From: Alphaproteobacteria bacterium
GTDB lineage: Bacteria; Pseudomonadota; Alphaproteobacteria; Rhizobiales; Xanthobacteraceae
Assembly: GCA_005884765.1 (NCBI GenBank)
Contig: VAZV01000129.1
Coordinates: forward strand, 17,687 to 81,686
Reading direction: 5' to 3'
Length of the DNA stretch: 64,000 nucleotides
In this document: positions 1 to 64,000 of the stretch, piece after piece
Layout: every line of letters starts with the position of its first letter
Numbering within the stretch: the first letter of the stretch is position 1
Made by a program: the position numbers and the translations under genes
Notes under the pieces: model-generated
Seen by the model: only the letters and a program-made list of their open reading frames with translations
Databases searched by the model: none
What the model was told of the DNA's origin: nothing

Positions 1-61
1 CGAAGGCCCAGGGCGCTAATTAGGAAACTTGATGTTTTCCAAAATAACCGCCATATTGGGA

Positions 62-79
62 CTGTCAATAGAATGACAG
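62..79. promoter_or_regulatory. Candidate TetR operator: perfect inverted repeat CTGTCA-N6-TGACAG just upstream of the TetR start
   Basis: CTGTCAATAGAATGACAG read directly, 16 nt upstream of the ATG at 95. TetR autoregulators typically bind such palindromes. Confidence 0.4.
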
Positions 80-94
80 GCATCATCTAAAAGC

Positions 95-790
95 ATGGCT
101 CAGACGACAACCAGGGAGACCCGGCCGGCCACGAGCAGCGGGTCGGTCGAACGGCGCCGTAGCCGCGGAAGGCCCCAGGTCCGGTGCGACGAAGAAACCC
201 GCGGCGTCATCCTTGAAGCAGCCCGGCACGAATTCGCCGCGAGCGGCTTTGCCGCCACCAGCATGGAGAATGTGGCGCGGCACGCCGGCGTTTCGACCAA
301 AACGCTCTATCGCCTGCTTCCCGACAAGAAGACACTGTTCGCGGCGACGGTGACGCATCGGCTGGACCGGTTCGTCTCCGTCGTCAGTTTGCGCGCGTGT
401 GAGGGCGGAGACATCGACTCGGCCTTGCCGGATGCGTTGCTCGCTTGCGCCGAACTTGTGCTCGACCCGGAGGTCATTGCGCTTCAGCGCATGATCCTCG
501 CCGACAGCGACAAGTTCCCTGACATCCCGGAAATGTTCTATATCAAAGCGATGCGGCGCTCGGTCGCGGCGCTGGCTGAATGGCTAGATGTGCAGCTGAA
601 ACGCGGCCTGATCGTCCTTGACGATGTCGAGGCGGCGGCCGGCATGCTCCTCGGCATGCTCGTGTTCCAACCGCAGCGTGACGTGATGTTCGGCCACAAG
701 CCGCCGCCGACCCGCGGCGAGCTTGAGCGCCGCGCCAAGACCTGTTCAGCGTTGTTCTTGCGAGGATGCCGTCGCGGCAGCGTCGGGTAA
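95..790 (+). CDS. TetR/AcrR family transcriptional regulator
   Basis: 231-aa ORF. N-terminal HTH region ILEAARHEFAASGFAATSMENVARHAGVSTKTLYRLLPDK is a classic TetR signature. Confidence 0.9.
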   Translation: MAQTTTRETRPATSSGSVERRRSRGRPQVRCDEETRGVILEAARHEFAASGFAATSMENVARHAGVSTKTLYRLLPDKKTLFAATVTHRLDRFVSVVSLRACEGGDIDSALPDALLACAELVLDPEVIALQRMILADSDKFPDIPEMFYIKAMRRSVAALAEWLDVQLKRGLIVLDDVEAAAGMLLGMLVFQPQRDVMFGHKPPPTRGELERRAKTCSALFLRGCRRGSVG

Positions 791-806
791 GTGCCGTACG
801 AGAAAT

Positions 807-840
807 GAAAAGGCCGGTCATCATGACCGGCCCTTTTTGT
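807..840. terminator. Rho-independent terminator, bidirectional between convergent genes
   Basis: Stem GGCCGGTCA / TGACCGGCC (812-820 / 824-832), flanked by an A-run upstream and TTTTT downstream. Confidence 0.7.
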
Positions 841-852
841 TGACTTGCGCGC

Positions 853-1110
853 CTAGTGGCCCGCTGGCGCCGAGATCGCGCCGCCTTCGTAACGCGACCA
901 GTTAGACTGCCCGTAGCTCCAGTCAGGTTGCGCGTAGCTCCAATTGGGCTGCGCGTAGGGATCGACCCAGGCGTTGGAATTGCGGTACGGCTGGCTCACC
1001 GGCGCGCGTTCCACCTTTCGCACGTGGTGGCGTTCGGTGGCCGCGGCCACTTGGACGAACGAGGCGGCGAGTGCGGCCGAGCCCAGGATGGTCAGGATTG
1101 TCTTGCGCAT
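853..1110 (-). CDS. Small secreted protein with W/Y-rich repeats (NWSYAQP/DWSYGQS/NWSRY)
   Basis: 85-aa ORF. Signal peptide MRKTILTILGSAALAASFVQVAAA, and SD GGGAGA upstream of the ATG. Confidence 0.65.
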   Translation of the reverse strand: MRKTILTILGSAALAASFVQVAAATERHHVRKVERAPVSQPYRNSNAWVDPYAQPNWSYAQPDWSYGQSNWSRYEGGAISAPAGH

Positions 1111-1362
1111 TATAGGTCTCCCTGTCTTGCTTGCGCGCTCTGTTGCGAGGCGAGTGGCGCCTCGCGAGTTCGCGCCGTGCCCTCGACATAAGGATGGCCC
1201 GTTCGGATTATTACGGTGTCGGAAATCACGAAGCGGCGAGCAAATTTCTTGGTCAAATTATTTTTCGGCTAAATATTCAGCAGCGTCGGCAGCCTGAATG
1301 TAATAGACTTGTTTCATCCAAGCCGGTCCGATCGGCGAAACTATCTCTCGCGAGCGAGGCTG

Positions 1363-1659
1363 ATGAAGAAACTATTGCTGGCCCTCCTGCTGACCGCATC
1401 TCCCGCCTGGGCTCAAACCAAGTTGACGCCCAAGGAGACGACAAAGAGCGCGGCCGCTCGCGCCGATAATTGTGCTCCGATCGGGCGAACCGCCAATGGC
1501 GAACTGGTCTATTCGATGAAGTGCGAAAACTTGCCCGCGCCGCCGCCACCGCCGCCACAGGCCGAAAACAAGGAGGCGCCGCCGCCGGCGCCCGAGTCCC
1601 AGCTGCAGCGAAGCGGGCTGTTCGGCTGGTCTTACGAAGTGAAGCGGCCGGACCAGTAG
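1363..1659 (+). CDS. Small secreted proline-rich protein
   Basis: Internal ATG at 1363 gives signal peptide MKKLLLALLLTASPAWAQ. There is a PAPPPPPPQ tract. The upstream part of the ORF was trimmed. Confidence 0.6.
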   Translation: MKKLLLALLLTASPAWAQTKLTPKETTKSAAARADNCAPIGRTANGELVYSMKCENLPAPPPPPPQAENKEAPPPAPESQLQRSGLFGWSYEVKRPDQ

Positions 1660-1773
1660 ACGACTTGGTCGCCTGCCATGCAGGGAGGCCCGCGATCGCC
1701 GTGGAATGTTCCTTGCTTCCGCTGTCCCTGGCTGCAATTGATACTCCGGAGCCCTCGATCTTGAGCACATTGA

Positions 1774-2187
1774 ATGAACCAACTTGTTATCCGCAGCGGT
1801 GACTTCACCTTCCAGGCCCGCTTTGAAGAACAGCTTGCGCCCAAGACCTGCGCCGCGTTCCGCAAGGCCATGCCATTCGAGAGCCAGGTCATCCACGTGC
1901 GCTGGAGCGGCGAGGGGGTCTGGATGCCGCTCGGCGATCTCGATTTCGGCGTCAGTTACGAGAACCACACCAGCTATCCCGCGCCCGGTCAGATCATCCT
2001 TTATCCCGGCGGCATCAGCGAGACCGAGATCCTGCTGGCCTATGGCAGCGTGCATTTCGCGAGCAAGATGGGCCAGCTCGCCGGTAACCATTTCATCACC
2101 CTGACCTCGGGGCTTGAGAATCTGCCTGCACTCGGCAAGACCGTGCTGTGGAAGGGCGCGCAAAAAATTCGTTTTGAGATGGCATGA
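1774..2187 (+). CDS. DUF3830 family (cyclophilin-like fold) protein
   Basis: 137-aa ORF MNQLVIRSGDFTFQARFEEQLAPKTCAAFRKAMPF... I recognise it as the DUF3830 family. Its stop directly abuts the puuE ATG. Confidence 0.75.
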   Translation: MNQLVIRSGDFTFQARFEEQLAPKTCAAFRKAMPFESQVIHVRWSGEGVWMPLGDLDFGVSYENHTSYPAPGQIILYPGGISETEILLAYGSVHFASKMGQLAGNHFITLTSGLENLPALGKTVLWKGAQKIRFEMA

Positions 2188-3123
2188 ATGACGCAGGCCG
2201 GATACCCGCGCGATCTCCGCGGCTATGGCCGCAACCCGCCAGATCCACATTGGCCCGGTCATGCGCGGGTCGCGGTTCAGTTCGTGGTGAATTTCGAGGA
2301 AGGCGGCGAGAACAACATCCTGCATGGCGACCCCGCTTCCGAAGCGTTTCTATCCGATGTTTTGGGTGCGCGGCCCTGGCCGGGCCAGCGTCATGCCAAT
2401 ATCGAATCGATGTTCGAATATGGTTCGCGCGCCGGCTTCTGGCGGCTGTGGCGCATGTTTACCGAGCGCGAGCTGCCGACGACCGTGTTCGGCGTTGCCA
2501 CCGCGTTGAAGCGCAATCCCGACGTGGTCGCGGCCATGAAGGAAGCGGGCTGGGATATCGCGAGTCATAGCCTGAAATGGATCGAGCACAAGGACATGTC
2601 GGAAGCCGAGGAGCGGTCGGAGATCGCCGAAGCGATCCGCGTTCATACCGAGGCGACCGGCCAGCGTCCACTCGGCTGGTACACCGGGCGATCATCGATC
2701 AACACCGTGAGACTGGTGATGGAAGCGGGCGGGTTCCTGTATTCCTGCGATTCCTATGCCGACGATCTACCCTATTGGATCAAGGGACCGTCAGGGCCGC
2801 ATCTGATCATTCCATATACACTTGATGCCAACGACATGCGCTTCGTCAACGCGCAGGGTTTTGGCGGCGGCGATCAGTTCTTCACCTACCTGAAGGACAG
2901 CTTCGACGTGCTCTACGCTGAAGGCGCGACGTCACCGAAGATGATGTCGGTCGGCCTGCATTGCCGGATCGTCGGCCGGCCCGGACGCGCGGCGGCGCTG
3001 ATGCGGTTTCTCGATTATGTCTTGAACCATGAGCGGGTGTGGGTGCCGACGCGGCTGCAAATCGCGCAGCATTGGCACGCCAATCTTGCGCATCTTGCCG
3101 CCAACGCGCCGGCGCTCGGATAG
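2188..3123 (+). CDS. puuE: Allantoinase PuuE (polysaccharide deacetylase-type)
   Basis: 311 aa. N-terminus GYPRDLRGYGRNPPDPHWPG..VAVQFVVNFEEGGENNILHGD is characteristic of PuuE. Confidence 0.9.
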   Translation: MTQAGYPRDLRGYGRNPPDPHWPGHARVAVQFVVNFEEGGENNILHGDPASEAFLSDVLGARPWPGQRHANIESMFEYGSRAGFWRLWRMFTERELPTTVFGVATALKRNPDVVAAMKEAGWDIASHSLKWIEHKDMSEAEERSEIAEAIRVHTEATGQRPLGWYTGRSSINTVRLVMEAGGFLYSCDSYADDLPYWIKGPSGPHLIIPYTLDANDMRFVNAQGFGGGDQFFTYLKDSFDVLYAEGATSPKMMSVGLHCRIVGRPGRAAALMRFLDYVLNHERVWVPTRLQIAQHWHANLAHLAANAPALG

Positions 3124-3134
3124 CTGAGGCACAG

Positions 3135-4022
3135 ATGTCGCAGCTCAGCCTTTCCGATCTTAACGCGTGCAGCAAGGACGACTTCGTCGCAGCGCTTGCC
3201 AATATCTTCGAATATTCGCCGTGGATCGCACAACAGGCCGCCGCCGCGCGGCCATTTGCAGGCGTCAGGGCGCTGTTTTCAGCGATGAAGATTGCGGTCG
3301 ATCGCGCGCCATCCGAGCTTCGATTGACCCTGATCAAGGCGCATCCCGATCTCGCCAACAAGACCCAGCGCGCCGCCGGCCTCACGGCGGAATCCAATGC
3401 CGAGCAGAACAGCGTCGGCCTCGACCGTTTGTCGGACGCCGAATATGAGGCGTTCGAGCGCGTCAACAACGCCTACCGCTCGAAGTTCGGTTTTCCCTAT
3501 ATCGTCTGCGTCCGGCGTCAGACCAAAGATTCCATCCTGCGCGACTTCGAGCGACGGCTGCCGAACGATGCGAAAACGGAAATGCAGACATCGCTTGAGG
3601 AAATCTGCCGGATCGCAGCGCTTCGCCTCGATCAGCTTGTCGCCTCCGAGGACAAGTTGAACGTGCATGGGCGGCTGACGACCCACGTGCTCGATACCCA
3701 TGGCGGCAAGCCGGCAGCGGGTATTGCAGTCGAGCTGACCGAATTATCCGCGCTGGGCGTGAGCCGCGTGGTGACGCGCACGGTCACCAATTCGGACGGC
3801 AGGACGGACCAGCCGTTGATCGGCGGCCGGCCGGTGCCGATCGGGCGTTATGAGCTGACGTTTGGCGTCGGGAAATATTTTGCCGAACGGCAGGTGGCGG
3901 TATCCGACCCGCCGTTCCTCGATCAAATTCCGCTGCGCTTCTCGGTCAGCGAGCCGGAAGGCCATCTCCACGTGCCGTTATTGGTCACGCCCTGGAGCTA
4001 CGCGACCTATCGCGGCAGCTGA
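3135..4022 (+). CDS. Bifunctional OHCU decarboxylase / 5-hydroxyisourate hydrolase (uraD-uraH fusion)
   Basis: Start trimmed to the ATG at 3135 (MSQLSLSDLN). The N-terminal half is OHCU-decarboxylase-like (KAHPDLANK, FGFPYIVCVR). The C-terminal half is transthyretin-like (GRLTTHVLDT..G.PA) and ends in the HIUase tetrapeptide YRGS. Confidence 0.88.
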   Translation: MSQLSLSDLNACSKDDFVAALANIFEYSPWIAQQAAAARPFAGVRALFSAMKIAVDRAPSELRLTLIKAHPDLANKTQRAAGLTAESNAEQNSVGLDRLSDAEYEAFERVNNAYRSKFGFPYIVCVRRQTKDSILRDFERRLPNDAKTEMQTSLEEICRIAALRLDQLVASEDKLNVHGRLTTHVLDTHGGKPAAGIAVELTELSALGVSRVVTRTVTNSDGRTDQPLIGGRPVPIGRYELTFGVGKYFAERQVAVSDPPFLDQIPLRFSVSEPEGHLHVPLLVTPWSYATYRGS

Positions 4023-4060
4023 GTTCTCGCTTCTCAATCTGGCGGCCGCATTTTTGCCGG

Positions 4061-4105
4061 CAAGGCTTTTTCGGGCAAGGCTTTTTCGGGTAAGGCTTTT
4101 TCGGG
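4061..4105. repeat. Three tandem copies of a 15-bp unit (C/T)AAGGCTTTTTCGGG
   Basis: Units read directly at 4061-4075, 4076-4090 and 4091-4105. They are followed by TGAGCCTTGCC, which can pair with AAGGC of the units. Confidence 0.9.
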
Positions 4106-4200
4106 TGAGCCTTGCCTGTTGGCATGAACGTTGCTCATTATCGGTTCAAGCCGGGCGGTGCCAAGCCTCGCGATTTGCCTAAGACCGGAGGGTTTTGCGC

Positions 4201-5040
4201 GTGCCGCTGATCAAGAACAGATATGGAAAAGGCCGCGTTCGCGTGATGCGGATCCATCGCGACGGCGAACGGCACGAGGTCAGCCAGCTCAGTGTCAAGG
4301 CGATGATCGAAGGCGATTTCGCCCGCACTTACACCCACGCCGACAACTCCGACACCATCTCGACCGACACCATCAAGAACGTCGTCAACGTTGTCGCGCG
4401 AGAAAATACCGGCCTCTCCAGCGAGGAGTTCTGCCAGGTGCTGGCGAAGAAGTTCCTCTATACGTATCCGCAGGTGTCGTCGGTCGCGATCACGGCGCAT
4501 GAGACGAAATGGACGCGATTGAGCATCGGTGGCAAGCCGCACCCGCATAGTTTTGTTCTCGATAGCAACGGCAAGCCGTTCGTCGAAGTGAACGCGGCGC
4601 GCAAGGAAATCTCGACGAGCTCGGGCATCGACGGCTTTGCGTTCATGAAGTCGACCCAGTCGGGCTGGGAGAAATACCTCAAGGATCGCTACACGACGAT
4701 CCCCGAGACCAACGACCGTATGTGCGCGACCTCCATGGTGGCATCCTGGAAATGGTCGGCGAAGCCTGCGAGCTATCCCGTAACCAACAAGAAAATCCTC
4801 GACACGCTGCTGGAGGTGTTTGCGACGACCTATAGCGCAAGCGTGCAGGACAGCCTGTACCGGATGGGGGAGGCGGCGCTTGGCGCCGTGCCGGAAATTT
4901 CAGAGATCAGCATGGCCTGCCCGAATATGCACTTCATCCTGATGAACCTGTCGGCGTTCGGGCTCGATAACAACAACGATGTGTTCCTGCCGACTGACGA
5001 GCCGCACGGCCAGATCGAATGCACCGTGGGGCGGGACTAG
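4201..5040 (+). CDS. pucL: Factor-independent urate hydroxylase (uricase)
   Basis: Uricase-like N-terminus NRYGKGRVRVMRIHRDGERHEV. GTG at 4201 lies 8 nt after SD GGAGGG (4187-4192), whereas the TTG at 4195 is too close to the SD. Confidence 0.88.
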   Translation: MPLIKNRYGKGRVRVMRIHRDGERHEVSQLSVKAMIEGDFARTYTHADNSDTISTDTIKNVVNVVARENTGLSSEEFCQVLAKKFLYTYPQVSSVAITAHETKWTRLSIGGKPHPHSFVLDSNGKPFVEVNAARKEISTSSGIDGFAFMKSTQSGWEKYLKDRYTTIPETNDRMCATSMVASWKWSAKPASYPVTNKKILDTLLEVFATTYSASVQDSLYRMGEAALGAVPEISEISMACPNMHFILMNLSAFGLDNNNDVFLPTDEPHGQIECTVGRD

Positions 5041-5043
5041 CCG

Positions 5044-5166
5044 CGTCATTGCGAGCCAACGGGTCGCGCGAATGCGCGCCCGATGCCAGGCTCCGCGAAG
5101 CAATCCAGCGCTGCATCGTCATTAGGAAGGCTGGATTGCTTCGTCGCTTACGCTCCTCGCAATGAC
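5044..5166. repeat. REP-like nested-palindrome intergenic element (copy 1)
   Basis: Outer arms GTCATTGCGAG...CTCGCAATGAC and inner arms GAAGCAATCCAG...CTGGATTGCTTC. A near-identical inverted copy lies at 36103-36223. Confidence 0.85.
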
Positions 5167-5197
5167 CAAAGCTGGGAGCGCGCAGCATTCGAACGCC

Positions 5198-7927
5198 TCA
5201 CTCCGCCTTCCCGAATTTCTCGTGCAGCAACGGCCATAGCCGGTCCGGCTTGAACGGCACGGTCGTGAAGCGGATACCGGTGGCATCGGCAAGCGCATTG
5301 CCGAGCGCGGCGGCCACCGGATTATAGGGGCTCTCGCTCATCGACTTGGCGCCCATCGGCCCCAGCGTGTCCGACGTATCGGCGAAATAAACCTCGGTGC
5401 GCGGAATGTCCGCAAACGACGGCAGGTGATAGTCGCGGAATCTCGGATTGATAACGCAGCCGCCGTCATCGATCACCATCTCCTCGTACAGCGTCGCGCC
5501 GAGCGACTGCGCGACGCCGCCTTCGACCTGTCCGCGACACTGCATCGGGTTGGCGACGCGACCGGCGTCGGCGGCCTGCACGCTTTTGAGGATCTTGATT
5601 TGGCCCGTCCCTTTGTTAACGGCGACGCAAAAGCCTTGCACGTTGAAGGCGACCGAACGCGGCGTTCCGGCTGAATTCCCGGTCGCTTCGAGCGTTGTTC
5701 CGCGTTCGCGCGCGGACTTGGCGATTTGTGCGAACGACAAACGCTGCGTTCCGCAGACGGCGGATTCCCGCTCAAGGACACATGTGCCGGCATCGGTTGC
5801 GGCCATACCGGATGCCAATGCGATGAGATCGGCGGCGAGAGTTTCGGCCGCGGCCTGCGTCGCGCGTCCGGCGACGAAGGTTCCGGCGCTGCCGTAAGCG
5901 CCGGTGTCGTGGCCGCCATGCGCAGTGTCGGATTGCTTTAAGTGAATTCGCTCGACGGAGGTCGCGAGCACGGTGGCGGCGATCTGGCGATGGACCGTTG
6001 AGGTCCCGTTGCCGAACTCCGCCGTCCCGACCGTCAGATTGAAGCCGCCATCGTCGCGCAGCGAAATCCTGGCATCGGCAAAATGCCCGTCGGGCGGCAC
6101 GGTGTCGATCATCGTGAGCGCGATGCCATCACCGATAAGCCAGTCGGCGGAAAGATCAGTCTTTGGCGCGTCGGCTTGCATCGCGCGTTCGACGAGAACG
6201 AGACACTGGTCGAGCCCATAGGAGCCGTAAAGCACGTCATGATAGCCGGTGCCGGGAGGCGACAGCATGGGGTCGCCAGGCTTGACGATGTTGCGGCGGC
6301 GCATTTCATAAGGGTTGATGCCGAGCCCTTTGGCCAATTCGTCGATCGCAGCCTCTACAGCGAAGAGGGCCTGCGGCAAGCCGTAGCCGCGGAAGGCGCC
6401 CGCCGGCACGGTGTTGGTGTAGGCGACGACGGCGTCGACCTTCTTGTTTGCGCAATTATAGACGCCGAGACTTTCACCGCAGGCGTGGAACAGCACCGGG
6501 GCCGCATGGTTGCCATAGGCGCCGGTGTTCGAGAGTACGTCGAGCTGCAGCGCCTTTAGCTTGCCGTCCTTGTCCGCGCCCGCTTTCACCGTTACGCGCA
6601 TCGGATGCCGCGTCGATGTCGAGATGAATTGCTCCTCGCGGGTAAGCTCGAGCTTGACCGGCCGGCCGGTCTTGAGCGCCGCGAGTGCCAGGATATCCTC
6701 GACGAACATTTCCTGCTTGCCGCCGAAGCCGCCGCCCACGCGCTCGCAAAACACACGGACCTTTTCCGGAGCCAGCTTGAAAATATCGACGAGCGCACGC
6801 CGCGTCAGGAACGGTACCTGCGTGGAGGAACGGACATGCAAAATGCCCGACGCATCGACCCAGGCGAGGCCGCCATGCGTCTCCAATGCAGCGTGCTGGA
6901 CCCGCTGCGTGGTGAACGTTCCTTCATAGGTGACGGCGGAGTTCGCAAGCGCTGCTGCGACATCGCCGTATTCGCCATGGGTTTCCGCCACGATGTTGCG
7001 TGGGCCGTTGGTAACGCGATGCGCAACCGTCTTGTCGCCGTGCAGGACCGGCGCACCCGGCGCGATCGCCTGCGTCGGATCAAACACCGCCGGCAATATT
7101 TCATACTCGACCTTGAGACGGCGGCACCCTTCTTCGGCGGCGGCCTCGGTCTCCGCGACCACGGCCGCGATCTTCTGCCCGACGAAGCGAACGACTTTGT
7201 CGAGCACGCGCGTATCGTCCGGATCCATCCACGCCTTCTCGTGTCGTGCGGTGGAGAACAGCAGATCCGGTGCATCCTCCGAGGTCAGCACCGTCCGCAC
7301 GCCGGGGACGGCAAGCGCCGCGCTCTTGTCGATCGAGATGATCTTGGCGTGCGGATGGGGTGAGCGCTTCAGCTTGATGTGCAACAGGCCTTCGATCGCG
7401 GTATCGAAGGTGTATCGCGCCGTGCCGCGTACCACCTGCGGGCCGGCAGGGGCGGGGAGGCTGCGGCCGAACGCGGCGCCGGCTGCGGCATCCTCGATGT
7501 TGGTCTTGCCGTCCAGCGCATCTTCGATCGAGCGATAGCCGGTGCAGCGGCAGAGGTTTCCCTTGAGCGAAGCGCCAAGGTCCTGCCGTTGTGCCTGGTT
7601 AAGCGATGCGCAGGTCATGATCATGCCCGCGGTGCAGAACCCGCATTGAAAGGCTTGGGCGTCGAGGAACGCCTGCTGCATCGGGTGGATGCCGCCGTCG
7701 CCGGCGAGGCCTTCGATGGTGGTCACGGCATGGCCGTCGGCGCGAAAGGCCGGGATCAGGCAGCTATGCACCGGCTCGCCATCGATCAGCACCGTACAGG
7801 CGCCGCAATCACCGGCGTCGCAGCCTTTCTTGACGCCGAAATGCCCGAGCTCGCGCAGGAAGGTTCGTAGGCATTGCCCGGCCCGCGGAGTTTCGGAAAA
7901 CGCCTTGCCGTTGATCTCGAAGCTCAT
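5198..7927 (-). CDS. Xanthine dehydrogenase family protein, fused [2Fe-2S] and molybdopterin-binding subunits
   Basis: Start trimmed to MSFEINGK (ATGA overlap with the upstream FAD subunit stop). FeS motifs GCDAGDCGACTV and CGFCTAGM..CRCTGY are followed by a ~750-aa aldehyde oxidase/XDH Moco domain. Confidence 0.9.
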   Translation of the reverse strand: MSFEINGKAFSETPRAGQCLRTFLRELGHFGVKKGCDAGDCGACTVLIDGEPVHSCLIPAFRADGHAVTTIEGLAGDGGIHPMQQAFLDAQAFQCGFCTAGMIMTCASLNQAQRQDLGASLKGNLCRCTGYRSIEDALDGKTNIEDAAAGAAFGRSLPAPAGPQVVRGTARYTFDTAIEGLLHIKLKRSPHPHAKIISIDKSAALAVPGVRTVLTSEDAPDLLFSTARHEKAWMDPDDTRVLDKVVRFVGQKIAAVVAETEAAAEEGCRRLKVEYEILPAVFDPTQAIAPGAPVLHGDKTVAHRVTNGPRNIVAETHGEYGDVAAALANSAVTYEGTFTTQRVQHAALETHGGLAWVDASGILHVRSSTQVPFLTRRALVDIFKLAPEKVRVFCERVGGGFGGKQEMFVEDILALAALKTGRPVKLELTREEQFISTSTRHPMRVTVKAGADKDGKLKALQLDVLSNTGAYGNHAAPVLFHACGESLGVYNCANKKVDAVVAYTNTVPAGAFRGYGLPQALFAVEAAIDELAKGLGINPYEMRRRNIVKPGDPMLSPPGTGYHDVLYGSYGLDQCLVLVERAMQADAPKTDLSADWLIGDGIALTMIDTVPPDGHFADARISLRDDGGFNLTVGTAEFGNGTSTVHRQIAATVLATSVERIHLKQSDTAHGGHDTGAYGSAGTFVAGRATQAAAETLAADLIALASGMAATDAGTCVLERESAVCGTQRLSFAQIAKSARERGTTLEATGNSAGTPRSVAFNVQGFCVAVNKGTGQIKILKSVQAADAGRVANPMQCRGQVEGGVAQSLGATLYEEMVIDDGGCVINPRFRDYHLPSFADIPRTEVYFADTSDTLGPMGAKSMSESPYNPVAAALGNALADATGIRFTTVPFKPDRLWPLLHEKFGKAE

Positions 7928-8751
7928 GACCGGCCCGCGCCCGCGAGTTCGGCGCGAATCTCTTCGGCAAGGCGCAAGGTCATGTGCTTGCGCCACAAAG
8001 GCTTGCCATGGATGTCGTCGTGATAGTGGCTGTCAGGGATGTGATGTGTGATCGCTTGACGCAGCTCGCCGCCGCCCGGAATTCTTGGAAATGACAATTT
8101 GACGGGGCGCACCGTCGAGGCCGTCACCGTCAGCGACAGCGCGCCTTCGCTATCGATACTACCGATCAGAAGTGCTGCCGAGCGGCCGACTGGCGTCAAC
8201 GATATCTGGCGAAAGGCCGAGCGTCGCCGGAGCGCTACCAGCGGAATATCGATCTGACGCAGGAGATCGCCCGATGAGAGCACGTTACGCTGATTGCCGA
8301 TAATGAAGTCGGCGACGCTGACCTGCTGTTCGCTACCGTCGGCCTTCCAGATCGTGCAGACGCCATCGAACGCCGATGTGAGCGAGATCATCGGCCCTGC
8401 CGGCAGCGACATGCAGAGATTGCCGCCAACGGTCGCGGTCTTCCAGATTTTGAAGGACGCGAGGAACGCCCGGCAGCACTGATTGATCAGCGGCGCGGCG
8501 AGCCAGTCGGGTGGGCATGGCAGCGCATCGAGTTGCGCGATCGTGCAGGTCGCGGCGATCGTAAGCGTGGTGTCGCCGACCGTCAGTGCCGGCCATTTCA
8601 GATCCGTGATGTCGACAAGCCGCCTCAGATGAGCTTGCGGCTCCGAGAACAGCCAGGTTCCGCCCGCGAGCCAAGCATCGCCTGCCGTCCAAACGGGCAA
8701 TTGCTCCCGGGATCGGGGGTGGGCGACCGCGCTGATGGTGTTCAAATCCAT
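7924..8751 (-). CDS. FAD-binding subunit of a molybdopterin dehydrogenase (CoxM/XdhB-like)
   Basis: ~275 aa from MDLNTISAVAHP. It has a GGTWLF..ATVGGNL FAD-binding-5-type pattern and is translationally coupled to the FeS-Moco gene. Confidence 0.82.
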   Translation of the reverse strand: MDLNTISAVAHPRSREQLPVWTAGDAWLAGGTWLFSEPQAHLRRLVDITDLKWPALTVGDTTLTIAATCTIAQLDALPCPPDWLAAPLINQCCRAFLASFKIWKTATVGGNLCMSLPAGPMISLTSAFDGVCTIWKADGSEQQVSVADFIIGNQRNVLSSGDLLRQIDIPLVALRRRSAFRQISLTPVGRSAALLIGSIDSEGALSLTVTASTVRPVKLSFPRIPGGGELRQAITHHIPDSHYHDDIHGKPLWRKHMTLRLAEEIRAELAGAGRS

Positions 8752-8900
8752 GGATACGCCAGTACTTACAACAAGATGCATCTCATGTAAGACGTCTTGC
8801 AAGACCGGCGCCAGTTGTTCGACCGATCGGGCTGGTCCTTGAATTGCAGGAACGGCGGTGCGCGTCGTCTAGCAATCCCGTCTCCGGGAGAAGGTTTAGC

Positions 8901-10250
8901 ATGATGGACCGAAATCGGGCGATCTGGATCAAAGATCCCTTGGGCATTCTCGCCGATGGCGCGGAGCGTGGCATTGTCGTCCAGGACGGCAGGGTTGTCG
9001 AGCTGGTGCCGAGAGGCCGCCAGCCGACGACGTCGGCGGCGTTCTTCGAGGCGGGCGACCACGTCGTGCTGCCCGGGCTGATCAACACCCATCATCATTT
9101 CTATCAGACGCTGACGCGGGCGCTGCCAGCGGCAATGGACCGCGAATTGTTCCCGTGGCTGCAGGCGCTGTATCCGGTATGGGCGCGGCTAACGCCCGAG
9201 CGGCTCGAGCTCGGCGTCACGGTCGCGATGTCGGAATTGCTGCTCTCGGGCTGCACCACCACGACCGATCATCATTATGTTTTCCCGGCCGGGCTTGAGG
9301 ATGCCGTCGGCATCGAGGTCGCGGTCGCAAAGCGGCTCGGCATGCGGGTGCTCTTGACGCGCGGCTCGATGAACCGCTCGCAACGGGATGGCGGCCTGCC
9401 GCCGGACAGCGTGGTGCAGGATGAGGACACAATCCTCGCCGACAGCGAACGCGTGGTTGCCAAACATCACCAGCGCGGCGAGGATGCCATGGTGCAGATC
9501 GCGCTGGCGCCTTGTTCGCCATTTTCGGTGACGACGTCGTTGATGCGCGCGACCGCGGCGCTCGCGGACCGGCTCGACGTCCGCCTGCATACCCATCTGG
9601 CGGAAACCGAGGACGAGAACAAATTCTGCGAACAGACGCATGGCTGCCGGCCGCTCGACTATCTCGAGCAATGCGGCTGGCTCAATGCGCGGACCTGGCT
9701 CGCCCATGGCGTTCATTTCAACGCAACGGAGATGAAGCGGCTGGCCCAGGCCAAGACGACGATCAGTCACTGCGCCTATAGCAATCAGTTGTTGGCGTCC
9801 GGTTGCTGTCCGGTTTGCGACATGGAAGCGGCGGGGGTCGCGATAGGGCTCGGCGTCGACGGCTCGGCGTCGAACGATGGATCGAATCTGATGCAGGAGG
9901 TGCGCGCGGCATTTCTGCTGCAGCGGGCGCGTTATGGCGTCGGCAAGGTGAGCCACAAGGACGCGCTGCGCTGGGCGACCAGGGGATCGGCGGCGTGCAT
10001 CGGCCGGCCCGAGCTTGGCGAGATCGCGGTCGGCAAGCGAGCCGATCTCGCGCTGTTCAAGCTCGACGAACTGCGCTTCTCCGGACACGGCGACGCGCTG
10101 GCGGCGTTGGTCTTGTGCGGGGCGCATCGCGCCGACCGCGTCATGGTCGCCGGCAAATGGGTAGTCACCGATGGCGCAATCGAAGGTCTCGATATCGCAG
10201 ACCTGGTCCGGCGCCACAGCGCCGCCGCTCGCGCGATGCAGGCGGGATAG
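8901..10250 (+). CDS. 8-oxoguanine deaminase (amidohydrolase superfamily)
   Basis: MMDRNRAIWIKDPLGI..VVLPGLINTHHHFYQTLTRA..LFPWLQALYPVWARLTPE..LLLSGCTTTTDHHY closely follows the 8-oxoguanine deaminase pattern I recall from Pseudomonas. Confidence 0.82.
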   Translation: MMDRNRAIWIKDPLGILADGAERGIVVQDGRVVELVPRGRQPTTSAAFFEAGDHVVLPGLINTHHHFYQTLTRALPAAMDRELFPWLQALYPVWARLTPERLELGVTVAMSELLLSGCTTTTDHHYVFPAGLEDAVGIEVAVAKRLGMRVLLTRGSMNRSQRDGGLPPDSVVQDEDTILADSERVVAKHHQRGEDAMVQIALAPCSPFSVTTSLMRATAALADRLDVRLHTHLAETEDENKFCEQTHGCRPLDYLEQCGWLNARTWLAHGVHFNATEMKRLAQAKTTISHCAYSNQLLASGCCPVCDMEAAGVAIGLGVDGSASNDGSNLMQEVRAAFLLQRARYGVGKVSHKDALRWATRGSAACIGRPELGEIAVGKRADLALFKLDELRFSGHGDALAALVLCGAHRADRVMVAGKWVVTDGAIEGLDIADLVRRHSAAARAMQAG

Positions 10251-10263
10251 ACAGTCCGCCGCA

Positions 10264-10296
10264 ATAAAAAAGGTCCGGGCGTTGCCGCCCGGACCC
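10264..10296 (-). terminator. Rho-independent terminator of the first BMP ABC operon
   Basis: Stem GGTCCGGGCG / CGCCCGGACC with a 4-nt loop. The plus-strand A-run (10265-10271) is the T-tract on the minus strand. Confidence 0.7.
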
Positions 10297-10319
10297 GGTA
10301 GTCTCGGGAGTACCCGGCG

Positions 10320-11402
10320 TTACTTGCCGGGAATTTTGTCGTCGACGCCCTTGACGTAGAAGTTCATGCCGAGCACCTGACCGTCGTCGAGACGGGTGCC
10401 GCCCTTGCATTCGACTTCCTTGCCGTCCTGGCCGATGACGGGACACTTGAACGGAAACAGCTTGCCGTCGATGATGGCCCCTTCGGTGTCCATCGCCAGC
10501 TTCTTCACGTCGTCGGGCATGTTGGTGTAGGGCGCCATTACGACCATCTTCGATTTCAGCCCACCCCAGGTGTCTTCTTCCTTCCACTTGCCGTCGAGTT
10601 CCGCCTTGACGCGCGCGATGTAGTAGGGCGCCCAGTTATCCATGATGGAAGTGAGCTGTGTCTTCGGTCCGAACTTGATCATTTCGGAATCCTGGCCGAA
10701 CGCCAGCTTGCCGCGCTCTGATGCGACCTGCATCGCTGCCGGTGAGTCGGTATGTTGCATGATGATATCAGCGCCCTGATCGAGTAGCGCCTTGGCGGCG
10801 TCGGCCTCCTTGCCGGGGTCGAACCATGTGTTCACCCAGATGATCTTGACCTTGATGTTGGGATTGACCGTCTGCGCGCCGAGCATGGTGGCGTTGATGC
10901 CCATGATGACTTCCGGGATCGGGAACGAACCGATATAGCCGAGTACGCCGGCTTTCGACATTTTGCCGGCAATAACGCCCTGGATGTAACGGCCCTCGTA
11001 GAACCGGCCGTTATAGATGGACATGTTCTTGTCGTGCTTGAAGCCGGTAGCGTGCTCGAAATGCACGTTGGGATATTTCTTGGCGACCTTCAGCGTCGGA
11101 TCCATATAGCCGAACGAAGTCGTGAAGATCAGCTTGTTGCCGGCGCGCACGAGTTGCTCGATCGAGCGTTCCGCGTCGGGGCCTTCGCTGACGTTCTCAA
11201 GGTAGGTGGTCTCGATCTTGTCGCCGAATTCCTTCACCAGGGCCTGGCGCGCCAGCTCGTGCTGGTAAGTCCAGCCGAGGTCGCCGACTGGGCCAAGATA
11301 AATGAACCCGACCTTCAGCTTGTCGGCGGCCGAGGCGCCGCTCGCAAAGCTGCCGCCCAGCAGAAGCGCCGCGACGGCCGCAAGAAATCTTTTCCTCATC
11401 AT
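10320..11402 (-). CDS. BMP-family ABC transporter substrate-binding protein (purine/nucleoside type)
   Basis: Start trimmed to MMRKRFLAAVAALLLGGSFASGASA (signal peptide). KVGFIYLGPVGDLGWTYQH is typical of BMP/Med lipoprotein-family binders. Confidence 0.88.
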   Translation of the reverse strand: MMRKRFLAAVAALLLGGSFASGASAADKLKVGFIYLGPVGDLGWTYQHELARQALVKEFGDKIETTYLENVSEGPDAERSIEQLVRAGNKLIFTTSFGYMDPTLKVAKKYPNVHFEHATGFKHDKNMSIYNGRFYEGRYIQGVIAGKMSKAGVLGYIGSFPIPEVIMGINATMLGAQTVNPNIKVKIIWVNTWFDPGKEADAAKALLDQGADIIMQHTDSPAAMQVASERGKLAFGQDSEMIKFGPKTQLTSIMDNWAPYYIARVKAELDGKWKEEDTWGGLKSKMVVMAPYTNMPDDVKKLAMDTEGAIIDGKLFPFKCPVIGQDGKEVECKGGTRLDDGQVLGMNFYVKGVDDKIPGK

Positions 11403-11474
11403 CAGTCTCCAAAACAGTCGGGGGGAGCGACAATCCAGTACGCGGCGCCCCATCGCCACGCCCGGAATTCGAAA

Positions 11475-12392
11475 TCAGCGATCGGGCACGAATACGGTTC
11501 CGAGCGCTGCCGGCGCCGTCGAGCCGCCGGTTCTCGCGCGCGAAATCAGCACCAGAACGATTACGGTTGCGAGATAGGGCAGCGCCGACATGAACTGCGA
11601 CGGGATTCCAACTCCGGCGCCCTGCGCATGCAGCTGCAGGATGGTCACGGCGCCGAATAGATAGGCCCCGATCACGAGGCGCCCTGGCAGCCATGAGGCA
11701 AAAACCACCAGCGCCAATGCGATCCATCCGCGGCCGGCCGTCATGCCCGGGATGAAGAACGGCGTGTAGGCGAGCGGCAGGTAGGCGCCGGCGAGCCCGG
11801 CGCAAGCGCCGCCGAACATCACGGCGAACGTTCGGATCCGCAGCACGGGATACCCCAGCGCGTGCGCTGATACGTGGTTGTCGCCGCAGGCGCGCAAAAC
11901 CAGTCCCGGCCGCGTTCGATAAAGGAACCACCACACCGCAACGATCAGCGCCAGCGAGAGATAGATGAAAGGATCTTCGCCGAACAGGATGCGCCCAATC
12001 AGCGGAATATCGGTGAGGCCCGGAATATGAAGATGCGGAGCCGGCGTTATTCTCTCGCCGACGAAGCCGGCGCCGATCAGCCCGGATAGTCCGATGCCGA
12101 GGATCGTCAGCGCAAGACCGCTGGCAACCTGGTTGACAGCAAGGCCCAGCGTCATCATCGCGAAGATCAAGGACAGCAGCGCGCCGGCGATGATCCCGCA
12201 CAGCGCGCCGATGATGGTCGATCCGGAAAGCCAGGCGCCGCCGAACCCACAGGCCGCGCCGACGATCATCATGCCCTCGACACCGAGATTGAGCACGCCG
12301 GCACGCTCGGTCACCAATTCGCCGGTGGCGGCTATCAACAGCGGCGTCGATGCCGCCAGCACCGAAAGGATAATCGCCTCAACCAGTTCCAC
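11475..12392 (-). CDS. ABC transporter permease (BMP-type system)
   Basis: 305-aa polytopic hydrophobic ORF that overlaps the upstream permease by 14 nt. Confidence 0.88.
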   Translation of the reverse strand: MELVEAIILSVLAASTPLLIAATGELVTERAGVLNLGVEGMMIVGAACGFGGAWLSGSTIIGALCGIIAGALLSLIFAMMTLGLAVNQVASGLALTILGIGLSGLIGAGFVGERITPAPHLHIPGLTDIPLIGRILFGEDPFIYLSLALIVAVWWFLYRTRPGLVLRACGDNHVSAHALGYPVLRIRTFAVMFGGACAGLAGAYLPLAYTPFFIPGMTAGRGWIALALVVFASWLPGRLVIGAYLFGAVTILQLHAQGAGVGIPSQFMSALPYLATVIVLVLISRARTGGSTAPAALGTVFVPDR

Positions 12393-13470
12393 TGGACACC
12401 TGCCGTGACGCGAAAACGAGCCGGAAGCGGTAGAGGATGAGGGAATCGCAGGCGAGCACGTAGAACAGCAGGATGCCCTGAAACACCTTGGTGACGTCCA
12501 ACGGGATCTTCATTGCAATCTGGGCCTGCTCGCCGCCGATGAAGGTGAGTGCGAGGAACAGGCCTGCAATTAGTATTCCAATTGGGTTCAGCCGGCCCAG
12601 AAATGCGACGATGATCGCGGTAAAACCGTAGCCGGGCGAAATGCCGGGCTGCAGGTGCCCAACTGGCCCGGCAACTTCGATGATTCCGGCCAAGCCTGCG
12701 AGCGCGCCCGAGACAGCGAATGTCAGGAGGATCAACTGGTTGGCGTTAAATCCGCCGAACCGTGCCGCCCGCGGCGCGGCGCCGACGACGCGAATTTCGA
12801 ATCCCTTGATGGTGCGCCCCAACAGCACCGCCGCCGCGGCAACGATCAAGAGCGTGATGATGGCGCCGAGATGCAGACGGCCACCTTCGACCAAAATCGG
12901 CACGGTCGCGACCGGATCGAACTCGGCGGTGGTCGGGAAGTTGAAGCCCGCCGGGTCGCGCCATGGCCCACGCACGAGATAATCGAGCAGGAGGTCGGCG
13001 ACATAGACCAGCATCAGGCTGGTGAGGATTTCGCTGGCGCCGAACCGAACCTTGCATATCGCCGGTATCAGGGCATAGAGCGCGCCTGCGACGGCACCGA
13101 GCAGCAGCATCGCGGGCAGCACCCAAAAGCCCGCGTCGGTGCCTTGCGTCTTCACCGCGAGCCAGCTACCGGCGACGGCCCCGATCAGGAATTGTCCTTC
13201 GGCCCCGATATTCCAGGCGTTGGCGAGATAACACAGCGACAAGCCGATCGCGATCATCACCAGCGGGCTCGCCTTCACGGCGATTTCCTGCAGCGAATAA
13301 GCGTCGGTCAGGGGATCGATGAAGTAGACGATGAGCGCCGAAATCGGATTCTTGCCAAGGATGACGAACAGGATGCTCATGGTCACGATGGTGAGGCCGA
13401 TCGCGATCAACGGCGAAACCAGCGCAATCGTGTTCGATCGCTCGGCGCGCTTCTCAAGCACCAACTGCAT
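12379..13470 (-). CDS. ABC transporter permease (BMP-type system)
   Basis: 363-aa polytopic ORF that overlaps the ATPase gene end by 17 nt. Confidence 0.88.
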   Translation of the reverse strand: MQLVLEKRAERSNTIALVSPLIAIGLTIVTMSILFVILGKNPISALIVYFIDPLTDAYSLQEIAVKASPLVMIAIGLSLCYLANAWNIGAEGQFLIGAVAGSWLAVKTQGTDAGFWVLPAMLLLGAVAGALYALIPAICKVRFGASEILTSLMLVYVADLLLDYLVRGPWRDPAGFNFPTTAEFDPVATVPILVEGGRLHLGAIITLLIVAAAAVLLGRTIKGFEIRVVGAAPRAARFGGFNANQLILLTFAVSGALAGLAGIIEVAGPVGHLQPGISPGYGFTAIIVAFLGRLNPIGILIAGLFLALTFIGGEQAQIAMKIPLDVTKVFQGILLFYVLACDSLILYRFRLVFASRQVSSGTG

Positions 13471-15022
13471 GCGCCGCTTCCCTTTCGTCCAGGCTGCTTC
13501 CGCCCATCAGCAGGCCAAGCTTTTCGCGGCTGGCTTCGCTGGTGGCGAGCGGCTGCGAAAGTCGGCCATGAAACATCACCGCGATCCGGTCGGTGATTTC
13601 GGCGAGCTCGTCGAGGTCCTGGCTGGTGACGAGCACGGCGGCGCCTGCGGCCGCGAGATCAAGCACTGCCTGGCGGATGACGGCGGCTGCGCCCGCATCA
13701 ACGCCCCAGGTCGGCTGGCTGACAACGAGCACGGCGGGATTTCGAAGAATCTCGCGGCCGACGATGAACTTCTGCAAATTGCCGCCCGACAGGCTCGCAG
13801 CTTCCGGATCGCGTTTGGCCTTGCGTACGTCGAAAGCCTCTGTGGCGCGGTCAACCGTCTTTAGCGTCGCCGTGGTGTTGATGAAGCCACGCTGCACCAT
13901 GCCGCTGGCGGCATGGCCGGTCAAAAGCGCGTTCTCGGAAAGCTTCATCCGCGGCGCGGTGCCATGGCCGAGCCGCTCTTCCGGCACGAACGCCGCGCCG
14001 AGCTTGCGCCGCTGCGTGATCGAAAGATGTCCGGCGGCGACGCCTTCGATCACCACCGTGCCAGGGTCCTGCGACAACCGCTCGCCGGAGAGCGCCGCGA
14101 ACAACTCGTCCTGCCCATTGCCGGCGACGCCGGCGATGCCCAGGATTTCGCCACCCTTCAATTCGAGCGAGATATGTTGCAGCCGCACGCCATGAGGATC
14201 GTCGGGCTCAAGGCTCAGATCGTTCACGACGAGGCGCGGCACCGTGATTTTGCGCTCGGCGCCAGCCCGGACTTCCTTGATCTCGGTGCCGACCATCATG
14301 CGCGCCAGCGAGCTAGCGGTTTCCGCCTTTGGGTTGCAGGTTGCGACCTTCTTGCCGAGACGCAGGATCGTTGCGGTGTCGCACAGCCGCTTCACTTCTT
14401 CCAGCTTGTGGCTGATGTAGAGGATCGCGCGGCCCTCTGCCTTCAGGCGATCCAGCACGATGAAGAGCTGATCGGCCTCCTGCGGGGTCAATACCGCGGT
14501 CGGCTCGTCAAGGATCAGGAATTTGGGATCCTGCATCAGCGCGCGAACGATTTCGATGCGCTGCCGCTCGCCTACCGATAGTTGCCAGACCTCGCGTTTT
14601 GGGTCGAGCGGAAGCCCATAAACATTGGATACCTGCTCGAGGCGCGCCGACATGTCCTTGAACGTCTCCTTGCCGTCGAGACCGAGCGCGACGTTCTCGG
14701 CGACGGTAAGATTGTCGAACAGCGAGAAATGCTGGAACACCATGCCAATGCCGCGGCTGCGGGCTTCCGATGGTCCGGACAGGATCATCCTCTTGCCTTG
14801 CCAGAGCATCTCGCCTTCGCTCGGTTGAATGAGGCCATAGATGGTTTTGACCAGCGTCGATTTTCCGGCGCCATTCTCGCCGAGGAGGGCGTGTATCTGC
14901 CGTGGCCAGATCTCGATATCGACGCGGTCATTGGCGAGGAAGTCGCCATAGCGCTTGGTCAGGCCAACCGTCTGAAGCAGCGGCGTTTCGGTGGAATGCA
15001 GGTCAGGCGCCGAATTTAGCAT
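13454..15022 (-). CDS. ABC transporter ATP-binding protein with duplicated ATPase domains
   Basis: Walker [10 protein letters not shown], signature LSVGERQR, Walker B LILDEPT, and a second-half signature LSGGNLQK. Confidence 0.92.
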   Translation of the reverse strand: MLNSAPDLHSTETPLLQTVGLTKRYGDFLANDRVDIEIWPRQIHALLGENGAGKSTLVKTIYGLIQPSEGEMLWQGKRMILSGPSEARSRGIGMVFQHFSLFDNLTVAENVALGLDGKETFKDMSARLEQVSNVYGLPLDPKREVWQLSVGERQRIEIVRALMQDPKFLILDEPTAVLTPQEADQLFIVLDRLKAEGRAILYISHKLEEVKRLCDTATILRLGKKVATCNPKAETASSLARMMVGTEIKEVRAGAERKITVPRLVVNDLSLEPDDPHGVRLQHISLELKGGEILGIAGVAGNGQDELFAALSGERLSQDPGTVVIEGVAAGHLSITQRRKLGAAFVPEERLGHGTAPRMKLSENALLTGHAASGMVQRGFINTTATLKTVDRATEAFDVRKAKRDPEAASLSGGNLQKFIVGREILRNPAVLVVSQPTWGVDAGAAAVIRQAVLDLAAAGAAVLVTSQDLDELAEITDRIAVMFHGRLSQPLATSEASREKLGLLMGGSSLDEREAAHAVGA

Positions 15023-15613
15023 TCGCTGTCACGCACGCGGTGGAATGAGGTGCCTCAATTGTGGGCTAGTTTGGAGTTCGGCGTAAGTAGCCAAAAAGCG
15101 CCAGCCTTTGCCCAACGCTTGAGCAGGTGAGAACCCAAGCGATTCGGTTTGATCCTTCGGAAGCTCAGCCGACAGAGGATGACCAGGACGGGCCATGCGG
15201 TCGTCGGAGCGGTGTCTAGCTGTTGCAAAATTGTGACGGGTAAGACAATTCGGAACCTTCGCATGGCGCCTGACGCGAAGTTGAGCAGCATGGTTCCACG
15301 CAACGAGACCCAATCGGCATGCAGCCTTGCAACCTGCCCGTGAAGCCAGTTCTGCGTCGGATCGTCGCGGAAAGCCAATAAAAGTAGGCGCAACCCGCGC
15401 CGCCCCACCGCTCCGCAGCGTGCTCATCGTGCACGCAGCAGCCGTGCTCATCGGGCGTAACCCGCTGATACAGCGACTTTCTTGATGAAACTTGCGCCAT
15501 GCCCTGGGGAAAGTTGAGGCTTCTCACCTCACGGGAACAGCGCAACTGTCACATTCAAGGGCCTCGATCTGTCGCTCGGTAACTTTCAGCTCGGTAACTT
15601 GGGGGTATTCAGG

Positions 15614-16714
15614 ATGTCTTCTCGTGTTTCACTACTAGCAGCCGCCGCGATGTCGCTCGCGGCACTTGCTTCAACCGGCTCCGCCAGCGCCGCGGACCTA
15701 CCAGTCAAGGCCAAGCCGATCGCCGACCTGCCGTTCTTTCTCGTGATCGATGACCGGGTGACCTATTCATGGATGCCAAAGGGTACCGATCCCGGTGAAT
15801 TTAGCACCAGGCCGGATGGTTCGATCAACGGCAAGACCGCAAAGTCAGTCTATTCGTTCACCCATTTCGATGCTTGGGCCTACGGCACTAATTTCTTCAC
15901 CATCTCGATGTTCAAGTCGGATCACAACGATCCGGCCAACCCCTGCACTGCGCCGGGAGTGACCATTACTGGCGGCCCAGCAAATTGCGCGGGCGCAACC
16001 GAAATCTACGGCCTGATCCGCTCTACCTTCGGCTGGAACGAAATCTTCAACACCCACGCCTTCACGATGGGGCCTTTGCATAACATCTCGTTCGAGGTCG
16101 GCGCCGATGCCAATACGGAAAATAACTTCCTGACGCCGGCAAAACGCGACTTCGTCGCCGGTCTGCAGTTCGCTTTCGACCTTCCCTACAAGGGCTATTT
16201 CAATGTTGCGCCTTTGGCGTACAAAGAGATCAACCACAACGCCTTCAACCAGTGTGGTCTGTTTGGTCCGGGCGTTCCTGGCGTGACTTGCTCGGTTGAC
16301 GGCAACACCGATTTCAAGACCACTTGGGCGGTTGAGACCAATTACTACATGGATCTGGGCTTCCTGCCCGAGAACATGCAGTTCTTCTCGATCAGCGGTC
16401 GTGCAGCCTGGTATGGACCGAAAGGCGATTCGAACGGCCTGCCGGCGATCTCAGGTGTCGGTCGGTTCAGCAACGCCAGCAAGACTGAGTTCAACTCCGA
16501 ACCGATCCGTCTGACATTTGACGCCAGCAAGGCCTTCATGGGCCCGAAGTACTCGCACTTCGTTGACGTCTGGGTTGCCTACCGTTACTGGCAGAACAAA
16601 TTCGGCCTTGATCACAACGCCACACCCGGCGTCTGCACCATCGCGGCCACCGGCGCCAGCACCAATAGCTGCACCGAATCCACCGTCTACACCGGTATCA
16701 CCTTGAAGTTCTAA
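15614..16714 (+). CDS. Outer-membrane porin (Bradyrhizobiaceae porin family)
   Basis: Signal peptide MSSRVSLLAAAAMSLAALASTGSASA. The composition is aromatic and Gly-rich as in beta-strand proteins, and the C-terminus ends in F. Confidence 0.8.
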   Translation: MSSRVSLLAAAAMSLAALASTGSASAADLPVKAKPIADLPFFLVIDDRVTYSWMPKGTDPGEFSTRPDGSINGKTAKSVYSFTHFDAWAYGTNFFTISMFKSDHNDPANPCTAPGVTITGGPANCAGATEIYGLIRSTFGWNEIFNTHAFTMGPLHNISFEVGADANTENNFLTPAKRDFVAGLQFAFDLPYKGYFNVAPLAYKEINHNAFNQCGLFGPGVPGVTCSVDGNTDFKTTWAVETNYYMDLGFLPENMQFFSISGRAAWYGPKGDSNGLPAISGVGRFSNASKTEFNSEPIRLTFDASKAFMGPKYSHFVDVWVAYRYWQNKFGLDHNATPGVCTIAATGASTNSCTESTVYTGITLKF

Positions 16715-16742
16715 CCACCTGATTGTCTCCCAGGTGAAAAGC

Positions 16743-16784
16743 GATGGCGCCGCGATGAACCCCGCGGCGCCATCATCTTTTTTG
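16743..16784 (+). terminator. Rho-independent terminator after the porin gene
   Basis: 12-bp stem GATGGCGCCGCG / CGCGGCGCCATC followed by TTTTTT. Confidence 0.8.
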
Positions 16785-16797
16785 AGTTGAGCCGAAG

Positions 16798-17298
16798 CTA
16801 TTTGGTCCAGACGCCGGCGTGCAATGCTTCCGCCTCGTCCTCAAGCAACGGTCCTTTGACCTCGGTTGCCCGCTGACCGCTCTTGAAAACTTCGCGGCAG
16901 GGCAAATCGAGGGTGGGATTCTCCGGATGATTGCCGGTAACCACGCGCAACCGATGCTCGCTCAGGCCGTAGACCAGGCGGCCAATTCCCGCCCAATAGA
17001 TCGCGCCCGCGCACATCGCGCAGGGTTCGGCGGAGGAATAGAGCGTAGCCGTTTTGAGAACATCCGTGCTCAGCGTCGTGCAGGCCTGTGTCGCCAGCAA
17101 TCGCTCGGCGTGCGCGGTGCCGTCATGCGACGGCATGTAGCCGTTCTCGGCCTCAATCAGCACGGTACGATCCGCATCCACGAGAATAGCGCCAAACGGA
17201 TGATTGCCATGGCTTAGCGACCGGCGGGCGACCTCAAACGAGCGGCGCAGGAAATACGCGTCGAGCTCGGATGTGCTCATCTTCGAAAGATCGTTCAT
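16798..17298 (-). CDS. CDA-fold nucleoside/guanine deaminase
   Basis: Zinc motifs HAE (..TAHAERLL) and PCAMCAGAIYWAGI. Start taken at MNDLSKM. Confidence 0.82.
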   Translation of the reverse strand: MNDLSKMSTSELDAYFLRRSFEVARRSLSHGNHPFGAILVDADRTVLIEAENGYMPSHDGTAHAERLLATQACTTLSTDVLKTATLYSSAEPCAMCAGAIYWAGIGRLVYGLSEHRLRVVTGNHPENPTLDLPCREVFKSGQRATEVKGPLLEDEAEALHAGVWTK

Positions 17299-17343
17299 GA
17301 CCGCCATCATGCAGACCGCGGATGCGGCATGCAAGGACGCCTG

Positions 17344-18876
17344 TCAGTGCCCCGCCATGTGCCGACCGATCTCGGTCAAGTCGGCCTCGCTGGCGCGCGC
17401 TTCGTAGACGAACTGGCCGTGAAACATCACGACCAGGCGGTCGGACAGTTCGAGCAATTCGTCGAGGTCCTCGCTCACCAGCAGCACGGCCGCGCCGCGG
17501 TTTCGCGCGGCCATGATCTCGGCATGGATTTGCGCGACCGCCGCGAAATCGAGACCGAAACAGGGATTGGCGGCGATCAGCACCTCGACATCGCCGCCAA
17601 GCTCGCGCGCCAGCACGGTGCGCTGGACGTTGCCGCCGGACAGCGCCGAGATCGGCGTATCGGGCGTGCGGGTCTTGATCTTGTATTGCGCGATCTTCTT
17701 CTCGGCGTCGTCGCGAAACGCCGTACGGTTGAGCCACCAGCCGCCGCTTGCGAACGGGGCGCGATCGAACTCGCGGAAGGCGATGTTGTCGGCGACGCTC
17801 ATGCCGCCGACGCAGGCGTTCTTCAGCGGTTCTTCCGGCAACAGCGACATCTTGTGCCGGCGCATTTCCTCGCGGCTGGCGCGATAGATATCGCCGGCGA
17901 CGCGAACCTCGCCGCTTTCGGCCTCGCGTTGGCCAGCGAGCACCTCGACGAGCTGGCGCTGGCCGTTGCCCGAGACGCCGGCGATGCCGACGATTTCCCC
18001 GCCGCGGACGGCAAGCGAGACGCCACGGACCGCGATCGCCCCGGCGTCGTCGAGCGCGCTCAGCTTGTCCAGCTCCAACCGTGCCTCACCGACCCCGCCG
18101 ACCCGGGCCGGCTGAATGGTCAGCTCCTCCGCGCCGATCATCATGCGGGCCATGTTGTCGGGCGTGAGATCGGCCACCTTGCCGTGGCCGGCCAGCTTGC
18201 CGCGCCGCAGGATCGTCACCTCGTCCGCAAACGCCATCACCTCGCGGAATTTGTGCGTGATCATCAGGATCGTCAGATCGCCGCCGAGGACCATGTCGCG
18301 CAGCATGCCCAGCACTTCATCGGCCTCGCCCGGCGTCAGCACCGAGGTCGGCTCATCCAGGATCAGGAAACGCCGCTTCAAATAGAGCTGCTTGAGGATT
18401 TCGCACTTCTGCCGCTCGCCGGCGGAGATGTCCGACACCCTGGAATCGAGCGGCACCTTGAACGGCATCCGCGCGAGAAAGGCTGCCAGTTGCTTCTTTT
18501 CCTTGGTCCACTCGAGCACTGCCGGTACGTCGTCGCGCGCCAGCACCAGATTTTCGGCGACCGTCATCGCCGGCACCAGCGTAAAATGCTGATAGACCAT
18601 GCCAAGCCCGAGCGCGTGCGCGTCCTTTGGGTTCGCGATCGCCTGTTCGCGGCCGCCGACCAGCACGTCGCCTTCGGTCGGGTGGTAATAGCCCATGATG
18701 CATTTGACCAGCGTGCTTTTGCCGGCGCCGTTTTCGCCGAGCAGCGCGTGAAATGTGCCCGGGCGGACTTTGAGCGCGACATTGTCCAATGCCACGAAAT
18801 CGCCGAACCGCATCGTCATGGCGACGGCGTCGACGCCAAGGGCGCCTGCCGGCAACGGCGTCTCGCCGATGATCAC
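17344..18876 (-). CDS. ABC transporter ATP-binding protein with duplicated ATPase domains
   Basis: [24 protein letters not shown] and LSGGNVQR. The GTG start at 18876 forms a GTGA overlap with the stop of the cysteine hydrolase gene. Confidence 0.9.
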
Positions 18877-19556
18877 GACAACGCTCCGATCAGTTCGGCT
18901 GAACTTGCGACGGCGCCGAACACGCCGCCCTGCATCTTGATCATCTTCAGCGCGTGATCGTGGTTGCTCTTGTCGGTCGCGGCACAGCAGTCCTCGATCA
19001 GCACGCATTCGAAGCCGCGGTCGTTGGCCTCCCGCATCGTGGTGTGAACGCAGACATCGGTGGTGATGCCCGTGAGCACGATGTTCTCGATGCCGCGCAG
19101 CCGCAGCATCAATTCAAGATCGGTGGCGCAGAACGAGCCCTTGCCCGGCTTGTCGATGACAGGCTCGCCCGGCAATGGCGCCAAATCGGGAATGATCTCC
19201 CAGCCGGCTTCGCCGCGCACCAGCACGCGGCCGCAGGGGCCGGGATCGCCGATCCCGGCGCCGATCTGGCGCGAGCGCCAGCGCTTGTTGGCAGGCAGGT
19301 CAGTGAGATCGGGGCGGTGGCCCTCGCGGGTGTGGATGATGTGAAAACCTTGGGCCCGCATGACCGAGAGCAATCGCTTGATCGGCTCGATCGGCGCACG
19401 GGTCAGCGACAGATCGTATCCCATTTTGTCGACATAGCCGCCGACGCCGCAAAAATCCGTCTGCATGTCGATGATGATGAGCGCGGTATTTTCAGGCCGC
19501 AGATCGCCGTTGTAAGGCCACGCGTAGGGTTCGGATTTGACGTAACGCTCGGGCAT
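18873..19556 (-). CDS. Cysteine hydrolase (isochorismatase-like, RutB/carbamoylsarcosine-amidase-like)
   Basis: A D-K-C triad context is visible: [20 protein letters not shown] and [11 protein letters not shown]. Start at MPERYV. Confidence 0.85.
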
Positions 19557-19586
19557 GGTTTTCGGTCTCACGGCTAGCGCGTCCAG

Positions 19587-20513
19587 TTATCGGGTGATCG
19601 AGAGTTCAGCCGGCGCGCCGGTCAGCGTGCGTTTCGGCGAGCAGGTGATGATCATGATCGCAAGCGTCAGGATATAGGGCGCGGCGTTGAACAAGTAGTA
19701 GCCCGAGGTGATGCCGACCGATTGCAGCGCCGGGCCAAGCGCCGCGGCGCCGCCAAACGCTAGCGATGCCCACAGGCACAGCATGGGGTCCCATCGCGCG
19801 AAGATCACCAGCGCCACCGCGGTGATGCCTTGTCCGGAGGAGAGGCCCTCGTTCCAGCTGCCGGGATAGAACAGCGACAGGAACGAGCCGCCGATGCCGG
19901 CAAGGAAGCCGCCGACCATGGTGGCCTTGAGGCGGATCGCCAGCACGGAATAGCCCATCGCGCGCGCCGCGTCCGAGCTTTCGCCGGCGGTGCGGATCAA
20001 GAGGCCCCAGCGCGTGGTCCGGAAGGCCCAGTACAGCACCGGTGCCAGCACGACGCCGATCAAAAACAACACATTGATTCTGAGCGCGGCGCGCAGTTGG
20101 GCGATATCGCTCCACCATCCGAAATCGATCGCCGGCAGCCGCGGCGCCGTCGGCTCGATCAAAGGCTTGCCGAGATAGAACGCCAGGCCCGTGCCGAACA
20201 GCATCAGCGCGATGCCCACCGCGATGTCGTTGACGCGCGGCAGCGAGCAAATCCCGGCGTGCAGCGCGCCGAGCAGCGATCCCGTCACGCCGGCGGCGAG
20301 CACGCCGAGCCAGGGTGATCCCGTGAGATAGGAGACGCCGTAGGCGCTCATCGCGCCCATCACCAGCGTGCCCTCGAGCCCGAGGTTGATGCGCCCGGAC
20401 CGCTCGGTGATGCACTCACCGAGGCTGACGAACAGGAACGGCGTGGAAACGCGGATCGCGCCGCCGAATACCGCGAGGGGGACCGTCCAGAGCCCGATCG
20501 TTCCGTCCGCCAT
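19587..20513 (-). CDS. ABC transporter permease (BMP-type system 2)
   Basis: 308-aa polytopic ORF, 1-nt gap from the upstream permease. Confidence 0.88.
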   Translation of the reverse strand: MADGTIGLWTVPLAVFGGAIRVSTPFLFVSLGECITERSGRINLGLEGTLVMGAMSAYGVSYLTGSPWLGVLAAGVTGSLLGALHAGICSLPRVNDIAVGIALMLFGTGLAFYLGKPLIEPTAPRLPAIDFGWWSDIAQLRAALRINVLFLIGVVLAPVLYWAFRTTRWGLLIRTAGESSDAARAMGYSVLAIRLKATMVGGFLAGIGGSFLSLFYPGSWNEGLSSGQGITAVALVIFARWDPMLCLWASLAFGGAAALGPALQSVGITSGYYLFNAAPYILTLAIMIITCSPKRTLTGAPAELSITR

Positions 20514-20514
20514 G

Positions 20515-21624
20515 TCAGGACTTGCCCTTCAGAAAGCCAATTCGTCCGTACAGCGCATCGCTCGCGAGAACGAAGGCGAAGATAATTCCTTGCAGCACCT
20601 GCACGGATGCATCGGGCAGGCCGAGCCTGCGCTGCAACAGGCCGCCGCTGGCGCTGATGCCGCCGAGCAGGATCGCGACCGGTATAATTGCAAGCGGATT
20701 TTGCCGCGCCAGGAAGGCGACGAGGATGCCGGTGAAGCCGTAGCCGGCGGCAAGATTGGCATTGGTGCGGCCCTGCACGGCGGCGACTTCCACCATTCCG
20801 GCAAGGCCAGCCGAGGCGCCCGCCAGAAAACAGATGGTCATGATCAGTTTGCCGACACCGAGGCCTACGATTTTGGCGGCGCGAATGTTGCCGCCGGCCA
20901 CGCGCGCGGCGAAGCCGAACACGGTGTGATAGATCAGGATGTAGGAGGCAACGGCGGCAATCAGGCCGAACACCAGACCCCAATGCACGTCGGTGCCGGG
21001 AATGCTGCCGATCATGTTGGCGGCGCCGATCTCGCGCGTCGAGGGTTTGTTGAGGCTCGCCGGATCCCGCATCACGCCTTCGACCAGATGGTTGAGGATG
21101 GCGAGCGCGATATAGACGAGCAGCAGGCTCGATATCGTTTCGTTGACGCCGCGATATTGCCGCAAGCCGCCCGACAGCATGATCCACGAGCCCCCGCCGA
21201 TCATGCCGGCGCAGACCATCGCGAGTTGCACCACGAGCGGCGGCATTGACGGCAAGGCCAGTGCCGCGCCGGTGGCCGCGAGCGCGCCGATCAGCAGCGC
21301 GCCTTCGCCGCCGATGATCACCATGCCGAGCTGCGCCGGCAGCGCCGTGCATAATGCGGTCAGTATCAGCGGCGCCGCGCGCGCCAGCGTGTTTTGCCAG
21401 GAGAACCAGGTGCCGAATGCGCCCTGGTACATATAGAAGTAGAGATCGAGCGGGTTCTTGCCGAACAGGGCGACGAAGACGCCGAACACCGCGAGCGCGC
21501 CGACCAGCGCCGCGCCCGGAATGAGGACGTATTCGATGGTCGTGCCGTGACGCTGGAGGAATCCTGGGTCGGCGGCCGGAGCTACTCCGACCGCCTCCAC
21601 ACCATCCGCCGTGTCTGTCGTCAC
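20515..21624 (-). CDS. ABC transporter permease (BMP-type system 2)
   Basis: 369-aa polytopic ORF. Its GTG start makes a GTGA overlap with the substrate-binding protein stop. Confidence 0.88.
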   Translation of the reverse strand: MTTDTADGVEAVGVAPAADPGFLQRHGTTIEYVLIPGAALVGALAVFGVFVALFGKNPLDLYFYMYQGAFGTWFSWQNTLARAAPLILTALCTALPAQLGMVIIGGEGALLIGALAATGAALALPSMPPLVVQLAMVCAGMIGGGSWIMLSGGLRQYRGVNETISSLLLVYIALAILNHLVEGVMRDPASLNKPSTREIGAANMIGSIPGTDVHWGLVFGLIAAVASYILIYHTVFGFAARVAGGNIRAAKIVGLGVGKLIMTICFLAGASAGLAGMVEVAAVQGRTNANLAAGYGFTGILVAFLARQNPLAIIPVAILLGGISASGGLLQRRLGLPDASVQVLQGIIFAFVLASDALYGRIGFLKGKS

Positions 21625-22730
21625 GAAGTCGCCCCGATCACGCCCTCGACCAGATAATCCATCTTTTCGAGCTCGGGATCTTTCTGGCCGCGGTCGGTGC
21701 CGGCCGCGATCACGGCCTTGCCCTTGTTGTCCATGATCGGGCCCTTGAAGATGGTGTAGTCGCCGGCCGTGAGCTTGGCCTTGACGTCGTCGGCGTGCTT
21801 GCGCGCTTCCGCCGAGACGGCTTCACCGTAAGGGGACACCTTGACGATCTCTTCCTTGAGGCCGCCGCGGTAGAAGTTCGGGATCGATTCACCGGCGGCG
21901 ATCATCTTGACGAATTTCGGATACAGCGCTTCCCAATTCCATTCGGCGCCGGTGAGATAGGCCTTCGGCGCCAAGGGCGACTGGTTGACGTGATAGCCAC
22001 AGACCATGGCGCCGCGGCGGGCTGCGTTCTCCACCATGGTCTTCGGTCCGTCGACGTGGCAGGTCAGAACATCGACGCCCTGATCGATCAGGCTGTTGGT
22101 CGCCTCGGCTTCTTTGACCGGCATCGACCAGTCGCCGGTGAAGATGACCTGCGTGGTGGCCTTCGGATTGGCAAGCTTGGCGCCTAACGTGAAGGCATTG
22201 ATGTTGCGCAACACCTGCGGGATCGGCTTGGCGGCAACGAAGCCGAGCTTGCCGGTCTTGGACGTGTAGCCCGCGACGATGCCTGAAATATATTGCGCCT
22301 CGTCGATATAGCCGAAATAGCTGCCGGCGTTCTTCGGATCCTTCTCGCTCCACAAGCCGCCGCAATGTTCGAAGCGCAGCTTCGGAAACTTGTTGGCCAT
22401 CTTGATCATGTGCGGATTGTAGTAACCGAACGATGTCGGGAACAGCAGCGTCGCGCCGTCGAGATTGATCATCGATTCCATCGTCTTTTCGACGGCGTCG
22501 GTTTCCGCCACCTTCTCTTCCTCGACGATCTTGAGCCCGGGTATCTTCTTCAACGCCGCCGCGCCTTGGGCGTGGGCCTGGTTGTAACCATAGTCGTCGC
22601 GCGATCCGACGTAGATGAAGCCAATCGTGGTGTCTGCCGCGAGTGCGGAACGTGCGCCGAGCGCGCTGCCGAGTGTCAGCGCCGCACTGCCTTGCAAGAG
22701 GTGCCGTCGTGAAATCCTGCCAAAATCCAT
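21621..22730 (-). CDS. BMP-family ABC transporter substrate-binding protein (system 2)
   Basis: Start trimmed to MDFGRISRRHLLQGSAALTLGSALGARSALAA (Tat-like signal). TIGFIYVGSRDDYGYNQAH is a BMP signature. Confidence 0.86.
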   Translation of the reverse strand: MDFGRISRRHLLQGSAALTLGSALGARSALAADTTIGFIYVGSRDDYGYNQAHAQGAAALKKIPGLKIVEEEKVAETDAVEKTMESMINLDGATLLFPTSFGYYNPHMIKMANKFPKLRFEHCGGLWSEKDPKNAGSYFGYIDEAQYISGIVAGYTSKTGKLGFVAAKPIPQVLRNINAFTLGAKLANPKATTQVIFTGDWSMPVKEAEATNSLIDQGVDVLTCHVDGPKTMVENAARRGAMVCGYHVNQSPLAPKAYLTGAEWNWEALYPKFVKMIAAGESIPNFYRGGLKEEIVKVSPYGEAVSAEARKHADDVKAKLTAGDYTIFKGPIMDNKGKAVIAAGTDRGQKDPELEKMDYLVEGVIGATS

Positions 22731-22841
22731 TAGCCTGCTCCCATGGGCGGATACGCCGCCGCTAGTTTCGCCGCTTCGCCCGATCGGCGGAGCCCAGGGG
22801 CGATGTCGCAATCTTCATGCCAGAGCCGCATTAGCGAGCAT

Positions 22842-22856
22842 ATCCGTTTAACGGAT
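22842..22856. promoter_or_regulatory. Palindrome ATCCGT-TTA-ACGGAT in a divergent control region
   Basis: Read directly. It lies in the AT-richer 424-bp gap between the system-2 operon and the amidohydrolase gene. Confidence 0.3.
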
Positions 22857-23085
22857 TGATATTATTGTGATATGCATGACGAATGTGACCGAATGAATCT
22901 TGTGCAAAGGAGCCTTTGCTCAAAACATCGGCATCATTTTGTGATTGTATGCAAGGTAGTTAAGCAGCCTTAACCGATTGTTGGCGCCTCGGACTGCAAG
23001 CAGTTGCCGATTTTGATCATTTACCGGCTGGCCAAGCCGATTGGGGCTGCTACCACTCGGGCTGCGCGAACAAACGTGTTTCGGC

Positions 23086-23100
23086 TGGCACTGAACTTGT
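23086..23100 (+). promoter_or_regulatory. Near-consensus sigma54 -24/-12 element (TGGCAC-N5-TTGT)
   Basis: TGGCACTGAACTTGT lies ~55 nt upstream of the ATG at 23155. The -12 element is GT rather than the canonical GC. Confidence 0.3.
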
Positions 23101-23154
23101 ATCGATGGCCGGCAGCGTTGCGGATCGCCGCAAACTTTCGGCATTTGGATAATC

Positions 23155-24429
23155 ATGACCAAGATGGATGCGGAAAGCGTCCGGCCTGACACCCTGTCGC
23201 GCGGCGATGAGATCGTCAGCCGGATCAATCAACTAGCAGCGATCTCCGAGACGCCGGCACATCTGGCGCGGATTTTCCTCACCAGGGAGCATCGTGCCGC
23301 GGCCGAACTGATCCTCACCTGGATGCGATCGGCCGGAATGGCCGCGCACCTCGATCCGATTGGCAACGTCTGCGGTCGCTATGAAGGCGATCGGCCCAGT
23401 TTGCCGTGCCTGATGCTGGGCTCGCATTACGATACCGTCCGCGATGCCGGAAAGTGGGATGGCCCGCTCGGGTTGATCACGGCGATTTCCTGCGTCGCCG
23501 AACTTTCGAAACGAGCACGGCGTTTGCCGTTCGCAATCGAAGTGATCGGCTTCGCCGACGAAGAGGGCGTCCGGTTCGCTTCGACGCTGCTCGGCAGCCG
23601 CGCCGTTGCCGGCACCTTCGACGAGAGCGCGCTTGGTGCAAAGGACACGGCCGGAATCTCGTTGCGCGAGGCGCTGACCGAATTTGGACTCGACCCCGGC
23701 CACATCGGCGCGGCCGCGCGCGCGCGCCGCGAATTGCTTGCCTACGTTGAACTGCACATCGAGCAGGGGCCGGTGCTGGAAGCCGAGAGCCTGCCGGTCG
23801 GCGTCGTCACCGCGATTGCAGGGGCGACGCGGCTTGCGGCGAGACTGACGGGCATGGCCGGCCACGCCGGTACCGTGCCGATGCCGTTACGCCGCGACGC
23901 GCTGGCGGGTGCCGCCGAATGCATTGGTGCGATCGAGGAATTTTGCCGGACTGACGAAGGCGGGCTGGTCGGCACCGTCGGTTATATCCATGCGATGCCG
24001 GGTGCTACCAATGTCATTCCGGGGCAGGTCTCCTTCACGATCGACATCCGCGCGCCGACCGACGCGCACCGCAAGCGTGCGGTCACCGACATCGTTCGCC
24101 AGATCGAAGCGATCGCCAAACGTCGCAAGCTGGCGCTGCAGCTCGACGTCACCCATGAGAATCGCACGGTGCCCTGCGCGCCGTGGCTGCAGCAACAGGT
24201 GGCGGAAGCCATCGCGGCCGAGGGCTATCGCGTGTTCGAACTGCCGAGCGGGGCCGGGCACGACGGCATGGCGATGATCGACATCGCCGATGTCGGCATG
24301 GTGTTCGTGCGTTGCCGCGGCGGCATCAGCCACCATCCCGACGAGCATGTCGACTTGGCAGACGCCGATGCCGGCGCGCGTGTGTTGCTGCGGTTGATCG
24401 AGAATTTTCGGCCGCGCAGTGGGACTTGA
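23155..24429 (+). CDS. Allantoate amidohydrolase / N-carbamoyl-amino-acid amidohydrolase (M20 family)
   Basis: 424 aa. LMLGSHYDTV..GKWDGPLG, FADEEGVRF and AGHAGTVPM are typical of the hydantoinase/carbamoylase amidase family. Confidence 0.85.
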   Translation: MTKMDAESVRPDTLSRGDEIVSRINQLAAISETPAHLARIFLTREHRAAAELILTWMRSAGMAAHLDPIGNVCGRYEGDRPSLPCLMLGSHYDTVRDAGKWDGPLGLITAISCVAELSKRARRLPFAIEVIGFADEEGVRFASTLLGSRAVAGTFDESALGAKDTAGISLREALTEFGLDPGHIGAAARARRELLAYVELHIEQGPVLEAESLPVGVVTAIAGATRLAARLTGMAGHAGTVPMPLRRDALAGAAECIGAIEEFCRTDEGGLVGTVGYIHAMPGATNVIPGQVSFTIDIRAPTDAHRKRAVTDIVRQIEAIAKRRKLALQLDVTHENRTVPCAPWLQQQVAEAIAAEGYRVFELPSGAGHDGMAMIDIADVGMVFVRCRGGISHHPDEHVDLADADAGARVLLRLIENFRPRSGT

Positions 24430-24527
24430 TAGTCGGCGGGCAGGCGGTGATCGCCCCAGAGAAGTCGGACTGGGGGAATTCCCAGTCCGACCTCTTTGAC
24501 ATCGGCCACTTCAGCGCCCGGACCTAG

Positions 24528-24788
24528 TCAATATCCCGGCGTAGGTTCGCAGGGGACGTCGTTATCCCAGGGCTGGCTGGCAAACTGGCCTACGCGCGGA
24601 GCGGGGTAGCAAGAAACCCCGCCCGCGTAAGGCGCAGGAGCGCTGGCATAGGCTTCGTCAGGTGCAGCGAACGGGGCGCTGATATCGGCGCGTGCGGCAA
24701 AGTTCGGATGATACTCCCGAGCCGCCACAGGACCGGCCAACATGGCTGTGGCAATCAGCCCAGCCGCCAGAAGTTTGGACTTGGTCAT
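24528..24788 (-). CDS. Small secreted protein
   Basis: Start trimmed to MTKSKLLAAGLIATAMLAGPVAA (signal peptide). 86 aa with two Cys. Confidence 0.55.
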   Translation of the reverse strand: MTKSKLLAAGLIATAMLAGPVAAREYHPNFAARADISAPFAAPDEAYASAPAPYAGGVSCYPAPRVGQFASQPWDNDVPCEPTPGY

Positions 24789-24920
24789 GCAGTTTCTCCA
24801 TCGCATCTTGAGAAGCCGATTCGTGGCCTCTCGCGGCAGAGATGGAGCGGCGAGCCATCGATTAAACCCCAACGCGTCCTCACATCTGTTCAGCGACGCG
24901 CGAGGCCGGCAAATGCTTGA

Positions 24921-25187
24921 TCAGCGTCCGCCCTCCTCGGCGGCTTGCTCCGCTGGGCTCCTGTAAGATTCGTCCTCGGGGTAGCCGCGTTGCCAAGTGC
25001 CGTACGCCGACGGAGAGCCGTAGCAGTGGCGGCGTCCATGGAAACCGTATGCGCTACAAACATAGCCGACATCATCGATGTTCGACAGGCGACCCCTCGA
25101 CATCAGAGGCTGCGCCGATGCCGGGCCGGAGATGAAGGCGATGCCGCCCGCGGCAGCGAGCCCGATAAGTGCGTGCTCAAGTTTCAT
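24921..25187 (-). CDS. Small secreted protein
   Basis: Start trimmed to MKLEHALIGLAAAGGIAFISGPASA. 88 aa. Confidence 0.55.
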   Translation of the reverse strand: MKLEHALIGLAAAGGIAFISGPASAQPLMSRGRLSNIDDVGYVCSAYGFHGRRHCYGSPSAYGTWQRGYPEDESYRSPAEQAAEEGGR

Positions 25188-25229
25188 AACTTCTCCTGGT
25201 AGGCCGGACGGGACACCCCCGCTCAATCC

Positions 25230-25248
25230 AAAACGGGGCTGAGCCCCG
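25230..25248 (-). terminator. Short GC hairpin terminator after dctA
   Basis: CGGGGC-TGA-GCCCCG. The plus-strand AAAA gives the T-tract on the minus strand. Confidence 0.45.
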
Positions 25249-25359
25249 AGCGTTTCGTTTCAGCAGCAGGTGACAGATCAACTAATGCTGATGCGTCCGC
25301 TCCCGCACTTTGAGACCTGCGAACCGCCCTCCAGGTCGACCGCTTATGTCAATTCACGA

Positions 25360-26682
25360 CTATCCCGCCGTCACGTCGACCAGCTCGGCGCCGTCGAGAA
25401 CGTTCCTCGCCTTGGCGAGATCGAGATCGCCTTCCCAGGCGGCGACCACGACGGTCGCGATGCAGTTGCCGATCAGGTTGCCGAGCGCGCGCGCCATCCC
25501 GATGAACCAGTCGACCGAGAGCACCAGCACGAGACCGATCGCCGGAATGCTAGGCACCGCGTTCAGCGTCGCCGCCAGGATCACGATCGCCGAGCCGGGA
25601 ACACCGTGCGCGCCCTTCGACGTGATCAGGGATACGCCAAGCACCAGAAGCAGATCGCCGAACGACAGCGGGGTGTTGGTCGCCTGCGCGATGAAGACGA
25701 CGGCAAGCGTCAGGTAGATCGAGAATGCGTCGAGATTGAAAGAATAGCCGGTGGGGATGACGAGCCCGACCACAGAATCCTTGACCCCGAGCCGCTCGAG
25801 CTTGCGCATGATCTGCGGCAGCACCGCGTCGGAAGAGGCGGTGGCGAGCACGATCGTCAGTTCCTCGCGCAGGTAATTCAGGAATTTGAGGATGTTCAGC
25901 CCAGCCAGCGCCATCACGCTGCCGAGCACGCCGAGCACGAAGATCGCAAGCGAGACGTAGAACAGGGCGACCAGCGAGACCAATTGCTTGAGCGAGCCGA
26001 CGCCATATTGTCCAACCGTGTAGGCGACTGCACCGAGCACGCCGAGCGGCGCCACGCGCACGATCAGTCCCATCGCCCGGAACAGCACGGTCGATACAGC
26101 GTCGATCAGCGACGAGATCTTTTCGCCCTTTTCGCCACCGACCAGCGCGAGGCTGACGCCGAATAGAATCGCGAAGAACAGCACCTGCAGCACGTCGTTA
26201 CGGGCCAACGCGTCGAACGACGTGGTCGGAATGATGTTCATCAGGAAGCTGCCGATGCCGCCGCCCTTCAGCTTGTGGGCGTTGTCGGCATAACTCGAGA
26301 GCGCTTTCGCATCGAGCGTCGACGGATCGATGTTCATGCCGTGGCCTGGGCCGAACAAGTAAGCGAGCAGCAGGCCGACGACGAGAGCGATCGTGGTCAT
26401 CGTCTCGAAATAGATCAACGCCTTGACGCCGACGCGGCCGACCTTCTTGAGGTCGCCGGCCCCCGCGATGCCATGCACCACCACGCAGAACACGATGGGC
26501 GCGACGATCATCGAAATCAGCTTCAAAAACGCATCGCTGAGGATCTTCAGGCTGACAGCAAAGTCGGGCACGGCCATGCCCAGCACGATTCCGAGCAGCA
26601 GTGCCACGAGGACCTGGACGAACAGCGAACTATAGAGCGGCTTTCGCGCAACCGGCGCAGCAGTGGCTGATATCGTCGACAT
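25360..26682 (-). CDS. dctA: C4-dicarboxylate transport protein DctA
   Basis: 440 aa. PLYSSLFVQVLVALLLGIVLG and the overall pattern of the dicarboxylate/amino-acid:cation symporter family. Confidence 0.9.
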   Translation of the reverse strand: MSTISATAAPVARKPLYSSLFVQVLVALLLGIVLGMAVPDFAVSLKILSDAFLKLISMIVAPIVFCVVVHGIAGAGDLKKVGRVGVKALIYFETMTTIALVVGLLLAYLFGPGHGMNIDPSTLDAKALSSYADNAHKLKGGGIGSFLMNIIPTTSFDALARNDVLQVLFFAILFGVSLALVGGEKGEKISSLIDAVSTVLFRAMGLIVRVAPLGVLGAVAYTVGQYGVGSLKQLVSLVALFYVSLAIFVLGVLGSVMALAGLNILKFLNYLREELTIVLATASSDAVLPQIMRKLERLGVKDSVVGLVIPTGYSFNLDAFSIYLTLAVVFIAQATNTPLSFGDLLLVLGVSLITSKGAHGVPGSAIVILAATLNAVPSIPAIGLVLVLSVDWFIGMARALGNLIGNCIATVVVAAWEGDLDLAKARNVLDGAELVDVTAG

Positions 26683-26724
26683 GGCGTGTTCCCCTCGGTT
26701 TGGGCCATCCTAGGCGACAAATGA

Positions 26725-26740
26725 GCAACAAGCGTGCCAG
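26725..26740 (-). promoter_or_regulatory. sigma54 (-24/-12) promoter of dctA
   Basis: The minus strand reads TGGCACGCTTGTTGC, an exact TGGCAC-N5-TTGC, ~43 nt upstream of the dctA ATG. Confidence 0.8.
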
Positions 26741-26823
26741 CTTGAGGGCGCAGCGCGCCTAAACAACAATTATTCCGCCGCCCGACGCAAGCGGTCGCCT
26801 TGATAAGTCGAAGGCGCAGCGGC

Positions 26824-26839
26824 CAAGTGCAGGCACTTG
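26824..26839. promoter_or_regulatory. Perfect palindrome CAAGTGC-AG-GCACTTG, candidate enhancer-binding-protein site
   Basis: ~85-100 bp upstream of the -24 element, nested inside the outer inverted repeat AAGTCGA...TCGACTT. Confidence 0.45.
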
Positions 26840-26996
26840 TCGACTTCGGCATTTGGACCCAAAGCGGGCATGCAATGGTTATCGTCCCTGCGGGGAACTG
26901 TGCTCACCACCGCGACACCGGCAACGCGCGGCGCCGTTGCCTCTGGACACGAACGTGCTGCAATATCCAGATTAGCTCGCACAAAGGAGCCGCCCG

Positions 26997-27839
26997 ATGA
27001 TGATTATCGATTCCCAAGTCCATGCCTATGAGGCGAACACGTCCAAGCGACCTTGGCACAGCGTGCCGAATTGGCCCGATCATGTCACCGGTGACGAGAT
27101 GGTAGCGGCGATGGACAAAGTCGGCGTCGACGGCGCGATCTTCATCTCCGCCTTTTCCATGTACCGCTACGACGCCAGCTATGCGGTGGAAGTGCAACAG
27201 GCCCATCCCGGCCGCTTCGCCATCGTCAAGCCGGTCGACCCTGATAATCCTGATGTGGCCGACGTCGTCGCCGACTGGAAGAAGACGCCGGGCGCGGTCG
27301 GAATCCGCATCATGCTGACCAAGGAGAACAAGCGCGAGCCGGATGACCCCGGCCTCGGCCGGATTGCGCGCGCCGCCGTTCGCCACGACTTTCCGGTCAA
27401 TCTCTTGTGCTGGGACAATCTGGACGCGGGCACCGCGCTCATCGATCGCCATCCCGACACGCGGTTCATCATCGACCATCTGGGCATCCTTCAGCCGCGC
27501 GTGCCGCCCCCGCCGCCGCAGCCCTGGACCGACCTCCCGAAGGTGCTGGAACTCGCCAAGCGCCCGAACGCGGTGATCAAGGTCAGCGGTGCCTGCACGC
27601 TGTCCCGCGAGCCGTATCCTTTCCCGGACATTTGGGATCCGCTTGCCCGCGTGTTTGACGCCTGGGGTTTCGATCGCTGCTTGTGGGGCACGGACTGGAC
27701 GCGCGCGTTCGCGGTCGTCAACTACGCGCAGGCCGTCGAGCCCTTCCTTGAGACCAGCCGCCTGAGCGACACCGAGCGGGCAATGCTGATGGGCGGTGCC
27801 TGCGCCAAGGCTTATGGCTGGTCACCTAACAAACGTTAG
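26997..27839 (+). CDS. Amidohydrolase-2 family protein (metal-dependent hydrolase/lactonase-like)
   Basis: MMIIDSQVHAY..., VGVDGAIFIS, IDHLG and LWGTDW are motifs of PF04909-type TIM-barrel hydrolases. Confidence 0.8.
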   Translation: MMIIDSQVHAYEANTSKRPWHSVPNWPDHVTGDEMVAAMDKVGVDGAIFISAFSMYRYDASYAVEVQQAHPGRFAIVKPVDPDNPDVADVVADWKKTPGAVGIRIMLTKENKREPDDPGLGRIARAAVRHDFPVNLLCWDNLDAGTALIDRHPDTRFIIDHLGILQPRVPPPPPQPWTDLPKVLELAKRPNAVIKVSGACTLSREPYPFPDIWDPLARVFDAWGFDRCLWGTDWTRAFAVVNYAQAVEPFLETSRLSDTERAMLMGGACAKAYGWSPNKR

Positions 27840-28055
27840 GGACCGGCGCAGGGTCAAAGTGAAGCATTTGAATCCAAGCAAGAGGGGGACCATTCCAGTT
27901 CGCGGCGTTTGTTCTGGACCAAGTCGGCAAACCCCGGTGATGCCCGGCGCGAAATTCGTGATGCGACGGCCATCGCGCCGCACTGGCATTATTGATATCC
28001 AGATCGTATAGTTTCCGGACAATTGATGGTTTCAGAGCACTTGGCGCTGGCGCGG

Positions 28056-28682
28056 ATGTCCGTTTTCTCCGGCAGATTAGGTCTCGCATTCGTATTGGCT
28101 GCGCTCTGTCTGGGCGGGCGAACGGCCTATGCCCAAGCCGCCCCTGTCCCTTATTGGACCGCAGGCGGACCCCTCGGCTTCGGTAGCGGTCTGAGTGCCG
28201 GCCAGAGCGCGGATGCTTACGGCAGCTTCGCAAGCTTTGACGGCAGTGACGCCCGAGGCGGTGGCTTTTCCTATCTGCGTTACAATTTTCCGAACGGCTG
28301 GTTTGTCGGTGGCGAACGCGGTGGAATGGGCTTGAGCGGGATCAACCAGAATGCAGCTTTTGGCAATTTCGGCTCGCTCTACACGGAAGGCGTGCAGTTC
28401 GGCTACAGCTTCAAGAACACGAGTGGGTTGCCCCTCACGGTGTATGCCGGTTTCGACACTTTGAAATATAATGCTCCCATCGGTGGCCCTTTCGCCCCTT
28501 TTGACTCCACGTCCGGCACGCTGCCCGGCTATAGCGCGCATGCGGGCATCGAGTTCCAGCCGACGTCGAATGTCAGCCTGTCACTCGGGGTCGGCTACAC
28601 CCAGTCCGGGCGCACCGACAGTGACATCAATTCGTCCTTGCTGCCCGGCGCTTCTCCGTTTGCCTTCGGCGCTCGCCGCTAG
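28056..28682 (+). CDS. Outer-membrane beta-barrel protein
   Basis: Signal peptide MSVFSGRLGLAFVLAALCLGGRTAYAQ from the internal ATG. Alternating G/Y/F-rich strands. The terminal residues are FAFGARR. Confidence 0.65.
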   Translation: MSVFSGRLGLAFVLAALCLGGRTAYAQAAPVPYWTAGGPLGFGSGLSAGQSADAYGSFASFDGSDARGGGFSYLRYNFPNGWFVGGERGGMGLSGINQNAAFGNFGSLYTEGVQFGYSFKNTSGLPLTVYAGFDTLKYNAPIGGPFAPFDSTSGTLPGYSAHAGIEFQPTSNVSLSLGVGYTQSGRTDSDINSSLLPGASPFAFGARR

Positions 28683-28937
28683 CGCGCGCATTCAGCGCGG
28701 CATTGGGAACAGCGGTGACGCCGTCGGCCCGTGGATTTACATGGAATTGTACTCTTCTCGCCGCATTTCTGGGATACCGCGTCCGTTGGACTGAGGGAAC
28801 CCGCATGAGAAAGATAGTCGCGATTGCGGCGCTGGCCCTGTCGCTGGTTCATTCCGTAGCAATCCAAGGATTATAGACTGTCGCCTTGGGGCGACGTCCC
28901 GCCGCATTTTTGAGGTGCCCCACCGCAAAGGGTTGTG

Positions 28938-31541
28938 ATGGAAAGGGCATGGTTTGGTAAAGGTGAGATTTCGGCTTTTGGCAGCGCTCGGAGTGCTGCA
29001 ATCTACTTGATCGAACTTTCAATAGTCGCCGCCGGTTACATTGGCCTTGCCGAGTCCGCGCTATTGCTACCCGCAATTAATCCGGCCGCGACACCGTTGT
29101 GGCCGCCAACCGGGTTCGTGCTCGCGCTGGTCCTGCTGCGCGGCTACCGGATTTGGCCCGCGATTTTGGTGGGGTCTCTTTCTCCTTACCTCACGGCCGG
29201 CCGATCGCTGTTAGAGTTGGGCTCCGTCGGGATCAGTACTCTCCTCGCTGCGTTTGCCGGAACATGGCTGATCAGTCGCTGGTCGAACGGTCGCCAGACG
29301 TTTGGTACCCCCTCCGGTATTGCAAAGTGTGCAATCATTTCCTTTGCGCCGACCGCGATGATTAGTTCAACCATCGCCGTGGCGGGATTCATTCTCGCCA
29401 ACAAACTGAGTTTTTCCGACTCTGCCGTCACCTGGGTAACCTGGTGGCTTGCAGATGCGGCCGGGATCTTGGTCATTGCTCCGGTCGTCGTGCTCTGGGG
29501 GATGGTGCCTCTAGGAAGTTTTTCCAAATGGGACCTGCTGGAATCCGTCGCAGTCTCTATTCTCGTGATCGTCATAGGGATCGTTGCCTACAGCCCGCCC
29601 ATCGGCGGTAGCCTCATCGGCAACGACCTCAACGTGTTGCTGCCGTATCGGAGCCTTGTTGGCTTTCTGGTTTTATTACCGTTCATGTGGTCTGGTCTGC
29701 GCGGTAATCAACTCAACGTCGCCACGGCCGCGCTCATTTTCTTCGTAATCGCCGTGTGGGGTTTCTCGGTAGGGAGCGATCCATTTCGGAAAGCAGATCT
29801 GAATCGAGCCCTATTATCGTTGCTCGTGCTTTCGATCAGCGTATCGGTGCCGCCTCTCGCTTTAGCTGCCGCAATTGCGACGCGCCAAAACACCGAAGCA
29901 CATTTGCTTTCTGTGCAGGACCAATTGAACCGTCAGATTGAACGGAAAAATTTGGCGCTCAACAGCGCTAAGCGCCACTTCCTGATTCTAATCGAAGGCG
30001 TTGTCGACTATGCAATTTTTGCGCTCGATAAAGAAGGGCACGTTGCAAGTTGGAATAGCGCCGCACAAAAAATCATGGGCTACACCACGGAAGAAATTAT
30101 CGGCAAGCATTTTGGGATTTTTTATCGACCGGACGAGCGCCGCGCGGGCGCGCCAAACCGCGCGTTGGAATTGGCTGTCGCAAGAGGCAAGTACGAAGTC
30201 GAGGGTTGGCGCATCAGAAAAAATGGCACGCCGTTTTTCATCACCGGCTCGGTTTCTTCGAACCATGATGACACAGGAAATCTGATCGGTTTTATCAATA
30301 TACTCCGGGACGCAACCGAGCGACGCGACGCGGAGGAGAAACTGGTCCAGGCACGCGAACAGCTCGCGATGTCGCAGAAAATGGAGGCAATCGGCAAATT
30401 GACCGGCGGCATTGCGCACGACTTCAACAATCTATTGATGATCATTGGAGGTAGCGCTCAGATCTTTGCCCGCCTGCTTGATCCGAAACTGCCAAGAGCA
30501 ATCGAAGCCATACAGACCGCCGCCAAACGCGGCGAAACTCTCACGCGCCAATTGTTGACATTCTCTCGTCATCAACATCTTAGCCCGACGGTCGTCGATT
30601 TGAATGCTTCCATAAAGAACATGCGGACGATGATTGAAAGCTCGCTGCGCGGGAACATTGTGTACAACGAAAATATTGGTGACGGCGTTTGGCCGGTCAA
30701 AGTGGACCTCGCCGAACTAGAACTTGCGATTGTCAACATCGCCGTCAATGCCCGCGACGCAATGCCAAACGGCGGTACGTTCACGCTATCCGTCAACGAC
30801 GTGACGCTGGATCAGGGAATCGGCGATAACGACGTTAAAGGACCCTTCCTTGCGATAGCGTTCAACGATACGGGCACTGGTATTCCGCCAAATCTTCTGT
30901 CCAAGATGTTCGATCCATTTTTCACGACCAAAGAGGTCGGCAAAGGAACCGGGCTCGGTTTGTCGCAGGTTTATGGTTTTGCGCACCAGGCTGGCGGAAC
31001 GGTGACGGCAGACAGCAAGGTCGGACAGGGAACAACGATGACGGTCTATCTACCGTCTTGTGCGGACGAGCAAATGACCAGCAATGAGACCTCCGCTGCT
31101 AAATCAAGAACACAGCATTCGCAGCGGCAGACGGTCCTCGTTGTCGACGACAGCGCTGAGGTGGCGGAGGTGACATCCTCGCTGTTCGAGCATCTCGGCT
31201 ATGAAACCATCTATCGGGATTCGGCCGAAGCGGCATTAAAACTGCTTGAGGCCGGTACCAAGATCGATCTCGTCTTCAGCGACATCGTCATGCCAGGAAC
31301 CATCGACGGCGTCGGGCTCGCGAGAGAAATCCGTTCGCGGTATCCCAATCTGGCGGTGGTCCTTACGACCGGTTACAGCGACGCGGAAAAAACGGCCCCC
31401 TCAAATCTAAGAATACTGCGTAAGCCGTTCGATACCGAGGCGCTAAGAGATTTTATCCAAGATATTAAATCTCCGAGATTATTGAAACCATCCGGCGTGC
31501 CGCTGGCGTCAAGCTCAGCTGGCGCTTTGCACAGAAGTTGA
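28938..31541 (+). CDS. Hybrid sensor histidine kinase (MASE1 - PAS - HisKA - HATPase_c - REC)
   Basis: Polytopic N-terminal region, then a PAS region ([29 protein letters not shown]). H-box [11 protein letters not shown] and G-boxes DTGTGI / GTGLGLS. Receiver VLVVDDS...[11 protein letters not shown]. Confidence 0.88.
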
Positions 31542-31622
31542 TCGACCGTCGTCGGCCGCGTCATCGCGGCCATTGCTCGGCCGGGGCTGATCGAGGAAGC
31601 AATAGTCGGCACCTTCGCCGCC

Positions 31623-32795
31623 CTATAGAAACTCCTCGGGCGGCATGCCGAGCAGGATCTGCCCGACCGATTCGAAATGGGCGCCGCGTGCCTGGATCTG
31701 CTGCGAGAGCGTGTGCATGTCGCGGAAACGGCGCTCGAACGGGCTGCCCGGGAAGATGGCGTCGACGCCCGCTGCCTTGTAGGCGAAGTCTGCCACCTCG
31801 GCGGCACCTTGGATCGCGTTGGTGCAGGCGAGCCGCACGCGCGCCCGATCGGTTACCTCGATCGGCGCCGCGTCGTCGGCACGGGCATGGATCGTAGTGA
31901 GCGTCTCGATGAGGTAGGCGCGCGCCGCGCCGAGCCGTGCCTCCGCGCGCGCCACGTCGGACTGCACCACGGCGTTGTCGGCGAGCCGGGCGAGGCCGCG
32001 CGGCGCCTTGCGGGACGCGAGCGTGATGAATTCGGACAGCATGGCGCGCGCGATGCCGAATGCCACGGCGGCGACCCCGGTCGCGTAGAGGCCCTGCATG
32101 GTAAAAGCATAGAGCGGGCCGCGCTCGCGGCGCAGCGTGGGGTCCTCGCGTGTGGTGCTGAACGCCTCGGACACGAACAAGTCGTTGACGGAGTAGGAGT
32201 CCGACGCCGTGCCGCGCAGCCCGATTGTGCGCCAGGTGTCGAGCAGCGTCGCCTCGCTCGCCGGAAACAGCAGCGTGCGGACCGTGGGCCGCCCGAAGCG
32301 GTTGAGCCGGAGCGCGCCATCCGCTTCGAGCACATGACAGTGCGCGCCCATCCAACGGGCCTGCCGGCAGCCGCTGGCGAAATCCCACTTGCCGGTCAGG
32401 CGATAGCCGGCGTCGACCGCTCTCGCGCGCGAAGCGTTTGGAGGTCCCCAGGCCACGATGCTGCGCGGATCGGCGAAGATGGCGTGATTGGCCGCAGGCT
32501 CCAGATAGGCGGCGATCAGGGAGGAACTGTTGGCGACGAAGGCGTTCCACGCAATCGAGGCGTCGTGCCGGGCGAGTTCCTCGATCGCCGCCACGTAGAG
32601 CGCGGGCGCGGTCTCGTCGCCACCCGCCGAGCGCGGCAGCAGCATGCGGAACAGCCGTGAGTCATGGAGCCGCTCCAGCAAGGCCTCGGGGATGCGCCGC
32701 GTGCGCTCGATCTCGTCGGCCGCGGCGGCAATCTCCGCGGCGAGCTCGCGGGCGCGGGCGACCGGGTCCGGACGGGTCTGGATGTCCATACGCAA
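31623..32795 (-). CDS. Acyl-CoA dehydrogenase-fold flavoprotein (probable flavin-dependent monooxygenase type)
   Basis: 390 aa. N-terminal AAEIAAAADEIERTRRIPEALLERLHDSRLFRMLLPRS resembles the group-D monooxygenase/ACAD family. Confidence 0.75.
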   Translation of the reverse strand: MRMDIQTRPDPVARARELAAEIAAAADEIERTRRIPEALLERLHDSRLFRMLLPRSAGGDETAPALYVAAIEELARHDASIAWNAFVANSSSLIAAYLEPAANHAIFADPRSIVAWGPPNASRARAVDAGYRLTGKWDFASGCRQARWMGAHCHVLEADGALRLNRFGRPTVRTLLFPASEATLLDTWRTIGLRGTASDSYSVNDLFVSEAFSTTREDPTLRRERGPLYAFTMQGLYATGVAAVAFGIARAMLSEFITLASRKAPRGLARLADNAVVQSDVARAEARLGAARAYLIETLTTIHARADDAAPIEVTDRARVRLACTNAIQGAAEVADFAYKAAGVDAIFPGSPFERRFRDMHTLSQQIQARGAHFESVGQILLGMPPEEFL

Positions 32796-32872
32796 CCTCA
32801 GGCTGGCGGCCCATTGCGTCGGAACGGCCGCGCGCTGTCAACCGTCTCATCGGCTGATTCAAGCCGCTAAGT

Positions 32873-33733
32873 TCAAATTGGTCGAGCGGTCGATCTTACT
32901 TGTGTGATGGCGACGCCGGAGATGGCGAGCAGCCCACCGACAATCAACTTTGGGGTCATGCGGTCGCCAAGGAACAACACGCTCGAAATCAATGCGAACA
33001 ACGGAAGCAGCAGACTGAATGGTGCGACGCGGCCCATGGAGCAACGGGCGATCAGCCAGAACCAAAGGCCAAACCCAACAATTCCTCCGATGAATATTGT
33101 GTAGACGAGTGCCAGCCAACCACGTTCATCCGCCGTGACAAGGCTCGCCAGTTGTCCGTGTTCAAGGAGCAACGACATCAAAATGACCTGCGGCACCGTG
33201 AGCAGCGACGACCACCCCATCAACATCAAAGGGTCAAAAGGGCCGTAGCGCTTCGTCAAGACGTTGGACACCGCGAACGCGAAAGCTGCCCCGACCACAA
33301 GCAGCAGCGGAAGAGCGTGTGCCGACAGGCCGGGCCCCGCTGCCAACACGACCACGCCGACGAATGCAACCACCACTCCGGCGGCCGTAGTTAGAGACGG
33401 CCTCTCCGCCAGCAGCGGCCAAGCCAACAGGACGGTGAAGGGCGTGGCGAGCTGATATGCCACGGCCGACATGCTTCCCGAGCCGAGCCCAAGGCCAACA
33501 TAGAAGAGCCCGAAGTTTAGTCCACCAAGGAAAACCGAAATAGCTGCGATAGGGCCGAACTGTTGACGTGTGGGCCTTTTGACGAACGGAATAAGCAGCA
33601 GCGCGATGGCCAGGAAGCGCAGTGCGAGGAAGAAGAGAGGCGGAAACTCCATAACGCCCACTTTGATGACCACGAACTGATAACCCCAGAGCAAGGGGAC
33701 GGCCACCGCGCAGACGATCTGGATGGCGGACAT
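32873..33733 (-). CDS. EamA/DMT family transporter
   Basis: Start trimmed to MSAIQIVCAVAVPLLWGYQFVVIKVG. About ten hydrophobic segments, with a duplicated EamA pattern. Confidence 0.82.
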   Translation of the reverse strand: MSAIQIVCAVAVPLLWGYQFVVIKVGVMEFPPLFFLALRFLAIALLLIPFVKRPTRQQFGPIAAISVFLGGLNFGLFYVGLGLGSGSMSAVAYQLATPFTVLLAWPLLAERPSLTTAAGVVVAFVGVVVLAAGPGLSAHALPLLLVVGAAFAFAVSNVLTKRYGPFDPLMLMGWSSLLTVPQVILMSLLLEHGQLASLVTADERGWLALVYTIFIGGIVGFGLWFWLIARCSMGRVAPFSLLLPLFALISSVLFLGDRMTPKLIVGGLLAISGVAITQVRSTARPI

Positions 33734-33803
33734 GGCAGTCTTCCTTTCAAGACCGTTTGGTCTAGATATAGACGCGCTGACAGCGGAGGCGTCCATGGGT
33801 TGT

Positions 33804-34418
33804 CTACCTGATGAAGCGGTCGAGAAGAGCGTCAACGGTGGCTTGCGACGTGATCCGTGTTGGTGCCGTTTTACCGACCACTCGCAGCCCCTCGACGAAA
33901 CAGACGAGAATTCGGGCGGCACTTAGAGGCTCAACGCCATCGGCCAACTTGCCCGCCGCCTTCGCACGGGAAAATGCATCAGCCACCCTAGCCTCCATGG
34001 CTTTGAAAAAGCTCCCGATGCGACGATCAACTTCGGCATCACGGCCAGCCAGTTCCATGGCTGTGGCCACCAGCAGGCATCCGCGCCGACCATTGGCACC
34101 GCTGGTGCGGTCCACGTAACCGGCAAGGTAGGCCCGCAGGCCGTCGACCGGCTCTCTGCGGGGGTCGAGTTCGATATCCATCCGTGTCAGGGCATCGGCA
34201 ACGTAGCGATCAAGCGCACGCAAGAAGAGCGAGTGCTTGTCGCCGAAAGCGGCGTAAAGGCTGCCACGCGAGAGCTTCGTCGCACGAAGAAGGTCCGGTA
34301 GCGCCGTGGCGTGATAGCCGCGCGACCAGAACACACCCATCGCGCGTTCGACAGCGGCTTCCGTGTCGAAACTTCGGGGGCGGCCGCGGGGCAACTGCAC
34401 TGCGGTTTGGTGGCGCAT
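33804..34418 (-). CDS. TetR/AcrR family transcriptional regulator
   Basis: Start trimmed to MRHQTAVQLPRGRPRSFD. HTH region WSRGYHATALPDLLRATKLSRGSLYAAFGDKHSLF. Confidence 0.88.
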   Translation of the reverse strand: MRHQTAVQLPRGRPRSFDTEAAVERAMGVFWSRGYHATALPDLLRATKLSRGSLYAAFGDKHSLFLRALDRYVADALTRMDIELDPRREPVDGLRAYLAGYVDRTSGANGRRGCLLVATAMELAGRDAEVDRRIGSFFKAMEARVADAFSRAKAAGKLADGVEPLSAARILVCFVEGLRVVGKTAPTRITSQATVDALLDRFIR

Positions 34419-34429
34419 CGCCGATATAT

Positions 34430-34443
34430 AGACCAAGTGGTCT
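34430..34443. promoter_or_regulatory. Candidate TetR operator AGACCA-AG-TGGTCT
   Basis: Perfect palindrome 12 nt upstream of the TetR start codon at 34418. Confidence 0.4.
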
Positions 34444-34575
34444 TTAATTACAAGTGGCCGTTTCGGGTCAATTGCGACGCGATTGCAAGGCTTGTGCATG
34501 GGCTTCACGCGCGAGCGGCCGTCCTTTACCCGCTCCCGCCAGCGGCTTCATCCGCCAGGAAATTAGACCGCGTAC

Positions 34576-34980
34576 TCATGAATTGAGCTTGGTTGGTGTG
34601 GCTTGATCGATGTCCGCCATGCTCCGATAGCGATCAAATCCCGCATCGCAATGAAAGGACGCGGCGTGCCACTTCCTGAGCCCAAGCCGGACTTGAGAAT
34701 ATTCGATCACGTCGTCCGCCGTTGCCAATATCTCGGGCGGAATGATCCAGCCCATGACTTTCGCTGTCTTGAGGTTGACGATGAGCTCGAACTTGGTGAC
34801 TTGTTCGACCGGGAGGTCGGCCGGTTTCGCGCCTTTCAGGATCTTGTCTACGAAATACACGCCGCGACGATCCATCGCCGCCAGGTTCTCACCGTAGGAC
34901 ATCAACCCGCCGGCCGTGACCCATTCCCGCGCAAATGAGCAGGGCCGAGCCCTGAGGTGTTTTCCTCCCGCTCGGCTCAC
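34576..34980 (-). pseudogene. 5'-truncated remnant of an ABC-transporter substrate-binding protein gene (PF04392-like)
   Basis: Only the C-terminal ~95 residues of the family are present (GGLMSYGENL..YFVDKILKGAKPADLPVEQVTKFELIVNLKTAKVMGWIIPPEILATADDVIE). There is no signal peptide or N-terminal domain, and no partner permease or ATPase. Confidence 0.6.
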
Positions 34981-35025
34981 TAGTGTTGTCGGTGCGCCTT
35001 TGGGCGTCCAGGCGCGAGCGCAATG

Positions 35026-35499
35026 TCAGCCGCGTCGCGCAGCCTTGATCGCGGCGACGTCTATCTTCTTCATACCCATCATCGCGTCAAATGCGCGCTT
35101 TGCTTCATCACCGCCAGCCGCTAACGCCTCGGTTAGCACACGCGGCGTGATTTGCCAGGAGACGCCCCATTTGTCTTTGCACCAGCCGCACGCGCTTTCC
35201 TGCCCGCCATTGCGAACGATGGCGTTCCAATAGCGGTCGGTCTCGTCCTGATCGTCAGTGGCGATCTGGAACGAGAAGGCCTCGTTATGTTTGAACGCGG
35301 GACCGCCGTTGAGGCCGATACAAGGAACGCCGGCAACCGTAAATTCGACCAGCAATACATCACCCGCCTTGCCGGATGGGTAGTCACTGGGTGCACGCTG
35401 GACGGCTCCAACGACGCTGTCAGGGAAGGTTTCGGCGTAGAAGCGGGCAGCAGCCTCGGCGTCCTTATCGTACCAAAGGCAAATCATGTTCTTTGCCAT
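35026..35499 (-). CDS. VOC/PhnB-like protein (3-demethylubiquinone-9 3-methyltransferase-domain family)
   Basis: MAKNMICLWYDKDAEAAARFYAETFPDS...DRYWNAIV..GG.ESACGWCKDKWGVSWQITP is characteristic of PF06983. Confidence 0.82.
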   Translation of the reverse strand: MAKNMICLWYDKDAEAAARFYAETFPDSVVGAVQRAPSDYPSGKAGDVLLVEFTVAGVPCIGLNGGPAFKHNEAFSFQIATDDQDETDRYWNAIVRNGGQESACGWCKDKWGVSWQITPRVLTEALAAGGDEAKRAFDAMMGMKKIDVAAIKAARRG

Positions 35500-35579
35500 T
35501 ACAAGTCCTTTCGGTTCCAGCCAGATCACGCCCCATTGAGATAGGCAGTCCTGTCGATATGCTCCAGCCTGGATGTCCT

Positions 35580-36070
35580 TAGGCGCGTGCGCCTAAAGCG
35601 TAATTTGATGAGGCGATTCAAGCTGATTTGGGTCGTCCAGTCCCCTACCAAAAATATTCCGCTTGTGCCGTCGGGCAAATCACCTGCACTGATTCCCGCG
35701 TCCTGCACTCGCAAGAGGGGCGTTTCGCGATCGTCACGAACGTTGGGTGCGGGATGCGGTGGACGTAGGCGGCGCTGCTGACGAGAGCGCAGACCTGCGG
35801 ACGGCGAAGCCGTGTGGTCCTGACGCCCCGACGCTGGCGTCAAGTTGGCGGAGCGATCCGCAAGCGATGGTGGCAAGAAAGCCCGGTCACCAAGGAGAGC
35901 ACGTTATAAGCCGTAAACCATTGCGCAGGGAAGGCCGGACTGTTTGGCGAACCTGTGGCGACTACGCTCGTGCGCTTTTTTGTTTGCGTGCGAGGCTGCG
36001 GGTGCTTGCTGAGCACCCGGCTTTCCCTGCGCCCTCTCTCTTCTCGAGGGCAACGTTCAATGCATAGCTC
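35580..36070. repeat. Probable multi-copy non-coding element of Bradyrhizobiaceae (boundaries approximate)
   Basis: ~0.5 kb with no credible gene. The frame translations (..CGPDAPTLASS..ARKPGHQGEHVISRKPLRREGR..HPAFPAPSLF) resemble recurring pseudo-ORF fragments I recall from related genomes. Only one copy is in this window. Confidence 0.35.
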
Positions 36071-36102
36071 GGGCGCAAGGTGCTGCGAGAATGCAAACGC
36101 GT

Positions 36103-36223
36103 GTCACTGCGAGGAGCGAAGCGACGAAGCAATCCAGGCCGTTTCCGCGGGAAGAGTTCTGGATTGCTTCGCGGAGCCTGTCATCGGGCGCGCATTCGCG
36201 CGACCCGTTGGCTCGCAATGACG
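36103..36223. repeat. REP-like nested-palindrome element (copy 2, inverted relative to copy 1)
   Basis: The reverse complement matches 5044-5166 almost base for base across ~65 nt (CGTCATTGCGAGCCAACGGGTCGCGCGAATGCGCGCCCGATG.CAGGCTCCGCGAAGCAATCCAG) and across the distal arm. Confidence 0.85.
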
Positions 36224-36261
36224 GGTAGCTGTTTGACAAGTTCAATTGCACATCGCGACTT

Positions 36262-37275
36262 TCATTCCGCGGCTTTGGCGGTCTTGCCGAACATGCGCGT
36301 GGGGACCGCAAAGCCGCAGGACGTGCCGTCGGTCACCTTGATCTTGTCCTCCCATGGCAGGCGGAAGGTGCCGGCGACCATGTCCTGCATGAAAGTGTAA
36401 GGGCAATCCATCGCGCCGCCTTTCACCGCGACATAGCCGCGGTGCCAAAGCTGGTAGATATTGTTCTCGACGCCCCAGTTGATGCGCGCTTCGCGCACGA
36501 GATCGGGGCGGACTTCGGCAGTGATGATCTCGTCGGGCCGCCCGGTGGTGCCATGGGCGATGATAGAGCCGTCGAAATTCACGATCATGCCTTCGCCCAT
36601 GGAATCGAACGATCCGTCAGAGCCGCACATGCAGACGTTGGCGGTCACCATCAAATTCTGGAACGCGTTCGCCTGATTGGTGAAGCGCCAGCTGTCGCGG
36701 ATCGGCGCGGTGTAGCCGGCGGTGCGGATCATGATCTCCGCGCCCTTGTAGGCGCATTCGCGCGCCATCTCGGGGAACATGCCGTCATGGCAGATGATGA
36801 GCGCGATCCTGGCGCCGTTCGGCCCCTCGATCACGGGAATGCCGATGTCGCCGGGCTCCCACGGCTCGACGGGAATCCAGGGATGGAATTTGCGGTAGTA
36901 GAGCTTGATCTCGCCGCGATCGTTGATGATCAGCCCGGAATTGTAGGGATTGCCGTCCGCGTTGAACTCCATGATGGAGAAGCAGCCCCAGATATTGTTG
37001 TCGATGCATGCTTGCTTGAAGGCTGCGACCTCGGGACCGTCGAGGCGACACATGATGTCCGGATTGGTGTCCATCGACAATCCGTGCAGCGAGTATTCCG
37101 GAAACACCACGAGATCCATGGTGGAGAGATTTCGTCGTGCCTTGCCGACCATGGCGACGATGCGCTCGGTCTGGCGCGCCAGATCGGCCTTGGTCGCGAC
37201 CACAGGCAATTGGAGCTGAACCAGCCCGATGACGACGCCATTGGGTGATTTGTTGAGGCCGCCAAGTCCGCTCAT
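36262..37275 (-). CDS. amiF: Formamidase (nitrilase-superfamily aliphatic amidase, AmiF type)
   Basis: 337 aa. E-K-C context FPEYS, YRKFHPW and ICHDGMFPE. The C-terminus TFRLPWEDKIKVTDG..FGK parallels Helicobacter AmiF. Confidence 0.88.
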   Translation of the reverse strand: MSGLGGLNKSPNGVVIGLVQLQLPVVATKADLARQTERIVAMVGKARRNLSTMDLVVFPEYSLHGLSMDTNPDIMCRLDGPEVAAFKQACIDNNIWGCFSIMEFNADGNPYNSGLIINDRGEIKLYYRKFHPWIPVEPWEPGDIGIPVIEGPNGARIALIICHDGMFPEMARECAYKGAEIMIRTAGYTAPIRDSWRFTNQANAFQNLMVTANVCMCGSDGSFDSMGEGMIVNFDGSIIAHGTTGRPDEIITAEVRPDLVREARINWGVENNIYQLWHRGYVAVKGGAMDCPYTFMQDMVAGTFRLPWEDKIKVTDGTSCGFAVPTRMFGKTAKAAE

Positions 37276-37320
37276 GCGAAACGTCCGCTCATGTGAAAAG
37301 TCCGTTCATGTCCAAGTCCT
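37268..37320 (-). repeat. Three tandem 17-bp copies of the amiF start region (ATGAGCGGAC-like)
   Basis: The minus strand reads ATGAACGGACTTTTCAC ATGAGCGGACGTTTCGC ATGAGCGGACTTGG. ATG codons lie at 37309, 37292 and 37275. Confidence 0.9.
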
Positions 37321-37495
37321 TGAAGCGATCCCTGGCATCGCAGGCCGACATAGCCCGACGAGCCGAGCAAATCCGATTTTGCCGGCCAGCAAAAGATTAT
37401 TTTTCAGGCGGTCCTCGCTCGGGCCAAGAGCACTAGAAACGGGATTCGCCGGAATGTGCGCGGCAGACGATGTGACGATTGGCGCCGGAAATGCC

Positions 37496-37711
37496 TCAGG
37501 CGGCGAGGTCCAGCAATCTTGAAGAGCCTCGTACCAGGACCTTGCGTCCCATGGATGTCATGACCGGGCGCCCATCATCGAGCGCGGCAAGTTCAAGCGC
37601 GACTAGTTGCTCGAACGCAAAGCGACTGGAAGAAAGACGCGCGGGCGTACGAAGCGCCTTCAGCGCCTCCCATTGATCGGGCGTCAGATCGTAGTCGGAT
37701 TCCACGCTCAT
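37496..37711 (-). CDS. Hypothetical protein (71 aa)
   Basis: Start trimmed to MSVESDYDLTPDQWEALKAL. Codon usage is gene-like, and I recognised no domain. Confidence 0.5.
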   Translation of the reverse strand: MSVESDYDLTPDQWEALKALRTPARLSSSRFAFEQLVALELAALDDGRPVMTSMGRKVLVRGSSRLLDLAA

Positions 37712-37904
37712 GCTCCTCGAATATGGTTCGCGAGGTCTCTTACAAATGCCGCGTGAAAACGGTGCGACCATAATGAGTCAGGATTTCGATCCGGCGAGAG
37801 TGCCTGTGGAAATCGTTGTAAGTTGCGAGCAATCGGCGTCGGGTAACGTGACGGTCACATCATTGTGTCGGTTGGAACGATTGCAGGAATATCGTCGCGG
37901 CGGT

Positions 37905-38228
37905 TCAGACGGGCGAATTCAGTTTCAGCCCGATCATCCCGGCGATAATCAAAGTCAGGCAGAGGATGCGTATGGGATCGGCTGGTTCGCTGTATAGAAT
38001 GATTCCAACGATGATAGAGCCTGCGGCTCCGATGCCCGTCCACACCGCATACGCGGTGCCGAATGGCAGCGAGCGCAACGCAAGCGCCATCAATCCGAAG
38101 CTGAGCGCGATCGCAACCAGCGTTGCAACACTCGGCCAAAGGCGGGTGAGTCCATCAGAATATTTCAGCCCGAGCGCCCAGGCGATCTCGAGCAGGCCGG
38201 CGCCAAGAAGTGCGATCCATGCGCTCAC
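37905..38228 (-). CDS. sugE: SMR-family quaternary ammonium/guanidinium exporter SugE
   Basis: GTG start gives a 107-aa product [24 protein letters not shown]...[13 protein letters not shown] with four TM segments, typical of SugE. Confidence 0.85.
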
Positions 38229-38500
38229 GGTAGTCTCGGTCCCGGCATCCGTTCGCCGCCCCTCAAAGCTCTGGCCGACCCTCCTTGCGTGGTTCGCGCG
38301 ACAGAGATGTGACAGGCGAACCGTCGATCTCGCGCGGCTATCGCCCGGCTGTCGTAAATGTGTTGCGCTGCGAGATGATTCCTGCGGGCAGACGGCGCCG
38401 CAGTGAAAATCGCTGCGGTCAACAGGCGGTGATGAGGTCTTGGCGCAGGACACGCCGCGCTGGTTTCATGTTAGTAGGAAGCCAAAAGCTGTCGGGACGG

Positions 38501-39862
38501 ATGAAAAGGTCAGCAATCATCGGGGGCATTTTGGCCGCGCTGTGCGTCGGCGGCGCGGCGGCGGCGTTTGCCCTCGCGTGGCGGCCCACGATTGCCGCGA
38601 TCGATCCACCCACGCCACTATCCTTCGATGCCGGTCTGGTCAAACGCGGTCGCGAGTTGGCGGCGATCGGAAACTGCGGCGATTGCCACACGGTGCGCGG
38701 GGCCAGGAATTTTGCCGGCGGCCTGCCGGTGCCGACACCGTTCGGTACGGTCTATTCCTCCAATATCACGCCGGATCCGGAGACCGGGATCGGTCGATGG
38801 TCCGAAGCTGCATTCCGCCGCGCCATGCGCTCGGGCGTCGGTCGCGACGGCACCCACCTCTATCCGACATTTCCCTATGATCACTTCACCAATGTCAGCG
38901 ATGAGGATGATAGAGCGCTCTACGCCTTCCTGATGACGCGCGAGCCGGTTCGCGCGCCGGCTCGCGAGAACCAGCTTGCCTTTCCGCTCGATTATCGTGT
39001 CCTGATCGCGGGCTGGAAGCTATTGTTTCTGCATCGCGGCAGTTACCGTCCGGACAGCACCAAGAGCGCGGAATGGAATCGCGGCGCCTATCTGGTCGAG
39101 GGGCTCGCGCATTGCGGCGCCTGCCATACGCCGCGCAACGCACTTGGTGCGGAACGCGCCAGCGCGTCATTTGCCGGCGGCGACGTCGACAACTGGCAGG
39201 CCTATCCGATCAACGCGCAATCTTCGTCGCCGGTGCCTTGGGATGCGCAAGCGCTGTTTTCCTATTTGCGCGACGGCTGGCACCCCGATCACGGCACCGC
39301 TCGCGGGCCGATGGCGCAGGTGGTGAGCAATCTTTCCTCTGCCCCCTCGAGCGACGTCCGCGCTATCGCAGTCTATATGGCCGATGTGCTCGGCACGCCG
39401 ACGCCGGATCGCAAGCGGCAGGGCGAGGCGGCCTTGGCGCAGGCGAAATCGGGTGCCGCACCGGCGCCTCAGGCCGATGCGGTCGGGGCGTCGATCTATG
39501 CCGCGGCCTGCGCGAGCTGCCACGAGGGCGGCCGGCCACCGCCTTATGGCGGAATCAACCTTGGTCTCTCAACCGCGATCGCAAGCCCCGATCCGCGCAA
39601 CCTCGCCAACATCGTGCTCTCAGGCGTTCGTCCCTTGGAAGGCGAGCGCAGCCCGATCATGCCGGGCTTCGCGGCCAGCATGAGCGACACGCAGATCGCC
39701 GCGTTGTTGAATTTCCTGAGGACCCGCTTTGGCAACCAGGTGCCGTGGAACGGCGTTGAAAAGACCGTCGAAGACGCGCGCCGCACGCAGACCGTTTTTC
39801 TCCAGACCTCAGCGGGGCCGCGCAATGCGCCGCCCGATGCAAGCCAGCGAGACAAGCCATGA
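38501..39862 (+). CDS. Tri-haem cytochrome c subunit of a membrane-associated dehydrogenase
   Basis: Start trimmed to MKRSAIIGGILAALCVGGAAAAFA (membrane anchor). Three CXXCH motifs: CGDCH, CGACH and CASCH. Confidence 0.88.
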   Translation: MKRSAIIGGILAALCVGGAAAAFALAWRPTIAAIDPPTPLSFDAGLVKRGRELAAIGNCGDCHTVRGARNFAGGLPVPTPFGTVYSSNITPDPETGIGRWSEAAFRRAMRSGVGRDGTHLYPTFPYDHFTNVSDEDDRALYAFLMTREPVRAPARENQLAFPLDYRVLIAGWKLLFLHRGSYRPDSTKSAEWNRGAYLVEGLAHCGACHTPRNALGAERASASFAGGDVDNWQAYPINAQSSSPVPWDAQALFSYLRDGWHPDHGTARGPMAQVVSNLSSAPSSDVRAIAVYMADVLGTPTPDRKRQGEAALAQAKSGAAPAPQADAVGASIYAAACASCHEGGRPPPYGGINLGLSTAIASPDPRNLANIVLSGVRPLEGERSPIMPGFAASMSDTQIAALLNFLRTRFGNQVPWNGVEKTVEDARRTQTVFLQTSAGPRNAPPDASQRDKP

Positions 39863-40356
39863 TGACATTGATGATCAATGGTCTGACACATCAGCTTGAC
39901 GCCGATCCGGATACGCCGCTTCTTTATGTGCTGCGCAACGATCTCAAGCTTAATGCCGCCAAATTCGGTTGTGGGCTCGGCCAGTGCGGCTCCTGCACGG
40001 TGATTGTCGACGGCAAGGCCGTGCTGTCTTGTGTGACGCCGCTGCTCTTGCTCGAGGGCAAGCAGGTGACGACGCTCGAAGGCTTAGGGACGATATCCGA
40101 GCCGGCGCCGATCCAGCGCGCTTTCATGGAAGAACAGGCCGCGCAATGCGGCTATTGCATTGCCGGGATGATGATGCGGGCACAGGCGCTGTTGCAGAAG
40201 AATTCCAAGCCGACCGATGAGGAGATACGCACCGAGCTCGAGCAGAATCTGTGCCGCTGCGGCACCCATATGCGCATCCTGCGCGCCGTGCGCCGCGCCG
40301 CGCGGCTGATGGACACCGCCGAATTATCGCCGGGCAATCAAGGGAGCGTGCCATGA
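39859..40356 (+). CDS. (2Fe-2S)-binding small subunit (IorA/aldehyde-dehydrogenase type)
   Basis: CGLGQCGSCTV and CGYCIAGM..CRCGTH. ATGA overlap with the cytochrome c stop. Confidence 0.9.
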   Translation: MMTLMINGLTHQLDADPDTPLLYVLRNDLKLNAAKFGCGLGQCGSCTVIVDGKAVLSCVTPLLLLEGKQVTTLEGLGTISEPAPIQRAFMEEQAAQCGYCIAGMMMRAQALLQKNSKPTDEEIRTELEQNLCRCGTHMRILRAVRRAARLMDTAELSPGNQGSVP

Positions 40357-42587
40357 ACGCCCCCGTCATACTTGATCGCCGCCGCGTGCTTATGGGCGGT
40401 GGCGCGCTCATCGTCAGCTTCTCGCTCACCGCCGCCTTCGCGCAGGACCAAGCCGCACCAGTTGCAACACCGGCGCCGAAACCCCCGGGTAGCCTTGCGA
40501 CGACGCCCTACCTCGATTCCTGGATAAGGATCGATGCCGACGGCTCGATCACGGTGTTCACCGGCAAGGCCGAACTTGGTCAGGGATTTAAGACTGCCTT
40601 TCAGCAGATCGCGGCTGAAGAGCTTGATGCTCCCTTTGCTTCGCTAAAGGTCGTCACGGCCGATACGCAGCTTACCGCTAACGAAGGCTACACCTCCGGC
40701 AGCCATTCGATGCAGGACAGCGGCACCGCGATCCAGAATGTCGCCGCGCAGGTGCGCGGGCTCTTGATAGCAGAGGCCGCAAAACGTCTCGAACTGCCCG
40801 CGGAGAATCTGCGAACCGAAGATGGTGCGGTGATCTCGCCGAATGGACGGCGGCTGAGCTATGGTGAATTGGTCGCGGCCGACATGCTGCATGTGCAGGC
40901 GCAGGCCAACTCCAGACTAAAGGACCCGTCGACGTTCAAGGTGATGGGCCAGGCGGTGCCGCGAGTCGATATCCCGGCCAAGGTGACCGGAGGTGCCGCC
41001 TATGTTCAGGATATCCGGCTGCCGGGCATGGTGCATGCGCGGATCGTGCGGCCGCCGGGCTATGGCGCGGAACTGATCGATTGCGATACGTCGACGATCG
41101 AAAAAATGCCTGGTGTCGTCAAGGTCCTGCGCGATGGCAATTTCCTCGCCGTGGTCGCGGGCAAGGAATTTCTTGCGGTCAAGGCAATGAATGCGCTCGC
41201 CGCCGCAGCCAAGTGGAAGGAGACGGCACGGCTGCCGAAGCAGGACGATCTGGCTAATGTCCTCACCAAACTGCCATCGCAGGATTCGACGATCTTTGAA
41301 CGCAGCAATCCGGCGGTCGTCGGGCGCAAGACGATCGAAGCCAGCTACACGCGGCCTTATCAATCGCATGGGTCGATCGGGCCGTCCTGCGCGGTCGCGC
41401 AATTCACGGACGGCGCAATGACGGTTTGGACCCACACGCAAGGCGTCTATCCGGACCGTCAGGGCATTGCGCAGATGCTGAAGATGCCGCCGGCGAGTGT
41501 CCACCTGATCCATGTCGAGGGCTCCGGTTGTTATGGCCATAACGGTGCCGACGATGCCGCAGCTGATGCGGCGCTGATCGCGCACGCGATGCCCGGCGTG
41601 CCCGTACGCGTGCAATGGATGCGCGAGCAGGAACATGCCTGGGAGCCGTACGGCCCGGCCATGGTGACGAAGCTGAAGGCGTCGCTCGACGAGAACGGCA
41701 AGATCGCCGACTGGAACTTCGAGGTCTGGAGCAATACCCATTCGATGCGCCCGGGCGGCGCCGGCTGCATGCTGGCGGCCCAGCATATGGCCCAACCCTT
41801 CGCGGTGCCGGCGGCGAAGCCTATTCCATTGCCGGAAGGCGGCGGCGATCGCAATGCGATCCCCATCTACACATTCCCCAACGCCCATGTGGTGCATCAC
41901 TTCATTCCGGAGATGCCGCTTCGGATATCTGCGATGCGCGCGCTCGGCGCCTATCACAATGTGTTTTCGATCGAGAGCTTCATGGACGAGTTGGCCGTTG
42001 CGGCTGGCGCGGATCCGGTCGAGTTCAGGCTTAGACATCTCGATGACCAACGCGGGCGCGAGGTGATTGAAAAGGCCGCTCTCGGCTTCGGCTGGCGGAA
42101 GGGCCAAAAGGCGCCGAGCGATCGCGGCTTTGGTTTTGCCTTTGCGCGCTACAAGAATCTCGCGGCCTATTGCGCCGTTGCCAGCGAGGTCGAGGTGAAC
42201 CGCGAAACCGGGCGCCCGCGCCTGGTGCGGGCGGTCGCGGCGGTCGATAGTGGGCAGGTGGTCAATCCGGATGGGCTGATCAACCAGATCGAGGGCGCGA
42301 TCGTGCAGTCGATGAGCTGGACGCTCTACGAAAGCGTGACCTTCGACGACACCAGGATCACCAGCATCGACTGGCAGACCTATCCGATCCTGCGCTTCGA
42401 TGCGGTCCCCGACAGCATCGATGTGCAAATTATCAACCGGCCGGGACAGCCGTTCCTGGGCAGCGGCGAAACCGGGCAGGGGCCGGCCGCGGCATCGATC
42501 GCCAACGCAATCGCCGATGCCACCGGAAAGAGGTTGCGCAACTTGCCGCTGACCCGCAAGCGCATCAAGGACGCGATCGATGCCTAA
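40353..42587 (+). CDS. Molybdopterin-binding large subunit (IorB/aldehyde oxidase family)
   Basis: Start trimmed to MNAPVILDRRRVLMGGGALIVSF (Tat-like), with an ATGA overlap with the FeS gene. The length and motifs fit the isoquinoline 1-oxidoreductase beta family. Confidence 0.88.
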   Translation: MNAPVILDRRRVLMGGGALIVSFSLTAAFAQDQAAPVATPAPKPPGSLATTPYLDSWIRIDADGSITVFTGKAELGQGFKTAFQQIAAEELDAPFASLKVVTADTQLTANEGYTSGSHSMQDSGTAIQNVAAQVRGLLIAEAAKRLELPAENLRTEDGAVISPNGRRLSYGELVAADMLHVQAQANSRLKDPSTFKVMGQAVPRVDIPAKVTGGAAYVQDIRLPGMVHARIVRPPGYGAELIDCDTSTIEKMPGVVKVLRDGNFLAVVAGKEFLAVKAMNALAAAAKWKETARLPKQDDLANVLTKLPSQDSTIFERSNPAVVGRKTIEASYTRPYQSHGSIGPSCAVAQFTDGAMTVWTHTQGVYPDRQGIAQMLKMPPASVHLIHVEGSGCYGHNGADDAAADAALIAHAMPGVPVRVQWMREQEHAWEPYGPAMVTKLKASLDENGKIADWNFEVWSNTHSMRPGGAGCMLAAQHMAQPFAVPAAKPIPLPEGGGDRNAIPIYTFPNAHVVHHFIPEMPLRISAMRALGAYHNVFSIESFMDELAVAAGADPVEFRLRHLDDQRGREVIEKAALGFGWRKGQKAPSDRGFGFAFARYKNLAAYCAVASEVEVNRETGRPRLVRAVAAVDSGQVVNPDGLINQIEGAIVQSMSWTLYESVTFDDTRITSIDWQTYPILRFDAVPDSIDVQIINRPGQPFLGSGETGQGPAAASIANAIADATGKRLRNLPLTRKRIKDAIDA

Positions 42588-42608
42588 CGGCGGCTACGAT
42601 AAATCGAG

Positions 42609-42803
42609 TCAACGCGCCGATCCTGTGGTGTTCCCTGAAGGCCCATCGGCCGGCGGCGGGGTCGTGTCGACAGCCGTCGACCCTGGCGTTCCGCTGGGTC
42701 CGGGATTGCTCTCGACATGTCGGGTGCTCCACGGTCCCCAGGTGACGATGGCAAACAGGAGAACGAAGGCGGCAACGACGATGGCGAGCGTTCCTCTGTT
42801 CAT
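42609..42803 (-). CDS. Small membrane-anchored Pro/Gly/Thr-rich protein
   Basis: MNRGTLAIVVAAFVLLFAIVTWGPW has a single TM segment, and an AAAGG SD-like sequence lies upstream. Weak call. Confidence 0.35.
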   Translation of the reverse strand: MNRGTLAIVVAAFVLLFAIVTWGPWSTRHVESNPGPSGTPGSTAVDTTPPPADGPSGNTTGSAR

Positions 42804-43064
42804 CGAGCCTTTTTGATCCTGACCATCGCGCATATGATGCTCCCATCAGATATCGAAAAAAACGCAACGGTCCGTATGATGGTTCCCGACGTCTCGTCCC
42901 CAAATCGCTCGTCGGTCGTGGCGAGAACTCATGCGGGGCAGCCATATCGCGCGGGAGGGTGTTCCTTGTCGCTAGTTCGGCACATATTGTAGACATTCCA
43001 GCCGGCGGGTTCTGCTCGCTGCAGCCTTTATGCCCTTTGTCACCTGACCCGAGGAGGTAGTTCC

Positions 43065-44039
43065 ATGACGCACGCCATCCGCTTTCACAGCTCCGGCGGA
43101 CCCGATGTCCTCGTCTGGGAGGAAGTAAGCGTCGGCAAGCCCGGTCCCGGGCAAGCGCGCATCCGCCACACCGCGGTCGGGTTGAACTTCGTCGACATCT
43201 ATAATCGCTCCGGACTTTATCCGGTGCAGTTGCCGAGCGGGCTGGGCGGTGAGGCCGCGGGCGTGGTCGAAGAAGTCGGATCCGGCGTCAGTGATCTGAA
43301 ACCGGGCGATCGCGTTGCATACGGTGCCGCGCCGCTCGGCGCCTATTCCGAGGCGCGATTGATTCCCGCCGATCGCCTGCTCAAGCTGCCCGATAGCATC
43401 GACGACAAGACGGCGGCGGCGATGATGCTGAAAGGCCTGACGGTGCAGTACCTGATCCGCCAGACCTATCGCGTGAAATCCGGCGACACCATCCTGCTGC
43501 ATGCGGCCGCCGGCGGCGTCGGCACGATCCTGAGCCAATGGGCAAAGCATCTCGGCGCTACCGTCATCGGCACCGTCGGCAGCGACGAGAAAGCAAAACT
43601 CGCCAAGGCCCATGGCTGCGCTCACACGATTGTTTATACGCGCGAGGATTTCGTCAAACGCGTTGAAGAGATCACGGAAGGCAAGAAGGTGCCGGTGGTC
43701 TATGATTCCGTCGGCAAGGACACCTTCCTGAAGTCGCTCGACTGCCTGGCGCCGCTCGGAGTCGTGGCGCTGTTCGGCCAGTCTTCCGGCAACGTCGAGC
43801 CGCTCAACCTTGGCCTGCTCGCGCAGAAGGGATCGCTCTACGTCACCCGCCCGACGCTCGTTACTTATGCCGCCAAGCGCGAAAACCTCGTCGCCATGGC
43901 CAAAGAGCTGTTCGAGGTGGTGCAGTCAGGCGCGGTAAAGATCGAGGTCCACCAGACCTATCCGTTAAAGGACGCCGCCAAGGCGCACGCCGATCTTGCC
44001 GCGCGCAAGACCACTGGATCGACGGTTCTGACGGTCTGA
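43065..44039 (+). CDS. qor: NADPH:quinone oxidoreductase (zeta-crystallin/MDR family)
   Basis: 324 aa. VNFVDIYNRSGLYP and the nucleotide motif HAAAGGVG. SD GAGGAGG upstream. Confidence 0.88.
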   Translation: MTHAIRFHSSGGPDVLVWEEVSVGKPGPGQARIRHTAVGLNFVDIYNRSGLYPVQLPSGLGGEAAGVVEEVGSGVSDLKPGDRVAYGAAPLGAYSEARLIPADRLLKLPDSIDDKTAAAMMLKGLTVQYLIRQTYRVKSGDTILLHAAAGGVGTILSQWAKHLGATVIGTVGSDEKAKLAKAHGCAHTIVYTREDFVKRVEEITEGKKVPVVYDSVGKDTFLKSLDCLAPLGVVALFGQSSGNVEPLNLGLLAQKGSLYVTRPTLVTYAAKRENLVAMAKELFEVVQSGAVKIEVHQTYPLKDAAKAHADLAARKTTGSTVLTV

Positions 44040-44093
44040 TGCTCTCCGTCGCAAGCGCGTTGCCGGCTTAAGCGGGCGACGGCTGAACCGTCC

Positions 44094-45413
44094 TTACTCC
44101 GCGCCGGCCGGGGCGCGCTCCAACGCATCGTCGTGGCCGAGCGTCAGTACGGTGCCCATCGCGACGATGCCGAGCCCGGCGAGCAGCAGCAGGCCGCCGG
44201 TATAGCTGCCGGTGTGGTCCCTGATCCAGCCCATCGCAAACGGCCCGGCGAAACCCGCGAGATTGCCGATCGAGTTGATCACGGCGATGCCGGCTGCAGC
44301 CGCGGCGCCGGAGAGGAAGGCCGTGGGCAATGTCCAGAATACCGGCAGGCAGGCGAAGATGCCAAAGCCGGCCACGCAAAGTGCGATCATCTTTAACGAG
44401 GGATCATCGAGCACTGTGGAGACGGCGATGCCGGCCGCGGCGAGGAACAACGGCATAGCGGTATGGAGCCGCCGTTCGGCGACGCGATCCGAACGCCGGC
44501 CCCACCATACCATGCCGACCACGCCGACAACGTAAGGCGTCGCGGAGACCACGGTGGTGAGAAACGTGTTGAGGCCGAACGCCTTGACAATCTGCGGCAA
44601 GAAGAAACTCAGACCGTAATTCGTCGCCACGGCGCCGAAATATACCAGGCTCAGTCCGAGTACCCGCGGGTTCACCAGCGACTCCGCGACGGTGTAGCTG
44701 CGCACCGCCAGACGCTGGCGCTGCTCCAGCGCCAGTCGCTCGGCGAGCCAGCTGCGCTCGTCGGGCGCGAGCCACGTCGCATCGGCCGGACGGTCAGTCA
44801 GATAGAAAAATACCACGCCTGCCAGGAGGATCGCTGGCACCGCCTCGAGGACGAACAGCCATTGCCAACCGGCGAGTCCGAGTCCGCCATGAAGATAGAG
44901 CAGTACGCCGGAGACCGGCCCGCCGATCACGGTCGAGAGCGGGATGGCGGCCATGAAATAGCCGACGATCCGGGCGCGATATTCGGCCGGAAACCACAGC
45001 GTCAAGTAAAAGATGATGCCAGGGAAGAAGCCGGCTTCGGCCGCGCCGAGCAAGACACGGATCAGATAGAAGCTGTTCTCGTTGCCCCAGCCGGTGGCGC
45101 GGGCGATGTCTGGAATAAATGCCATCAGGCCGGAGAGAATTCCCCAACTCAGCATGATGCGGGCGATCCATTTGCGGGCGCCGAAACGCTCCAGCAGCAG
45201 GTTGGACGGCACTTCGAAGATGAAATAGGCGATGAAGAAGATACCGGCGCCGAAGCCGAACGCAGTTTGCGACAGGCCAAGATCCTGGTTCATCGTCAGC
45301 GCGGCAAAGCTGACATTGACCCGGTCGAGGTATGCGACGAAGTAGCAGACGATGAGGAATGGTACGAGGCGCCTGGAGACTTTCGCGAGGGTGCGGATTT
45401 CTACTTCATGCAT
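44094..45413 (-). CDS. MFS transporter (anionic-substrate, tartrate/phthalate-permease-like)
   Basis: Start trimmed to MHEVEIRTLAKVSRRLVPFLIVCYFVAYLDRVNVSFAAL. 12-TM pattern. Confidence 0.85.
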   Translation of the reverse strand: MHEVEIRTLAKVSRRLVPFLIVCYFVAYLDRVNVSFAALTMNQDLGLSQTAFGFGAGIFFIAYFIFEVPSNLLLERFGARKWIARIMLSWGILSGLMAFIPDIARATGWGNENSFYLIRVLLGAAEAGFFPGIIFYLTLWFPAEYRARIVGYFMAAIPLSTVIGGPVSGVLLYLHGGLGLAGWQWLFVLEAVPAILLAGVVFFYLTDRPADATWLAPDERSWLAERLALEQRQRLAVRSYTVAESLVNPRVLGLSLVYFGAVATNYGLSFFLPQIVKAFGLNTFLTTVVSATPYVVGVVGMVWWGRRSDRVAERRLHTAMPLFLAAAGIAVSTVLDDPSLKMIALCVAGFGIFACLPVFWTLPTAFLSGAAAAAGIAVINSIGNLAGFAGPFAMGWIRDHTGSYTGGLLLLAGLGIVAMGTVLTLGHDDALERAPAGAE

Positions 45414-45482
45414 AACACGGCGGCCTGGCAAATTGTTTAAGGCTGGTCGCAAGGCGGCGCGGACACCGCCTTGCGATGAGGT

Positions 45483-47339
45483 TCACCATCGGGCCATCGA
45501 TAAGAGATGGCGGACTATTCCGGGGACGGCTGCATGGTGGTGGCGCCGGACATGCGTTCGCGGGGCGGGCTGTTGGTCGGACGCGGCCGGCTGGCCAGAT
45601 GACGCCTCGCGGGCCGGCCCGATCGCCTCGAACTGTGCCTTCTGCTCGTCACTCAATTTGCCATAGAAGTCGTCAAGCGCCGCGCGCACATTTTTGACTG
45701 CCTGCAGCATGGTTTCGAGCCGATTGGCGATCGCCTCGAGCCGCGCCGGCGGCGTGATCGGTTCGCTGGTCGGACAGGACGCCTTGAGCATTTCCGCGGC
45801 GTTTGCGCTGGCCTGCTGTAGCGCCGTAAGGCTCGCGCGTTGCGCTTCGGTCGGGTGAACCTTGGCGTCGATTTCCGCCGCCGGCCACTCCGGCACACTC
45901 GCTTGTGCAGACTGGCAGCTTTGCAGGAGCGAGCCGCTGCTAGTGTTGGCCTGCTGCTGTTGCTGTACCAGCGCGTTGAGCCGGGCTCGCTGTTCATCAT
46001 TCAGCAGGTCGTAAAACTTCTGCAGTGCCGGTTGGACTGTGTCGACCGCCGATATCATCGCCTCGATCCGCTGCTGCATGGCTGCGATTCGATCCGGCGC
46101 CGTCAGTGATACCTGGGTTGGACACGCGCCCTTGATCTCCTTCGCCGCCTTCGCTGAAGCATTGGCAAGTTCGTCCAGCGCTTCACGCTGGGCCTCGTTC
46201 GGCTGAATGATCTGCTGGATCTGGTCGATCGGAAGGCCTGCGATCTCGCGGCTGTCGTCACCGCACAATGGCGCTAACTGGCTCGCCGCTGGAGCCGCGC
46301 TAGCCCGCGCTCGTCCAACGGTGGCCCGAGAGCCTGCAGCATATCCGCCCCCGCCCGAAGGCAGATAAGCTAGCTGGTCCTCATAACCGTAAGGGGCAAA
46401 TACGCCGGCATAGATGTCTTGGTAGCCGTAATCCCAGAATAGGGGATCATAGCCATAGCCCCACAAGGTATAATCATAGATGTCATAGTAGGCGAGCGGC
46501 CAGAACAGCGGCCCGACCCAGCCGAACCCGCCGTGGCGATGCCGCCACCATCCGCCGCCGCCGTGGCCCTCACGCCACCCCGCCGTGGCCGCGCTCGCAA
46601 GAAGTTGCGTGCGGGCGTTTGGGCTGCGAAGCGCGGTTGGATTGTGCAGCGCGGCGGTGGCCGATCGCGAGTTCATGACATTCCGCACCGCGTTCGATTT
46701 TACGATCGCGGCCCGGTTCATGGTCGCAGTCCGATTCGGGCCGATGCTTGCGTTGACATTCCGGGCGTTTCGGTTGATCGCGGCGTTGGATCGCGTGATC
46801 GCGGCTGATCGGGTGATCGGCGTATTGGTCCTCAGTGCTGCAGCGCGGCTGGCGCTACGGCCCACGCCGCTGCGAGCCGCAAACGAGCGCTGGCCGCGGA
46901 AGGCGGGGCCGCCGCCCCGCGCCTCGACTGAACGCTGACCGCGGAAAGCGGGACGCCCCGCGAAGTGTGAGACCGCCGGCCTGCCGGCGAAGCGAGGTGC
47001 GGCGCCTACACGCGGCGCTCCGCCGAAATGCGGTCCGCCGCCGCGCATGGCCCCTATAGCCGGCCCGCCACCAACATGAGGCGCGCCGCCGATGTGCATT
47101 CCTCCTCCGCCCCCGAAATGCGGTCCGCCACCGCCGCCGCCGAAATGCGGTCCGCCACCGCCGCCACCGAAATGCGGTGCGCCACCACCGCCACCGCCAC
47201 CGATGTGAACTCCGCCCCCTCCGCCTCCGCCTCCACCACCCCTTCCGGGCGGCGCGGCGTAGGCGGCTCCCGCGAGAACGGCGATCACGGCAACAACGGC
47301 GAAATTTTTGATGGCTGCGAAAGCTTTGACGTTTGACAT
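45483..47339 (-). CDS. Large secreted or anchored Gly-rich protein with two C-terminal LTXXQ (Spy/CpxP-like) modules
   Basis: 618 aa. N-terminal hydrophobic anchor, G6PHF repeats, PAFRGQRS repeats and a W/Y/G-rich core. There are two ~110-aa helical repeats (..PNEAQREALDEL..ACPTQ..LNDEQRARLNAL and ..PTEAQRASLTAL..SCPTS..LSDEQKAQFEAI). Confidence 0.8.
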   Translation of the reverse strand: MSNVKAFAAIKNFAVVAVIAVLAGAAYAAPPGRGGGGGGGGGGVHIGGGGGGGAPHFGGGGGGPHFGGGGGGPHFGGGGGMHIGGAPHVGGGPAIGAMRGGGPHFGGAPRVGAAPRFAGRPAVSHFAGRPAFRGQRSVEARGGGPAFRGQRSFAARSGVGRSASRAAALRTNTPITRSAAITRSNAAINRNARNVNASIGPNRTATMNRAAIVKSNAVRNVMNSRSATAALHNPTALRSPNARTQLLASAATAGWREGHGGGGWWRHRHGGFGWVGPLFWPLAYYDIYDYTLWGYGYDPLFWDYGYQDIYAGVFAPYGYEDQLAYLPSGGGGYAAGSRATVGRARASAAPAASQLAPLCGDDSREIAGLPIDQIQQIIQPNEAQREALDELANASAKAAKEIKGACPTQVSLTAPDRIAAMQQRIEAMISAVDTVQPALQKFYDLLNDEQRARLNALVQQQQQANTSSGSLLQSCQSAQASVPEWPAAEIDAKVHPTEAQRASLTALQQASANAAEMLKASCPTSEPITPPARLEAIANRLETMLQAVKNVRAALDDFYGKLSDEQKAQFEAIGPAREASSGQPAASDQQPAPRTHVRRHHHAAVPGIVRHLLSMARW

Positions 47340-47537
47340 GGCACCCTCGGGCGCCCCCCGCGGATTCTCGACGAGTAACTCAACTCAATCGGATGGCGAC
47401 ATAACCCTCGCGGGGTGCCAAAGTTCCCGCCACACCGCGCCGATAGTTTCAGGACAAAAGGGACGGAGTGCGTTGCAATAGAGATCGCTGGCCTCTCGGG
47501 GAGATTGACGTATCGGTCGCGCGCGTCATCCGTAAAG

Positions 47538-47822
47538 TTACAGCGCCTCGTGCTTTCGCAAATCCCGGGCGTGATCGAGTTTTCCGGCCTCCATGCCGGC
47601 TTCATTCGTCGCGATGTCGGGAAGGGCGGCCTCGCTGAGGATGTCGGCGGTGATATCCTCGACCGAGCTATCGGCGATCTCATGGATGAAGCTGACATTC
47701 TTGTATTCGCCGGATGCTACGCGCGAAATCACTTCGCGCCTTGTGATCTCGGGATCGACCACGGCTTCGCGGCCGCGCCGTCCATAGTCGATCATCACGA
47801 CGAAATATTGCAAGTGGGCCAC
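47538..47822 (-). CDS. Hypothetical protein (94 aa) downstream of the repressor gene
   Basis: GTG start and gene-like third-position GC. I recognised no domain. Operator palindromes lie in its upstream region. Confidence 0.5.
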   Translation of the reverse strand: MAHLQYFVVMIDYGRRGREAVVDPEITRREVISRVASGEYKNVSFIHEIADSSVEDITADILSEAALPDIATNEAGMEAGKLDHARDLRKHEAL

Positions 47823-47844
47823 CTTCAGGTCTCTGAAGGTAGTA

Positions 47845-47892
47845 TTTCTGAAAATCAGAAATTAGTCAAGGTGTGATTCTGAAAATCAGAAA
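47845..47892. promoter_or_regulatory. Two operator-like palindromes TTTCTGA-AAA-TCAGAAA
   Basis: Perfect copies at 47845-47861 and (A)TTCTGAAAATCAGAAA at 47876-47892, 31 bp centre to centre. Confidence 0.65.
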
Positions 47893-47967
47893 AAATGGAT
47901 CGCCGGACCGTACCGGTCGCGGGCGTTGCCAGAATCAGCCGGGCGCTGGCCTGCGCCGGCGTGACCC

Positions 47968-48606
47968 TCATTTGTCCGGAGCCCGCCCGCCATGCGCTTT
48001 TGCCGCCTTTCGCGCGCGACCGGCCGCCTTGCTCCGCAAACGCTCGATTTGGCCGCGTGGCAGCGTGACGCAGATTTCCCCGATCCATTCCAGCTTTACG
48101 CCACTGATTGGCTTGGCGTTGAAGCTGGTCAGGTTGACGAGACTTGCGGATTTGCCGCGCTCGATGGTTTTCAGGTAGCGCTCGCCGGTCTTCAGGCGCA
48201 CCGCGGCCTCTTCGCCGTAGAAGCTCGCCAATGGATGACGCTGCTCGCGGTATACCACAATGACGTCGCCGTTTTCGTACTTTGGCAGCATGGAATCGCC
48301 GGCCACCTCAAAGGCAATAGTTTCCTCCGCAATAGGGAAGGGCAGTTCAACCTCGCCGAGGCCTTCCGGCGGCACCTGCTCGTGCTCCGGCTCGATCGAG
48401 GCGCCGGCGCCGACGCGGCCCATGATCGGCACCGAGTTTAGCTCCAGATATTCGATAATGGGCGTGATTTCCGAGGCCTTGATCAGGCGCAGCCCGGACA
48501 GAATCTCCGAAACCGCGCCCGGGCGCACGCCCATCGCCTGCGCCAGACCGCCCTTGGTCTTGCCCGGCTTCCCCAGTCCCCGCTCGATCATGGCGACATC
48601 CAGCAT
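47968..48606 (-). CDS. CI/LexA-like repressor (XRE-type HTH plus S24 peptidase domain)
   Basis: Start trimmed to MLDVAMIERGLGKPGKTKGGLAQAMGVRPGAVSEI (HTH). The S24 core is VAGDSMLPKYENGDVIVV with a downstream Lys region. Basic C-terminal tail. Confidence 0.85.
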   Translation of the reverse strand: MLDVAMIERGLGKPGKTKGGLAQAMGVRPGAVSEILSGLRLIKASEITPIIEYLELNSVPIMGRVGAGASIEPEHEQVPPEGLGEVELPFPIAEETIAFEVAGDSMLPKYENGDVIVVYREQRHPLASFYGEEAAVRLKTGERYLKTIERGKSASLVNLTSFNAKPISGVKLEWIGEICVTLPRGQIERLRSKAAGRARKAAKAHGGRAPDK

Positions 48607-48620
48607 GGCCGCTATCTCTT

Positions 48621-48693
48621 TCGAATTTCCGAAACCATAGCAATTCCGATTATCAGAAATCAAGCTTGACTTTTGATTTCGGAATATCAGAAA
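48621..48693. promoter_or_regulatory. Operator-like imperfect palindromes in the divergent repressor/GcrA-like promoter region
   Basis: TTTCGA-ATT-TCCGAAA (48621-48636), TTCCGA-TTA-TCAGAA (48644-48658) and TTTCGGA-ATA-TCAGAAA (48677-48693). They share a consensus with the 47845-47892 sites. Confidence 0.55.
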
Positions 48694-48754
48694 TTAATTC
48701 GCCTGGGTGGAATCAGCTGATCTGAAATCCCGCCCCGCACAAAGGCAAACAATC

Positions 48755-49285
48755 ATGCAAGCGACCAACTGGGCGCCGGAGCATTGCGATGCGCTGCGCG
48801 AATATCTCGCCAAGGGCATGTCCTATTCGGAGATTGCCGGCGCGCTCAACGCGAAATTTGGAACCGACTATAGCCGCAACGCCGCGATCGGCCGCGGCAG
48901 GCGCATGGGGCTTGCCGGTCCAGACCAGCCCAAAGAGCCACATAGAGTGCCGCAGAAGACGAGCACGCCGCAGCCGCGTAGATCGCGCGAGCGCCGCGCT
49001 GCCAAGCCGGTGCCGCCCAAACCGGCGCCGGTATGCGTCGAGCCGGTCAAACTGCGTTGCGTCGGTATCAAGCCGCGCCTGCTTTCGCTTGTCGATCTCG
49101 AGCGAGGCGATTGCCGTTATCCCTATGGCGGCGACAGGGAGGGCGAGGCCATTGCTTTCTGCGGCCATCCCACGCGCGAAGGCTCGAGCTATTGCACGGC
49201 GCATTTTCATCTGACGCGCGGCCCAGGCGACGCGTCGGAACGCTCAGCCGGTCCGGTGATGCTGCGGTTGGTCGAGGCGGCTTAG
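48755..49285 (+). CDS. GcrA-family cell-cycle-regulator-like protein
   Basis: Start trimmed to MQATNWAPEHCDALREYLAKGMSYSEIAGAL..RNAAIGRGRRMGL. The C-terminal motif CRYPYG...FCG....SYCTAHFHL matches the GcrA architecture. Confidence 0.85.
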   Translation: MQATNWAPEHCDALREYLAKGMSYSEIAGALNAKFGTDYSRNAAIGRGRRMGLAGPDQPKEPHRVPQKTSTPQPRRSRERRAAKPVPPKPAPVCVEPVKLRCVGIKPRLLSLVDLERGDCRYPYGGDREGEAIAFCGHPTREGSSYCTAHFHLTRGPGDASERSAGPVMLRLVEAA

Positions 49286-49324
49286 CCGCTGCTGAGCTTA
49301 AAGCGACGGCATGGGAGTATCGAG

Positions 49325-49876
49325 ATGGCACGCGCCAAACGCAACAAATCCTACAGGTTGACAAAAGTGCATGACCGGCGCTCCCGTGATCTGCCGCTCA
49401 ATGCCGAAGTGGCGGCGATTGAAGTCGACGATCCGCTGGCGCTGGAGCCGGGCGAGAAGATCGTCGCCCTGCGCTCGATCCGCAACGATCCGTTGGGCCG
49501 GCTGCATTCGCATCGCCAGATCGACGAGGCCCAGTACCAGGGCGGGCGCGCGTTCCAGAACGATTGGGAAAAGGCCGAGCGTGGCCCGCAAGCCGTCGAT
49601 CCCACACGCGAATATGTTGATGGCGTGCAGAAGCGGGAGCCGATCACCGAAGGCCAGCGCAAGGCGGTGCTGCGGCTGGGCCGGGTCGAGCGCGAGCTTG
49701 GCGCCGATGGAGCGGCGCTGGTGCACGAGGTGCTGGTCATGGGGCTCTCGATGGAGCAGGTCGGCCAGCGCCGCAACTTGCGGACCCAGCGCTGGCGCGA
49801 TTATTTCGGCCGGCGGTTCGGTGAATGTCTCGACCGGCTGGCGCTGATCTACGGCTTTGCGACGGAGCGGCGGTAG
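49325..49876 (+). CDS. Hypothetical protein (183 aa), possible C-terminal HTH
   Basis: Co-directional with the GcrA-like gene, 39-nt gap. Gene-like codon usage. No confidently recognised domain. Confidence 0.6.
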   Translation: MARAKRNKSYRLTKVHDRRSRDLPLNAEVAAIEVDDPLALEPGEKIVALRSIRNDPLGRLHSHRQIDEAQYQGGRAFQNDWEKAERGPQAVDPTREYVDGVQKREPITEGQRKAVLRLGRVERELGADGAALVHEVLVMGLSMEQVGQRRNLRTQRWRDYFGRRFGECLDRLALIYGFATERR

Positions 49877-49960
49877 AGCGCCGGCGCACCGCGCAAGATG
49901 CGCCGTCGAAACGATGCACCGTGCGCGGATGCGATTTATGGCCTTCGCGCCCGCATGGCG

Positions 49961-50350
49961 TCAGTGCCGTTGCGAGCTCGCTGTGGAATCCTGATGGGTC
50001 TCTCCGGAATGTGTCGCATCATATTGCAGCCACAGCTCCAGCAAGGCGAAGAAAATCACCACCGCGCCGATGCCGATGCTGTAGTGCATGGCGCGCGTGT
50101 GGGCGAACCCAAGTGCCCACGGAGAAATGATCAGCCAAAGCCCAACGGCAACGTTGGCCCACTCTTCCCAATTGGCGTAGGCGGCAATCGCTGCGAGCGA
50201 TATCGCAGCAACCACAGCGCCTCCGGCCCACAGATCTATCCTCGCTGCGCCGTTACTCAACTTGAACAGCCAGGGAGACGCCAGTAGGAATGCGGCAAGC
50301 AGCAGATTATATAGGTCAAGGACGGATTCACGTCGCCATGTTCTCTTCAT
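49961..50350 (-). CDS. SPW-repeat membrane protein
   Basis: 129 aa, four TM segments, two SPW motifs (LLASPWLF and IISPWALGF). Confidence 0.8.
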   Translation of the reverse strand: MKRTWRRESVLDLYNLLLAAFLLASPWLFKLSNGAARIDLWAGGAVVAAISLAAIAAYANWEEWANVAVGLWLIISPWALGFAHTRAMHYSIGIGAVVIFFALLELWLQYDATHSGETHQDSTASSQRH

Positions 50351-50481
50351 GGGGACCTCCCGCAGGTCTTCTTGACTAAATCAGCGGAGAAACGCCACGG
50401 GTACTGAAGGGGTTCCGCGCGAGCTGGACGCCGCCGGTAGACTTTGGATGAATGAACGCACGCGAGCCGCGGCCGAAATCG

Positions 50482-52794
50482 TCAGAATGGACCGGCGCTG
50501 AAGTTGAGCGGTTGCACCACGTCGTAGGACGCTTTCGTCAGTGGCACAGCGTAATTGACCGTCAGCGCGCCGAACGGGGAAGCCCAGGTCAGGCCGACAC
50601 CGACCGAAGAGCGCACCACGTTGGCGTTCGCCACCTGCAACGATTGCGCCGAGCCCGGAAATGCCGTCGGTCCGCTGTAGCGGAATACGCTGCCGGCATC
50701 GACAAAGGCGGAGGCCCTCAGACCATATTCCTGCGGTATGCCCGGAATTGCGCTCTGCAATTCCGCCGTCGTTGCCCAATACATGCTGCCGCCGACATTA
50801 TCCATGGTGGTGCCGGGCGTGAGATCGCGTGGGCCGAACCCGTTGGGCGCAAAGCCTCGCACCATGCTCGGGCCGCCGAAGAAGCTGTTGGTCAGCGGCA
50901 CCTGCTGTCCGCCCCAACCGGTGATGTAGCCGCCCTGGCCACGGACCATTCCAACCAGGTCGTTGCCGAGCGACTGATAGTAGCGCGCGTCCTCGCTGGT
51001 TCGCAGGAACTTCACGTCGCCACCAAGGCCCGCGAGATCCTGCCTGAGCTGCGAATTGATGCCGTTGGTCGGGCTCTTGGTATTATCGAGCGTAGAGTAG
51101 GTGACGGTATCGCCGACGGCCGAGACCCATTGCGGCCCGGCCGCCGCCGCCTGCCGGATCGGCAATGACGCTATCGTAGCCAGCGTCGGATCGAGCGTGA
51201 CGTTCTGATTATAGATCGAATAGCGCCACTGCACGTTGGTCTGTTCGTTGAGCGGCGTGCCGACCAAGAACGTAGCGCCATAGGTATCGACGCCATAGGA
51301 TTGGTAGCTGTTCGCAACCGATTGCTTGCCGAACAGGTCGATGCCCGCCGAAATACGGTTGCCGAAGAAGGAGGGGTCGGTGGCCGACAGGTCGATGCCG
51401 CGCGCGTATTGGCCATAGCTGAAGGTGGTCTGCACGGTATCGCCGGTGCCGTAGAAATTGCGATCGCCCAGCTTGAGCTCGCCGAGCCATCCATCAGTCG
51501 TCGAATAACCGCCGGCAATGTTGAAGTCGCCGGTCGCCTGGTCCGCGGCCTCGACATCGAGCACGACGCGATCGGACGCCGAGCCCGGTTTAGTCGATAT
51601 CGTGACCGTCTTAAAGTAGTTCAAGTTCTTCAGCCGCCGCTCCGCCCGGTCGATCAACGTCTTGTTGTAGGCGTCGCCTTCGCCGAAATCGAATTCACGG
51701 CGGATCACATAGTCGCGGGTGCGGGTATTGCCGTGGATTTCGATGCGCTCGACATAGGTTCGCTGTCCTTCGTCGATCACGAATGCGACGTCGGTGCGCA
51801 GTGCTATGGCGTCGCGCGTGATGCGCGGCACGGCATGTGCGAAGGGATAACCGAGCTTCGCCATTTCGAGGGCTAGTGCCTCAGTGGTCTTGTCCAGCGC
51901 GCTGCCGTCGAAAACCGCGCCTTTGCGCGCGAGCAACAGACGCCGCAGCTTCTCGACATCCATTCCCGGCACGTTGCAGTTGATGCTGATGTCGCCGAAA
52001 TGATAAGGCTGACCCTCGTCGATCGAAAACGTGAGCGTGAATCCTTTGGTCGCGGGGTCGTATTCGGCGCGCGCGTCGGTGACGGTCGCATCGGCGTAGC
52101 CGTGGTTGCGATAATAGAGCCGCAGTTGCTCGCGATCTTCCGCGATACGGTCGGGGTCATAGACATCGCCGCCGATCAAAAAGCTCAGCATGTTGGTTGC
52201 GGAGGTCTTGATCACGGCGGCGAGCTGGCGCTTGCCGAACACGTGATTGCCGACGAAATTGATCTGCCGCACCGTGATCTTCTTGCCTTCGGTGATGGTG
52301 AAGACGAGATCGACGCGGTCGCCTCCGCGATCGATGATTTCCGGCACCACGCCGACATCATCGCGCCCGACGTGCCGGTAGGCTTCCATGATGCGGCCGA
52401 CGTCGGCCTGCACCGTGGCGCGCTGCAGCGAGCCGCGTGCCTTGGACTGCACCACGCCGGCAAGTTCGGCGTCCTTGATTTTCTTGTTGCCTTCGAACGC
52501 GACGCGGTCGAGCAGCTTTGCTTCGGTCAGGTGGACCACCACTTTGTCGCCCATCCGGTCAATCGTCACTTTGTCGAATAGTCCGGTTGCGATCAACGCT
52601 TTCAGCGCGGCATCGAGCGAGGCGGCATCGAGTTGTTTGCCCGGCCAGGCATGGAAATACGAACGCACGGTGTCGGCTTCGACCCGCCGATTGCCTTCCA
52701 CAACGATAGTCTCGCGCGCTGCCGTGGCGTCGTCGGAGGCCAACGCCGGCGCAACAAGGAGCGCTGATGCCGCGAGTAGCAGCGCGCTGACCAT
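50482..52794 (-). CDS. bamA: BamA/Omp85-family outer-membrane protein (five POTRA domains plus barrel), out of canonical context
   Basis: Start trimmed to MVSALLLAASALLVAPALA. IVVEGNRRVEADTVRSYF opens the POTRA array. The barrel ends ...LNFSAGPF. Confidence 0.85.
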   Translation of the reverse strand: MVSALLLAASALLVAPALASDDATAARETIVVEGNRRVEADTVRSYFHAWPGKQLDAASLDAALKALIATGLFDKVTIDRMGDKVVVHLTEAKLLDRVAFEGNKKIKDAELAGVVQSKARGSLQRATVQADVGRIMEAYRHVGRDDVGVVPEIIDRGGDRVDLVFTITEGKKITVRQINFVGNHVFGKRQLAAVIKTSATNMLSFLIGGDVYDPDRIAEDREQLRLYYRNHGYADATVTDARAEYDPATKGFTLTFSIDEGQPYHFGDISINCNVPGMDVEKLRRLLLARKGAVFDGSALDKTTEALALEMAKLGYPFAHAVPRITRDAIALRTDVAFVIDEGQRTYVERIEIHGNTRTRDYVIRREFDFGEGDAYNKTLIDRAERRLKNLNYFKTVTISTKPGSASDRVVLDVEAADQATGDFNIAGGYSTTDGWLGELKLGDRNFYGTGDTVQTTFSYGQYARGIDLSATDPSFFGNRISAGIDLFGKQSVANSYQSYGVDTYGATFLVGTPLNEQTNVQWRYSIYNQNVTLDPTLATIASLPIRQAAAAGPQWVSAVGDTVTYSTLDNTKSPTNGINSQLRQDLAGLGGDVKFLRTSEDARYYQSLGNDLVGMVRGQGGYITGWGGQQVPLTNSFFGGPSMVRGFAPNGFGPRDLTPGTTMDNVGGSMYWATTAELQSAIPGIPQEYGLRASAFVDAGSVFRYSGPTAFPGSAQSLQVANANVVRSSVGVGLTWASPFGALTVNYAVPLTKASYDVVQPLNFSAGPF

Positions 52795-53103
52795 TCGGCC
52801 CCCGCGGTATCGCCGGAGCCGCGCCTTGCAATTTGTCGTCACGTCCCGCCTGTCCCATAAGGCCTTTTGAGGCAAGGATCGAATTGTCCGCGCAGGGCGA
52901 AAGAATGTCGGACCTGGGGTCAGTTGCGGGCCAATTATCAGCACCGCCACAATCGTTAACACCGCCACAATTTCGACGCGGTGCCGAACCGCCCGCTCCC
53001 TGAATCGTTCGTATAGCCGCTTTAAATGCTGGCTAGCCAAGGACATAAGGAAAGGTTCGTGGATCCTCGATCCGCGAGCCGCGTATCGCCGTGGGAGCAT
53101 CAC

Positions 53104-54156
53104 ATGCGTCGCGTAGCCCTCGTCGCTATTTTATTCGCGCTGGTCATCCCCGCGCGTGCCGCAGTCACGCCGGAAATCGACCCGCGCGCGTCGCTTAGTG
53201 TGGTCCAGCAGTGGATCTACAACTACCGCGCCAAACCCGATTACGCCCATGTGCCTGCGGCGGTGCGGGTGCTGTTTCATTCGCAAACATTCAAGGAGCC
53301 GGAGAATGCTGGCATCTATCTCGGCTTCATCGCCGGTGCGATCGGATCGAACCCCGCGAAGGCCGAGCAGCTCATCGACAGCTTCCTTCCCGTGCCCCCG
53401 GAAGACGAATGGGTGATCGTCCGCGCCATCGCCTATTCGGGGCTGCCCGACTGGCGGAATTTGTTGCGCAGGATAGCGCCTAAAATGCCGGGGCGCAGGG
53501 TGATGATCGACAGCTACCTTGCCGGCTCGCTGCCGACGTTGACCGACATCCCGCTCGAGGAAACCAAGCCCGGGATGATGGACAAGCTGCGCGGCGTCTT
53601 CACCAAAAATCCTTTTGCCAAGGAAGAGAAGAAGCTGAATACGGTCGTTACTTATGCCGGAAACCAGGATCTTCTGGATACGCTTTGGGGCTATTACTTC
53701 GCGACCGGCTCGCACCTGCCAATCCTGCGCATCATGCAGATGCTGCCTTGGTCGAAAAGCCGCGACACCGTCGACAAGCTGACTGTCGGCAGCATGGCGC
53801 GCTATACGCTCGCAAGCTACGCCGTGCGCGATGCAGGTTTGCGCGAATTCTTGCGCAGCGAGCTGCCGAACCAGCCGGCGCCGATCAAGGCGCCGCTCAC
53901 CGAGGTGATCCAGGCTGCCGATACCGTGCAGCTCGGCGCCGTCCGCAAGGACGCGCTCGCCGCGGTCGAAGAGCTCAAGGCCAAGGGTTCCGACGCGCGG
54001 CGCAATCTCGACTTCTGGGGTCAGGTCGGCGTTGGCGCGGTCGCGCTCGGCTGCGTTTCGGCGGCAGCGCTGGGGCAGGTCGCGATCGGCATCCCCTGCG
54101 TGATCGGCGGTTCGGCCTCGCAAGGCCTACTGTCGTTCTGGGAAAAGCAGCAATGA
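53104..54156 (+). CDS. Hypothetical exported protein with a C-terminal Gly/Ala-rich hydrophobic segment
   Basis: Start trimmed to MRRVALVAILFALVIPARAA (signal peptide). The C-terminus is WGQVGVGAVALGCVSAAALGQVAIGIPCVIGG. Divergent from the BamA-like gene. Confidence 0.65.
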   Translation: MRRVALVAILFALVIPARAAVTPEIDPRASLSVVQQWIYNYRAKPDYAHVPAAVRVLFHSQTFKEPENAGIYLGFIAGAIGSNPAKAEQLIDSFLPVPPEDEWVIVRAIAYSGLPDWRNLLRRIAPKMPGRRVMIDSYLAGSLPTLTDIPLEETKPGMMDKLRGVFTKNPFAKEEKKLNTVVTYAGNQDLLDTLWGYYFATGSHLPILRIMQMLPWSKSRDTVDKLTVGSMARYTLASYAVRDAGLREFLRSELPNQPAPIKAPLTEVIQAADTVQLGAVRKDALAAVEELKAKGSDARRNLDFWGQVGVGAVALGCVSAAALGQVAIGIPCVIGGSASQGLLSFWEKQQ

Positions 54157-54201
54157 AGTGAGCGCAGGCAAGCGACGGTTTGGTTGTGCTAAGCTTGCTT
54201 C

Positions 54202-54879
54202 ATGAGCTCTCTACATCTGAAAGCGTTCGGTGGACTGGCGATCCTGTTCCTGGTCATGGCCTCGTTGCTGTTTGCAACAGCAGGGACGTTTGATTACCGG
54301 CAGGCCTGGGCTTTCCTTGCTGTCTATTTCGCGGCGTCGCTCGCCATCACCCTTTACCTCGTGAAAGAAGACCGCGCGCTGTTGACGCGACGGATGAGGG
54401 GCGGCCCGTTTGCAGAGAAGGAGCCGGCGCAGAGGATTATCATGTGCATTGCCTCGCTCGGATTTATCGGCCTCATCGTGGTGCCAGGTTTCGATCACCG
54501 GTTCGGATGGTCACAGATGCCTGCTGATGTCGTCATCGCCGGCGATGTGCTGGTTGCGCTTGGTTGGCTCGGCATCTTCTTTGTCTTCAAGGAAAACAGC
54601 TTTTCTTCCGCAACCATCGAGTTGGCCGTGGACCACAGGGTCATATCGACGGGCCCTTACGCTTTGGTACGACACCCGATGTATGCAACCTCGCTCGTGA
54701 TGTTGCTGGGCATACCGATTGCGCTCGGTTCGTGGTGGGGTGTGCTGATCCTTGCCGCGATCATGCCCGCGCTAATATGGCGGCTGTTGGATGAGGAGAG
54801 ATTCCTCGTCAGGAATCTGCCGGGCTATGCCGCGTATCAGGGCAGGGTGCGCTATCGCCTGCTGCCACTGATCTGGTGA
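54202..54879 (+). CDS. Isoprenylcysteine carboxyl methyltransferase (ICMT)/phospholipid methyltransferase family membrane protein
   Basis: Polytopic, with the motif VISTGPYALVRHPMYATSLVMLLG. Confidence 0.8.
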   Translation: MSSLHLKAFGGLAILFLVMASLLFATAGTFDYRQAWAFLAVYFAASLAITLYLVKEDRALLTRRMRGGPFAEKEPAQRIIMCIASLGFIGLIVVPGFDHRFGWSQMPADVVIAGDVLVALGWLGIFFVFKENSFSSATIELAVDHRVISTGPYALVRHPMYATSLVMLLGIPIALGSWWGVLILAAIMPALIWRLLDEERFLVRNLPGYAAYQGRVRYRLLPLIW

Positions 54880-55003
54880 CAGCGCTGTTCGGACCAGTCG
54901 ACATCGGCCTCCTGTCGCGGCAAAGGAAATGCCGCCCACGACGCCTCGAAGTCGAGGCTAGCGAGCGGCAATCCGTGTCACGAGCGGCCGGCGACGATGT
55001 CCT

Positions 55004-55294
55004 TTATTGCTGCACCTTCGCGCGATGCCCGCGGTTGTTCGAATGCGCGGCGTTCGGCGCATAAGCATAGGCACTGCGGGCCGTGGGGAGGAACGGATCC
55101 CGATAGCAATCGCCGCCCCGGCCGGAGGACATATCCTGGCATTGGGCGAGGGTATCAAAGCTGCAGGACACGACGGCGGAAGTCACGTCCTTGCGGCAAT
55201 ACTCGCCCGCCGACGCCGGCGTCGCCATTGCGACAAAGGCCAGCGCGCTTAGCATGGTGATCGGCGCGGCGCTCAATTTCAAAAGCTGTCTCAT
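55004..55294 (-). CDS. DUF3551 family small secreted protein
   Basis: Signal peptide plus YC....CSFDTLAQCQDMSSGRGGDCYRDPF, the Cys pattern typical of DUF3551. Confidence 0.75.
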   Translation of the reverse strand: MRQLLKLSAAPITMLSALAFVAMATPASAGEYCRKDVTSAVVSCSFDTLAQCQDMSSGRGGDCYRDPFLPTARSAYAYAPNAAHSNNRGHRAKVQQ

Positions 55295-55759
55295 GTTGGT
55301 CTCTCTGTGTTTTGTTGTTGGCCGTAGCCAGGAGACGCAAATGGGATGCTGTGGAACTGCACGCTATTGCCGCCGAAAAAAAGCAACGGAATCGCACGGT
55401 CTGCTCGACCGGCGGACGAAATCCACCACGCACAGCCCTCTTTGCAGTACGATCGTCATGCAAATGAAGCGATTGCGGTCGAGACTGATATAAATTCATG
55501 AATGCATGGCTGATACGCGCGGGCGCTGATCTCAGATCGCTCGTCTTGCCCGCAGCGCTCCTGATCATAGCTCCGAGGGATTGCGCAAAAAACAGGGAGA
55601 GACGAAGCCCCGTCAGAATCAAGATCAGCAGTAAACGCCAGAAGTGCCGGCGTGAAACGATTTATCGGCGAGATAAATACATCTGAGACAAATCAATGAT
55701 AACATCCTCTTCGAGTTCAGTGCGGCGAGGACCGCAGGCGAACCGCGCAGGAGGAGGCC

Positions 55760-56524
55760 ATGGATTTCATCAGCATTGTTCTCATACTGGTGACCTTATA
55801 TGTCATCGCTTCGCTTCGGGTGCTGAAGCAGTATGAGCGTGGCGTCGTGTTTTTCCTCGGTAAGTTTGCAGGTGTGCGCGGTCCGGGCCTTACGCTGATC
55901 TTCGTTCCGCTGCAGCAGATGACGCGGGTGTCGCTACGCACCGTCACCATGCAGATCCCCTCGCAGAAGATCATCACCAAGGATAACGTATCGATCGATA
56001 TCGCGGCCGTCGCTTACTATCACATCACCGATCCGGAAAGGGCGGTGATCGCCATCGAGAACGTCTATAACGCGATCAATCAGATCAGCCAAACCACGGT
56101 GCGCAATGTGGTGGGCCGCTTCAGCCTCGATCAGCTACTGTCGGATACCGCCAGTATCAACGACCAGATCAAGAACGTCATCGATCAGCACACCGAGCCG
56201 TGGGGCACACAGGTCACCGCGGTCGAGATCAAGGACATCACGCTGCCTGATAACATGCAGCGCGCGATGGCGAAGGAAGCCGAAGCCGAGCGCGAGCGCC
56301 GCGCCAAGATCGTCGCCGCCGAGGGCGAATACCAGGCCGCGGTCAAGCTCGGCGAGGCCGCCGACATCATCACGCAACATCCGGTAGCATTGCAGCTCCG
56401 CACGCTGCAAACCATGGCCGAGATCTCGGTTGAGAAGAACTCCACGATCATCTTCCCTGCACAGTTCATGTCAACGGTGCAAGACGCGATCGCGCAGATA
56501 TCAAAGGATGCGACGCCGAAATAA
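55760..56524 (+). CDS. SPFH/band-7 (stomatin-like) protein
   Basis: SD GAGGAGG. An N-terminal TM segment is followed by [15 protein letters not shown]... and a coiled [12 protein letters not shown] region. Confidence 0.9.
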
Positions 56525-56618
56525 AAAAGATAGTCAAACCTTGCGTGGAGGACCCCGCTATTGTTTTGCGGGGGCCTCTGCCTGGCGATGCTTCCAGATA
56601 TTCACCCGAAAGCTGCTC

Positions 56619-56909
56619 TCAATATTTGCCGCCGCTGCGGGTTTCGGTACCCGGGCTCGTATTTTGCTGGCCGGAACGATTGCGCGACATTCCGGTCGTG
56701 GTGCCGGACTTTATCTTGCTCGTCTTCATCTTGTGGGATGTCATGCTGGTCTTCATTTTATGGGATTTCATTCGGGTGCTGGTAGCGCCAGGTCCGACAT
56801 TGCCTTCGCTCGATGCGCCGGGGGCCGGTTGTGTCTGCGCCGGCGCAACCGACGTCATTCCCACCAGCGAGGCGACCGCGAGGGCCGAGAGTGCAAGCTT
56901 GGATAGCAT
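56619..56909 (-). CDS. Small secreted Ser/Thr/Lys-rich protein with SHKMKTS repeats
   Basis: Signal peptide MLSKLALSALAVASLVGMTSVAPAQ, and SD AGGAG. Confidence 0.55.
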   Translation of the reverse strand: MLSKLALSALAVASLVGMTSVAPAQTQPAPGASSEGNVGPGATSTRMKSHKMKTSMTSHKMKTSKIKSGTTTGMSRNRSGQQNTSPGTETRSGGKY

Positions 56910-57133
56910 GGGAAAGCTCCTGCTTCGAATGTGGGTGATGCAGGAACTAGAACCTACAACGCAGGCGTGGGTTCCAAGCGTGCTGCCGGAAAGGCTCGCT
57001 CGCGTCGCCGTCGCATGCCATGGACTGTGGCAAGAGCTCGCGACCGGCCGCCCGGACCGTCTGTCCGACGTTTTTCGGACCGGACCGTCCGCAAACGTGC
57101 TAATGCTCGCACCGATATCGGAGGATAGCGACC

Positions 57134-57487
57134 ATGATCGAACCGAAACTGGAAGTCCCGGCCGAATTGCGTGAGCTCGCCGAAAAGACCATCGATCAGG
57201 CGGAAAAGGCGTTCGGAATGTTCTTTGACGCCGCGAGCAAATCGATGGCGTCCGTCCCGGGTGCGGGCAGCGAAATCTCCAAGCAGGCGCTGTCCTTTAC
57301 CGAACAGAATATGAAGGCAGCTTTCGAGCACGCGCGAAAGCTGGTTCACGCCACCGACCTGCAGGAGGCGATGCGCATTCAATCGGAATTCTTGCGCAGC
57401 CAATTCACCAACGCGGGCGATCATATGAGGCAGATCACCGGCGGCGTCATGTCTGCCGCCAAGGACGCGACCAAAGGCAAATTCTAG
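57134..57487 (+). CDS. Phasin (PHA granule-associated protein)
   Basis: 117 aa. ELRELAEKTIDQAEKAFGMFFDAA...EAMRIQSEFLRSQF is typical of phasin_2 family proteins. Confidence 0.85.
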   Translation: MIEPKLEVPAELRELAEKTIDQAEKAFGMFFDAASKSMASVPGAGSEISKQALSFTEQNMKAAFEHARKLVHATDLQEAMRIQSEFLRSQFTNAGDHMRQITGGVMSAAKDATKGKF

Positions 57488-57630
57488 CCTGGACGCAGGT
57501 TCCGGGGGCCAGGCCGAACATGCTCACAAAATAATCTTGCATCGCACAGCGCCTGGGATTTCAATTGAGGGCGCAGGTCCATGACGGGCCACCGGGAAAT
57601 CGCGCTCGCCGTCCGTCATCCTTTCTGCTG

Positions 57631-57667
57631 ATCCCTGTCGGTTCAGGCCGGCAGGGATTTGCATTTT
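57631..57667 (+). terminator. Possible terminator hairpin downstream of the phasin gene
   Basis: TCCCTGTCGG / CCGGCAGGGA (one G-T pair) followed by the T-rich TTTGCATTTT. It lies 140 nt after the stop, so the assignment is uncertain. Confidence 0.35.
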
Positions 57668-57682
57668 GGAAGATCTGGAGTT

Positions 57683-58513
57683 TCAGTAGTCGCCGGGGTT
57701 GGCGATCATCGGCCGTGTGGTCTGCGCCGGCGCAAGTTCGCTGGTTGCACTGTCACCTAGGAATTGGTCGAGCGTCGCCTGGATTTTCTCTTTCACAGAA
57801 TCAGGGCCGCGATCGCTCAGCTGGGTATGCTGCGCGCCGGTATTGATGATATCGATACCTCCCGACTTGGCTTGCTCCGGGGTCGGCAGCACGCCGGGAT
57901 CGGTTCTGAAGTTCGGGTCCTTCGAGCGAAACGAAAGGATCTTCAAGTTGTCATTGAGGACGAATGGGACGCGCAGATTGTCCAGCGTGATGACCTTTGA
58001 CACCAGTTCGGGATGTTGTTTGGCGCAATACATCGCAACGTCACCGCCATTGGAATGACCGACCAGTGTCAGGTGATCGTAATCCGCATTGGGCTGCAAT
58101 TTTTGCAATTCGCCGACGACGAACAGGATATTGGCTTCGCCGCGTTGGTAAACGCCGATGCGGCCAACATAGGGCATCCCAACCTTGGTCATCAGCGGCG
58201 GATCGCTCGGCAGGTCCTGCTGGATGCTGGCAACCAGATAGCCGCGCGCCGCGAGCACGTTGGCGAGAAAGGAATATTCGGTGTTCCTGACAGTATTGCC
58301 GTTGCTGATGATGGCGATCGGAAGTTTCCAGAAGCCATTGTTCGCCTTCATCTCGTAATCGCGACGTACCGCGAGATCGACCGAGACCGGCCGGTGCCGC
58401 GTCGCGTCAAAGAGGTTCAGCGTTTGGTGCCGGATGGCCCATTTGCTGATGGCAAAATATTCGCCGCCCGCGAGCACGCAAAGGCAGGCAAACATCGCTA
58501 TTGCCCTCTTCAC
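57683..58513 (-). CDS. Alpha/beta hydrolase (lipase/esterase-like) with an N-terminal anchor
   Basis: GTG start preceded by the strong SD AAGGAGGA. Nucleophile elbow LVGHSNGG. N-terminus VKRAIAMFACLCVLAGG. Confidence 0.78.
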   Translation of the reverse strand: MKRAIAMFACLCVLAGGEYFAISKWAIRHQTLNLFDATRHRPVSVDLAVRRDYEMKANNGFWKLPIAIISNGNTVRNTEYSFLANVLAARGYLVASIQQDLPSDPPLMTKVGMPYVGRIGVYQRGEANILFVVGELQKLQPNADYDHLTLVGHSNGGDVAMYCAKQHPELVSKVITLDNLRVPFVLNDNLKILSFRSKDPNFRTDPGVLPTPEQAKSGGIDIINTGAQHTQLSDRGPDSVKEKIQATLDQFLGDSATSELAPAQTTRPMIANPGDY

Positions 58514-58670
58514 CGCTTCCTCCTTCTCACCTCTAGTTGAACAGATGGTGATTGGCCGTGACAGGTCGAGCCCGCCTACTGCGGGAACTAAATTAACTTT
58601 AGGCAAGTTTGGTTCCCTCGCGATGACATGCGGCACAGAAAAGTACCTGCACAGCCGGCTGGAACCCGAT

Positions 58671-60479
58671 CTAGAGACAATGCCCGCGCGCGATCTCCGG
58701 GCACAGCTTGAGGGCGTTCGACAAGGAGAACAGCAGGCGCGCGCTGCGCCGTTCATTGTCCGGCGCTCGGTAGCTCAACGGGAACGCCACGCCGATATCG
58801 GCCCGCAAGTCATCCCCCAGGAAGAAGCGCACGCCGGCGCCCGCCGAAGTCAGTGAAAGACCCTCGTTGATGCCGTAGCCGTCATTCCAGGCCGCGCCGG
58901 CGTCGAAGAAGCCATAGATCTGATAGCCGCTCAGATATCGAAAGTTCAACTTCTGATCGAAACGCAGTTCGAACGAGCCGGCAATGCCGTTGTCGCCACT
59001 GATCTCGGCGCTGCCATAGCCTCGCCCAAAATTCGCACCTCCGAGATAGAACTGTTGCGAAGTGAACAACGGGCCGGAAGCGACCTGGCCGGCCCCCGCC
59101 AGCTTTACCGACCAGACGTCGGATAGTGCCTGATAGCGCGTGAACCAGAGGTCGAGAACGGAGAAATTGGCCGACGCACCGTCGTGCGACACCAGATCCT
59201 CGCCAACGCGCGAGGCGCCGAAAATGTCGAGACCCTGACGGTACGCCAGCGTCACGTAGTTGTTGCCGCCGATATTGTCCTGCAATCGGTAATCCGAGGT
59301 CAGGCCCAGGGTGCGGATGTGATCGTTGTAGATCGGGCCGAACATGTCGCGTTCCGAGACGTCGCTGAAGTCGGCGGCCGCAGTGAGCGTCAACGAAGAT
59401 CGCTGCGATTGCAGCGCGGCAATGCTGGCGCGGACCTCGAAGGCTTCGGTCCTTGTGGTGTCGTTGTAAAGCCGCCTGTCGTCGCCGGGCCGGACGTCGC
59501 TATAGAGCGCAGACGTACCGATCCGCAACCCGTCGGTGCCGACCGGGACATCATAGGACAATCGGCCGAAAGCAAGCTCCCTGGGATCGTTGGCCGTGGT
59601 CGAGAGGTTGAGCGCCAGCGTGTCGCCGGGCAGCAGATAGGAATTGAATGCGGCGGTCGCATAGGTCTGCCAAGGGCCAACCGATGACGAACCTAGATTG
59701 TCGATCCCCAACGAAGTGAAGATGTGCCAGGTCTTCACGTAGACGACGAGGCGGAAGCGGCCGGTCGGGCCGCCAATCTCCTCGATCGCCGTGTCGACGA
59801 TGCGAACTCCCGGCCGGCCGTTGACGAGGAGCAGTTGTCGCTCCAGTGTGGCCAGTCGCGAGGGGCATTCGGCGAGCAGCGGGCTCAGCATCGGCCGGAT
59901 CCCGAACTGCTCCGCGCCGTCGCCTCGCAGCGCTACTTCGGTGACGCTGCCTTCGATCACCTGGATACGAACCCGCCCATCTCTGATGTCCTGCGGGGGA
60001 ACGATCGCCCGGCTCAGGTGAAAACCGGCCGCCCGATAGAGATCGCTGATCGCACCCGCAATCGCCGCGAGGTCGGCCTGAGAGACTTTCTTTCCGAGAT
60101 AAGGTTGATAGGTCCCTATCAACTCCGCCCGTGGTATCGCCCCGCCGCCAGTCAGGACAACGTCGCGTAGTTCGAAGGACGGTCTGGTATCGGCTCCGAC
60201 TGCCGGCCGCGCAAGCCGCGGCAAATTTGGGCCGGGCCGGGTTGGCTGCGTCTGACCGGATTCCAATGCGTCAAAGCGCCGTTCGGTCTGTCTCGGATCA
60301 AAGCCTGGCTGGTTCGCCTGCTGTGCATTTGATGGCGGCAAGCCGAACGATACCAGGGCCAGGCTTGTCATAACGAGGCTAGCGGTACGGCGATGCCGCT
60401 TTGCCACCGCCGGCAGCGTTCCCTGCCCGTAGTTCAACGGAGCGCGCCCCGCGAACCCCGAGGGTATGGTTAGCCTCAT
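58671..60479 (-). CDS. ShlB/FhaC/HecB-family two-partner-secretion transporter (TpsB)
   Basis: 602 aa. ShlB-type POTRA region (FELRDVVLTGG..YLGKKVSQADLAAIAGAISDLYRAAGFHLSRAIVPPQDIRDGRVRIQVIEG), then a 16-strand-like barrel with YLGG.NFGRGY and a terminal aromatic region. Confidence 0.88.
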   Translation of the reverse strand: MRLTIPSGFAGRAPLNYGQGTLPAVAKRHRRTASLVMTSLALVSFGLPPSNAQQANQPGFDPRQTERRFDALESGQTQPTRPGPNLPRLARPAVGADTRPSFELRDVVLTGGGAIPRAELIGTYQPYLGKKVSQADLAAIAGAISDLYRAAGFHLSRAIVPPQDIRDGRVRIQVIEGSVTEVALRGDGAEQFGIRPMLSPLLAECPSRLATLERQLLLVNGRPGVRIVDTAIEEIGGPTGRFRLVVYVKTWHIFTSLGIDNLGSSSVGPWQTYATAAFNSYLLPGDTLALNLSTTANDPRELAFGRLSYDVPVGTDGLRIGTSALYSDVRPGDDRRLYNDTTRTEAFEVRASIAALQSQRSSLTLTAAADFSDVSERDMFGPIYNDHIRTLGLTSDYRLQDNIGGNNYVTLAYRQGLDIFGASRVGEDLVSHDGASANFSVLDLWFTRYQALSDVWSVKLAGAGQVASGPLFTSQQFYLGGANFGRGYGSAEISGDNGIAGSFELRFDQKLNFRYLSGYQIYGFFDAGAAWNDGYGINEGLSLTSAGAGVRFFLGDDLRADIGVAFPLSYRAPDNERRSARLLFSLSNALKLCPEIARGHCL

Positions 60480-60613
60480 GATTTTTCATAGTATTTTTAT
60501 GCTTAATGAAACGTTAATGCGGTCGCCGAACTTGGCGCTGTGCGATAATTCTATCTTGAAACATTTCCAGTAAGCCTCGGAGCCAGGCAATAAAACTGGC
60601 GGAGGCGCACCCC

Positions 60614-61729
60614 GTGTATCAGGCTGGCATGTTGCGGTGCATCTTAGCGATGGCACTGGTTCTGGGAGCAGCCTCGAGCGCACGCGCCGCCGAGAACGGG
60701 ACGTGGTCGGTTAGCAAATCCTCCGGCGAAGTGTGGGTCACCACGACGGGCGCCGAGCCGGTTTCCTTCAACCACGAAGAGATATTGAAGCCCGGCGACA
60801 CTATCCGCACTGGGCGCACTGGGCGCGTTTTGCTGGTACGCGGTGAGGAAACGATCCTGATCTCGCCGAATTCAGTGATCGGTTTGCCGGTGGAGAAGAA
60901 AGAAGGGCTGTCGACGACGATCGTTCAACAGGCCGGTTCGATCCTTCTTGAGGTCGAGAAGCGCAACGTCAAGCATTTCGAAGTCGAGACGCCTTATCTT
61001 GCCGCTGTCGTCAAGGGCACGCAGTTCAGCGTAACCGTCAAGGCTGCCAGTACCAGCGTCGACGTGCGCCGGGGGCAGGTCGAAGTTTCGGATTTCAAGT
61101 CGGGCCAGATCGCGCAAGTCATGCCCGGTCAGGCCGCGACCGCCTTCGCGCATGGCAAACCCGGTCTTGTTCTGAGCGGCTCGGGCACGTTCAATCCGAT
61201 CGAACAAGGCAAACCGCGCCCGTCCTCGATCGATCGCATCCCTGTGCCCAAGTCCGGCCTCTTCGCTCCCCGCAACGCCGCCAATGAGAAATTCATCCAC
61301 GCACTCGGCCATATCGGCGCGATCAGGATGGGCGCTGCGCCGCCCAAGCCGCAGCAAGCTTCCGGTGATACGTCCGGCGGGCCGAAGGGATCGCGCATCT
61401 CGACCGCGCTCGGCGAAGTCCGTCTGAATTTTCAGAAGGTCACGCACGGCCTCGCCCACCAGGTCGTCGCGCCCAGCTCGGCGAAGAATGCATCGGGTAA
61501 CGACACTGTATGGAGCGACGCCAAAGCAAGCGCAGGCGGCGCGAATGGTAATTCCGCCGCGAGCGCTAGCTCCGACGCGGCAAGTAGCAGTGGCGCGACC
61601 ACATCGTCAGGCATCGCATCGACCGTCGCTTCCGTCATCGCTCCGGCAAACCAATCCGGAAATGGCAACGGCGCAAACGGCAACGGCGGGGTCGGCAACG
61701 GCAACGGCAGAGGAAATGCCAAACATTAG
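60614..61729 (+). CDS. FecR-domain secreted protein with a low-complexity Ala/Ser/Gly/Asn tail
   Basis: GTG 8 nt after SD GGAGG. Signal peptide ..LAMALVLGAASSARA. FecR core LKPGDTIRTGRTGRVLLVRGEETILISPNSVIGL. The tail ends GNGNGANGNGGVGNGNGRGNAKH. Confidence 0.85.
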   Translation: MYQAGMLRCILAMALVLGAASSARAAENGTWSVSKSSGEVWVTTTGAEPVSFNHEEILKPGDTIRTGRTGRVLLVRGEETILISPNSVIGLPVEKKEGLSTTIVQQAGSILLEVEKRNVKHFEVETPYLAAVVKGTQFSVTVKAASTSVDVRRGQVEVSDFKSGQIAQVMPGQAATAFAHGKPGLVLSGSGTFNPIEQGKPRPSSIDRIPVPKSGLFAPRNAANEKFIHALGHIGAIRMGAAPPKPQQASGDTSGGPKGSRISTALGEVRLNFQKVTHGLAHQVVAPSSAKNASGNDTVWSDAKASAGGANGNSAASASSDAASSSGATTSSGIASTVASVIAPANQSGNGNGANGNGGVGNGNGRGNAKH

Positions 61730-61795
61730 CCGCTAATCGAGCGACGCGCGAAAGGGGGCGCACTTCGGCAGTACGAGGTGCGCAGGGGGACAAAC

Positions 61796-64000
61796 TTGAA
61801 GCAATACCGGCCACATATTCTTGTCGTGCTTGCACTGGCGGCGGTGGTGCTGTCCGGTTGGCACGGCGCAATCCGCAACGCTCTGACCGACCTGCGTTTC
61901 GCCTGGCAGACGCGCAACGCGAGTGGCGAGATCGTCATTGTTGCGATCGATGCCACATCGATCGAAATGATCGGAGTCTGGCCGTGGCCGCGATGGCTGC
62001 ACGCCGAGCTCATCAGGCGGCTAGAAAGCGCCGGCGTACGCGACATTGCATTCGACATCGATTTCAGCACGCCGTCCGAAGCATCGTCGGATCTGGATTT
62101 TGTCGATGCGCTTGCCGACGGCGGCGGATCGGTCGTCTTGTCGTCGTTCAAGCAACCCGGCAGCAATGCCACAGTCCACATTAATCGTCCGCTGAAACAA
62201 TTCGCCGATCATTCGTGGTCGGCAATCGTAAACGTCGCGGTCGAACCAGATGGGCTTGTCCGACATTATGCCTTTGGGGAAAGCCTCGCAGGGCAGCTTG
62301 TTCCCTCGATGGCCGCTGTGCTGGCGGGCCGATACGCGGAGCGCGGCATCCCCTTCCTGATCGATTTCGGTATCAGCGCCACATCGATTCCGAAAGTGTC
62401 CTATATCGACGTGCTGCGCGGCAAGGAGGACACGCTCGCAAATCTAAGGGGCAAGAAGATCATCGTTGGCGGTACGGCCCTGGAATTGGGCGATCGCTTC
62501 AGCATCCCAAACGGCCGGATCGTTTCGGGCCCGATACTTCAAGCCCTGGCGGCGGAATCCATCCTGCAGAACCGCACCCTGCACGCGACCTCCGACGCCG
62601 CCACATTGTTGGGGCTATGCGCCATTTCGCTGGTGATGTTGATCACCTGGCGCCGCCTCAGCGCAAGCCGGCGAGTTCTGCTGCTTGCCGCAATGGCCGT
62701 CTGCGTCGAAACCGCTGCGATCCTGCTGCAGACAGAAATGCCGCTCGTGCTCGACACCTCGCTGTTCCACACCGCGATTGCAGTCTACCTCGCCGCCATC
62801 GCGCTTGACGAAATCGATTTCAAGGATCTGCTGAGCCGCGTCGCCGAAAGCCGCTTTCAACGCATCGCGATGTCGCTGGGCGACGGCCTGATATGCACTG
62901 ACTCAAATTATCTGATCACAGTATGGAATCCCGGTGCGACCTCGATTTTCGGCTATCAGCGTGCGGAAATGATGGGTCGTCCGTTCGACACGATCTGCGC
63001 TGACGGCGGCGAAGGCATTTCTCCTTTTTCAATCCGCGATGCGGTGCGCGCGGATTCGCTGATGCCCGGTGGTAGGGTCACGGAATTCGAAGCACGCCGG
63101 AAGAACGGCGAAGCCTTTACGGTCGAGGCGTGCTTCTCCGGCTGGCAAGGCACCGACGAGGTGCAATACGGCGCGGTGCTGCGTGACATCTCGGTACGAA
63201 AACGCGAAGCCGAACGCATTCGGTATCTTGCGGAACACGACGTGCTTACTGGGCTTGCGAACCGAACGACGCTTCATGCCCGGCTCGAAGCGATGATCAA
63301 GGTAGCGGGCGAGCGATCAGGGGCGGCAGCGCTGCTCGTGCTCGGCCTCGACGGCTTCCAGCACCTCAACGACATGCTGGGCCATGCCTTTGGCGACCTT
63401 GTGCTGCGCGCTGTCGCGGAGCGGCTAAGCTCCGAAACAGGAGGCGAGGGCATCGTTGCCCGCCTTGGCGGCGACGAGTTTGCCATCGCCATTCCGCGCG
63501 GCGCCCACACCGAGGCGGTCAGGCAATTCTGCGAGCGGATTGCGGCTGCGTTCGATAACCCGCTGCCGGCGGGAACGCGGCTGCACCGCGTCAGCGTCAC
63601 TATTGGTGTGGCCGTTCATCCGGAGGGGGGGCGAACGGCGGATGAGCTGCTCGGCAACGGCCATCTGGCCCTCTGTCGTGCCAAGGCGGCTCGGCGCGGC
63701 GGCTATATCATATTCGAGAACTCCATTCGGCAGGAGCTTGAAGCGCGCCTGAAGCTGGAAGCCGAGTTGGCGCTTGCGATCGAACGGGAAGAGTTCGAGC
63801 TGTTCTATCAGCCGCAGGTCCGCCTGTTGGACGGCGGTCTGATCGGCGCGGAAGCGCTGATCCGATGGCGTCATCCGGAACGCGGTCTCGTTTCGCCTGC
63901 GGAGTTCATGCCGGTGGTGAATACTGCTTCGATTTCGGAGCGGATCGCGGATTGGGTGCTGGAAACCGCCTGCAGGCAGGCCAGGGCCTGGGAAATTGCC
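61796..64000 (+). CDS. CHASE2 - TM - PAS - GGDEF - EAL c-di-GMP turnover protein (3' end outside the window)
   Basis: This frame is open from TTG 61796 (or GTG 61778) to the window end and is absent from the ORF track. I translated it by eye: IVIVAIDATSIEMIGVWPWPR (CHASE2), DVLTGLANR and RLGGDEFAI (GGDEF), then GAEALIRW (EAL). Confidence 0.88.
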   Translation, partial: MKQYRPHILVVLALAAVVLSGWHGAIRNALTDLRFAWQTRNASGEIVIVAIDATSIEMIGVWPWPRWLHAELIRRLESAGVRDIAFDIDFSTPSEASSDLDFVDALADGGGSVVLSSFKQPGSNATVHINRPLKQFADHSWSAIVNVAVEPDGLVRHYAFGESLAGQLVPSMAAVLAGRYAERGIPFLIDFGISATSIPKVSYIDVLRGKEDTLANLRGKKIIVGGTALELGDRFSIPNGRIVSGPILQALAAESILQNRTLHATSDAATLLGLCAISLVMLITWRRLSASRRVLLLAAMAVCVETAAILLQTEMPLVLDTSLFHTAIAVYLAAIALDEIDFKDLLSRVAESRFQRIAMSLGDGLICTDSNYLITVWNPGATSIFGYQRAEMMGRPFDTICADGGEGISPFSIRDAVRADSLMPGGRVTEFEARRKNGEAFTVEACFSGWQGTDEVQYGAVLRDISVRKREAERIRYLAEHDVLTGLANRTTLHARLEAMIKVAGERSGAAALLVLGLDGFQHLNDMLGHAFGDLVLRAVAERLSSETGGEGIVARLGGDEFAIAIPRGAHTEAVRQFCERIAAAFDNPLPAGTRLHRVSVTIGVAVHPEGGRTADELLGNGHLALCRAKAARRGGYIIFENSIRQELEARLKLEAELALAIEREEFELFYQPQVRLLDGGLIGAEALIRWRHPERGLVSPAEFMPVVNTASISERIADWVLETACRQARAWEIA

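Follow-up and report, generated by a model that had tools for sequence, protein, structure and literature searches.

Biuret amidohydrolase (BiuH) has been described beside BMP-type ABC transporters in several bacteria. In the cyanuric acid/biuret cluster of Rhizobium leguminosarum bv. viciae (strain 3841 BiuH; PDB 6AZO, 6AZQ; PMC5806882) the genes run BMP binding protein (SBP), two permeases, BiuH and tandem ATPase; the slot between permease and ATPase additionally holds a formamidase and the cyanuric acid hydrolase AtzD, and the locus further has a TrtA-like hydrolase, a cupin and a divergent GntR regulator. The BiuH catalytic triad is Asp36-Lys142-Cys175 and biuret is bound by Lys145, Thr171, Gln215, Phe41, Tyr47 and Val174 (PMC5806882). 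BiuH likewise lies beside a BMP-type ABC transporter in the triuret/biuret pathway of Herbaspirillum sp. BH-1 (TrtA, TrtB, BiuH, AtzF; PMC7948467) and in the nitrifier biuH-bmpA-nupABC clusters (PMC12625717), for which a role in scavenging urea-condensation or purine-oxidation products was proposed (PMC7948467, PMC12625717). Two further proteins are relevant. AtzT is the SBP of the atzRSTUVW operon of Pseudomonas sp. ADP (PDB 6PI5; PMC6834077), where the order is SBP-ATPase-permease-permease without an embedded enzyme; atz operons are sigma-54 driven and nitrogen controlled (PMC6834077), as we infer for the operon described here. Msd of Mycobacterium smegmatis (PDB 5XKO; PMC11963756, PMC9081823) is a deaminase described in a toxin-efflux region; it is inactive on guanine and acts on isoguanine, 5-azacytosine, ammeline and ammelide (PMC9081823), the last two of which feed the route from cyanuric acid to biuret.

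The operon examined here lies on the minus strand of a 64,000-nucleotide stretch of DNA (the window), and its six genes encode an SBP, two permeases, BiuH, a tandem ATPase and a CDA-fold deaminase (Table 1). Gene coordinates and domain matches bore out the gene content, order and strand given by an earlier, sequence-only reading, which spoke of seven genes while its own list gave six; the junctions it reported are all present (GTGA at SBP/permease, a 1-nt gap between the permeases, GTGA at hydrolase/ATPase, 18873-18876), and the D-K-C triad it saw in the hydrolase was found as D30/K136/C169. The ATPase start position is kept: in relatives, tblastn matches that begin at residue 1 adjoin BiuH. 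The gap between permease 2 and the hydrolase is 30 nt (15 nt with the alternative hydrolase start), that between ATPase and deaminase 33 nt (9 nt with an alternative TTG start of the deaminase), and the predicted terminator is common to the deaminase gene and the convergent porin gene. The window's gene list holds no regulator gene adjoining the operon. The arrangement is not due to chance, as it recurred in about 30 of 80 deaminase-anchored loci fetched and, of 45 sampled congeners with both genes, 38 had the deaminase directly after the ATPase. The locus sits within the purine-catabolism island of the window.

Table 1. Positions of the operon genes, associated signals and the satellite formamidase in the window.
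Feature	Position	Strand	Remarks
Bidirectional intrinsic terminator hairpin (predicted)	16743..16774	.	12-bp stem; between deaminase and convergent porin gene
CDA-fold zinc deaminase	16798..17310	-	Pfam dCMP_cyt_deam_1; HAE at residue 67, PCAMC at residue 96
Tandem-domain ABC ATPase	17344..18876	-	two ABC_tran domains; GTG start overlaps BiuH stop (GTGA)
Biuret amidohydrolase BiuH, isochorismatase-fold cysteine hydrolase	18873..19556 (or from GTG 19571)	-	NCBIfam NF050097 equivalog
ABC permease 2	19587..20513	-	BPD_transp_2; 1 nt downstream of permease 1
ABC permease 1	20515..21624	-	BPD_transp_2; GTG start overlaps SBP stop (GTGA)
BMP/PnrA-family periplasmic SBP	21621..22730	-	twin-arginine signal SRRHLL; biuH-linked SBP group
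5' leader	22731..22807	-	two GC-rich hairpins and Shine-Dalgarno GGGAG
Sigma-54 type promoter (predicted)	22808..22822	-	TGGCATGAAGATTGC; GG and GC elements at canonical spacing
AmiF-type formamidase	36262..37275	-	NF009803, 578 bits; satellite of cassette

The hydrolase is a biuret amidohydrolase, and is predicted to convert biuret to allophanate and ammonia. It scored 421.4 bits against NCBIfam NF050097 (EC 3.5.1.84; equivalog cut-off 370) and aligned without gaps to the crystallised R. leguminosarum enzyme (PDB 6azo, E 1e-122); all 16 of the active-site and binding residues checked from the published list (PMC5806882) were identical, among them K139, T165, Q209, F35, Y41 and V168 besides the triad. 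The substrate, which had been called not obvious, can thus be named, in agreement with the earlier view that the unit serves uptake and catabolism of a ureide and with the place of biuret hydrolase among the three enzyme types then listed. A paralogue on contig 8 was rejected as a BiuH (261 bits against NF050097, below the cut-off); it is TrtA-like, closest to PDB 6xix, and adjoins an AzgA-like permease.

We consider it likely that the operon, which is probably sigma-54 dependent and belongs to a Bradyrhizobium-type genome, is made of two parts, a biuret cassette and a deaminase of the purine island. The Tat-exported SBP and the importer with two permeases and a tandem ATPase would take in biuret or a very close acylurea, and BiuH, as identified from its sequence, would cleave the imported biuret to allophanate and ammonia; the unlinked allophanate hydrolase AtzF (contig 4) could complete the breakdown, and AtzD, on the same contig as the operon and 25 kb off, could provide biuret internally. 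The Msd-like deaminase most likely would turn guanine or isoguanine into xanthine for the nearby xanthine dehydrogenase (XDH), and would be simply the last gene of a shared transcription unit in this genus. Most likely, then, the operon imports biuret or a closely related acylurea under nitrogen control and hydrolyses it to allophanate.

Compared with the Rhizobium cluster, the enzyme is orthologous, with all catalytic and biuret-binding residues kept, and the core gene order is the same; here, however, formamidase and AtzD are both outside the operon (amiF 14 kb off), another contig carries the TrtA-like gene, the place after the ATPase is taken by a CDA deaminase, and transcription would start from a sigma-54 type promoter. 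The operon lacks the cupin gene, and none of the other extras of the canonical clusters (TrtA-like hydrolase after the ATPase, allophanate hydrolase, GntR regulator) was found in or adjoining the operon, which, unlike the Herbaspirillum pathway, also has no trtA, trtB or atzF. The window formamidase is 79-82% identical to formamidases inside the cassettes, where its orthologue is found in Rhizobium, gammaproteobacterial plasmids and Xanthobacteraceae MAGs; among 80 sampled congeners, which are not independent genomes, the AmiF-type formamidase occurred in 34 of the 52 with BiuH and in none of the 28 without it.

The SBP matched Pfam Bmp (PF02608) with 132.4 bits (gathering score 24.1), and its best solved relative was AtzT (6pi5, E 4e-61), with which it shares family, fold class, Tat signal, aromatic sandwich and Ser-Phe site. 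Identity to AtzT is 37% only (35-37% when the window's purine-type SBP is counted with AtzT) and 50-62% to biuH-linked SBPs of Alpha- and Gammaproteobacteria. The biuH-linked SBPs form a group of their own in which Glu165 of AtzT is replaced by Gln or Ser and further pocket positions by Asn/Gln; in the window SBP the changes include Glu165 to Gln, Thr139 to Gln and Thr46/Tyr47 to Asn/Gln. Over the AtzT pocket (Tyr45, Ser97, Phe98, Glu165, Trp194, Asn218, Asn220) the stacking and backbone residues are retained, and positions 218/220 carry His/Asp, the same pair as in the purine-type SBP of the window. A literature search found no transport or binding report on any biuH-linked BMP protein, so the naming of biuret as imported ligand is guilt by association.

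Closest to the deaminase among solved structures was Msd (5xkq/5xko, E 2e-21; B. subtilis guanine deaminase, 3e-16). Its zinc site (HxE, PCxxC) and the equivalents of Phe29, Asn46 and Trp95 are present, and the C-terminal extension can be aligned to the Msd-specific loop region; the purine anchor E27, however, is replaced by His (GNHPFG), and the Pro122-Pro123 gate of the alpha4-alpha5 loop is missing (HPENPT). Its setting, purine catabolism and biuret uptake, also differs from that of Msd. In a phmmer comparison with the CDA-fold guanine deaminases B. subtilis GuaD (1wkq) and N. europaea NE0047 (2g84), which concerned the second acidic proton shuttle (E143 in NE0047) and the C-terminal lid, only the core (residues 19-120) aligned and the C-terminal 50 residues were unplaced. 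The window's genome holds no canonical guanine deaminase. That Msd, the closest characterised relative, does not act on guanine but does act on ammeline and ammelide was counted against the two-part view.

The deaminase is more likely a resident of the purine island that is co-transcribed with the cassette and, judged from the genomic comparisons, would serve the neighbouring purine pathway. Its presence agreed with that of XDH in 73 and with that of BiuH in 65 of the same 80 non-independent congeners, 8 of which held the deaminase without BiuH and 7 BiuH without the deaminase. In seven relatives scars mark the deletion of the five-gene cassette, and 3' remnants of the ATPase persist in 7 cassette-less loci; one of these loci (L036) also retains the opening codons of the SBP gene as well as the sigma-54 promoter. 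BiuH was absent genome-wide from the five cassette-less, deaminase-keeping genomes searched. At least 12 Xanthobacteraceae-type loci have the order XDH-FAD, XDH-FeS/Moco, deaminase, and in Xanthobacteraceae MAGs the deaminase comes third, behind xanthine dehydrogenase. The proposal that the deaminase is an integral member of the pathway was not upheld, as it outlasts loss of the cassette, is absent from biuH clusters beyond this family (Rhizobium, Mesorhizobium, gammaproteobacterial plasmids) and tracks XDH more than BiuH. Also counted against the two-part view were its presence in nearly all AtzD-positive congeners, its recurrent place directly after the ATPase and its occurrence near a biuH cassette again in a second lineage; this repeated neighbourhood may reflect a functional link with the cassette.

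Such a link would be made specific, as would the sequence-only reading itself, if the importer took in an amino-s-triazine or aza-pyrimidine (ammeline, ammelide, 5-azacytosine) and the deaminase joined AtzD, the AmiF-type formamidase and BiuH in a single pathway, either from ammelide through cyanurate and carboxybiuret to biuret, or from 5-azacytosine through 5-azauracil and N-formylbiuret to biuret. We hold this to be unlikely. The substrate range of Msd (PMC9081823), the binding of ammeline by AtzT at 0.36 uM (PMC6834077), AtzD on the same contig, the deaminase as last operon gene in most congeners with both genes and its presence in 38 of the 39 AtzD-positive congeners, and the confinement of the formamidase to BiuH-positive congeners all fit it; but the deaminase and BiuH occur apart in both directions, the Rhizobium, Mesorhizobium and gammaproteobacterial plasmid cassettes do without a deaminase, and it tracks XDH by its presence and, in a further lineage, also by where it lies. 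The lack of the E27 anchor and the di-proline gate and the changes at Glu165, Thr139 and Thr46/Tyr47 of the SBP pocket set both proteins apart from Msd and AtzT, and the ring-opening of 5-azauracil is a chemical inference only.

It is very unlikely that the importer is an ordinary purine/nucleoside BMP transporter with BiuH as a passenger unrelated to its cargo. The characterised BMP/PnrA proteins do all bind purines or nucleosides, the locus is within a purine island, and the SBP retains, as purine-type SBPs do, the aromatic sandwich (Tyr49, Trp201), the Ser-Phe site at the backbone and the His/Asp pair; however, a second, purine-type importer is already 5 kb away in the window, its SBP much nearer AtzT and 3s99 (E 2e-113, 2e-157), the separate group of biuH-linked SBPs is conserved alongside BiuH across classes, and the five cassette-less genomes searched had no BiuH anywhere.

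In a sample of 400 Pseudomonadota genomes the order permease-[formamidase]-BiuH-ATPase was found in 21 of 22 BiuH loci; the same order occurs in Mesorhizobium, Pseudomonas luteola and Citrobacter plasmids and in the R. leguminosarum and R. tumorigenes loci, where AtzD shares the slot. The slot takes one to three enzyme genes depending on taxon (formamidase, BiuH, AtzD), an argument against any special stoichiometric link between BiuH and transporter and so against the suggestion of obligatory stoichiometric co-expression. The position of BiuH between the genes for permease and ATPase follows the ancestral order, canonical for biuH clusters, and is no sign of a special coupling. One outcome named in advance as refuting the sequence-only reading, absence of the hydrolase from the operon in close relatives, did not occur. 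In GC-rich genomes, operon genes often have a stop codon that overlaps the next start. A physical BiuH-transporter complex of fixed stoichiometry (metabolon), to which the kept overlap of BiuH stop and ATPase start might point, is hardly credible, given that AtzD intervenes between BiuH and ATPase in Rhizobium and the formamidase between permease and BiuH in 6 of 21 sampled loci, so that neither neighbour of BiuH is fixed.

The locus is thus the Bradyrhizobium copy of a widespread, already described biuH-importer gene set and is largely ordinary, its sole local addition being the co-transcribed base deaminase. A wider reading, which we think quite improbable, would make the biuH-linked BMP system an acylurea/oxo-triazine importer surrounded by enzymes that each take one member of the acylurea series, fed by the Msd-like deaminase. 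The R-CO-NH-CO-NH2 series might be split among formamidase (formylurea/N-formylbiuret), BiuH (biuret), TrtA (triuret) and AtzD (cyanuric acid), and the Bradyrhizobium deaminase might supply the set from amino-triazines/5-azacytosine and XDH from isoguanine. If this were true, the importer would be the first BMP-family system with a ligand other than purine or nucleoside, and the island would serve to salvage damaged or unnatural bases.

Clusters of this type bear on how soil bacteria, legume symbionts among them, recover nitrogen; the sources are cyanuric acid, the fertiliser impurities biuret and triuret and, possibly, oxidised purines. This copy contributes the presence/absence polymorphism of the cassette within Bradyrhizobium, with visible deletion scars, its probable sigma-54 control, and the AmiF-type formamidase that accompanies BiuH even when outside the cassette; beyond these the window copy adds little to the known picture.

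The 5' leader gave no match in an Rfam search; its hairpins are conserved across 16 aligned relatives, with covariation in just 1 of 17 pairs. The promoter motif TGGCATGAAGATTGC (22822-22808), some 90 nt before the start codon (ATG) of the SBP, fits the TGGCAC-N5-TTGC spacing and is probably of the sigma-54 type (RpoN-dependent), as judged from the DNA. The form TGGCA[CT]GA(AG/CA)[AC]TTGC lies at -88 to -95 in each of the 22 Bradyrhizobium relatives checked, as it does in the window.

The locus represents the known biuret cluster in a reduced Bradyrhizobium form, probably driven from a sigma-54 promoter. Six co-directional genes run on the minus strand from 22730 to 16798: a five-gene cassette, ending with the tandem ATPase, and then a deaminase. 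The arrangement noted in the sequence-only reading was real, and its gene junctions were all borne out (GTGA at SBP/permease, a 1-nt gap between the two permeases, GTGA at hydrolase/ATPase); its count of seven genes was wrong, the reader's own list holding six.

Features of the operon, its control region and related genes of the window
Feature	Position	Strand
BMP-family binding protein (SBP), twin-arginine signal	21621-22730	-
BPD_transp_2 permease	20515-21624	-
BPD_transp_2 permease, second	19587-20513	-
Isochorismatase-fold cysteine hydrolase (predicted BiuH)	18873-19556	-
Tandem ABC ATPase	17344-18876	-
CDA-fold deaminase	16798-17310	-
Strong hairpin closing the operon, common to the convergent porin gene	16743-16774	
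Predicted sigma-54 type promoter motif, TGGCATGAAGATTGC	22822-22808	
5' leader, ~75 nt	22731-22807	-
Palindrome ATCCGTTTAACGGAT, divergent control region	22842-22856	
First BMP importer	10320-15022	
Amidohydrolase-family gene (8-oxoguanine deaminase by score)	8844-10250	
Formamidase gene amiF, AmiF-type	36262-37275	

The substrate of the operon had been thought obscure. The hydrolase scored 421 bits against the NCBIfam equivalog model for biuret amidohydrolase (BiuH; cut-off 370 bits), aligned without gaps to the crystallised R. leguminosarum BiuH (PDB 6AZO, E 1e-122), and kept 16/16 of the catalytic and biuret-binding residues listed in the structural paper (PMC5806882), including the Asp-Lys-Cys triad, Lys145 and the cross-subunit Gln215; judged by its sequence, it is BiuH rather than a generic cysteine hydrolase. 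The remaining enzymes of the route are also encoded in this genome. The contig of the operon carries, 25 kb upstream, the gene of a true cyanuric acid hydrolase (AtzD, which scored 488 bits and passed its cut-off), and contig 4 that of a true allophanate hydrolase. Contig 8 holds a TrtA-like, BiuH-like paralogue closest to PDB 6xix; its assignment to an allophanate/urea carboxylase unit was rejected, the neighbours being an AzgA-like permease gene and an indolepyruvate oxidoreductase-family gene, not AtzF/Uca.

Earlier taken as unusual, the position of the hydrolase gene between permease and ATPase genes is what the known cluster canonically shows. Of 400 evenly sampled Pseudomonadota genomes, 22 besides the present one encode a BiuH above cut-off, and the permease-BiuH-ATPase placement was found in 21 of these 22 (with a formamidase ahead of BiuH in 6 of the 21 loci). 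On annotated plasmids from Mesorhizobium, Pseudomonas luteola and Citrobacter the order runs SBP, permease, permease, (formamidase), BiuH, ATPase and a second cysteine hydrolase, followed by cupin or HpxZ, AtzF and GntR; in R. leguminosarum bv. viciae and R. tumorigenes the permease-ATPase slot is filled by formamidase, BiuH and AtzD; and in nitrifiers biuH adjoins bmpA-nupABC (2025 paper, PMC12625717). The slot can hold anything from one to three enzyme genes of different kinds, which speaks against any special stoichiometric link of BiuH to the transporter.

The nearest solved relative of the SBP is AtzT of Pseudomonas sp. ADP, which binds guanine, ammeline and hydroxyatrazine (PMC6834077). 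Among eight alpha- and gammaproteobacterial SBPs linked to biuH, mutual identity was 48-85%, compared with 30-38% against AtzT or the purine-type SBP of the other importer in the window. Both the aromatic sandwich and the Ser-Phe site are retained in these eight, but they differ from AtzT at Glu165 (Gln/Ser), Thr139 (Gln/His) and Thr46/Tyr47 (Asn/Gln). No publication on a BMP protein that binds biuret turned up in our literature search; the economical guess for the putative ligand is biuret or a close acylurea. The earlier idea of uptake joined to ureide catabolism was right in kind, and wrong in taking the layout for unusual, the substrate for obscure and the deaminase for a member of the pathway. 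The first BMP importer of the window has a different gene order (ATPase, permease, permease, SBP) from the biuH cassette, and its SBP is of the purine type (E 2e-157 to PDB 3s99, 2e-113 to AtzT).

A predicted sigma-54 type promoter motif is shared by the window and 22/22 relatives checked, always at -88 to -95; the operon is probably sigma-54-driven, which fits the atz operons of Pseudomonas sp. ADP, themselves sigma-54 and nitrogen-controlled (PMC6834077). No regulator gene lies adjacent to the operon, and the palindrome in the divergent control region was rejected as an operator since none of the 22 relatives checked has it there. The leader contains two GC-rich hairpins that are also found in 16 congeners; a riboswitch was considered and set aside, Rfam giving no hit up to E 1 and 1 of 17 pairs covarying among congeners, which is insufficient for the claim of an RNA element.

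The deaminase and the cassette are separable. Eighty loci fetched by a search with the deaminase put the organism in Bradyrhizobium and fell into three classes. About 30 were like the window; about 25, from Bradyrhizobium or Tardiphaga, were without the five-gene cassette and had the deaminase immediately beside a divergent allantoate amidohydrolase gene. In seven of the cassette-less loci, L036, L039, L046-L049 and L059 (~9850-10000), a degenerate ATPase 3' end remains just upstream of the deaminase, and L036 retains the sigma-54 promoter and first SBP codons as well, fused to the ATPase remnant; the seven are cassette deletions that spared the deaminase, and the remnants reject gain of the cassette by insertion for at least 7 lineages. 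BiuH was found nowhere in the five cassette-less genomes searched. In the third class, Xanthobacteraceae MAGs, the deaminase comes third after two xanthine dehydrogenase (XDH) genes, with a diverged biuH cassette with formamidase 0.2-5 kb beyond it.

Among an even sample of 80 congeners, in which counts are not independent and serve as leads only, presence of the deaminase agreed with that of XDH in 73 and with that of BiuH in 65 (deaminase without BiuH in 8, the converse in 7); the ATPase was followed directly by the deaminase in 38 of the 45 congeners holding both deaminase and BiuH. Retention after cassette loss and the better agreement with XDH both speak against the deaminase as a member of the pathway, as it had been presented. 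Less probably, it may feed amino-triazines to AtzD and BiuH; 38 of 39 AtzD-positive congeners carry it, though XDH is equally frequent in those congeners. Presence/absence counts were rejected as a means of choosing between purine and triazine roles because, across the genus, AtzD, XDH, BiuH and the deaminase vary together, so that the counts lean to XDH without settling the role. The closest solved relative is the mutagenic-base deaminase Msd of Mycobacterium smegmatis, which accepts isoguanine, 5-azacytosine, ammeline and ammelide but not guanine (PMC9081823); Glu27 and the di-proline gate of Msd are not kept in the window deaminase. A canonical guanine deaminase was absent from the genome and from 3 of 5 complete relatives checked. 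In our reading the deaminase belongs to the purine island, where it would convert guanine/isoguanine to xanthine, and is on a predicted transcript in common with the cassette. The separate amidohydrolase-family gene that scores as 8-oxoguanine deaminase (664 bits, cut-off 532) lies between the XDH genes and the purine-type BMP importer.

The window amiF product is 79-82% identical to formamidases inside biuH cassettes elsewhere. The gene was present in 34/52 BiuH-positive and 0/28 BiuH-negative genomes (80-species sample); in congeners its usual distance from biuH is 3.4-12 kb, with both genes on one strand, and in other taxa the orthologue is inside the cassette. On chemical sense, formylurea or N-formylbiuret would be our guess for its putative substrates.

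Just upstream of the window (own-genome contig C35:6833-14783, fetched as L010), AtzD is part of a co-directional block with a CoxL-like molybdenum hydroxylase large subunit, an FAD-binding subunit, an FAD monooxygenase and an amidase-signature enzyme, a set that recalls oxidative N-heterocycle or pyrimidine breakdown. On contig 8 (locus L011:3314-5715), and also at L028:1368-3772 and L029:5928-8347, the TrtA-like hydrolase is paired with a 551-aa membrane protein, which had no Pfam match and is grouped by Atlas with AzgA-family xanthine/uracil permease-like proteins; this pair is probably a second acylurea uptake module, and in two relatives it directly adjoins the allantoate amidohydrolase and deaminase genes.

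Follow-up and report, generated by a model that had tools for sequence, protein, structure and literature searches.

It is poorly understood how input reaches CHASE2, although this sensor domain is widespread. NsrA-CyaK of S. meliloti is the closest precedent for the locus analysed here. CyaK consists of CHASE2 and a cyclase, and the pSymB gene directly upstream of cyaK, which is the position of nsrA in the literature, encodes a leader, a FecR domain, TPR and a C-terminal barrel, and has a stop codon that overlaps the cyaK start. NsrA is genetically required for signalling through CyaK and CyaD1/D2, with plant uL2 as the external signal (PMC7529298, PMC13001267). Periplasmic FecR-domain proteins have also been noted beside CHASE2 receptors in the Burkholderia 'BiofilmReg' operon, in P. 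aeruginosa PA4035-PA4036 and in a Campylobacterota cAMP cluster, which according to its authors comprises a FecR-domain outer-membrane protein, a TPR protein and a cyclase (PMC5192318, PMC9239204). The BiofilmReg operon combines a LysM-FecR protein with a CHASE2 histidine kinase and a CreB-type regulator (plus DUF4136), and it has no TpsB. Our literature search found no paper joining a TpsB to CHASE2. The preliminary description of this DNA had assumed that the association was without functional characterisation; this has to be qualified, since there is genetic evidence for the analogous NsrA-CyaK pair (PMC7529298, PMC13001267) and earlier work on Burkholderia and Campylobacterota had pointed out FecR-CHASE2 operons (PMC5192318, PMC9239204).

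In the window, by which we mean the whole 64-kb stretch of DNA that was analysed, a TpsB-type outer-membrane protein of 602 aa (58671..60479, minus strand) and a secreted FecR-domain protein of 371 aa (60614..61729, plus strand) are divergently encoded across an intergenic region of 134 bp (60480..60613), whose GC content is 45.5%, compared with 61.7% for the whole window. A promoter region for both genes presumably lies in this gap; scans of 60480-60613 for sigma-70 promoters, terminators and EcfG-type promoters returned nothing above chance. The FecR gene is followed on the plus strand by a gene for a CHASE2-PAS-GGDEF-EAL inner-membrane enzyme (61796..64000), which starts at GTG 61778 or TTG 61796, that is, 48 or 66 nt past the FecR stop, and continues beyond the end of the window. 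Its Pfam matches are CHASE2 (4.9e-37), PAS_9, GGDEF (3.7e-34) and the start of EAL, with hydrophobic segments before CHASE2 and three after it, ahead of PAS-GGDEF-EAL. A metagenome contig (L001) that is 99.8% identical carries the complete enzyme of 916 aa, in which the GGDEF, EAL, DDFGTGYAS and KID motifs are all intact. All the elements listed in the preliminary description, namely the TpsB, the 134-bp gap, the FecR protein with its GN-rich tail, the CHASE2 enzyme and a hydrolase, were found in place, and HMM searches returned the expected POTRA_2/ShlB, FecR (PF04773) and CHASE2 families; NCBIfam gave no match above cut-off for any protein of the locus. Among these features, only the signal peptides and the membrane topology were called by inspection instead of with a dedicated predictor.

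Like NsrA-CyaK, the window thus places a FecR-domain gene immediately upstream of a CHASE2 enzyme gene and includes an outer-membrane beta-barrel. The two differ as follows: NsrA unites FecR, TPR and barrel in one 1190-aa polypeptide, whereas the FecR protein of the window has neither TPR nor barrel and its TpsB is separate; the output of CyaK is cAMP and that of the window c-di-GMP; and NsrA lacks the GN tail and the motif described below, both of which the FecR protein of the window has. The NsrA barrel was also considered as a TpsB-like one and rejected, since hhalign gave a probability of 0.6%, with no detectable relationship, and the barrel had no match among solved structures. With BiofilmReg and PA4035-PA4036 only the FecR-CHASE2 pairing is common, the window having no LysM, response regulator or DUF4136 and a GGDEF-EAL output.

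The FecR-domain protein consists, in order, of a leader (aa 1-25), a FecR beta domain (aa ~30-220), a Pro-rich linker, a conserved motif and a GN-rich tail. The hydrophobic leader ends in ARA/AE and is of a cleavable type, with the FecR domain beginning about 5 residues past it. FecR (PF04773, 7.7e-12, above the gathering score) is the only Pfam domain in the protein. Since a first AlphaFold2 model, built with 29 close homologues, was discarded (pLDDT 39.6), an alignment of 135 sequences was needed; with it, residues ~30-220 reached pLDDT >90, while the remainder stayed at about 50. Foldseek searches with this model retrieved two periplasmic domains of FecR-type anti-sigma factors, 4M0N (7e-7) and PupR 6OVK (1e-5), and the alignment profile of the subfamily matched 4M0N at 0.0046. 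The predicted fold is therefore that of the PupR and BDI_1681 periplasmic signalling domains, and not a TPS beta-helix. The conserved motif, LGEVRLNFQKVTHGLA (aa 266-281; 61409..61456, plus strand), forms a local pLDDT peak (83) in the otherwise low-confidence region. It precedes an A/S/G/N-rich low-complexity tail, recognised by composition (61481..61726, plus strand), which makes up the last ~80 residues and ends in GNGNGANGNGGVGNGNGRGNAKH, with GNGNGRGNAKH as the terminus. The composition of this tail is kept in homologues from Bradyrhizobium, Bosea and marine sources as well as in those of the Rhizobium type, and its C-terminus is always basic.

The same FecR fold serves in the FecA-FecR-FecI and PupB-PupR systems, where it likewise relays through the periplasm, from a barrel in the outer membrane to a signalling step at the inner membrane. 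The FecR protein of the window differs from those proteins in having no N-terminal cytoplasmic anti-sigma domain, no TM helix and no STN subdomain; the locus has no known iron link, and the inner-membrane partner is the CHASE2 enzyme. Neither the window nor the B. liaoningense locus has an ECF sigma factor or a TonB-dependent transducer as a neighbour.

The transporter itself has the same canonical domains and signature motifs as those of two-partner secretion systems (FhaC/FhaB, ShlB/ShlA, CdiB/CdiA). POTRA_2 (aa 102-177, 1.4e-20) and ShlB (aa 254-552, 1.4e-22) match above the Pfam gathering scores, and the protein runs from a leader through an H1-like N-terminal segment and POTRA domains into a ShlB-type barrel of 16 strands. 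Residues 50-286 align to residues 11-236 of CdiB 6WIM, and within them residues 50-100, the putative H1 plug helix and linker, with its N-terminal segment. This protein keeps two motifs of working Omp85/TpsB proteins, FGRGY in the L6 loop and FFDAG in a barrel strand; FGRGYG occupies the L6 columns in 60 of the 87 TpsBs aligned, and the motif is of the same type in TpsA-linked relatives. What sets the protein apart from two-partner secretion is an extra C-terminal Cys-loop: after the last barrel strand it carries the extension LKLCPEIARGHCL (58674..58712, minus strand), with a Cys-x9-Cys pair. Of the 87 TpsBs examined, 67 have a C-x(4-9)-C extension, and all 67 came from FecR/CHASE2-linked loci, whereas TpsA-linked TpsBs end directly in an aromatic residue. 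In the tree, the TpsB of the window groups with other FecR/CHASE2-linked ones, but strict monophyly of the TpsBs from such triads has a bootstrap value of only 24/100.

A second departure from two-partner secretion is that no TpsA accompanies the transporter, as had been claimed for the window. No ORF with a TPS domain was present in the whole 64 kb, where the ORFs of at least 500 aa encode MoCo oxidoreductases, a MASE1 kinase, an LTXXQ protein, BamA, the TpsB and the CHASE2 enzyme; none was found beyond the window end on the metagenome contigs L001 and L019, the gene after the CHASE2 enzyme on L001 being an arginase and not a TpsA; and none occurred at any of the 160 related loci, genomic or metagenomic, where the genome scan covered +-10 kb. 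As a control, the same TPS-domain HMM does detect TpsAs beside control TpsBs. The partner in loci of this type is small, has a FecR fold and carries a candidate recognition element near its C-terminus.

These related loci were the best 80 genome and the best 80 metagenome matches. Because only the best 80 were kept, the genome scan is dominated by Bradyrhizobium in spite of a deliberately distant first sequence, and breadth was obtained from representative-protein look-ups together with the metagenome scan. Among the genomic matches listed, the gene immediately after FecR encodes CHASE2 in 74 of 76 loci, and a divergent TpsB stands upstream of FecR in 71 of 76, and the best 80 metagenome matches gave the same picture of synteny. 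FecR and CHASE2 are an obligate pair by this count; at one metagenome locus (L158) the FecR motif is present with neither TpsB nor CHASE2 nearby. The suggestion that the three-gene association recurs elsewhere was confirmed by this synteny check at about 130 further loci. In distant triads (L109, L110, L118, L120-L125), whose FecR domains are 46-50% and TpsBs 32-40% identical, the output is swapped to HisKA-HATPase while TpsB, FecR and CHASE2 are kept; since the output domain can be either GGDEF-EAL or a histidine kinase, the conserved unit is the sensor.

What is new here is the relation between the TpsB and the C-terminal part of the FecR protein. The motif, with the 15-residue consensus LGEVxLNFxKVTxGL, always stands ahead of the GN tail and was detected in only 5 of 5778 other ORFs. 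An adjacent divergent TpsB accompanies 131 of the motif-bearing FecR proteins and is missing from 1. The 15 FecR proteins that have neither motif nor TpsB comprise 10 with a TM tail, 3 of the Rhizobium type and 2 others, so the motif is absent from 10/10 TM-tailed and 3/3 Rhizobium-type proteins. Four apparent exceptions, with a TpsB and a motif missed by the regular expression, are explained by truncation of the gene in one case, by an artefact of the ORF boundary in another and by divergence of the motif in two. The link between motif and TpsB has a Fisher p of about 1e-16 if the loci are treated as independent; it is important to note that the counts are phylogenetically inflated, because the sample is drawn largely from a single order, Hyphomicrobiales, and within it mainly from Bradyrhizobium. 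The TM-tailed proteins occur in five different genomic contexts, always keep CHASE2-PAS-GGDEF-EAL and have no TpsB within 8 kb, and a neighbour-joining tree of the FecR domain from 82 representatives requires at least 9 changes of tail type. Plasmid homologues of Rhizobium and Sinorhizobium have the GN tail with no motif and no TpsB within 8 kb, which implies that the GN tail itself needs no neighbouring TpsB. The proposed tie between the TpsB and the FecR protein specifically is therefore upheld, in that the TpsB tracks the C-terminal motif, and the motif is a candidate docking or recognition element for the TpsB (POTRA).

We consider it somewhat probable that these genes encode a three-part envelope sensor, in which the FecR protein is the periplasmic partner of CHASE2 and the TpsB docks or threads its C-terminal module. 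The CHASE2-PAS-GGDEF-EAL enzyme would sit in the inner membrane with its CHASE2 domain facing the periplasm, and the FecR-domain protein would be exported by Sec. Sister FecR domains are anchored in the inner membrane by a C-terminal TM helix and the FecR domain of NsrA is periplasmic, so the beta-domain most likely stays in the periplasm, where it could act as obligate co-sensor or modulator of CHASE2. Among the parts of the protein, only the C-terminal module is a plausible client by these comparisons: the Pro-rich linker, the LGEVxLNFxKVTxGL motif and the GN-rich tail would be served by the dedicated TpsB, its POTRA domains docking the motif and its barrel perhaps holding the tail or letting it pass. 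The TpsB would in this way tie the FecR protein to the outer membrane, as a split, non-homologous equivalent of S. meliloti NsrA, and a cue at the outer membrane or the surface would be relayed through the FecR protein to CHASE2 and alter c-di-GMP turnover. The data themselves give the gene architecture and its conservation, the link of tail type to TpsB, the FecR fold and the intact catalytic motifs; the physical contacts, the direction of signalling and any crossing of the outer membrane by the tail are what we infer in this scheme.

These observations show that the obligate periplasmic partner of CHASE2 is of the FecR type, that its anchoring forms are interchangeable and that one of these forms is tied to a dedicated TpsB. 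They suggest a little-studied route from envelope signals to c-di-GMP or kinase signalling. Tentatively, it is possible that this clade of TpsBs was converted from a secretion device into an outer-membrane signalling arm that holds or threads the C-terminal module of FecR, giving TonB- and sigma-factor-independent cell-surface signalling into CHASE2 with c-di-GMP or histidine-kinase outputs, and that FecR switches between an outer-membrane tether and an inner-membrane anchor. We know of no earlier case of a TpsB serving a small client devoid of a TPS domain in signalling rather than secretion. If true, this would bear on type V secretion biology and on how Bradyrhizobium and other Alphaproteobacteria of soil and sea control c-di-GMP, and the 15-residue motif, the tail swap and tpsB offer handles on the input of CHASE2.

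The likeliest alternative is that the FecR protein as a whole is cargo of the TpsB and reaches the surface or the medium, where it could be an adhesin or an external sensor, or that its removal from the periplasm switches CHASE2 on or off by regulated secretion. To our knowledge, translocation is the only established function of TpsB proteins, and one that consisted purely in docking would have no precedent; the TpsB of the window keeps all transporter motifs, the strict correlation between TpsB and motif fits a secretion signal equally well, and the FecR protein weakly resembles, below the cut-off, the FecR-domain proteins Lsa33, LipL45 and Lsa19 of Leptospira, which NCBIfam names surface adhesins. 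We nevertheless regard export or surface display of the whole protein, in this strong form, as less likely, indeed as unlikely, because close homologues hold the same domain at the inner membrane by a C-terminal TM helix and still stand beside CHASE2; the protein has no TPS domain and no beta-helix fold; and the candidate signal is C-terminal, whereas the signals of TpsAs are N-terminal. The FecR domain of NsrA, moreover, is N-terminal to the barrel, and only the barrel loops are placed at the surface (PMC7529298).

Another explanation would leave the TpsB as an orphan serving the hydrolase or a distantly encoded protein, and linked to fecR merely through a shared divergent promoter, with co-regulation and no contact. 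An alpha/beta hydrolase gene (276 aa; 57683..58513, minus strand) does follow tpsB in the same orientation, both here and in many genomes of Bradyrhizobium, and other TpsBs adjoin non-TPS proteins, for example a PG_binding and beta-lactamase protein in Mesorhizobium. The hydrolase has a GTG start, a GGAGG Shine-Dalgarno sequence, a hydrophobic N-terminus, a GHSNG nucleophile elbow and a weak Abhydrolase_1 match (8e-6). Among the matches listed, however, it adjoins the TpsB in 33 of 80 genome loci, all of them Bradyrhizobium-like, and it is absent beside the TpsB in Bosea, other Hyphomicrobiales and the marine triads, which speaks against the earlier idea of the hydrolase as cargo; it is probably a lineage-specific neighbour outside the module. 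Co-regulation alone would also leave unexplained why the TpsB is lost exactly where a TM anchor takes the place of the motif in FecR, and we find this explanation quite improbable. That the adjacency is a historical accident in one lineage, devoid of functional meaning, could draw on a sampling dominated by Bradyrhizobium and relatives, but is very hard to credit when the arrangement holds down to 32% TpsB identity, recurs in marine metagenomes and survives an exchange of the output domain, with the TpsB tracking the FecR tail type through repeated switches.

Three other gene neighbourhoods were considered and set aside. The CHASE2-cyclase-TpsB operon of Azospirillum B510 was not counted as the same module, because its 233-aa protein is not FecR-like (hhalign 0.2%) and its TpsB groups with TpsA-linked ones. 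A Ralstonia TpsB beside a GGDEF-EAL gene has neither CHASE2 nor FecR for company. The idea that cyanobacterial TpsB clusters include CHASE2 did not hold for the plasmids of Nostoc and Acaryochloris, whose clusters are of the ordinary TpsA-TpsB-CHAT kind, with TPR kinases.

All the elements named in the preliminary description were found at the locus. The 602-aa TpsB (58671-60479, minus strand; POTRA_2 1.4e-20, ShlB 1.4e-22) is separated by a 134-bp gap, with a GC content of 45.5% against 61.7% for the window, from the divergent gene of a 371-aa FecR-domain protein (60614-61729, plus strand; FecR domain 7.7e-12), which has a leader peptide and a tail that turns almost purely into A/S/G/N and ends in GNGNGRGNAKH. 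The CHASE2-PAS-GGDEF-EAL ORF begins 48 or 66 nt past the FecR gene and extends beyond the window end; on a metagenome contig 99.8% identical to the window, the full enzyme has 916 aa, its GGDEF, EAL, DDFGTGYAS and KID motifs are intact, and an arginase is the next gene. The 276-aa alpha/beta hydrolase (57683-58513, minus strand), 157 nt downstream of the TpsB, starts at a GTG behind a good Shine-Dalgarno sequence, is hydrophobic at its N-terminus and contains a GHSNG elbow. A TpsA is indeed missing from the window: no ORF carries a TPS domain, and all those of at least 500 aa were otherwise identified. Two further proteins in the window have no Pfam match, one of 376 aa with a hydrophobic leader-like segment (53026-54156, plus strand) and one of 96 aa that contains KMKTS repeats and resembles a leader at its N-terminus (56619-56909, minus strand).

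The suggestion that this three-gene association recurs in other genomes was borne out by a genome scan and a metagenome scan, with the best 80 loci considered in each. The genome scan compared a profile built on 23 diverse FecR domains with one genome per GTDB species and yielded more than 599 matching stretches, of which the best 80 loci, from Bradyrhizobium, Bosea, Pseudolabrys and Xanthobacteraceae, Hyphomicrobiaceae and other alphaproteobacterial MAGs, were annotated by our own ORF and HMM pipeline. Among the 76 usable loci of these best 80, FecR is directly followed by the CHASE2 gene in 74 and has a divergent TpsB upstream in 71. No TPS domain was found within 10 kb by this pipeline in any of the best 80 of more than 599 genome-scan loci; as a control, the same pipeline recovered the TpsAs beside the TpsBs of Azospirillum, Thalassospira, Burkholderia, Nostoc and Acaryochloris. 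In Bradyrhizobium liaoningense all four genes occur in identical order (TpsB 72% identical), and a Bosea plasmid keeps the triad, with the hydrolase missing (TpsB 47% identical). The metagenome scan, seeded with a marine relative, gave a matching picture in its best 80 further loci. Distant triads (FecR domain 46-50% identical, TpsB 32-40% identical) retain the divergent TpsB, the motif-bearing FecR protein and CHASE2, with HisKA-HATPase_c replacing PAS-GGDEF-EAL, as in the related loci L109 (a 585-kb TARA contig), L110, L118 and L120-L125. The conserved unit of the triad is the sensor. On plasmids of Bosea and Rhizobium, DUF1236 and BON-domain genes recur beside the FecR-CHASE2 loci (L007 1225-3241; L011 1748-7633; L013 14199-15010).

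The FecR subfamily comprises 3472 representatives at 50% clustering, 317 of which score below 1e-30. Its members share a leader and a FecR domain and have two kinds of C-terminal ending, either a low-complexity tail that is rich in G/N and basic at its C-terminus or a transmembrane helix and, after it, RRRxKxK. In many TpsB-linked, G/N-tailed proteins a short motif is conserved between a Pro-rich linker and the tail, of the general form hydrophobic, G, xxx, hydrophobic, D/N, hydrophobic, xxx, T, x, G, L (L266-GEVRLNFQKVTHGL-A281 in the window protein), which was present in 5 of 5778 other ORFs. In the pooled loci, an adjacent divergent TpsB accompanies 131 FecR proteins with the motif and is missing beside 1, while 4 of those lacking the motif by regular expression have such a TpsB and 15 do not (Fisher's test ~1e-16, the loci being phylogenetically related). 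Of the 4, one gene is truncated, one is an artefact of ORF boundaries and two have divergent variants of the motif; the 15 comprise 10 proteins with a transmembrane tail, 3 of the Rhizobium/Sinorhizobium type and 2 others. More telling than the Fisher value is the pattern of the transmembrane-tailed FecR genes in five unrelated flanking contexts, where CHASE2-PAS-GGDEF-EAL is always kept and TpsB always missing. The tail type switches at least 9 times on the FecR-domain tree. TpsB presence follows the motif and not the GN composition, because Rhizobium-type FecR proteins have a GN tail, lack the motif and have no TpsB nearby. The lone exception found, L158 (2264-3394, plus strand), encodes a FecR protein with motif and GN tail, lacks both a TpsB in the 2.2 kb upstream and a CHASE2 gene downstream, and may reflect rearrangement or mis-assembly. 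At another locus, L115, one TpsB (4768-6510, minus strand) lies between two FecR genes (3764-4648 and 6676-7833, both plus strand), one with a hydrophobic TM-like tail and the other with motif and GN tail.

An AF2 model from a deep alignment gives the FecR protein an all-beta domain at residues 30-220 (pLDDT >90); the remainder is of low confidence, save at the motif, where confidence peaks locally. Foldseek matched this model only to FecR-type periplasmic domains (4M0N/4M0H 7e-7, PupR 6OVK 1e-5), with no TPS beta-helix among the matches. In an NCBIfam scan, the FecR proteins weakly resembled the Leptospira 'adhesins' Lsa33, LipL45 and Lsa19, far under the curated cut-offs.

FecR and CHASE2 also meet in described systems. 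NsrA is the outer-membrane receptor that CHASE2 cyclases need to answer the plant uL2 signal, and its authors place the barrel loops alone at the surface (PMC7529298, PMC13001267). Directly upstream of cyaK on Sinorhizobium meliloti pSymB, where the literature puts nsrA, we identified the gene of a 1190-aa protein that joins a FecR domain (residues 66-160) to TPR repeats and, at the C-terminus, a barrel; the stop of this gene overlaps the start of cyaK, whose product combines CHASE2 with a cyclase. The NsrA barrel has no detectable relationship to TpsB, and the window system is therefore an analogue of NsrA that is split into separate proteins and uses another barrel. Neighbourhoods of LysM-FecR with a CHASE2 kinase have been reported in Burkholderia and P. 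aeruginosa (PMC5192318), and of a FecR outer-membrane protein with TPR and a CHASE2 cyclase in Campylobacterota (PMC9239204). In Caulobacter crescentus, the sRNA AbnZ jointly represses five adjacent genes, CCNA_00635-00639, annotated in the literature as a CHASE2 receptor, a hypothetical protein, a TPR protein and two 'heme:hemopexin-binding protein' genes (PMC11724286 Table 1); a TpsB tblastn match also bears the latter label. In the literature searched, CHASE2 was nowhere mentioned together with TpsB, POTRA, ShlB or two-partner secretion; neither the recruitment of a TpsB nor the rule on tail types appears to have been described before.

The window system is a variation on the FecR-CHASE2 systems of the NsrA kind, with putative contacts and a putative signal. 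The simplest account of the data is that the FecR domain would be the periplasmic partner of CHASE2 and the rest of the protein an exchangeable anchor, whose known forms include an inner-membrane helix, LysM and a fused outer-membrane barrel and, in the window, motif and tail with a dedicated TpsB. On balance, we lean towards a C-terminal FecR module that docks or partly threads in the TpsB and so links outer to inner membrane through putative contacts. The preliminary description, in which the TpsB may export or surface-display the FecR protein or the hydrolase, which in turn would gate CHASE2 and so c-di-GMP, was confirmed in its observation and partly supported in its interpretation. Export of the whole FecR protein is less likely, as it fits the inner-membrane-anchored sister proteins and NsrA less well. 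The hydrolase was found in 33 of the best 80 genome-scan loci, and a different TpsB cargo, hydrolase included, is unlikely. Adjacency of TpsB, FecR and CHASE2 by chance is effectively excluded.

The domains of the window TpsB are arranged in the standard way; its N-terminus can be aligned to CdiB over the N-terminal segment and POTRA region of the latter, and the L6 and F-x-D-x-G signatures are retained. Triad TpsBs group together at 32-100% identity and the TpsA-linked ones stand apart at 21-29%, with a bootstrap of 24/100 for strict monophyly of the former, a weak value that stems from the instability of one marine sequence. Past the last barrel strand, most triad TpsBs have a Cys-x(4-9)-Cys extension at the C-terminus (58674-58712, minus strand, in the window), whereas TpsA-linked ones lack it and end in an aromatic residue. 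On Mesorhizobium pWSM1497 (L010), a TpsB (7953-9668, plus strand) directly follows a 720-aa PG_binding_1 and beta-lactamase-family protein without a TPS domain (5681-7843, plus strand), and may likewise serve a client other than a TpsA. Azospirillum sp. B510 pAB510c (L008) has an operon (5106-9695, plus strand) of a 233-aa protein that is not FecR-like, a CHASE2-adenylate/guanylate cyclase and a TpsB; the latter clusters with TpsA-linked TpsBs, and the locus may represent an independent recruitment of TpsB to a CHASE2 receptor.
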